Shown in pieces: positions 1 to 64,000 of a stretch of 64,000 bases of DNA. The DNA lies in the NCBI GenBank assembly GCA_002269645.1, contig NIVC01000010.1:1426001-1490000 (forward strand), written 5' to 3'. The notes under the pieces were generated by a model, which ran no database searches, was not told where the DNA came from, and saw only the letters and a list, made by a program, of their open reading frames with translations. The DNA is from Macrostomum lignano. Its lineage: Eukaryota. Numbering within the stretch: position 1 is the stretch's first letter; each line of letters starts with the position of its first letter. Position numbers and translations under genes: made by a program.

Positions 1-2
1 AA

Positions 3-1487
3 GATGAGTCAGTGAATCTGCTGTCGAGCACCTGTCCTCTGCATTGCCTCATCTATCAGCTATCGATAGTGCCATCTGATTGGGACAAAGAATTGGCTGC
101 TGTACGCTTCCTTGAGGAACTGAGTTCCAGGAAGCATTGCGATTTCCTTCTGCGCTGCTGTGACGCTGAATCAGACGGCTACAACGCCCTGGAGTGGGCC
201 GTGATTCACAAGCAGCTGCGCGTCGCCGACTGGATTCTGAGCTCGCCAAGGTACACTACTAGCGCAGTCCAGGCCGTGGGCTTGCGAGAATATTCGCTGG
301 ACTTGACAGATTACAGTTTTCCCTGGGGCGGTCGGCTGTATAAGAATCCACTCAACGCGCTCGCCGAGATTGTTGCCGAGGATCTGAGAGTCAGTCAGAC
401 TGCAAAGGATTTCCTAGATTCCGATTCAATCGCTAGATGGACACAGCACATGGTTCATCGGTACAGGATGCCAATTGCCATCAAGATAGTGGCCGTATTC
501 CTGTTCAAGTGCATCTTCCTATTCTTTGGTACCGTCAGCATCTACCGGACGCTCTATTTTGGCTCCAGTTTCTCAGAAGCTCTCCAGGACAAAAATGCTA
601 CCCGAGATTGCGCGATGCTTCAAATATTCAGCTTTCTCTCAAGCTCAAGCTGTATTACGGCGAGCGTCAGAACTCTGTCGTTCATGGCCATATCGGTGGT
701 CAGCGCTGACGCATTTATGGTGTTCTTGGCGGTATCGATGTACCTGGCTGTAGCCAGGTGCGGCAAGTCGTCTTGGAGAATGTTTCTGCGCTACACTCTG
801 GTCGAGTCAAAATTCACGCAGTCAATAGTGGTCGTACTTATTAACATTGCAGCTGTGTACTATTACTTTTCTAATATATCTAAGCCCATGGACCCTGTGC
901 CGGCAACATTCGGAGAGGACTTTTGGAAGAGTAGCGTGGCTAGCACTTCGGAAATCTACTTTGTTGATATATTGGTTTTCGTCAGCTGCTGGGTGACGTT
1001 GTTTACCACAATCTACGATTGGACTCTGGTTGCTGATCACATATGCCTGGTGTGGAAAACCGGCATAGTGTTCAGCGGTTTTATGGTCGTCATATTCGTA
1101 GTCATAATTCTCTGCTCGTGGATCATTGCGGCCATAATTCCATGCGAACCAAGCTTCAATCACGAGTCGCAGAGCCACTTAATTAGCATCTGGACTGCCG
1201 TCTACAAAAGCCTGGTGTTTAGCACAATTTCGCAGCATTCCTACGAACGACTGGGAACATTCTCGATGCTAATGCACATGCTAATAAATTTGTTTTTCTT
1301 CAACTTTCTCATCGCGATCATGGCCGATCGCATGTCTACGATATGGGACAATTTGCGGCATATTGCCCTGGCTAACCGGTTAAGCGCTTACTTCGTGATA
1401 GAGTATTCCGTTGCATTCGTAGCTAGAATTTTTGTCAACAGAACAGAGCAACGCCGTCAATGGACTTTAACTTTTGTGAAGACCTAA
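3..1487 (+). CDS. TRPV-like ankyrin/ion-transport cation channel, 5'-truncated by the window edge, no intron visible
   Basis: The frame is open back to base 3. It shows an ankyrin-like GYNALEWAVIHKQ, then multiple hydrophobic segments, an S6-like HMLINLFFFNFLIAIMADRM and a TRP-box-like IWDNLRHIALANRLSAYFVIEYS, following the TRPV NLLIAMM...W pattern. Confidence 0.7.
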   Translation, partial: DESVNLLSSTCPLHCLIYQLSIVPSDWDKELAAVRFLEELSSRKHCDFLLRCCDAESDGYNALEWAVIHKQLRVADWILSSPRYTTSAVQAVGLREYSLDLTDYSFPWGGRLYKNPLNALAEIVAEDLRVSQTAKDFLDSDSIARWTQHMVHRYRMPIAIKIVAVFLFKCIFLFFGTVSIYRTLYFGSSFSEALQDKNATRDCAMLQIFSFLSSSSCITASVRTLSFMAISVVSADAFMVFLAVSMYLAVARCGKSSWRMFLRYTLVESKFTQSIVVVLINIAAVYYYFSNISKPMDPVPATFGEDFWKSSVASTSEIYFVDILVFVSCWVTLFTTIYDWTLVADHICLVWKTGIVFSGFMVVIFVVIILCSWIIAAIIPCEPSFNHESQSHLISIWTAVYKSLVFSTISQHSYERLGTFSMLMHMLINLFFFNFLIAIMADRMSTIWDNLRHIALANRLSAYFVIEYSVAFVARIFVNRTEQRRQWTLTFVKT

Positions 1488-1665
1488 TCAATCTAGCACA
1501 CTGACTGATATATTTGCTACTGATCGATACTATTGTTTATTTACTGTCCTCGTGCAAAATTACACTATTTAATGATACATTGGTAGTATAGTAGCTATAG
1601 CTTATGAAAAATCATGATGGAAATATACAAGACTATACAAGAATGATGAAAAGCATTTCCGTGAC

Positions 1666-3055
1666 TCAATAGATTTTCTCAGACGAAGCCAAAGCCAGAA
1701 AACAGCTCTGGGTACCCAGCCCCAGCCACATGGCGGCCGAAGCAGAATACAAAGCAATCAGGAGGCTGCGACTGATGGCGCACAGCCAGGGCTGCATCAG
1801 AGCGCAGACCGCCGCCGTGACTGAGCATCGAAGCAGTTCGCGTTTGGCCGTCAACTCGAGTCCAACCCGGTCCTCGAGCGTGCGAGCCACCCCGGTGAGG
1901 GCCCAGACGATGACGGCGCAGCCAACCAACAGAAGCAGCGGCTGCGACCTGTGCGCAGTCAGGAAGCCGTAGCCAGCTAGTGCGGCTATGAAGTGAACAG
2001 TGGCGTAGGCGGTGGTCCAGGAAGGCACCCGGGGATTCAACGGCCTGACCGGATAGCGAATCTCCGGGTAAATACCGGGTCCCAGGCGAGCCGCTGTTCC
2101 CGGCTGCCAGCTGGGCCCGTAGACCAGCAGTTTGAGCCGGTCGGTCCAGGACAGATAAGGCAGCCTCACCGACTGAGCCAGCTGCTTCAGATGGTCAAGC
2201 TGCAACGATAGCGGGTCAAACTGCGACTCCGGCGTCACCAGGCCGAACACGGGCGGTTCGTTGTCTCGCTCTGCCCGAAATGTGCCAAACAGCCGGTCGA
2301 AAAGGATGAACACTCCACCGTAGTTGCGATCGATGCAGTAGGCGTTGCGGCCGTGGTGCACTCGGTGGTGCGACGGCGTGTTGAACACGAATTCAATTGG
2401 CTCGGGCAGTTTGGGTATAGTTTCGGTGTGAATCCAGAACTGGTAGATCATGTTCAGCTGCAGGTGAGTAGCGAACAGTTGAGGCGGCAGGATGAGCGCC
2501 AGGGGTGTATACAGGATCCAGACCAGATACCTCTGCAACACTGGCTGTCGCAGAGCAGTGGTCAGGTTGAACCTCTCCGAGCTGTGATGCACTTGGTGTG
2601 ACGCCCAGATCAAGTTGACCTCGTGCGTGGCCCGGTGCACCCAGTAGAAGCAGAAGTCCACGCCCATTAGAGTGGCAAACCAGGCAAGAGTGGATTCAAC
2701 CGGAATGTCCACTAGGCGACAATTCTCCCAGATCCACAAGTAAACAGAGACCTCAACGCTGCGAGTGAACAACAAAGGCAGCTGGGAAAATATCCCCATA
2801 GTCAGCGAGATGAGACTGTCATTGATCGGCATGGACTTATTGCGGCCTTTCAGTGTTAGAATGGCGTACTCAAGTCCGATGAGAAGCAGGAAGTAGGGCA
2901 CACTTTCGTCAATGAGGTTGGGCACAGAGTTCACAGCTTCGAATGTCGTCTCCGCTGGAGTCACTAGGTACAGGAGACGACGAACTCCAATGACTGGATC
3001 GACGAGATGCGGATCCATCAACCAAGCGTCTCTGGTGCTGATGTTGGCGGCCATC
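1666..3055 (-). CDS. AGMO: Alkylglycerol monooxygenase (fatty-acid hydroxylase superfamily), intronless
   Basis: His boxes YWVHRATHEVN, ASHQVHHSSERFNLTTALRQ and NTPSHHRVHHGRN, plus IDRNYGGVFILFDRLFGTF. First ATG at 3055 (MAANIS); the ORF track extends to 3105 from a non-ATG codon. Confidence 0.93.
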
Positions 3056-4059
3056 GGAGAAAAGGCGCATAAATTGTCCAGCTTTGCCAGGTAGCACGTA
3101 CTCAATGCCTTGAGTTGTCTAATTTTATCAACTGCGCTGAGTTCTTTATCTGCGCGGGAACTGATAAGTCTGCGAGCTCTGTTGCAGACTTCGGTTTGTT
3201 TCTGTCTATGACTTTGGGTTCTGCCGCGCTCAATGCTTATTTATAACTTTTCTCTGCATTTTCATGCTAACAGTTCATAAACAAATGGCCTAAAATGCAC
3301 TGGACAGTCACACATAAACAGTGTGACGTGCACAGGGTTCGGTTAGTTGGTGCAACTGAACACTCCAGTCAGACAATTGGCCTAAAAGAGTTGGCGCGTT
3401 ATTTCCATTTTATTTCCATTACATTTTCAAGATTTCCGAGGGGTCGCTTAGGGTCACACAGAGGGGTGTGTGCGTTTTAAGTTATTTCAAACTTGTAAGC
3501 GTTTGGACTTAAGCCCGCCAAATTCTAACTCATGCTCTCGTTACGATGCATTTAGAGTCGTAAAATACTTTGTGTGCTACTTTTGTAAGTAGTCTTTTTT
3601 AGTCGGCCCCGATGTCCGCCCGCGCCTCCGCCTTTTTTGGGCGACGGCCGCCCCATGGAGCTACGTGACCTCCGCCCCGGCGTCGGGGGCGGCGCCGCTG
3701 GGCGGAGCCTGATGAAATTTGCTCATGAGCCTACTATTAGTAGTAGAATTAGCACAAATTTCTTATTTGCTAATTTCGCTCAGCTTTTTTCACGATTTTT
3801 TTGCTCTCTGGATTTTTTCGATTTCGGGATATTAGCGATCCTTGGCTTCGTAATTGAGGCTATTAGAATAATTAAAAGACTTGTTCGCTTCATTTTGTTC
3901 CTGCTGGTGCAGGCAACTCCGTAATGTATATTTAAGTCATAGTTCGCGTGTTGAATTATTTGCAAGTATTTTAAGGCATTACAGCATTTTATAAGTAAGC
4001 GCAACAATTCTTGAAAAAGAAATTTGAATATTAGCAAAATCAGGAGTGAAGTGCGTCGG

Positions 4060-4248
4060 CAGGGGTGGATTAAGGGGGCATTGGGACAGCCGCCCCCTCT
4101 TAAAATTGCTTGATAAAACATATTGTGCCCCAAGAACCTAAGAACCCAAGCTTGATTTTCGCTCCCAGCACACATTTTTGCGCCCCTAGCTTAAAAATTG
4201 ACGCCCCACACTTGGGCCCCCTAAAATGAAATTCTAGATCCGCCACTT
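4060..4248. mobile_element. Short MITE with CAG(G/T)GGCGGAT-type termini
   Basis: Left end CAGGGGTGGATTA, right end TAGATCCGCCACTT. Flanks TGCGTCGG and CGAGTCGG match at 6/8, consistent with a decayed 8-bp TSD. Confidence 0.55.
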
Positions 4249-4633
4249 CGAGTCGGTTGTTAACTTTCCTCCACTTCAGCCAGCAACAGTAGGGGCCCGT
4301 GCAACGATCAGAAGTTTTTAAGCAAATAGGGGAGCAAATAGCGATGCGAGGTACTTCACCCTATTTCTGATACTATTTTAACTATATTAAGCATTTAATT
4401 GTCACTGTAGTCGGAGGGACATCGGAACTCATCGTCACTCGAACCCATCAAATCATCCATTTCTCGAACAGCTCTGTTTACATTCGCACTGCGGCGCTTT
4501 GCTGCCCTCTGCTGCTGAGTAGGAGCTGGCCGCTTCTGGGCCCGCTGCGGCGTAGCAGATGTGGTGGCCTGCGAAAGCCCGCTGGCTTGTGGAGTCGAGG
4601 CTGCGCTTCTTGCGCTGATTGAATTTGAAGGCG

Positions 4634-6096
4634 TCATGGCACCGGCACTTGGCTATCGACCACATCCTGAGACGGCCTGCCGTTCTCCGCTCTGGTGCCG
4701 TAAATTGCTGAGACGACGTCTGCAATTCCAACAAGGGATGCAAAATAGGTCGATAACTATACAAGAGTGTGGTATCCATATACTAGAAATAAATGACTAT
4801 ATTCGAGTAAAATAACTTTATAAATATAATTGTTTTTATGGGTTACAGATTGTAAGAAGGGTTAACTGCATTTAGCTTAATCACAGAATTTCATACCTTG
4901 GATGTAGCCCAAAAACTTGGATTGAAACGCGAGCTCCCAATCGGATGGCTCCGTGGCTGCACCAGACTGGCACACCCTGTTCCGCATGCCCTGTCCATTG
5001 AAATTGACAAATGCTTGCAGTCGAGGCGTCAGGATGACATTGCCCATGTCGGTGACTGCAGTTGCCCAATCGCTGGCATAGACGTAGATGGTTAATCTGA
5101 GTGAAGTGACAGTAAGTTGGGTTACAGCTTAATTTCGATTAATATAGAAACTAAACTACTTTTACTACTGACTCCTCAGAGGCAGTAGTAAGTAGGGGAA
5201 TTTTTTAATTAAAATAGGTCAACGCTGAAACTTACCAAAGTCAAAACTCACTCAGAAGGCAAATCAGTGAGGAAGCGAGCATACTCCTCCAGTGAACTCA
5301 GAGGTTCATACAGCAAGCTGGCTGATTGCCCTGCCCGCTGATCCAGACGGGCCTGAGTTCCAGCCAGTATGTTGATGACCTGCTCTCGCAGCTGAGACAC
5401 ATGGAGGAATACGAGGCCGTCAGCGGAATTTAAGGGCATTGGCGCAATAGACTGAAGCTGCTCCTGCAGCCTCTTGATTGGGCCCGGCCCGTACTGCTTC
5501 CGCCGCTGCCGCTTCCCCTGTGCTGCTTCCGCCTGTGCTGCTTCCGCCTGTGCTGCTTCCGCCTGTGCTGCTTCCGTCTGTGCTGCTTCCGCCTGTGCTG
5601 TTTCCGCCTGTGCTGCTTCCGCCTGTGCTGCTTCCGCCTGTGCTGCTTCCGCCTGTGCTGCTTCCGCCTGTGCTGCTTCCGCCTGTGCTGCTTCCGCCTG
5701 TGCTGCTTCCGCCTGTGCTGCTTCCGCCTGTGCTGCTTCCGTCTGTGCTGCTTCCGCCTGTGCTGCTTCCGCCTGTGCTGCTTCCGCCTGTGCTGCTTCC
5801 GCCTGTGCTGCTTCCGCCTGTGCTGCTTCCGCCTGTGCTGCTTCCGCCTGTGCTGCTTCCACTTGTGCTGCTTCCGCCTGTGCTGCTTCCGCCTGTGCTG
5901 CTTCCGCCTGTGCTGCTTCCGCCTGTGCTGCTTCCACCTGTGCTGCTTCCGCCTGTGCTGCTTCCGCCTGTGCTGCTTCCACCTGTGCTGCTTCCACCTG
6001 TGCTGCTTCCACCTGTGCTGCTTCCGCCTGTGCTGCTTCCGCCTGTGCTGCTTCCGCCTGTGCTGCTTCCGCCTGTTCTGCTATTTTAGTGGACAC
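4634..6096 (-). CDS. Putative spliced gene or pseudogene with an AEAAQ repeat and a DUF4806-like C-terminal region
   Basis: The 5248-6096 ORF ends at GA|GTGAGT. An acceptor (TTCACTCAG) near 5096 gives in-frame LTIYVYASDWATAVTDMGNVILTPRLQAFVNFNGQGMRNR...LGYIQ|GTATGA. A third candidate exon reads DVVSAIYGTRAENGRPSQDVVDSQVPVP*. The DUF4806 resemblance is from memory only. Confidence 0.35.
5507..6080. repeat. 15-bp minisatellite (GCCTGTGCTGCTTCC)n, about 37 copies
   Basis: Direct reading; encodes AEAAQ in the minus-strand ORF. Confidence 0.95.
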
Positions 6097-6429
6097 TACT
6101 CAAAGCTGTAACAGCTGCTGCTGCAGTTTTCAGATCATTGATTTTGGATTTCTGGCCAACAGCATAAAGTCAAGCATAAATAAAGACACTACTCGTAGTT
6201 TCACCCAGTGAGGAGCCCTTAATTCTATTTCTAAGGGGCAGTGCTATTAAATAAAGCTGCCTTGAACATGAAACATGCCAAATTTAAGTTGCCGCCTCAT
6301 AGGCCGCCGGGCGATCACCGGGCGGCTTCGATTAGGATTTAAAAAATCGTACTTATTAAGGCGAAATAAATTATTACGATTACAAAATCACAATTTCTCA
6401 TTGAAAAATCAGATCATATACTTCATTTA

Positions 6430-6747
6430 TCTGGTGCTGGCGCCCCTGGTGCTGGCGCCCCTGGTGCTGGCGCCCCTGGTGCTGGCGCCCCTGGTGCTGG
6501 CGCCCCTGGTGCTGGCGCCCCTGGTGCTAGCGCCCCTGGTGCTGGTGCCCCTGGTGCTAAAGCCCCTGGTGCTGGCGCCCCTGGTGCTAGCGCCCCTGGT
6601 GCTGGCGCCCCTGGTGCTTGGCGCCTCTGGTGCTGGCGCCCCTGGTGCTGGCGCCCCTGGTGCTTGGCGCCCCTGGTGCTGGCGCCTCTGGTGCTGGCGC
6701 TCCTTGGTGCCAAAGCCCCTTAAAAAATCCTGGCTACGCCGTGCATG
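6430..6747. repeat. 15-bp minisatellite (GCTGGCGCCCCTGGT)n, followed by a MITE-like terminus AAAAAATCCTGGCTACGCCGTG
   Basis: The tandem array is read directly. The terminus reverse-complements to CACGGCGTAGCCAGG; the matching left end was not found. Confidence 0.8.
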
Positions 6748-6959
6748 AGCACACCAATAGCCAAGCTATTGTAATCGAATTTTCATCGTATATGTAGGTT
6801 GTGTCGTCAAATAGAAGCTTATAAATTCAGTCTTGATTCACGCTTACAGTTTGATTGCATGGTGCTATAGCTATACTTACTTCTAAAATGCAGTACAAAA
6901 CGTCAGAGCTACGTTGCACTAATAACTAAAAATAACCATCTCAAAAATGAAGACAACCG

Positions 6960-7470
6960 AGCAAGCGATGAGTAAGGGCTTTACTGTATTTTTAAACCTT
7001 GGCATGAAACTTCAGTTCAAGTTCATTACAGCAGCATGGAGAGAGAAATTGTACACTGACTTGCCTTTTCTCACCATTTCGGCTTCCACTTTGTGCGCTG
7101 CTTTTGCAGATCTTGCATCTCCATCGCAAACAGAGTTAATGTACAGTAAGTGTTAAGTGTACACTTGTACGGACTAGTTTAATGAAAACAGTGCACTGGT
7201 TGCTACGAGTACTCGTATTTAATAAGAGTATTTTTCATTCGCCAATAACCTATAGCATCTATGCCCAGACCCACGAAAAGGGACTCTAAAAACTAAGGGT
7301 CATACTGGACTTACTGGACTTAACTAAAGCAGATTAGTAAGTACTATAACTTATTGCTTTCTATTTGGTTTTACTGCGTCCAATTTGGTGCTGATCTGTA
7401 TAGAATCTCTGCCACGCTGCCAGGTCAGGCTGGTAAACGGTGACGCATCAATTTCAATGACGAAAAATGC
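6960..7470 (-). pseudogene. Possible Mutator-like transposase remnant
   Basis: Short stop-interrupted peptides IDASPFTSLTWQRGRDS and INSVCDGDARSAKA resemble the DGxWxxRG and DGD motifs of animal MULE transposases. Confidence 0.25.
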
Positions 7471-7753
7471 AAACAGAACGCAAAAACGTATTATCAGTAG
7501 GCCTTATAAACGAACTTATATATGCATTGTGCCTACATTGCTCAATACCATTAGCATTGAAAATTTTTTGATCGAATGATGCAAGTTTGAAAAAAATCGA
7601 TTGAGCCGCTTTTCCTAAAAATCAAATTACATGGACAAGTCGATACATGGACGACTCATTTTTAGTATAGTTACGTTGTCCTTGGTAAAAAAGGCTTGGA
7701 TCATTCTCTTTGAAATTGCAGGTTTACATTCCTAATTGACATAACTGATCGAG

Positions 7754-9352
7754 ATGAGAAATGACACACTGTCACACTACGAAAGAATTCCTACAGAGGC
7801 CGATCCTCTCATCCGGGAGCGCACGGTTGAAATCTCATCCTCATCCGCGTCATCGCAAATAAATGCCACCACGGCGGTCCCTGTCGACCCGGATACGGAC
7901 GACTCGTTGAATCATTCCAATGAGGAAGTGATTCAACCGGCGCGAAAATGGATTTTCGAACCGGCCGCTCTGATGTTCGCCGCGGCCATGCTCAGTCAGG
8001 TGTCTGTGATAACGCAGTACCTCTACTATCGAGTTGGCCAGCAGTTCAACGAGACGGTCAACTCAACCCGGGCATTCGTCTGCGACAGTCACTCCTTGGC
8101 CAACTCCAGCGAGCACCAGTTGATTAATCACATTCAAGACGAGGCCAGTCAGTGGACGTTGTACCGCATGGCAACCTCCGGAATCGTGGCGCTACTCGTT
8201 CTGCCACTGTTTGCTTCCGCATCTGACTACATGGGGCGTTGGCCTGCGCTTCTGCTGCCGTGTATCGGGCTGGCAGTAGACTCTGTCGGCTTGCTACTGA
8301 TACTGCTGTTCGACTTGCCGCTGTACTTTCTGCTGATCTCAGCTGGACTAGGAGCTCTTGGCGGTGGCTTTGGAGCCCTGTTCGCCGCAATGTTTGCCTA
8401 TCTGGCCGATACAACAAGTCGCAAAGACCGACCAATGCGGGTAGCCATCGTCGAGGGCACCTTCGGGTTGGCTGGTGTTGTTATCGAGCTGATGGTTGGC
8501 TGGTGGATGCGCCTCTCCGGCTACCTGCCTCCGATAATTTTCAGTTTCGCGCTAACCATGGCCAACCTTTTGTATGTCGTTTGCTTTGTGCCGGAGGTGC
8601 GACCTGCACGGCTGCAGCGGAAATTCTCTGGCCCTTCTTCAGTCACTAACGGCGGCGGCGATGAGAAGCGAATCTCGAACAAGTTCAGAAGACTTCTGAG
8701 GGCTCTGCTTCTGCCCTACAGCAACATCGCTGGCCTGTTCCGTATCAATACTCGTCTGTCCTTGACGCTGGCTCTACTATTCGCCTCCGTTTGCATCTAC
8801 AGCGCAAGCTTCATTGGCTCGTCAGTAGTTAGCAGCCTCTACCAAATGAACTACCCGTTCTGCCTTGACTCCGTGTTCATTGGCTATTTGAATGCGGCGA
8901 AAATTGTCGGCTTCCAAATCGGTGTAGCGGTCGGCCTGCTCATTATTCGACGCTATTGCCGAGTGAAAACTCTCGGCTTGAGCATTCTAGGCCTGATTTC
9001 GGCCACGATCGGCTTTTTAGCAACCGGGGTCGCTCCGAGCACACCAGCCCTGTTTGCGGCCGCTGCAATGGGTCTGTTCTCTATGCTACCATTGCCAATG
9101 CTGCGCGCTTACGCCTCTCAGGTGTCCCCGCCGAACCGTCAGGGCGCTCTGTTCAGCTGCATCGGCGTCCTGGAGGTGACAGGCAGTCTGATGGGTTCAG
9201 CTTGCTTTACCCTGCTGTACGGAGCAACTCAGCAGTGGCTCTCTGGCTTCGTCTACCTTGCTGTTGCCAGCTCAAGCTTCTTAGCTCTGCTGCTCACCAT
9301 TGGCTGCTGTCTGTCAAACTGCAGCTGTCCTTGCAGGCGGAGTTCCCTGTGA
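7754..9352 (+). CDS. SLC46-family (proton-coupled folate transporter-like) MFS transporter, intronless
   Basis: 532 aa with about 12 hydrophobic segments, motif-A-like SDYMGRWPALLLP, YLADTTSRKDRPMRVAIVEGTFG and SQVSPPNRQGALFSCIGVLE. Confidence 0.85.
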   Translation: MRNDTLSHYERIPTEADPLIRERTVEISSSSASSQINATTAVPVDPDTDDSLNHSNEEVIQPARKWIFEPAALMFAAAMLSQVSVITQYLYYRVGQQFNETVNSTRAFVCDSHSLANSSEHQLINHIQDEASQWTLYRMATSGIVALLVLPLFASASDYMGRWPALLLPCIGLAVDSVGLLLILLFDLPLYFLLISAGLGALGGGFGALFAAMFAYLADTTSRKDRPMRVAIVEGTFGLAGVVIELMVGWWMRLSGYLPPIIFSFALTMANLLYVVCFVPEVRPARLQRKFSGPSSVTNGGGDEKRISNKFRRLLRALLLPYSNIAGLFRINTRLSLTLALLFASVCIYSASFIGSSVVSSLYQMNYPFCLDSVFIGYLNAAKIVGFQIGVAVGLLIIRRYCRVKTLGLSILGLISATIGFLATGVAPSTPALFAAAAMGLFSMLPLPMLRAYASQVSPPNRQGALFSCIGVLEVTGSLMGSACFTLLYGATQQWLSGFVYLAVASSSFLALLLTIGCCLSNCSCPCRRSSL

Positions 9353-9654
9353 TTGGCTTGGGATGGAAAATTGAAAACTAAAACAAGACAGCTAGATAAT
9401 GCGTCGTATAAAATAAATCACATGCAAACCTTAAAACTTTAAAAGATCTTTCTCTCGGATACTCGTATTGTGTTGATATTATATTGCATTGCATGTTTCC
9501 ATTTTGACGCCTTCCAGTAATATTATGTAATATTATTCTACACTTTAAATGAAGATTACCTTCTGATATTTTATTACACCTATAACTGTATTTTAATATA
9601 CAATTTTTGCAACGGAGCTTAAAATGCGACACTTGATGATTCATGTTGTTTAAT

Positions 9655-9960
9655 CCGGTGGCGTACGCGGGAATTTTAATTGGACCGGCTACAGCAGCCC
9701 TCTTTAGTGTCTTGACGGGCGCCCCTGTCTCTTGGTCGACGCCCCTGTCTCTTAAGGGGGGGGATCCTGTCTCTTGGTCAGCGCTCCTGTCTCTTGGTGG
9801 ACGCCCTTATCTTCCCCATGTCGAACAGGTGGCAAAAGTTGAGCATCCTTCATTCATCGAGCTTACATGGTTACCTATAGCTGTCATTTAGATTCTGGAG
9901 ATGCGCAATTTTTGTGGGGCGATTTTTTTTTGGGGGGGGGGGTGGTTCCCCTGGCCCCAA
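9655..9960. mobile_element. MITE-like element with an internal CCTGTCTCTT motif x4
   Basis: Starts CCGGTGGCGTACGCGGGAATTT and has four CCTGTCTCTT motifs between 9724 and 9795; the right end is poorly defined. Confidence 0.35.
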
Positions 9961-10232
9961 CACCAACAGTATAAAAAATAATCATTCGAAAGCCCAAAAT
10001 ACCGTCTTGTTTTCTTAACAGTTGAATTTCGCAAAGATTTTTTTGCATAGCGCTTCACAGGCTTTCGTCTCAGAAATCAATACAGGCAAAATAAAAGTCC
10101 GTGTTGCTTTTGCTGCTAAACGACAGCAGAGTTGCGTTTTATTTTGTTATAATCGTCAGCATGATCAGCCAACATTCAGTTACACTTCGCATTTAAAATT
10201 CACTGGAAGATGGCAGTTTAGAAGGTACAGTC

Positions 10233-11708
10233 TTACTTTGGTACAGGAACTCCTGTAGTATAGATGAAGTTTCTCCAGTGCCCGCCGCAGCTCTGGCGTC
10301 GGTCACCACTGCAGCCAATATTGCAGTCGGAGTCTTTGGCTATGCCGTGCTTACCCAATGAATTTCCACAGAAGCACCATTCAGATGCTTGCACTCCGGC
10401 GTACATGAATCCTTTCGATGCGCACAGATTCAGACAGAAACCCGGCGTGTTAACATTGCTTCTGTGTTCAATTGGCAGGTCTCGGTTTCTCGAGTCGATG
10501 AAACAGCCGAGTCCCTTTAGAACTGTAATTAATGCACAGTTAAAATTGCGACTATTTACCAAATTTAGTCTTGAGAAGATTCTTTTCTCAAAGTTGCACA
10601 AAGTTTGAATTTTTCTGAGTCATTGTCTGGAATCCACCATGCAAAAGCGGTGGTGCGCCAGCAAAGATGACTTAACAACTCTGTACATCGTCTTATTTAT
10701 CCTTTTCTATCAACTTTTATGGTCTTCCGTACATCTCCTGTAGTTATCACTGCATGCCATCATCAATGTTGACAGTTAACTTGGTATATGGACTAATTAA
10801 TTGATAATTAATAGCTTACCGAGTTTTCGACGTACTGTCGAATATATTTCGGTTCTTTGGGTGCCACCACAGCTCCTGCTGCTGTCTCCGCTGCACTTCG
10901 TATTGCATTCAGAATCGTCTACTTGGACGTGCTTTGTGAAAGAGTTGCCACAGAAGCACCAAGAACCCTTTTGTACGCCGGCATATAGGTATCCATGTTC
11001 CTTACAGTGCCTCTTACAGTGTTCCGGTGCATTTCCCTTGCTTCCCCGTCGAAAAGGCAGGTCCCGACTTTTAGAGACCTCTTTGAAACAGCCAATTCGT
11101 TCTGGGTCTGCAAAAAACACGCGAGTACATGCTGTGTAATGTTAACTTTGGAAAAAAACTCTTCATTGTTTGAGGTGCTGCAGTAGCAACGAGTGTTGCA
11201 ATATGTGCAGAGGCGTGTACATGTACGCTCAAAATAAGATGATGCAGTAACTAACGTATTGCAACCAGAAGGCAAAAAAGCATCCAAAAATGATGCAAAG
11301 TAATTTCTTACCTGCTTTCGGGGGTTTGCTTTCGGCCTTTGGAGGTTTGCTTTCGGATTTCGGGGGTTTGCTTTCGGCCTTTGGAGGTTTGCTTTCGGCT
11401 TTCGGGGGTTTGCTTTCGGCTTTCGGGGGTTTGCTTTCGGCTTTCGGGGGTTTGCTTTCGGCCTTTGGAGGTTTGCTTTCGGCTTTCGGGGGTTTGCTTT
11501 CGGCTTTCGGGGGTTTGCTTTCGGCTTTCGGGGGTTTGCTTTCGGCTTTCGGAGGTTTGCTTTCGGCTTTTGGTGGTTTGCTTTCGGCTTCCGAGCGTTT
11601 GCTTACTACTTTGTGAACACTGCGCTTCAGACTATGTTCACTGCTGGTGGCCACTGGGCTGCAGAAGACACTCAGCGCGATGACTAGCAGAACCAGAGCT
11701 ATCCTCAT
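10233..11708 (-). CDS. Secreted protein: signal peptide, 13x AESKPPK, two WSC domains; exons 11708-11312, 11107-10820, 10522-10233
   Basis: Signal peptide MRIALVLLVIALSVFC. Phase-1 junctions G|GTAAGA, TTTTTGCAG|AC, G|GTAAGC and TTACAG|TT keep the frame. WSC motifs IGCFKE...C...C...YAGVQKGSWCFCGN...C...CSGD...CGG and LGCFID...YAGVQASEWCFCGN...CSGD...CGG. The 3' end could instead splice at AA|GTAAGA. Confidence 0.85.
11317..11590. repeat. 21-bp coding tandem repeat (AESKPPK)x13
   Basis: GGGGTTTGCTTTCGGCTTTCG-type units inside exon 1 of the WSC gene. Confidence 0.95.
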
Positions 11709-12886
11709 TATACACTTTGCTATGATTAGGCTTAAGAGAGACAATAGAAACTTAAGAGAAGTCTGAGCTGTAAATGGTTGCGAGGAGTTACTAAATTGCT
11801 GAAAAGGAACCGAGCTCTCAAATAGCACTGCAATTTATAGCCTTTTGCGTCGAGCTGCCACATGGAAGGTAGGGAAAATGTCAATTTAATTTAATAGGAA
11901 TGCGAATTGCTGGAAATGCTGCGCGATTCTCTGCCTTCGAGCAAAGGAATTTATCAAAAAATATTCAAAAAGTAATTTAAGTTTGTGTAACTTCCTCTAA
12001 CAGCGGAACATGTCGCTTTGGTGGCTTAGCATTTTTTGAATTAAAAATTTGGTTTGTGAGTAGCTATTCGAAATTTAGGAACTTCAACTTGCCGATACTA
12101 AAAATAAGTTGTCTCTGTGTAAGTACGTCTGTTTATTTAGTGCTGCCGATAATATCGTTTGAAACAATTAAGGTGAACACTTCAGATGCAAGCAGTCCAT
12201 TTGATATTTGACGTATTGTAGGCTAATAAGTTCATGTAAATGTAGAGTGAAAGTAATTGTAGTGGCCAGACGTGTACTCGTCAATCGAATATTCTAAGAT
12301 CACGTGGGGACACGTCATTCGAAAGTGACAAGGACAGTTCTGTGGCTTCGCACAAATCTCAATAGTCTATGGCCCAAGAAAAATGGCTGGATGAGCAATC
12401 AGTTTTCCAACGGGCAATCAACTTTCCATACGATGTGGTCTACGCGCAAAAGGCTCCATAGGAAGTGGGACAGAAGTTTAACTTTGTCTATGGCTAAACT
12501 GTACCCTGAACAGTCAAGACAGTAAACATAAAGACAACCATCTCTGACTAAAGTCAGGCTTCAAATCCGCTTTCTGACTACTTGGCTGCCTTAATTTTTG
12601 TCCGTTCACCATGGCAGAGGTTCAACCTCCACAAGGTCAAAATGCAAGAATAATCTACGACAAAACGCGGAGACTCCTCATCATCCAGGTCAGCCTATGC
12701 TTGCTTGATAATCCGACAATGAGTTTCAGAACCTTAACCGTTGATTAGTTTTGTTGCAGAGTCACTTTCACGGTTCTCTGTGCTTTTGCTTCATGAAATG
12801 AAATACGATCTTTTGGATTTAAGCATACATTGCAAAGTTGATTGCCTCTATTTGAAAAACTAATTGCTCCTTCCAGCCTTTTTGGG

Positions 12887-13120
12887 CCATAGACTATTGA
12901 GATTTGTGCGAACTAATGGTTCTGTCTATGGATTTGAGGGCAGGAACGAGCGAAATCCGAGGATTCCGTCTCATTTCTGCCCGAAAATGCATAGACAGAA
13001 CTGTGTTGTCTCATCATTTCGAGGGCGCCACTAAGCATTAACCATAGACGAAACTAGCGGGCACAGAATTCATTCCTGCCCGCGTTCAAAATCTTTCCTG
13101 CCCGCCACTATAGTCTGTGG
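12887..13120. mobile_element. Cluster of very short inverted-repeat elements bounded by CCATAGAC...GTCT(A/G)TGG
   Basis: 12887-12931 reads CCATAGAC...GTCTATGG; CATAGACAGAAC near 12990 is inverted to GTTCTGTCTATG; 13042-13120 reads CCATAGACG..GCGGGCA ... TGCCCGCC..AGTCTGTGG. No TSD seen. Confidence 0.55.
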
Positions 13121-13196
13121 TAATACTCAGGCTTTTTTAAACTGTATTTTTGCAACAGCTGATAGAATCCTGAAGAAAAGAGCGAATATGTAAATA

Positions 13197-13341
13197 ATAA
13201 ACGCCGTTTAATTCACATTCTGTGGTTAGAATGTCCGAGGCTGCGTTTAATGGTCTCGAGGCGAGCGTAGCGAGCCGAGGACCATTGATTGTAGCCGAGG
13301 ATATTCTAACCATAGACTATGATGAATTAAACGGCGTTTAT
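13197..13341. mobile_element. Long imperfect palindrome centred on GCGAGCGTAGCGAGC, Crypton-associated type
   Basis: Perfect 19-bp outer arms ATAAACGCCGTTTAATTCA / TGAATTAAACGGCGTTTAT, and imperfect inner arms TCTGTGGTTAGAATGTCC..GGCT..AATGGTC / GACCATT..AGCC..GGATATTCTAACCATAGA. Confidence 0.75.
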
Positions 13342-13615
13342 CATATATTAAATTCGATTGCTCCTTATTTCGAGGAGATTATATGATATAATATCCTAGT
13401 TTTTGTTAAAAATTACCACAGAAAACACATTCCCGGCTCAGAATAGTACAATTTTTTAACGATTAAATAAGCAATCGTATTTTATATATATGGAAGTCAA
13501 CAAGCACAACCACTAATTATTGAGTAAGAGGCATGATCAATTTGCAAAAAATCGCCACTGGCGATATTAGTGGCTTGGATAGTGCTGAATTGGAATTCAT
13601 GTCCAAACTGCGTCC

Positions 13616-14008
13616 ATGAGCGCGAAGACGTCTGTCGATCAGTGGTCGGGATTGCCAATCCTGGATCTCAATGACGTGGAAACGTTTTTGGCGGAACTAC
13701 GGACTCAGGAAGATTCGTATCGCGACTTAGATGTACAAGAACTAGAGGACATCAAACGACTTGAACAGTCGTCAAAGTCGGCATCCACCTTAGCAACCAC
13801 TAAGAATCAAATTAATCAGTTCAAGAAATTTCTTCGAGAGAAAAACCTGCCTGATGACATTGAAAGCTACTTAGACGGCTATCTGCGCCTCTGGTACGTA
13901 AGTCTGCGAGCTAATCCTGCGCTTGGAACGAAGACCTATGCACCGGATACGATTCGTGGCTTTCGGGCTAGTATCCATCGATTTGTAAAGGAGACAAACA
14001 GTGCTTGA
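13616..14008 (+). pseudogene. N-terminal fragment of a Crypton-like tyrosine recombinase (region upstream of DUF3504)
   Basis: STLATTKNQINQFKKFLREK...LDGYLRLWYVSLR...TYAPDTIRGFRASIHRFVKE matches the T..T..F..FL / L..L..FY..R / Y.P.S....I.R.L pattern of Crypton-A/KCTD1/ZMYM-type proteins. The catalytic domain is absent. Confidence 0.7.
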
Positions 14009-16295
14009 GAAAGACGGTTTAAGACTCAGCTTCTATCTTTAACGCTGCATGGCTTTTGATGAAGCATTGATGAACTATTCTGCTATTGAAGTATTGTTTA
14101 TAAATGTACTTTTGTTATGCTGGCTAGCATGTACTGTTACTTCGATAAATTTATCTTTTTCTACGCTTAATAATAAATGCCATAGACTAAAATCGCGGGC
14201 ACACATTGACGATTCCGTGGGCCGTGCGGCCCGCAAAATCATGGGACAACTGTCCATGTCACCTTCGAATGCCCCAATGGCAACTTCCAATAGTTCTTCA
14301 GACCTACGCTCGTACAGCCATCACTACCAATGCCGAGGTCGCCTCTTGATCACTTGCCTTGCCATCCCCTTTTTCAACATAGCCGAACAACATGCGAGTT
14401 CCATTCAACTATTGATTATTCCAATGACATCCCATCGGCCACTACATTGCAGTAGTCAAAGGCTGTGCCATCGCTGGAGCTGCGTCGATGAGAAAGTTCC
14501 TGGAAAGCCTGACCACTAAATTCAGGAAAACATTTAGCGTTTGAAATCCATCTACGAGGAGACGCAGGGTGGGGAAGCTGAAAATACTTTCTGGCATAGC
14601 TACTCATATAGGCTTTGGGACTGTAGAAGTGCGAGGTGCGGTTGCGAAAGTAGATGACATTTAGCGGTTGTAAAGTTTCGCGTTTGTGAAAGCAACCCTC
14701 TAGCGGCTCATGCCAAGTCCCATTCAGATTTTAAGCTAAGATCTTAAAATCGTTCTCTTCAAAACAAGTACCGCAAAATTCGATTATTGGGCTCAAAGCA
14801 TAGGTAAATTTAGCGAAGAACGAGAACCCTGAAAGAGGCAATCAGGAAGAGTTGAGGAAAAAGAGCTTTCTGAATGAAGCGGCTGCATCGCGCCAGAATT
14901 TTTTCACCTCAACTTCTTTGATTAGCAGCATTTTGTTCCGAATCTCCCAACCGCCCGCCAGTCAGGGTATCTCATCGTTTTGCTTTGACTGGCAACGCAC
15001 CGCACTGGCTCTGCCTGGTAACTCGGCTGATGTTGAGGTCAACTCGCTTGGCCTGATATCTGTGCTGGAGGGTGGCTGTTAATTTCTCATCACACTAATG
15101 TCCCCGCTACTGACCTCTAATCGTTTCATTTATGCGCCTTATCTTTTCCCTTTCACTTATTGCACTCCTTAACCTAACCTTAACCTCGATTTGGTGTTCT
15201 TTTGCTTTAGCTTGTTTTCATTTGGCCTATAGACTTGAGATTTTCTAAACCCTATAACGTTCCTCTTTTATGTAGGTTAGACATTTTGCGACGGAGTATA
15301 AATGTGAAATTATATAGGACAGGGAATCTCAACAAGAATAGTACAAGCGGTGACGGTGTTAAACAATACTCGTAGAATAGTTTGGTGTACTGGTGAGATA
15401 TTGGTAATACTTGTAAATTCCTGCACTGAAGACCTATACGGCTAATTGTGGGGCTGCGTTCGGCAGAGAGGGTGGTCGGGTAAAGCCGTCACACTGGACG
15501 CCCCCCCCCCATCCTTAGTGCGGTGCTCCAGCCCTTGTGCCAACCGACAACCTCACCCTACCCAGCTTCTCGCGGTGGAGTCGGGATCAAACGCTGCTAT
15601 ACACGCGGTAGCAATGCCTGCTTCAGTTTCTGTCTCTGTAATGTCGCCGGGGAGTAAGCTAGTATTGGCTTGCACGTGGTTCATTTAGCTCGACCGCGTC
15701 GTCATAAATACGCAGCTACAGTACGAAAGATTTTGCAATAAAATTCCATCCATTTTTTTTTGCTTGCGATTATTTTGCTGGGTGCCCTTCTACCATACCC
15801 AGTACGTAAGCAATAGGGAAATAAGCTGCACTCATCATGTCCTTTCGCTCTCCTGCCTCCGCCGATGGATCGGCTACTGAGCCATACAATGCAATCCCGG
15901 CAAACTGACCAACCGGCTAATGAGATGTCGAGAGTGACTAAATGCATATATTAAACTGAATTTTTCAGTTCTTTCAGTAGCCTTGTTAGCGAAACTTTTC
16001 TTGGCGTTGGACGTCTTGAGACATTGTTGCTGGCAAGCGCAGTTGAGACAGCAGCTTGTGGATCTATACTCTTGAGGATTGAGTATTGAGCATTGAGGAT
16101 CTCGGCGTTACGCCAAAGGAGATCAGCTTCCCATAGGACTGAGTCATACCTTCTCCGAACAGTTGACAACAAGTTTTGTCCTCCGCAGAGTAGGCTATAG
16201 GAGCTCTAAGTGAGCAAGTTTCCCGAAGTGTCCATAAGTAAAATGTGCAATTCGTTCTTTTAAATTACATTTACAATACATTGAGAATACCATAG

Positions 16296-17743
16296 CAACA
16301 ATCAAGGACCGCCTTAGAGACGCCACTGCCAACTCTGAGCGGAGTGAAGAGAATCAAAAACTGCCCAGCCTTCAACGAGCTCAGCAATGTTGACTTCATG
16401 AACCCCCGCCTGCAGCAGCGGCTGTGTCAGGAGACGCCAGCCTACCTGAAAGTGAGCGGCAAATTTCCATTGTGCGAGCTGAGCAGGAGCCTGCAGCAGC
16501 GGCTGTGTCAGGAGACGCCAGCCTACCTGAAAGTGAGCGGCAAATTTCCATTGTGCGAGCTGAGCAGGAGCCTGCAGCAGCGGCTCTGTCAGGAGACGCC
16601 AGCCTACCTGAAAGTGAGCGGCAAATTTCCATTGTGCGAGCTGAGCAGGAGCCTGCAGCAGCGGCTGTGTCAGGAGACGCCAGCCTACCTGAAAGTGAGC
16701 GGCAAATTTCCATTGTGCGAGCTGAGCAGGAGCCTGCAGCAGCGGCTGTGTCAGGAGACGCCAGCCTACCTGAAAGTGAGCGGCAAATTTCCATTGTGCG
16801 AGCTGAGCAGGAGCCTGCAGCAGCGGCTGTGTCAGGAGACGCCAGCCTACCTGAAAGTGAGCGGCAAATCTCCATTGTGCGAGCTGAGCAGGAATTTGCC
16901 GCAGCAGATGCACAGAATTGTCAGACAGGGCGCCCCGGTGGCCAATGTGAACCGAGCGATGGGCGGCCCTCTAATGCCGCTGTTCACCTTCGGTGTGGAG
17001 GAATCTATTTTGGCGGAGATGCTGAAGAAAAACCACTGGGAAACAGCTTCGATCGATTCGGACGATGCTCAACCTGTTGAAGAAGTTTTTGACAGACTCG
17101 GTGATGTTCCTCGACGTCGGCAGCAGCCTTGGCACCTACAGCCTGAAGGCCAGAGAGCTCGGATATCCCGTGGTGGCCATCGATGCGAACATTCGCGCGC
17201 TGGTCAGGCTGCAGATGTCAGCAAAGCGGCTGAACTTGCTTGACGACAAGCTGAAGCTCTTCTGCGGCTTCATCAGCGACCACGTGGTGCTCCAGCGGAT
17301 CAGCTACAGTGCCGACGACTTTGGCTGCAACGTCGGAGGCGGCTCCGACAGGTCGGCTGACTGGATGCGGCAGGTCACCAACATAATCGAGGACACGATT
17401 CCCGTGGTGACCGTCAGAGCGGACGAGCTCAGAGCGCACAATCGGCGCCAAGAATGTGGTCATCAAGATGGACATTGAGTCCGGTGAGCACCTGTTCATG
17501 AAGACAGGCAAGAGGCTGTTCAGCGAGCTCAACATCATGGCGCTGCAGATGGAGTTCAGGCGGAAGCCCGGCCAGCGACCGCAGGTGTCAGAAACCTACA
17601 AGTTCGTGACAGAATTCATCACCTCTAGAAACTTCTCGCTGCTGTCCATGACCACCTTTAAAATGCAGAATATCTCTACGTTTAATGACTGGGACGGTCT
17701 CTGGGTTAGAAATGGTTTTTTGTCATTCGTTAAGAAATCTTGA
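16296..17743 (+). pseudogene. FkbM-family (Methyltransf_21) SAM-dependent methyltransferase with two frameshifts (near 17060 and 17430) and an N-terminal 27-aa repeat
   Basis: Three consecutive frames join to HWETASIDS / MLNLLKKFLTDSVMFLDVGSSLGTYSL...VVAIDAN...ADEL / TIGAKNVVIKMDIESGEHLFMKTG...LQMEF. These are the DxGxxxG and KxDIExxE motifs. No in-frame ATG at the 5' end, so an upstream exon is likely. Confidence 0.75.
16410..16895 (+). repeat. 81-bp tandem repeat x6 (LQQRLCQETPAYLKVSGKFPLCELSRS)
   Basis: Near-identical units start at 16410, 16491, 16572, 16653, 16734 and 16815. Confidence 0.95.
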
Positions 17744-18139
17744 TAAGTTTTGAATTGGAATTTTCAATGCTAAAATTATATTTATAGAAGCATGTTTTGG
17801 CGTACCCAGAGATGGACTTTCAAACCTGAATTTGGTGACAGTGACCGATTCAGTCCTCGTCTACTTACTCAGTAATGGTAGTCGCACACGGTATGCTTAC
17901 CTGTGGTTCGTGTCAGAGTCCCGTGTTCATCCTCTCAATTTTAGATTTTGTTAGCGTCAGCACTTGATTAACTGTTTGGCATGCAGAATCCAGTTTGCAA
18001 CATGTGCTTAATCCAGATTTCTACCGTTGCTGAATATAATCTTCTTTTTAATGGAGGTACGTGTAGCGGTTTGAGCCAGTTGCGCAAATAGCAACCGCTA
18101 TCATTACTGCCGTCCGCTTGCGTCGAGTTGTTACGAGCG

Positions 18140-18410
18140 TAGCATTCATTTTGGCGCCGCAGACACTCATTTTGGCGCCGCAGACACTCATTTTGGCGCT
18201 GAAGGCACTCATTTTGGAGCCGCAGACACTCATTTTGGCGTCGAAAGCGCTAAATTTTGGCGCAATGAAAAATAAAATTTTTGATTTCCATAACGGGTGA
18301 CAATGCTGGGGTGGGGGGATAAAGCATTGGCATGTCCCCTCCCTGGCTTTTACTGGGGGACATGTGGTCCCCCTGTCCCCCGCCCCCCGGTGGCGACGCC
18401 ACAGTGGCAC
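18140..18410. mobile_element. MITE-like element with 21-bp internal repeats CATTTTGGCGCCGCAGACACT
   Basis: About 5 units at 18145-18260; the end GGCGACGCCACAG reverse-complements to a CAGTGGCG-like terminus. Confidence 0.4.
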
Positions 18411-18439
18411 AGTGTATGTATTCTTCTGCGTGTGTATGG

Positions 18440-18750
18440 GATGGGTTTCACAAACGCGAAACTTCACAACCGCCAAATTTTTTGCAGTCACTTTCATATA
18501 CGGCAGTCTTTTAGCGGTTGTGAAGTTTCGCGGTTGTGAAAGTAGATGACATTTAGCGGTTGGGAAGTTTCGCGGTTGTGAAAGTAGATGACATTTAGCG
18601 GTTGGGAAGTTTCGCGGTTGTGAAAGTAGATGACATTTAGCGGTTGGGAAGTTTCGCGGTTGTGAAAGTAGATGACATTTAGCGGTTGTGAAGTTTCGCG
18701 GTTGTGAAAGTAGATGACATTTAGCGGTTGTGAAGTTTCGCGTTTGGGAG
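18440..18750. repeat. 42-bp tandem repeat (AGTAGATGACATTTAGCGGTTGTGAAGTTTCGCGGTTGTGAA) between inverted ends; a single related unit at about 14635-14692
   Basis: TTTCACAAACGCGAAACTTCACAACCGC at 18446 is the inverse of GCGGTTGTGAAGTTTCGCGTTTG near 18724. About 6 tandem units lie between. Confidence 0.8.
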
Positions 18751-19502
18751 GGGATAAAAGTTGGTGGGGATATAATAACCTACATGTAATTGGGAATATA
18801 TAGTTTTTGGGGTTTGAATGTCATCTCAAGGACCTTGTACAATGGTCCTTGTGTCATCTAACAGCACATTCAATAACTCATGAATCGTAGCTGGACTCTG
18901 CAGTAAATGCGTCACAAAAGCTCATACATGACGGACGCACATCTTTCAATTTAGTTAGTTTAAGGAGTGTTTAATTAGGAAAAGATTTTGGGGCACCTAC
19001 ACGTATGCACATGTACCCAGTAAATAAAGGAGCGAAATCTGAAGTAAAGTCTCAGTTGCTGCGGCACCTAAAAGAGTGCCCAGGGCTCTAAACAGGCTCC
19101 AAAAGGTTTGTGGGGCTGTGGGCGCCATGTACACAGTATAGCTGTCTTAGTGCTTTGTTCACATACATTTACCATGTACATTGTATACATATATATGCGA
19201 AATATTTACAACGCCCTTAATACAAGTCCGCAATCTCTTTCCGAACTGGATCTTCCGGAGCCAGACACTGATGGAGCGAACGTCCTGCACGGCTGCGGTG
19301 TAAATACATGTATGAGTACCTTCTCAGCATCTTGGACTGCGCGGACTGCAGGTAAAGATGCAATAATCACACTATGCAGACCCGCGCAGGTTAGACGAGT
19401 AAAAATCTCTGGTCAATTAGGCCATCCAACAGCATATACTGCAGTGCATTTCAGCTGGAGCGCTGTTTTTAGCTCTGTAAAACTACGTTACTTACTCGTA
19501 CT

Positions 19503-21455
19503 TTAAAATTCAAAGAAAAGAAGTGCCATCTATTCCGGATAAGCCTAAATTATCTGGGACATCTAGTAACTACTGACGGCATCAAGACCGATCCGGCGAA
19601 GATTGAGGCTTTTCAAACCTGGTCAAGACCAAGGACAGCTCGACAACTTAACCTCTTTTTTGACCAAGTTTCGTCTGCACGTGCGCTTATATTAAGAGCT
19701 ATGCTAAATTTGTACCTCTCTACGCAGAATTGGCAGCTCCAATCCATGATTTCATTAAGCAGAAGACTATCAGGAACTTCAATTGTCTTTTGGGAAAAGC
19801 CCAGCAAGACGCGTTCGACCAGCTCAAGGCAGCCATGACTTCAACATCAATGCTCGCGTATCTGCAGTTCAGCGAGGAGCCCAATGTCGTCTTCATCCTG
19901 GACACGGATTGCCTCTGCGACCAGAATTGGGGCCTGTCTGAGCCAACGTCAACCGGATGGAATTGAGCGCCCTATTGGCTACTTCTCCAGAAGACTGAAG
20001 CCTGCCGAAGCCCGATATCCGATTACTAAACAAAAACTATTGGCAGTCGTAGAAGGGATGCGCTATTTTATCTTCTACCTGTTGTCCAAGAAGTTCGTCT
20101 GCCGGACCGACCATGCAGCACTGACCTGGATCCGAAAGAGAACTCAGCAAATAGGCATCTTCGGACAATGGCTACAAAACTTAGCGAACTCGAGTTCGAG
20201 ACCCTGCACCGCAAATCAGGACAGCATCAGAATGCCGACGGTCTCTCGAGAAGGCCAGAAGACGAAGCTAAATGCCTGGAGGAGGCTCAGCGAGAGGAAG
20301 CCGACGAGGACCAAAGTAAGCAGCCTGTAGCGACACCCGTGCAGCGGCGCCGAAGGTCCACGGCAGCAGCCACCCGGGCTCTCCACCAAGCAAGAAGACG
20401 TCTGTCCGCTGAAAGAGACGGAGACCGCCGGCTAGGACGAAAGGCTCCAACGGCGAGGCTACGCCGCCAGCAACCCCGACAGCCGACAGCAAGCCGCTGA
20501 CAGAGCTGCACCCGCCGGCAACGAAGCCGAGGCCGCCAGCCCGCTGTTATCATGACTCTCAAGTGTGGCCAACCCAGTTCAGTAGCACGACACGTTGCCC
20601 TACAAGGAGCCGCCGCCTACTAGCTGGAGACGACAAGGGCAGCGACCGATGTGCAGCCCGAGACGACAGCTGCCAACCTGCTTGCAGTGCTAAGTTCAAG
20701 AAGAGAGTGAGGTTCAGCAGCGACGCCTACAGCTCCTGCTCCTCATCATCCGCTGACGAAGCTAATGCGAGTGTAGCGACGCCGAAGCCCCCGAGGAGAA
20801 TCGACCTTCGGGCACATCAGCACCACGGCAACCGGTCTAATTAGCGACTATGAGGAGGGAGCTCCAGGCCCCGAGTAAAGCCGCCATAGCCGACGCCGCA
20901 CCGACTCGCTCAGCCGAAAGACACTGAACAATGAATTTGACCGACCCCATCCCGAGGCCAGTCACTCGCGAGGAGCTCCAGACGCATCAGCGTGCTGACT
21001 CTGCCATCGCCATGGTGATCGACTTACATGTACTAGAAAGCGGATAACCCAAGCCACCGCTTGCGCAGCGACTAAATAAGACGAGAGATGAACGAAATCT
21101 CCTGGCATTCTACGACCAACTCGAAGTCCGAGACGACGGTGTGCTAGTAGTACACCTAGACGAGGCCGACGACGAAGGAACAGCGCGGATCGTCCTGCCG
21201 AAGAGTCTCGACGCCACAGTGTTCACCATGGACCGCATTACTGCGGACACGTACATGGGCCGAGATCTCACCACAGCTATAAGTGTGCGAAAGGTTCTGG
21301 CGACATGCCCTAGCTATAGAAGCGTCCGACTATGTCGCTTCCTGCCAGACCTACACTCAGAGCAAAGGACGGCGACGAGTTCCGGCGCATGTACAGTCGT
21401 TTCCGGTCTACGAAATTAATGGGCGATGTGCAATTGACATCCTAGGTCCCACTGG
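19503..21455 (+). mobile_element. Decayed Gypsy/Ty3 pol fragment (end of RT, RNase H, integrase zinc finger), copy A
   Basis: LKFKEKKCHLF..LNYLGHLVTTDGIKTDPAKIEA, IGYFSRRLKPAEARYPITKQKLLAVVEGMRYF, CRTDHAAL and ERFWRHALA..ASDYVASCQTY. Many frameshifts; clearly homologous to 29390-31370. Confidence 0.9.
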
Positions 21456-22554
21456 ATACTTACTTACTTAAATACGTCACAAGATAATGCTGTTTTTGAT
21501 CTACAAATAGATCATTATCTCTACAACAATCAAAAATGGAAGCAAAAACGTTTAGCTCATATTTTGCCTTAAAATTTCAACCCAAAAGCTTAAAAATCTG
21601 TATATTTCTGATCCTGGGATCGCAAAAACCGGAATTTTGCACTCTCTAATTCTGAAATAGTATTCATTTGCATGCCACTTAAACTTAAAGTTTAAATTAC
21701 ATGAATAAATGTTCAAATGAAGTTGTGTCTTGCGCTAGAAATTTATTTGCCAGACTGCTCCTCTTGGAGTCGCGGTGGCTGGGGAATTGTTTGGTGGTGT
21801 GAAGAAAGAATGCCCCCATCTTTTACAGGCCGCAATTTCGCTTCCAGTCCAACGTGAGGAAAGGAAGTGTTGCGGACAACGGCCCCCACTCCCCCCTTCC
21901 TCAGAAGCCCACAAACTTTGCCCCCATGTTGTACAGAAAAAAATTCTTATTCGTTTCGCGTCCCGGTGCTTAAATATAGTCGTCCATGGGTTAAGCCAGA
22001 CTGCCAGAGACTTCTAAATATAACAGCTGTTATCTGTTATCTTTGTTAGCTGTTATCTTCAGAGCTCCCTGGTGGAAGCAAAAGAAAGGAAAGAAGCAAA
22101 AAAGCAAAAAAAGGAAGCAAAAAAGAAGCAAAAAAAGAAAAGAAAGTAGGAAGCAAAGGCACCCCTCCCAGTCCTGGTTTTCAATCGAGCCGGAGCCTGG
22201 GAAATTTATGTAAGGGCCTCTTATAGATCTGCCCCACTCCTAGTGCCCTTTCTTTTGCCCCCTTTGTTGCAACTCCTTTAGGGAGATCTGTGCAACCATT
22301 TTTGTTATTATATAGCATTATCTGTTTTGCTCTAAAAATTTTAGTAAGAAGGAGCCCCAAGCTGCTCCCATACTGTGTTTACGCTGAATTCTAGCCTCTC
22401 TCAGTTGCGAACCCCCATTTAATGTGATCTCGTTAGGGCACCCCATTTTAATCAACCAGGTGGCTCCGGAGCACAGACCATATAGAATAGAATATTCTCC
22501 GGACCCCTACCTCGGGGTTATCATTTTTATTACTGTCTGAATTCACTCACCCAC

Positions 22555-23147
22555 CCCACCCCCATAGAACCCCACCCCCATAGAACCCCACCCCCATAGA
22601 ACCCCACCCCCATAGAACCCCACCCCCATAGAACCCCACCCCCATAGAACCCCACCCCCATAGAACCCCACCCCATAGAACCCCACCCCATAGAACCCCA
22701 CCCCCATAGAACCCCACCCCATAGAACCCCACCCCCATAGAACCCCACCCCATAGAACCCCACCCCCATAGAACCCCACCCCCATAGAACCCCACCCCAT
22801 AGAACCCCACCCCCATAGAACCCCACCCCCATAGAACCCCACCCCCATAGAACCCCACCCCCATAGAACCCCACCCCATAGAACCCCACCCCCATAGAAC
22901 CCCACCCCCATAGAACCCCACCCCCATAGAACCCCACCCCCATAGAACCCCACCCCCATAGAACCCCACCCCATAGAACCCCACCCCCATAGAACCCCAC
23001 CCCCATAGAACCCACCCCCATAGAACCCCACCCCCATAGAACCCCACCCACATAGAACCCCACCCCCATAGAACCCCACCCCATAGAACCCCACCCCCAT
23101 AGAACTCCACCCCCATAGAACCCCACCCCCATAGAACCCCACCCCCA
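22555..23147. repeat. 15/16-bp C-rich minisatellite (CCCCATAGAACCCCAC)n, about 37 copies
   Basis: Direct reading; the minus strand is TTCTATGGGG(G)TGGGG. Confidence 0.95.
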
Positions 23148-35172: not shown

Positions 35173-38100
35173 ATGTCTGCTACATTGCTGCGCCTCTCAG
35201 CCAATGCCGCGACACTTGCCCGGCATCTACCCGTATATGGTCGCTGTTTGACCAATTCCGCTGTATTGACAGCTTCTCCTAGCATTAGACCTACCTGGCA
35301 ATTAGGCAAGACTCGATTTTCTTCCATCGCCGCTCTCTACAACAATCGCCGACCATTGTCAACAACCTCGTCATCAGCTTCATCAGCACCGGAGCCTGAT
35401 CCAGACTATCACAGCATCATCAGCAATGCCGAGCGAAGTCGCGGCTCATCGGAGCGACACACCTTTCAAGCGGAAACTCGCCAATTATTAGACATTGTTG
35501 CCAAGTCATTGTACAGCGATAGGCACGTGTTTGTTCGCGAATTAGTGTCCAACGCTAGCGATGCTTTGGAGAAGCTGCGCCATTTGAGATTGTCCTCGGC
35601 GGCTGACAGCAACCAGCAGTTTGGTCCGCTAGAGATTCACCTGCAAACTGATGAGGATAAACGGACTCTAACTATACAGGACACCGGTATTGGCATGACG
35701 CGAGATGAAGCCGTGTCTAATTTAGGCACTATAGCAAGGTCTGGCAGTCAAGAGTTTATCAAGCAGGCAGCATCGGGCTCCGGAGGTCAGACTGCCTCCG
35801 CCTCTGTGATTGGCCAATTTGGCGTTGGCTTCTATGCCTCGTTTATGGTGGCCGATAAAATTGACGTCTACAGCCAGAGCAGCTGTCAGGCCGATGCTAA
35901 ACCTGTCAAGTGGAGTTCAGATGGATTGGGGAGCTATGAGGTTGGTGTGATTGGCCTAGCTTAGCAGTGATCCAAAGTATGCGGCTTTGTTTTATGGCAT
36001 TGTGCTGCTCACGACTCTAAATTGGCGCTCAAGTCTCACCTATGAGCCTCAATTGGCGCTCAAGTCTCACCTATGCGCCACAATTGGCGCTCAAGTCTCA
36101 CCTATGCGCCACAATTGGCGCTCAAGTCTCACCTATGCGCCTCAATTGGCGCTCAAATCTCACCTATGAGCCTCAATTGGCGCTCAAGTCTCACCTATGA
36201 GCCACAGTTGGCGCTCAAGTCTCCCTATGGGGCTAAATTGGCGCTCAAGTCACCTATGAGCCTCAATTGGCGCTCAGATCTCACCTATGAGCCTCAATTG
36301 GCGCTCAAGTCTCACCTATGGGGCTAAATTGGCGCTCAAGTCACCTATGAGCCTCAATTGGCGCTCAAGTCACCTATGGGGCTAAATTGGCGCTCAAGTC
36401 ACCTATGAGCCTCAATTGGCGCTCAGATCTCACCTATGAGCTTCAATTGGCGCTTAAGTCTCACTTAGGAAGCTAATTAAAACATCTCCATTGTCTTTTT
36501 CATAAATAAGCAAGTGATGCTACTCTCCAATCCTGCACAGGTTTCAGAGGCCGAGAACGTCAGCCCAGGCACCAAGATAGTGCTACACCTGAAGCCTGAC
36601 GCTCTGGAATTTGCTAAAGACGAGAATTTGCGCACTATTGTGCAGCGCTACAGCGGCTTCGTTGCGGCCCCAATCTTTGTTAATGGACGGCGGGTGAATC
36701 CTGCGGAGCCATTGTGGCTTAAGGATGCCAGCAAAGTGACGCAAGAGGAGCACCAAGAGTTTTATAGGCTCGTATCCGGGGCCTATGATGCGCCTAGGTA
36801 ATCCAGATGTTCTTTTAGAGTGCTCATTTCTCTACTGCTAATATCTAGACATTTAAATTTGATCATAAAATCTGTCGCTTTATCTACCCATAGAATCGCC
36901 CTTATCTACCCATAGAATCGCCCTTATCTAACCATAGAATCGCCCTTATCTAACCATAGAATCGCCCTTATCTACCAATAGAATCGCCCTTATCTACCCA
37001 TAGAATCGCCCTTATCTACCCATAGAATCGCCCTTATCTACTCATAGAATCTCCATTATCTAACCATAGAATCGGCCTTATCTACTCATAGAATTTCCCT
37101 TATCTAACCATAGAATCGCCCTTATCTAACCATAGAATCGCCCTTATCTACTCATAGCATCGCCCTTATCTACTCATAGAATCGCCCTTATCTACCAATA
37201 GAATCGGCCTTATCTACCCATAGAATCGCCCTTATCTACCCATAGAATCGCCCTTCTACCCATAGAATCGGCCTTATCTACCCATAGAATCGGCCTTATC
37301 TACCCATAGCATCGCCCTTATCTACCCATAGCATCGCCCTTATCTACCCATAGCATCGCCCTTATCTACCCATAGCATCGCCCTTATCTACCCATAGCAT
37401 CGCCCTACCATCATAGGTGCTCTAGGCTGCTGTAGTAATCAATCACCGCCATTAACCTACTGACCCAGGTACGTGTTCTCCTACAAGACGGACGCTCCTC
37501 TGAACCTCCGCGCCCTGCTGTACATCCCGGAGTCCAAGCCGGCCCTATGGGAGATGAGTCGAGACTCGGAGTCAGGCGTGGCTCTCTACTCCAAACGAGT
37601 GTTGGTGCTGCCCAAAGCTCAGCCGCTTCTACCAAGATGGCTGCGATTTCTCAAAGGCGTTGTGGACTCGGAAGATGTACCGCTAAACCTTAGCAGGGAG
37701 CTGCTACAGGACAGCAGGCTTATTAGAAGGATTAACCTGGCACTAACTGGGCGGGTTATTCGGTTTCTTAGCGAGCAGGCTAAAAAAGATGCTGAGAAGT
37801 GAGTCAGTTAACGGCTGTTAATGCTTATGAGGGCTCAAAAGCTTCCAATTATTTAAGAATCGCCCATGAAGCACACTGAGAATCGCCCCTGAAGCACACT
37901 GAGAATCGCCCCTGAAGCACACTGGCAATCGCCCATGAAGCACACTGAGAACCGCCCCTGAAGCACACTGAGAATCGCCCCTGAAGCACACTGAGAATCG
38001 CCCCTGAAGCACACTGGCAATCGCCCGTGAAGCTCACTGAGGATCGTCCCTGAAGCACACTGAGAATCGCCCCTGAAGCACACTGAGAATCGCCCCTGAA

Positions 38101-40688
38101 GCACACTGAGAGTCGCCCCTGAAGCACAATGAGAATCGCCCCTGAAGCACACTGAGAGTCGCCCCTGAAGCACAATGAGAATCGCCCCCAAAGCACACTG
38201 AGAATCGCCCCTGAAGCACACTGAGAATCGCCCCTGAAGCACACTGAGAGTCGCCCCTGAAGCACAATGAGAATCGCCCCTGAAGCACAATGAGAATCGC
38301 CCCTGAAGCACAATGAGAATCGCCCCCAAAGCACACTGAGAATCGCCCCTGAAGCACACTTAGAATCGCCCCTGAAGCTCACTGAGAATCGCCCCCGCAG
38401 GTACGCCGGCTTCCACCGCGACTTCGGCTTATTCCTCAAAGAAGGCATCGTCACCACTCAGGACCAGGCTGAGAGAGAGAAAATCGCTGACTTATTGAGA
38501 TTCGAAACCTCTGCCCAGCAACCGGGCCAGCTAACTTCCCTATCAGAATACGTGGCCCGCCAGGACGCCAGCTCGCGTAATATTCTGTTCCTTAGCGCTC
38601 CCAGCCGGCAGCTGGCGGAGACTTCGCCCTACCTTGAGGCGGTTCGCCATCGCAATCTGGAAGTAATTTTCCTGTACGAACCCTACGACGAATTGGTGCT
38701 GATGCAGTTGGGCCAATTTGCCGGCAAGCAGTTGCAATCTGTTGAGAATGAAGCGTCAAGATCTGCTAGCGATGATGATAATGCCAGCAAAGATGAGGCA
38801 AGCACCAAACCGGATGCTGATAGCGAACAGCAAGACAGTGCTGGGGACAATCGTTTATCTGAACGCGACGCCAACGATCTGTCCTCGTTTATGACTACAG
38901 CTCTAGCTGGCCGAGTGAAATTAGTGAAGCCGACTAATCGGCTGACTAATCATCCTTGCGTTGTGTGTATTAAAGATCTGGGCGCTGTTAGACACCTGCT
39001 TAGGACTACTATGCACGATAGGTGAGTTGGGTAGGGCAGTAGGTTTCATGGTAGGTTTGGGTATCTTAGTAGGTTTCATGGTTTGTTAAGGGTAGGGTAG
39101 TAGGTTTAATGGTAGGTTTTGGTAGTAGGTTTCATGGCAGGTTAGGGTGGTAGTTTTCATGGTAGGTTAGGGTAGTAGGTTTCATGGTAGGTTAGAGTAG
39201 TAGGTTAGGGTAGTAGGTTTCATGGTAGGTTTCATGGCAGGTTAGGGTAGTAGGTTTCATGGCAGGTTATGGTAGTAGGTTAGGGTAGTAGGTTTCATGG
39301 TAGGTTAGGGTAGTAGGTTAGGGTAGTAGGTTTCATGGTAGGTTAGGGTAGTAGGTTTCATGGTAGGTTAGGGTAGTAGGTTAGGGTAGTAGGTTTCATG
39401 GTAGGTTAGGGTAGTAGGTTTCATGGTAGGTTAGGGTAGTAGGTTTCATGGTAGGTTAGGGTAGTAGGTTTCATGGTAGGTTAGGGTGGTAGGTTTCATG
39501 GTAGGTTAGGGTGGTAGTTTTCATGGTATGTTAGGGTAGTAGATTTCATGGTAGGTTAGGGTGGTAGTTTTCATGGTAGGTTAGGGTAGTAGGTTTCATG
39601 GTAGGTTAGGGTGGTAGTTTTCATGGTATGTTAGGGTGGTAGTTGTCATGGTATGTTAGGGTAGTAGATTTCATGGTAGGTTAGGGTGGTAGTTTTCATG
39701 GTAGGTTAGGGTAGTAGGTTTCATGGTAGGTTAGGGTAGTAGGTTTCATGGTAGGTTAGGGTGGTAGGTTTCATGGTAGGTTAGGGTGGTAGGTTTCATG
39801 GTAGGTTAGGGTGGTAGTTTTCATGGTATGTTAGGGTAGTAGATTTCATGGTAGGTTAGGGTGGTAGTTTTCATGGTAGGTTAGGGTAGTAGGTTTCATG
39901 GTAGGTTAGGGTAGTAGGTTTCATGGTAGGTTAGGGTAGTAGGTTTCATGGTAGGTTAGGGTGGTAGGTTTCATGGTAGGTTAGGGTGGTAGTTTTCATG
40001 GTATGTTAGGGTAGTAGATTTCATGGTAGGTTAGGGTGGTAGGTTTCATGGTAGGTTAGGGTAGTAGGTTTCATGGTAGGTTAGGGTAGTAGGTTTCATG
40101 GTAGGTTAGGGTAGTAGGTTTCATGGTAGGTTAGGGTGGTAGGTTTCATGGTAGGTTAGGGTAGTAGGTTTCATGGTATGTTAGGGTAGTAGATTTCATG
40201 GTAGGTTAGGGTAGTAGGTTTCATGGTAGGTTAGGGTAGTAGATTTCATGGTAGGATAATATTATTAGAGTGTTGGAGAGAATAGTATGCTATTATGAAT
40301 ACAGTTTCTACTACCGTAGGCCTATTAGCTAAACTGTCTATTTACTAGCGAAATGTTTTTATTTCTACTTACAGTAGGCTGTCAGCGCAAAGCGCCGTAT
40401 CTTTATTCTAAATATAATACGTAACAATAAAAATTTAATCTGCAATTCCATGCTAGGCCAGCCGAGGAGCGCCTTCGCCTGATGGAGCCGGTGCTGGAGA
40501 TCAACGCTAAGCACCCGCTAATCCGCAAGCTGTCAATCATGCGAACGGCCGATCCGGATCTGGCTAAATTATTCGCTCTGCAGTTGTGCGACAATGCGCT
40601 CACCATTGCCGGGGTGCTGGAAGACCCCAGGGCGATGATCGATCGGTTGAACGAGTTGCTAACGAAAGCGGCGGAGAAGATGCCTTGA
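35173..40688 (+). CDS. TRAP1: Mitochondrial HSP90 (TRAP1/HSP75); exons 35173-35940, 36541-36797, 37469-37798, 38401-39021, 40457-40688
   Basis: Arg/Ser-rich transit peptide, [74 protein letters not shown] and [10 protein letters not shown]. All junctions are GT-AG and in frame. Confidence 0.96.
36020..36465. repeat. About 31-bp minisatellite (AATTGGCGCTCAAGTCTCACCTATGAGCCTC) in TRAP1 intron 1
   Basis: About 14 copies with 29-31 bp variants. Confidence 0.92.
36880..37410. repeat. 22-bp minisatellite (AGAATCGCCCTTATCTACCCAT) in TRAP1 intron 2
   Basis: About 24 copies. Confidence 0.93.
37855..38400. repeat. 23-bp minisatellite (GAGAATCGCCCCTGAAGCACACT) in TRAP1 intron 3, running into the 3' splice site
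   Basis: About 23 copies; the last unit reads GAGAATCGCCCCCGCAG|exon. Confidence 0.93.
39035..40255. repeat. 25-bp G/T-rich minisatellite (GGTAGGTTAGGGTAGTAGGTTTCAT) in TRAP1 intron 4
   Basis: About 48 copies; most units contain TTAGGG. Confidence 0.95.
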
Positions 40689-40704
40689 CTTTATTGCTGT
40701 TTGA

Positions 40705-41230
40705 CTTGAGAGGGTAGAGTGGTAGACAGGAGGGTAGAGCGGAACACAGGAGGGTAGAGCGGTAGACAGGAGGGAAGAGCGGAAGACAGGAGGGTAGAGC
40801 GGTAGACAGGAGGGTAGAGCGGAAGACAGGAGGGTAGAGTGGTAGACAGGAGGGTAGAGCGGAACACAGGAGGGTAGAGCGGTAGACAGGAGGGAAGAGC
40901 GGAAGACAGGAGGGTAGAGCGGTAGACAGGAGGGTAGAGCGATAGACAGGAGGGTAGAGCGGTCGACAGGAGGGTAGAGTGGTAGACAGGAGGGTAGAAC
41001 GGTAGACAGGAGGGTAGAGTGGTAGACAGGAGGGTAGAGCGGAAGACAGGAGGGTAGAGCGATAGACAGGAGGGTAGAGCGGTCGACAGGAGGGTAGAAT
41101 GGTAGACAGGAGGGTAGGGTGGTAGACAGGAGGGTAGAGTCGTAGACAGGAGGGTAGAGCGGTAGTCAAGAGGGTAGAGCGGTAGTCAAGAGGGTAGAGC
41201 GGTAGACAGGTGGGTGGTAGAGCGGTAGAC
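40705..41230. repeat. 20-bp purine-rich minisatellite (GAGGGTAGAGCGGTAGACAG) just after the TRAP1 stop
   Basis: About 26 copies. Confidence 0.95.
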
Positions 41231-41633
41231 GCAAGAACAATGTGTTTACATGCGGCAGCAATTAAGATTATTTGAGCAACTTTGATAACTCTTTACACCA
41301 GCTATATTTGAGAAGTCATGAAAAGCTTAACTAGCTGATATATGATTAGTGTATTTGCTTCTTATCTTGCAATGTTGCACTGACTGTAACTACATAATTT
41401 AATTCTTGAACAACAATTAAGGAAAATTGCTTTTTAACCAGCTTTTTGTCTGAGAATAATTAATTCAGCATTTTGTGGACAAGATACATATTGCTCTAGT
41501 AAGTTTCACATATTACTGCTTGTTAGTTTGAATTGAAAATACAACTGTGTTTTATTAGGAAAAAATATTACACCTGTTGTAGTTGTTATGACGAACAAAC
41601 CAATTTATTTGGATATTCGATATAAAAGTACCT

Positions 41634-42186
41634 GTTGCCATAGCAACCACATATTTTAACATACTATCTAAATTCTTATTATGATCATAATCTCAGTTCT
41701 CATAGCAACCAGGCACATTCATATAGCTAGTCTCAATTATAATTCCTGTTGCCATAGCAACCAAACACATTCATATATTAGCCAGTCTCAATCAGAATGC
41801 CAGTTGCCATGGCAACCAAACATTCATATAGCTAGTCTCAATAATTATCCCAGTTGCCATAGCAGCCAAACACATTCATGTAGCTAGTCCGAATAATTAT
41901 CCCAGTTGCCATAGCAGCCAAACACATTCATGTAGCTAGTCCGAATAATAATCCCTGTTGCCATAGAAACCAAACACATTCATATATGGCTAGTCTCATT
42001 CACAACTCCAGTTGCCATAGCAACCAAACACATTCATATATGGCTGGTCTCAATAATAATCTCTGTTACCATAGCAACCAAACACATTCATATATGGCTA
42101 GTCTCAATAATAATCTCTGCTACCATAGCAACCAAACACATTCATATATGGCTAGTCTCATTCACAACTCCAGTTGCCATGACAAC
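41634..42186. promoter_or_regulatory. About 52-54 bp tandem array, each unit carrying an RFX X-box-like motif (GTTGCCATRGCAAC); 11 motifs
   Basis: Motifs start at 41634, 41696, 41748, 41803 (perfect palindrome GTTGCCATGGCAAC), 41853, 41905, 41957, 42011, 42065, 42119 and 42173. TATAAAAG sits at 41621. Regulatory function is inferred. Confidence 0.6.
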
Positions 42187-43288
42187 CAAACGCGGCCTAT
42201 TCGTAGTCCTCGAAGGCATGGACCGGGCCGGCAAGTCCTCGCAGTGCCGCCGGCTTGTGGATCACCTAAACAGCATCGGGCATCGAACCGAGCTCATGCG
42301 ATTCCCCGAGCGCGACTCGGCCATCGGCAGCCTGATTGGCCAGTATCTGGGCAGGAAAATCGAACTTGACGATCACGCCGTCCACCTGCTGTTCTCGGCC
42401 AATCGCTGGGAGTTTCGGCCGCATATCTTGGACACCCTGGCCAGTGGAGTTAACATTGTGTGCGACAGATATGCATACAGCGGCATTGCCTTCACCGCCG
42501 CCAAGGCTGATGGCCCCGACTTTCACTGGTGCTGCCAGCCCGAGGTGGGCCTGCCCGCTCCCGACCTCAAGGTTAGATCTGGGCAGATGGGATCAGGGAG
42601 TTGGGATATGGGATCAGGGATTGGGGAGATGAAATCAGCGAGTGGGGAAGATGGGATCAGGGAGTGGGGATATGGGATCAGGGATTGGGGAGATGAAATC
42701 AGCGAGTGGGGAAGATGGGATCAGGGAGTGGGGATATGGGATTAGGCAGTGGGAGATGGGATCAGGGAGTGGGAATATGGGATCAGTGATTGGGGAATAT
42801 GGGATCAGTGATTGGGGAAGATGAGATCAGGGATTGGGGAGATGGGATCAGGGATTGGGGAGATGGGATCAGGGAGTGGGAAGATGGGATCAGGGATCGT
42901 AGGAGATGGGATCAGGGATCGTGAGAGATGGGATCAGATAGTGGGGAGATGGAAACATGGAATAGGACAGATCCCCACCATCTTGCAGATCTTCCTGTCT
43001 GTGAGCCCCGAGGCGCAGGCAAGTCGCGGCGGCTTCGGAGCCGAGCGCTACGAAGTGGCGGACTTCCAGCGACGGGTCGGCGAGGCCTACGCCAGACTGA
43101 TGCGGCTGGAGGACCAGGCGGGCGGCTCCTGCCCTGCCTGGCTCACCATCAACGCCGACGGCGCCTTCGAAGAGGTGCAGCAGCAGCTGGCCAAGGCCGT
43201 GGTTGCCGCCATCGACTGTCCGCGCTCTGCCGGTCCGCCCGCTGGCCTGCGGTTTCCGGCTGCCGGTGGCCGAGGCTGCGAGGCCTGA
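42179..43288 (+). CDS. DTYMK: Thymidylate (dTMP) kinase; exons 42179-42571 and 42989-43288
   Basis: RGLFVVLEGMDRAGKSSQ (P-loop), RFPERDSAIG, HLLFSANRWE, CDRYAYSGIAF, GLPAPDL and FGAERYE. Junctions AAG|GTTAGA and TTGCAG|ATC. Confidence 0.95.
42585..42950. repeat. Irregular GATGGGATCAGGGA-based repeat filling the DTYMK intron
   Basis: Direct reading. Confidence 0.85.
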
Positions 43289-43317
43289 CTGTGGCGGGCT
43301 CTCAGTGGGTGACTGGG

Positions 43318-43391
43318 ACTGTCTGTGTGTCTGTCTGTTTGACTTTCTGTCTGTCTGTGTCTGTCTGTCTGTGTGTCTGTCTGTTTGACTT

Positions 43392-43424
<33 letters not shown>

Positions 43425-43475
43425 GTGTCTGTGTGTCTGTCTGTGTGTCTGTCTGTCTGTGTGTCTGTGTGTCTG

Positions 43476-43506
<31 letters not shown>

Positions 43507-43562
43507 GTGTCTGTCTGTCTGTCCGTCTATCTGTCTGTCTCTCAGTCAGTCTGTGTGTCCGT
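43318..43562. repeat. (CTGT)n/(GT)n microsatellite after the DTYMK stop
   Basis: Direct reading. Confidence 0.92.
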
Positions 43563-44174
43563 CAGTCTCCGTGTATTCTTATGTTGCTTATATTTACCAT
43601 TTTTATAAATTCAAGTTCAACCATGGGTTAACCAAGTTTAACACTGTCAAGACTTATGAAATGGAATTAATATTTCCGTAGTTATTACTATGATATGGCA
43701 ATGTAGTTAGCATTATTTTCATCGATCGATATTCCTTGCTGCTTAGTATGCAGATTTGCATCTTTTTTATATGGCATTTCATGTTTTTTCAAGTCGGTTA
43801 TTTTTATAACTGTTTATGATAGTAAGTTCTGCTTTCCTTGTAATTTAAAAACTTTACAACACGCGAATACAAATAAGTAAAATTGGAAATAAACATTGAC
43901 TTAAATGTCTTTAAAGTGTATCATGCATCATATTGCATATTTTGGCATCAATTCTGTTTGAGCTTTCTGTATTTTAGTGATTTTTTTTTACTTTTAATGA
44001 CAAAATACCTGTCTTCTGACGGTGAAAATTGTCTGCAGAGAGGAACTTTGCGATGAGACAAGCCAAGTTAACTAAAATTGACTCCATCAGGAAGCTATCC
44101 GTAGTTGGGTAACCTCTGGCTTGAGCACTGCTGCTGAGACGTCAAACCAGTTGATAAATTCTCTCACGAGTGTC

Positions 44175-44645
44175 TGAAGCGATTGAGAAGTTTCTGAAGG
44201 ATTAAAAAGTTTTTGAAGCGTTTGAGAAGTTTCTGAAGCGATTGAGAAGTTTCTGAAGTGCCTGAAGAGTTGCTGAAGTGCCTGAAGAGTTGCTGAAGCG
44301 CCTGAAGAGTTGCTAAAGCGCCTGAAGAGTTTCTGAAGCACATAAAGAGTTGCTGAAGCGCATGAAGAGTTTCTGAAGCGCATAAAGAGTTGCTGAAGCG
44401 CATGAAGAGTTTCTGAAGCGCATAAAGAGTTGCTGAAGCGCATGAAGAGTTGCTGAAGCGCCTGAAGAGTTGCTGAAGCGCATGAAGAGTTGCTGAGGTG
44501 CCTGAAGAGTTGCTGAAGCGCCTGAAGAGTTGCTGAGGTGCCTGAAGAGTTGCTGAAGCGCATGAAGAGTTGCTGAAGCGCATGAAGAGTTGCTGAGGTG
44601 CCTGAAGAGTTGCTGAAGCGCATGAAGAGTTGCTGAAGCGGGTCA
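44175..44645. repeat. 20-bp minisatellite (GAAGAGTTGCTGAAGCGC(A/C)T)
   Basis: About 23 copies, degenerate at the left end. Confidence 0.92.
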
Positions 44646-45084
44646 AGTTGCTGAATCAACTTTAAAAGGTTTCTGAAGCGCAATTTAATTGATAAAACGC
44701 CGGAAGAGAGCCACATTGCAGGAGCTGTTCAAGCCTAATCAAAATGAATTTTATTTAGCACTCCACGTTTCAATGCTCACGCGCATGCACCAGTTAAAAT
44801 GAAAAATACTTAATTTAGTCAATTGCTAAAGCCTTCGCTCTACCTTACGCCCAATGCCTTTCTTCCCAAGAATTACTGCAGCGACGCTATCTCCACCGGG
44901 CACAATGCTGAGCAGTGGACTCAATAGTCTCCAGTGCCTGACAGACTTGGCCTGATAAAGCATTGTGGAGGGGTCCAGATAAGACCCATATAGCTTTATA
45001 CAACTGCAGAAAATTTTATACCCTGCTTTTAGACCTGCCTGGCAACAGAATTTTGCCTTGTTCTGCTTTCTTATTACACTGTCA

Positions 45085-59310: not shown

Positions 59311-61685
59311 TTACTCTTTCTGGCCCTTGTCGATGACCACCTTGGTGCCGCGGAGGCGACCGGTGCGCCTGGCGGCGATCAGGCCGACCTTGCGACCGGC
59401 GCTGGTGTCCCGGCGGATGGTGCTCGGTTTGCCGATGTGCTGGTGGTTGCCGCCGCCGAACGGATGGTCCACCGGGTTCATGCAGACGCCGCGCACTTTT
59501 GGCCAGCAGTTGCGCTTCACCTTGTACTTCCAGTAGGCCCGGCCGGCCTTCATGATCGGCTTGTCGATGCGACCGCCGCCGGCTACGATGCCTAGGATGG
59601 GATCATACAATGAGGATCATGGAATTGGGATCAAAGAATGGGATCATAGAATGGGATCAAAGTATGGGATCAAAGAATGGGATCATAGGGTGGGATCATG
59701 GGATCGAATCATAGAATGGGATCATAGGATGGGATCATGGGATGAAATCATACAATGGGATCATAGGATGGGATCATGGAATCGAAATATAGAATGGGAT
59801 CATAGGATGGGATTATGGGATGGGATCATGAGATCGAATCATAGAATGGGATCATAGGATGGGATCATGGGATGAAATCATACAATGGGATCATAGGATG
59901 GGATCATGGGATCGAATCATAGAATGGGATCATAGGATGGGATCATGGGATCGAATCATAGAATGGGATCATAGGATGGGATCATGGGATCGAATCATAG
60001 AATGGGATCATAGGATGGGATCATGGGAAGGGATTTCAACTGTCTGAGTTTATTACACCTGAGCAATTCAGGTGTAGTTTAATTGCTCACAAGTCTTCCC
60101 CAACTCTCTGAAAGGAACACCAGCACTCACCAATCATAGCCCGACAGGCGGACGGCACAATCTTCTTGGCTCCGCTGGGCAGCTTCATGCGCGATCTTTT
60201 AGTCTCCGGATTGTGCGCGATCAGGGTGGCATAGTTGCCCGAAGCCTTGGCTAAGCGGCCGCGATCGCCGGACTTCTCTTCAACGCAGCAGATGATGGCG
60301 CCTTCGGGCATCGCGCCCAGTGGCAGGATGTTGCCGACCTGCAGCTTGGCTGCCCGTTTTTTTCAGGCGATGAAGAAAGAGGGTGGATTTGAACCATTAT
60401 TATTCGCGATACCCTACTCACAGGCTACTTGTAAGTAGTAAAATAAAAATTTCTTTCTAGAAAAAATATCAGTGCTTATTTTTTCAAACATAGCATTTTG
60501 TTATTTTTATCACTTGGCCAAGTATAAATCCGCAAGGATAAATACGGCCGATCAGATCAAAGTGTAGTGCGAGGCATCATATTAGGGAATGTCAGTCAGT
60601 CAGTCAGTCAGTCAATCAGTCAGTCAGTCAGTCAGTCAGTCAGTCAATCATTCAGTCAGTCAGTCAGTCAGTCAGTCAGTCAGTCAGTCAGTCAGTCAAT
60701 CAGTCAGTCAGTCAATCAGTCAGTCAGTCATTCAATCAGTCAGTCATTCAATCAGTCAGTCAGTCAGTCAGTCAGTCAGTCAGTCAGTCAGTCAATCAGT
60801 CAGTCAGTCATTCAATCAGTCAGTCATTCAATCAGTCAGTCATTCAATCAGTCAGTCATTCAATCAGTCAGTCAGTCAGTCAGTCAGTCAGTCAATCAGT
60901 CAGTCAGTCAGTCAGACACTCACTCAATTCAGTCAGTCAGTCAGTCAGTCAGTCAGTCAATCAGTCAGTCAGCCACTCACTCAATTCAGTCAGTCAGTCA
61001 GTCAGTCAGTCAGTCAGTCAGTCAGTCAATCAGTCAGTCATTCAATCAGTCAGTCATTCAATCAGTCAGTCAGTCAGTCAGTCAGTCAATCAGTCAGTCA
61101 GTCAGTCAGCCACTCACTCAATTCAGTCAGTCAGCCAGTCAGTCAGTCAGTCAATCAGTCAGTCAGTCAGTCAGCCACTCACTCAATTCAGTCAGTCAGT
61201 CAGTCAGTCAGTCAGTCAGTCAGTCAGTCAGTCAATCAGTCAGTCAGTCAGTCAGTCAGTCAGCCACTCACTCAATTCAGTCAGTCAGTCAGTCAGTCAG
61301 TCAGTCAGTCAGTCAGTCAGTCAGTCAGTCAGTCAGTCAGTCAGTCAGTCAGTCAGTCAGTCAGTCAGTCAGTCAGTCAGTCAGTCAGAGGCAGCACTAA
61401 CGCACCCTTCTTGCCGCAGTAGATGAACTGTCCAGTGTGGACACCTTCGGCGGCCACAAAAGTCTCGGTGACCTGACGGTATCGGTAGGGATCGCGGAAT
61501 GCCACCTTGGCCAGGGGAGCACCGCGGCCGGGGTCGTGGATAATGTCCCTAACCACACCCTTGATGTAGCCGTTGCGCTCGGCAAAGTCTATCGGCCTAA
61601 GCCGGGCGGCACCCTTGCGACGCTTGGTGTGCGAGCGGAACACACTGCCAGCTCCTTTGCGCTGCGAGCGAATCACGCGCCCCAT
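59311..61685 (-). CDS. RPL8: 60S ribosomal protein L8 (uL2); exons 61685-61406, 60349-60131, 59591-59311
   Basis: [48 protein letters not shown] and [26 protein letters not shown]. In-frame phase-1 GT-AG junctions; an acceptor TTCCAG lies 2 nt before the ATG. Confidence 0.98.
59595..60030. repeat. GGATGGGATCAT-based composite repeat in RPL8 intron 2
   Basis: About 39-bp higher unit made of GGGATCAT sub-units. Confidence 0.88.
60590..61388. repeat. (CAGT)n microsatellite in RPL8 intron 1
   Basis: Direct reading. Confidence 0.97.
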
Positions 61686-62399
61686 GTCTGGAAGGCATTC
61701 ATGCGCTAATTTAGATATCTAATATGCCTCCGTTTATTTGACAAGCTGGGTCTAAATTTAGGATGCTATTGTAAATAATCTAATTAATAATACAAGTTTA
61801 TTACAACCTGCCCTAATGGGCCAAATGTGCAACCGACAGCTCAGCCGCAGCTATTGCGCAGCGCATCTGAAAACTGCGTATGGCTGTTCAGTCCAAGGAC
61901 TGGGAGGGGGGGGGGTTGCCACACACCCTCAATTACCCCAGAGAATGCTTGCTGGCACCCATTTTACAGCTGGGTGAACTGAAGCAATGCACTATCCTAT
62001 CTATGCATTTACTGCTTTATTATATTATAAGACATAGAAACTAGAATATGGATTAGATTGGATTATATCCAAGATCTATCAGATTAGCAATTAACTGATT
62101 ATAACAAATGAGCAATAATCATAGGGATCAGAATAGGGAAAGGGGCGTGATTTGACCTTCCACTTTAAAAGTAGGAGGAGACATCAATGTTACCTGCCCC
62201 CTACTTATAAAATGTTCCTATGCTTATACATAAAAGCTCTGTATTTTTTCCTACTTCCAATTGCAAATACTTGTCTTTGAACCTACAATTTTGGCTAAAA
62301 CTAGTAGAATTCCAAGACTCCTTGCAAACTTAGATATTGAAATATACTTGGAAAGGCTTGAACAATACTTCATCTGCAAGGAAGTCTAAGTTGAGACAA

Positions 62400-62760
62400 A
62401 GTTTACCGCATTAGTGACTGACTACTATTAGACAGGATGCTTACAAGGTTATTTAGAATCTTTGCCTATCAGAAAATGATTTTTAGGTCCTACTCAGATT
62501 TTGCTACTATTCTAAAGGAACATTTTTCTCGTAACTCATCAATGCTATCTGCCAGAATCTGTTTTTAGAAGCATGTGCAGAAACCTAGCAAGAGTCTTGC
62601 TAACTTTATTGCTAGCCTAAAAGCTGCCTTGGACTTGGAGAATTGTAAATTTGAAGCTACTCTGGACATATCAGATTGAATAACCTAACTTCAAGACACG
62701 CATTGCTAAAGTTGATGCAGTGGAAGCGACAGAGAAATTGATGTTGGAGATGGTATACTA
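62400..62760 (+). pseudogene. Heavily decayed Gypsy-like gag remnant in an AT-rich, CpG-poor block that may extend to the window end
   Basis: TIRQDAYKVI*NLC / RSYSDFATILKEHFSRNSSMLSARICF*KHVQKPSKSLANFIASLKAA / NCKFEATLD follows the retrotransposon-gag pattern. Confidence 0.55.
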
Positions 62761-64000
62761 AGCTAAAGCTATTGCCCACTTACTTGTGACTCTATATACA
62801 GCCTACTATGCCCAAAGAGGTCAATAAACAGGTATACTATTAGTCATCTGCAGCTTAAGCCAATGCTATTTAGATAGCTACTAACATAGACATATATTTT
62901 ATCTTAGCATACCAATATATTTAATATATATAGTTATTGGTTCTCTAGAGAATTAGATAGACTCATTAAATATGATTGTATAGAAAATAATTGTATTACT
63001 TTTGGTTTTACTTTTATATGTCTAGAATGCATTGCATATATTTTGGACTAAGGCATATAGGTTATGGCCTAACTATTCTTATAGTATTTCTTCCTCTAGC
63101 TATTTTAATGGAATAAATTCTATATTTCTATATATTTTTGTATCATTTTTGTTATAATTTTATCAAGGAAATTGGATATATGTAGGAACAAGTTTTCTAT
63201 CAAATAAACCAACTGCTTATCTATCTATCTATGAGCAACATTTGCAAACAATCTAATAGCAAGCAGTTCAATCTATATTTTCTCAGAGCTTTTGAGTTAA
63301 AAGCGACTTATTCATTTTAAAAGACAGAGAAATAGTTTGGAGAAATTTGCTAAGAGAGGAAATTGGGGAGTAATCCAAAAAGATATGTTAGAGTTTCACC
63401 GTGACCCTCTAATCCTAGTAATGCCTAGATTGGAAAAGTTTATACTTTTAAAGACCACTTAGGCCAAAATTATATATTAAATACTACCAGAATTGTACAT
63501 AGAATGCACCTAGAAATATACTACTAAATCAACTGATTCTAAGAAATAATTAAACATTAATAGTAGGACAACTGGTGGCAGCTTGAGGGATATTTAAAAA
63601 GGATAGAAGAAAACACCTTATCATAGCTGGTGGCATAATTGGAATTTATAATTAGAGAAGAAAGACTCCTATTATATTATTATTAGTAATCTCTTTTTAA
63701 ATACTCAGATTTTGTAAGCATTATGATTAAATATTAGTTGTAATTTTTAATTTTTATTTTGGAATATTTTGTGTGCAATAAAAGTTCATTGGCATATACT
63801 TAACATAAGCTAAAGAAGCAATTTTTGTTTTTGTATACTCCAGTATACAATTTTAATCTTGGTTGCTAAGTTATAATGCCAAGGCTTAGCCTTAGGCCAG
63901 GCCAAGGCATAAAAGATTTGCTAAAGGCCTAAGAATAAGATGTCAAGAATCATAAAAGGTATTTTAAAGATAGGCCTTAAGCCAGGTTTATCAAGGGTAA

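What the first reader, a model, noticed from the sequence alone, without database searches (positions are those of the whole stretch)
41621..42190. Array of 11 RFX X-box-like motifs whose last copy contains the DTYMK start codon
Seen: a ~52-54 bp tandem unit, each with GTT(G/A)CCATRG(C/A)A(A/G)C or a close variant, including one perfect palindrome GTTGCCATGGCAAC. TATAAAAG precedes the array. The final unit reads GTTGCC-ATG-ACA-ACC-AAA, so the start codon and first codons of dTMP kinase are the repeat unit itself. Known: GTNRCC(N0-3)RGYAAC is the RFX site; RFX drives animal ciliogenesis genes, and yeast Rfx1/Crt1 represses RNR genes through X-boxes. Inference: one X-box at the ATG was amplified into a homotypic array with about five-helical-turn spacing, possibly placing a dNTP-pathway gene under RFX control or acting as an RFX sink.
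Basis: partly seen in the sequence, partly recalled or inferred. Interest (0 to 1): 0.78.

Follow-up and report, generated by a model that had tools for sequence, protein, structure and literature searches.

The report
X-box-bearing minisatellite before flatworm dTMP kinase
The 11-copy repeat is real and each copy looks like an RFX binding site, but it is most likely an ordinary minisatellite in a repeat-saturated flatworm genome, lying in RNA that trans-splicing removes just before the dTMP kinase start codon.

Summary
There are eleven ~54-bp tandem units at 41634-42191. Each carries GTTGCCATAGCAAC or a close variant. One is the perfect palindrome (41803-41816), and the last contains the dTMP kinase ATG (42179).

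The window is Macrostomum lignano (Mlig_3_7, NIVC01000010.1). Three things change the picture.

1. Tandem arrays cover 26.7% of the window, and nearly every intron, UTR and spacer nearby has one.
2. The public annotation starts the DTYMK CDS 3 nt after the AG inside the last unit (ccAG|TTGCC ATG). It names TRAP1 and DTYMK as g1 and g2 of one transcriptional unit. The ten upstream units are therefore outron or intercistronic sequence that spliced-leader trans-splicing discards.
3. Three further assembly copies of the locus carry the same array with unit gain and loss. The X-box columns are no better conserved than the adjacent spacer. The 263 bp upstream of the array (CCAAT, TATA) is conserved like an exon.

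The X-box match is excellent: 8 of 11 units here and 10 of 11 in the paralogues fit the nematode consensus. RFX binding is therefore plausible but untested.

Best reading: a locus-specific minisatellite that copied the acceptor and start-codon module. RFX control remains a minority possibility. Interest is low to moderate.

The parts
40456..40688 (+). Last coding exon and stop codon of the upstream same-strand gene TRAP1/HSP75 (BOX15_Mlig021008g1)
   Evidence: Sequence. Gene call L004 140-5655 equals window 35173-40688, with Pfam HSP90. Name.
40710..41230 (+). 20-bp minisatellite (26 copies) in the TRAP1 3' UTR / intercistronic spacer
   Evidence: TRF. It is also present in the paralogues.
41371..41633 (+). 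Unique AT-rich block just upstream of the array, conserved like an exon between paralogues. It contains TTTGAA (41527-41532), CCAAT (41600-41604) and TATAAAAG (41621-41628). Candidate internal promoter or intercistronic control region.
   Evidence: 2/263 differences from L002, against 59/1386 in other unique non-coding sequence; Fisher p = 0.0036. Motifs were read.
41634..42191 (+). The array: 11 tandem units of 50-62 bp, each starting with an X-box-like 14-mer. Unit 1 is degenerate. Units 5 and 6 are a recent duplicate. Units 7-10 show a two-unit higher-order pattern.
41803..41816 (.). Unit 4: perfect palindrome GTTGCCATGGCAAC. It is the only upstream unit that keeps an ATG.
42172..42173 (+). 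AG of the SL trans-splice acceptor (CTCCAG fits YTNCAG). The mature mRNA would be SL + TTGCC + AUG.
   Evidence: The annotated 5'-partial CDS starts at 42176, the first in-frame codon after 42174. In the paralogues it starts at the G of the AG. Acceptor motif and SL sequence come from PMC8629364.
42173..42186 (+). Unit 11: GTTGCCATGACAAC. It holds the last base of the acceptor, the 5-nt leader, the start codon and codons 2-3.
42179..42571 (+). DTYMK coding exon 1 (131 codons)
42572..42988 (+). DTYMK intron, almost entirely a 21-bp minisatellite (42580-42952)
42989..43288 (+). DTYMK coding exon 2 and stop codon
41986..42369 (+). 127-codon ORF in another frame. It runs through units 7-11 and across the DTYMK start. 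It would act as an inhibitory overlapping uORF on any RNA that kept upstream units.

Best explanation
This is a locus-specific minisatellite (VNTR) of Macrostomum lignano. It was made by repeated tandem duplication of a ~54-bp segment. That segment spans the 3' end of the DTYMK outron, the SL trans-splice acceptor, the 5-nt leader, the start codon and the first four codons. Only the last unit is used: the spliced leader is joined behind its AG, and translation starts 5 nt later. The ten upstream units lie in the TRAP1-DTYMK intercistronic or outron region and are discarded from the mRNA. The X-box-like palindrome was part of the duplicated segment and was copied passively. The array is probably neutral or nearly so. 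This fits a genome where tandem repeats fill introns and operon spacers. The actual control region is more likely the conserved 263 bp (CCAAT, TATA) upstream of the array, or the TRAP1 promoter. Shown here: the array, its boundaries, its presence and turnover in paralogues, the annotated mRNA start, and the lack of motif-specific conservation. Inferred: trans-splicing at this AG (from the annotation and literature, not from reads seen here), operon membership, and neutrality.
For: (1) The organism is M. lignano Mlig_3_7, and 15% of that genome is simple or tandem repeat (PMC5730564). In this window 28 arrays cover 26.7%. Every intron and spacer from TRAP1 to the innexin has one. (2) The annotated DTYMK CDS is 5'-partial and starts at window 42176 (GCC ATG...), 3 nt behind the AG at 42172-73. 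In three other copies it starts at the G of that AG. The neighbouring innexin model likewise starts 1 nt behind a TAG. The annotation pipeline cuts transcripts at SL sites, and the acceptor motif is YTNCAG. (3) TRAP1 and DTYMK share a transcriptional-unit prefix in both lineages: Mlig021008g1/g2 and Mlig002182g40/g41. The stop-to-acceptor distance is 1485 bp, of which about 1040 bp is tandem repeat. The repeat-adjusted distance is therefore below the 1-kb operon criterion of PMC8629364, whose authors attribute such spacers to neutral repeat accumulation. (4) The paralogues L002, L003 and L007 carry the same array. Units 1-5 are collinear, but the proximal half is reshuffled by unit gain and loss. 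All other arrays of the interval are shared too. (5) Divergence from the unit consensus is 7.1% and 4.8% in the 14 motif columns, against 6.4% and 5.8% in the next 28 spacer columns. Motif substitutions hit critical positions. (6) The unit was found at no other place in the 64-kb window or the fetched loci.
Against: The unit consensus is 13/14 identical to the optimal RFX palindrome, and 8-10 of 11 units satisfy a 14-bp consensus that occurs nowhere else in the window. By my calculation with uniform base composition, such a near-perfect site straddling a start codon is expected in only about 0.36 genes per genome (34/4^11 x 44,328 genes). It is the longest palindrome among the 25 array consensus units of the window. 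Units 1-5 differ by only 2% between paralogues, against 3-7% for other non-coding sequence. RFX proteins have a known link to dNTP-synthesis genes in yeast. Neutrality is inferred from weak tests: few and non-independent units, and only about 1-5% paralogue divergence.
Confidence: 0.6

Rival explanations
1. The array is a functional homotypic cluster of RFX sites. An RFX factor binds the 8-10 consensus X-boxes and represses or activates an internal DTYMK promoter. The first X-box lies between the TATA box and the expected start site. This would tie a dNTP-pathway gene to RFX, as with yeast Crt1/Rfx1 and the RNR genes.
For: The consensus matches are excellent and are confined to the array. A TATA box and a CCAAT box lie in an exon-like conserved block immediately upstream. 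Promoters with several X-boxes are known, and the yeast RNR precedent exists (PMC3245922). All four assembly copies keep at least 8 consensus sites.
Against: The motif is no better conserved than the adjacent spacer. Critical positions are mutated in 3 of 11 units. The proximal units turn over freely. DTYMK is annotated as a downstream gene of a TRAP1 transcriptional unit. All neighbouring neutral-looking arrays are equally shared by the paralogues. No paper links RFX to thymidylate kinase or to Macrostomum regulation.
Confidence: 0.2
2. The array acts at the RNA level. It supplies decoy trans-splice acceptors and upstream AUGs. Upstream units fold into a small hairpin that starts at the acceptor G, while the last unit does not. 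This would steer SL addition to the productive site or tune the yield of translatable mRNA.
For: Six of 11 units have an AG in front of TTGCC. The hairpin is -5.0 kcal/mol (z = -4.5) in upstream units, against -1.9 kcal/mol (z = +0.7) in the last unit. RNAs spliced at upstream units would carry a 127-codon ORF overlapping the DTYMK start.
Against: The hairpins are marginal, and the whole outron folds only slightly better than shuffles (z = -2.2). Most upstream acceptors do not fit YTNCAG. Nothing shows that they are used. The same features follow automatically from copying the acceptor and ATG module.
Confidence: 0.08
3. The unit belongs to a dispersed satellite or a transposon-borne repeat family that happened to land next to DTYMK.
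For: The genome is repeat-rich, and an LTR retrotransposon lies in the window. A whole-genome search could not be run.
Against: No other copy exists in 64 kb or in the fetched loci outside the orthologous site. The repeat runs 13 nt into a conserved CDS, so at least the last unit is native to the gene. A peptide search with the array ORF against 1.84 billion proteins found only unrelated repeats. There is no tRNA or Rfam similarity.
Confidence: 0.05

Closest known systems
Promoter-proximal or intragenic minisatellites (VNTRs) whose units carry a transcription-factor motif, e.g. human MNS16A with GATA-1 sites (PMC5438627, listed)
   Same: Head-to-tail units of tens of bp. Each unit holds one factor-binding consensus. 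Copy arrangement varies between copies of the locus.
   Different: Here the last unit supplies the trans-splice acceptor and the start codon. The array lies in RNA that is discarded. No effect on expression has been shown.
Repeat-inflated intercistronic and outron spacers of M. lignano operons (PMC8629364)
   Same: A same-strand upstream gene, an SL trans-spliced downstream gene, and a spacer that falls below 1 kb once tandem repeats are subtracted. The authors propose neutral repeat accumulation.
   Different: That paper does not describe this locus, a repeat that includes the acceptor and ATG, or any X-box content.
Multiple X-box promoters: yeast Crt1/Rfx1 at RNR2, RNR3 and RNR4; human RFX1/3 at two X-boxes in MAP1A exon 1; C. 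elegans F25B4.2 (PMC3245922)
   Same: Several X-boxes of differing quality close to the start of one gene. The yeast targets are dNTP-synthesis genes.
   Different: Those cases have 2-3 non-repetitive sites with demonstrated binding and effect. Here there are 11 sites made by recent tandem duplication and there are no binding data.
DAF-19/RFX X-boxes of nematode ciliary genes (consensus GTHNYY AT RRNAAC, quoted in bioRxiv 10.1101/2020.08.21.260547)
   Same: A 14-bp palindrome with an AT spacer, within 500 bp upstream of the ATG of a trans-spliced gene.
   Different: Those are single sites, in ciliary genes, conserved across species. DTYMK is not a ciliary gene.

Membership tests
Functional RFX X-box element | Sequence fits the X-box consensus (GTNRCC N0-3 RGYAAC / GTHNYY AT RRNAAC) | tested here: met
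   5 of 11 units fit the strict pattern and 8 of 11 the nematode pattern. 10 of 11 fit in the paralogues. Unit 4 is the perfect palindrome.
Functional RFX X-box element | Lies within the promoter-proximal region (validated nematode sites are less than 500 bp upstream of the ATG) | tested here: inconclusive
   The sites lie 0-545 bp upstream of the ATG. However, the gene is annotated as the downstream gene of a transcriptional unit, and the true start site is unknown.
Functional RFX X-box element | The motif is conserved beyond its flanks | tested here: not met
   Motif columns diverge by 7.1% and 4.8%, against 6.4% and 5.8% for the adjacent spacer. Critical bases are mutated in 3 units. Power is low.
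Functional RFX X-box element | RFX protein binds the site and target expression depends on RFX | not testable with these tools
   This needs EMSA, DAP-seq or ChIP, plus RNAi. No paper on this was found.
Minisatellite / VNTR | Head-to-tail units of 10-100 bp at one locus | tested here: met
   TRF period 54, 9.5-11 copies.
Minisatellite / VNTR | Unit number or order varies between copies of the locus, and the edge units are degenerate | tested here: met
   The window duplicates unit 5. Lineage B has an extra pair and a 46-bp unit. Unit 1 has decayed.
Minisatellite / VNTR | Restricted to one locus and not dispersed | tested here: inconclusive
   No copy elsewhere in 64 kb or the fetched loci, and no related predicted proteins. 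The whole genome was not searchable.
SL trans-spliced outron / operon spacer of M. lignano | Acceptor YTNCAG at the 5' end of the mRNA model | tested here: met
   CTCCAG ends at 42173. The CDS model starts at 42176, and at the G of the AG in three other copies. Motif.
SL trans-spliced outron / operon spacer of M. lignano | SL-containing reads map to the acceptor | not testable with these tools
   This rests on the annotation pipeline described in PMC5730564. No reads were seen here.
SL trans-spliced outron / operon spacer of M. lignano | Same-strand upstream gene at a repeat-adjusted distance below 1 kb, and a shared transcriptional-unit name | tested here: met
   1485 bp minus about 1040 bp of arrays. 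Names are Mlig021008g1/g2 and Mlig002182g40/g41.

The most novel reading that the evidence does not exclude
An RFX factor of a flatworm binds a naturally amplified array of 8-10 consensus X-boxes lying between a TATA box and the trans-splice acceptor of dTMP kinase, and uses it to gate dTTP supply in proliferating cells (neoblasts and germline). This would show that the fungal RFX-dNTP link (Crt1 and RNR) also operates in an animal, and that a minisatellite can build a homotypic enhancer or silencer inside an outron.
Probability: 0.15. Interest if true: 0.6.

Novelty: new member of a known kind. Interest (0 to 1): 0.3.

Why it matters
If the array is only a neutral minisatellite, its value is illustrative. 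It shows how M. lignano's rampant tandem duplication can copy a trans-splice acceptor plus start codon without harming the gene, because only the last copy is used and the rest is discarded as outron. It is also a caution that perfect-looking transcription-factor arrays can arise passively. If RFX does act on it, this would be a natural 11-site X-box cluster on a nucleotide-synthesis gene in an animal where transgenesis is available. That would make the old question of an RFX link to DNA synthesis outside fungi directly testable.

Tried and rejected
1. DTYMK and TRAP1 protein searches for paralogues returned nothing closer than 54% identity. The M. lignano entries sit in one 90% cluster whose representative is TRAP1, joined by a fused old gene model. 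The loci were reached through the innexin neighbour instead.
3. I tested whether the unit derives from the spliced-leader sequence (AGTCTCAAT against AGACTCAAT, TTGCCATG against TTGCATG). The local alignment score is no better than shuffles, p = 0.36. Rejected.
4. The array-ORF peptide search against 1.84 billion representative proteins gave only unrelated repetitive proteins.
5. Rfam and tRNA scans of the region found nothing.
6. Literature searches for RFX with Macrostomum, RFX with thymidylate kinase, and DTYMK in Macrostomum found nothing relevant.
7. Presence of the array in paralogues was considered as evidence of function. I rejected this because every neighbouring array is shared as well.
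8. An assembly artefact is rejected: four contigs carry the array.

Full report
**1. Observation**

Tandem Repeats Finder reports an array at 41687-42191 with period 54, 9.5 copies and 84% matches.

A search for GTTGCCATAGCAAC with up to 2 mismatches finds 11 sites on the + strand. They start at 41634, 41696, 41748, 41803, 41853, 41905, 41957, 42011, 42065, 42119 and 42173, with spacings of 50-62 bp. Only one unrelated site lies elsewhere, at 23785. Shuffles of the whole window give 0.58 matches.

- Five units fit GTNRCCNNRGYAAC.
- Eight units fit the nematode consensus GTHNYYATRRNAAC, which occurs nowhere else in the 64 kb (0.18 expected). The consensus is quoted in bioRxiv 10.1101/2020.08.21.260547.
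- Unit 4 (41803-41816) is the perfect palindrome.
- TATAAAAG is at 41621-41628.
- Unit 11 is GTTGCC ATG ACA ACC AAA C, with the ATG at 42179.

The gene has two coding exons, 42179-42571 and 42989-43288. Its intron is filled by a 21-bp minisatellite. It encodes a 230-aa thymidylate kinase (PF02223, E = 2e-40). The N-terminus aligns with animal homologues a few residues before the P-loop strand. The start codon is therefore credible, and the repeat does run 13 nt into the CDS.

**2. Where the window comes from**

A single-exon MFS gene of the window is on record in GCA_002269645.1, contig NIVC01000010.1. NIVC is the Mlig_3_7 assembly of the free-living flatworm Macrostomum lignano (PMC5730564).

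That paper reports three relevant facts:
- 15% of the genome is simple or tandem repeat.
- The assembly holds extensive near-identical duplicated blocks.

In this window, 28 arrays with TRF score of at least 200 cover 26.7% of the sequence. Between TRAP1 and the innexin gene, every intron, 3' UTR and spacer holds one. An array in the 1.5-kb TRAP1-DTYMK spacer is therefore the rule, not an exception.

**3. The mRNA starts inside the last unit**

The public gene calls were recovered through the neighbouring innexin.

- In the window's own record the DTYMK CDS is '5'-partial' and begins at window 42176 (GCC ATG...; 231 aa, PAA94462.1). This is the first in-frame codon of a transcript starting at 42174, directly behind the AG at 42172-42173.
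- In three other copies the call begins at the G of that AG (232 aa, 'VAMTTK...'). This is the 1-nt ambiguity expected because the spliced leader itself ends in G.
- The innexin model likewise begins one base behind a TAG.

The annotation pipeline cuts transcripts at mapped SL sites. The published acceptor motif is YTNCAG, and the SL is CGGTCTCTTACTGCGAAGACTCAATTTATTGCATG (PMC8629364). The last unit has CTCCAG.

The left X-box half-site GTTGCC is therefore the last acceptor base plus the 5-nt leader. The mature mRNA is inferred to read SL-UUGCC-AUG. The ten upstream units are not in the mRNA. I did not see the reads myself, so this step rests on the annotation.

**4. Operon context**

TRAP1 ends at 40688 on the same strand. 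GenBank names TRAP1 and DTYMK Mlig021008g1 and g2 in the window. In the other lineage they are Mlig002182g40 and g41. In this nomenclature the prefix marks a transcriptional unit (or a cluster of units), and the g-numbers mark the genes cut out of it. The innexin has a different prefix.

Of the 1485 bp between the TRAP1 stop and the DTYMK acceptor, about 1040 bp are two tandem arrays. The repeat-adjusted distance is therefore below the 1-kb operon criterion of PMC8629364. Its authors explicitly ascribe inflated operon spacers to neutral repeat accumulation.

**5. Paralogues**

Three further contigs carry the TRAP1-DTYMK-innexin block: NIVC01000199.1, NIVC01003210.1 and NIVC01001800.1 (loci L002/L005, L003/L006, L007). 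They are nearly identical to each other and form lineage B. They differ from the window (lineage A) as follows:

| Region | Divergence, window vs L002 |
|---|---|
| Coding exons | about 1% |
| Unique non-coding sequence | 3-7% (59/1386) |
| 263 bp upstream of the array (41371-41633) | 2/263 (Fisher p = 0.0036) |
| Array units 1-5 | 2% |

- All copies have the array. Units 1-5 are collinear and only 2% diverged.
- The proximal half is reorganised. The window duplicated unit 5. Lineage B has an additional pair and a 46-bp unit. Both lineages happen to total 11 units.
- Lineage B has 10 of 11 consensus X-boxes.
- All other arrays of the interval are also shared, so sharing alone does not indicate function.
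- The exon-like conserved block at 41371-41633 holds TTTGAA, CCAAT and the TATA box. It is the better candidate for a regulatory element, either an internal promoter or an intercistronic signal.

**6. Is the motif itself constrained?**

Units 2-10 were aligned and compared with the unit consensus.

| Columns | Window | Lineage B |
|---|---|---|
| 14 motif columns | 7.1% | 4.8% |
| Next 28 spacer columns | 6.4% | 5.8% |
| 13 bp before the next motif | about 20% | about 24% |

The substitutions inside the motif include AAC to AGC (units 5 and 6), GT to GC (unit 10) and CC to TC (unit 2). All three hit positions fixed in both consensus patterns. I see no motif-specific constraint. The test is weak, because the units are few and related by descent.

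**7. How surprising is the X-box?**

- Among the consensus units of 25 arrays in the window, this one has the longest palindrome (6 of 7 pairs over 14 bp). Two others have 5 of 6 pairs over 12 bp.
- By my own calculation with uniform base composition, a 14-mer within one mismatch of GTTGCCATGGCAAC, with its ATG on a start codon, has probability 34/4^11 = 8.1e-6 per gene. That is about 0.36 genes among the 44,328 non-redundant genes (gene number).
- The degenerate consensus would be met at about 4 start codons per genome.

One such case turning up in a genome-wide scan is therefore unusual but not beyond chance. Once it lies in a duplication-prone genome, an 11-fold 'homotypic cluster' follows automatically.

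**8. Mechanism**

Best explanation (confidence about 0.6): a neutral or nearly neutral VNTR that copied the acceptor, leader, ATG and first codons.
- Upstream copies have ATA in place of the ATG, except unit 4.
- Only the last unit is used.
- The array merely lengthens the outron or intercistronic spacer by about 0.5 kb.

Rival A (about 0.2): RFX binds the array and regulates an internal promoter.
- Unit 1 sits between the TATA box and the expected start site.
- There is a yeast precedent: RNR2-4 are repressed through strong plus weak X-boxes. Human MAP1A has two X-boxes in exon 1, and C. elegans F25B4.2 has two (PMC3245922).

Rival B (about 0.08): an RNA-level role.
- Upstream units form a 5-bp hairpin starting at the acceptor G (-5.0 kcal/mol, z = -4.5). 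The last unit does not (-1.9 kcal/mol).
- RNAs spliced upstream would carry a 127-codon ORF overlapping the start.
- The whole outron folds only marginally better than shuffles (z = -2.2).

Rival C (about 0.05): a dispersed satellite. No support was found, but a whole-genome search was not possible.

**9. Comparison with known systems, and novelty**

As a structure this is a member of a known kind: a minisatellite near a gene start whose units contain a transcription-factor consensus. It lies in the repeat-inflated operon spacers already described for this species. It resembles multi-X-box promoters in sequence only. The defining functional features of an RFX element (binding, and RFX-dependent expression) are untested, and the conservation criterion was not met.

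The specific locus is not described in the literature searched. Neither is the overlap of X-box, trans-splice acceptor and start codon.

**10. Verdict**

- Observation: confirmed.
- Interpretation: partly supported. Amplification of a unit containing the ATG is supported. RFX control is unproven and disfavoured by context.
- Interest: 0.3.
- Most novel reading not excluded: a real RFX-dNTP link in a flatworm, probability about 0.15.

Noticed in passing
window 42139-42186 (mature mRNA inferred): After SL addition, the SL's terminal AUG opens a 3-codon uORF (AUG UUG CCA UGA). Its stop overlaps the DTYMK start codon as AUGA. This is a termination-reinitiation-like arrangement and could be chance.
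   Followed up: partly
window 40688-40710 vs L002 4231-4450: Lineage B has about 220 bp of unique TRAP1 3' UTR, including AATAAATAAAAAA, between the stop codon and the 20-bp minisatellite. In the window this segment is missing and the array starts 20 bp after the stop. The TRAP1 poly(A) site of the window copy is therefore unclear.
   Followed up: no
window 41371-41633: The 263 bp upstream of the array are as conserved between paralogues as the exons (2/263). They carry TTTGAA (a CHR-like element), CCAAT and TATAAAAG, an element set typical of cell-cycle gene promoters. The motif reading is from memory and was not tested.
   Followed up: partly
whole window: 28 tandem arrays (periods 4-81 bp) cover 26.7% of the window. 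Nearly every intron and UTR of TRAP1, DTYMK and the innexin has its own unrelated array. All are shared with the paralogues at different copy numbers.
   Followed up: partly
window 25513-25646: Two strict X-box consensus matches (GTCACCGAAGTAAC, minus strand) lie inside an unrelated 15-bp minisatellite. This is another case where a repeat multiplies a chance consensus match.
   Followed up: no
window 29327-34132 (-) and 19884-20500 (+): LTR-retrotransposon pol remnants. Pfam finds the integrase zinc domain, RVT_1 and RT RNase H. A second RT/RNase H-like fragment lies near 20 kb (by eye).
   Followed up: partly
window 52490-53176 (-): A Sox-type HMG-box gene (PF00505, 6.7e-25). A 21-bp minisatellite (52446-52686) runs into the end of its open reading frame.
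   Followed up: no
window 11229-11828 (-): An ORF with a signal-peptide-like start. Its body is a 21-bp array translated as (KPPKAES)n. It may be a minisatellite-encoded secreted repeat protein.
   Followed up: no
protein database, cluster of P0355: M. lignano DTYMK (230-232 aa) and TRAP1 (735-738 aa) sit in one 90%-identity cluster. A fused gene model from the older assembly (P0358, 971 aa) bridges them. That is why homology searches with either protein returned no Macrostomum hit.
   Followed up: yes
window 23785-23798 (-): The only X-box-like 14-mer outside the array is GTTCCCATAGCAGC, 2 mismatches from the unit motif. It lies in a GC-rich stretch of unknown function.
   Followed up: no
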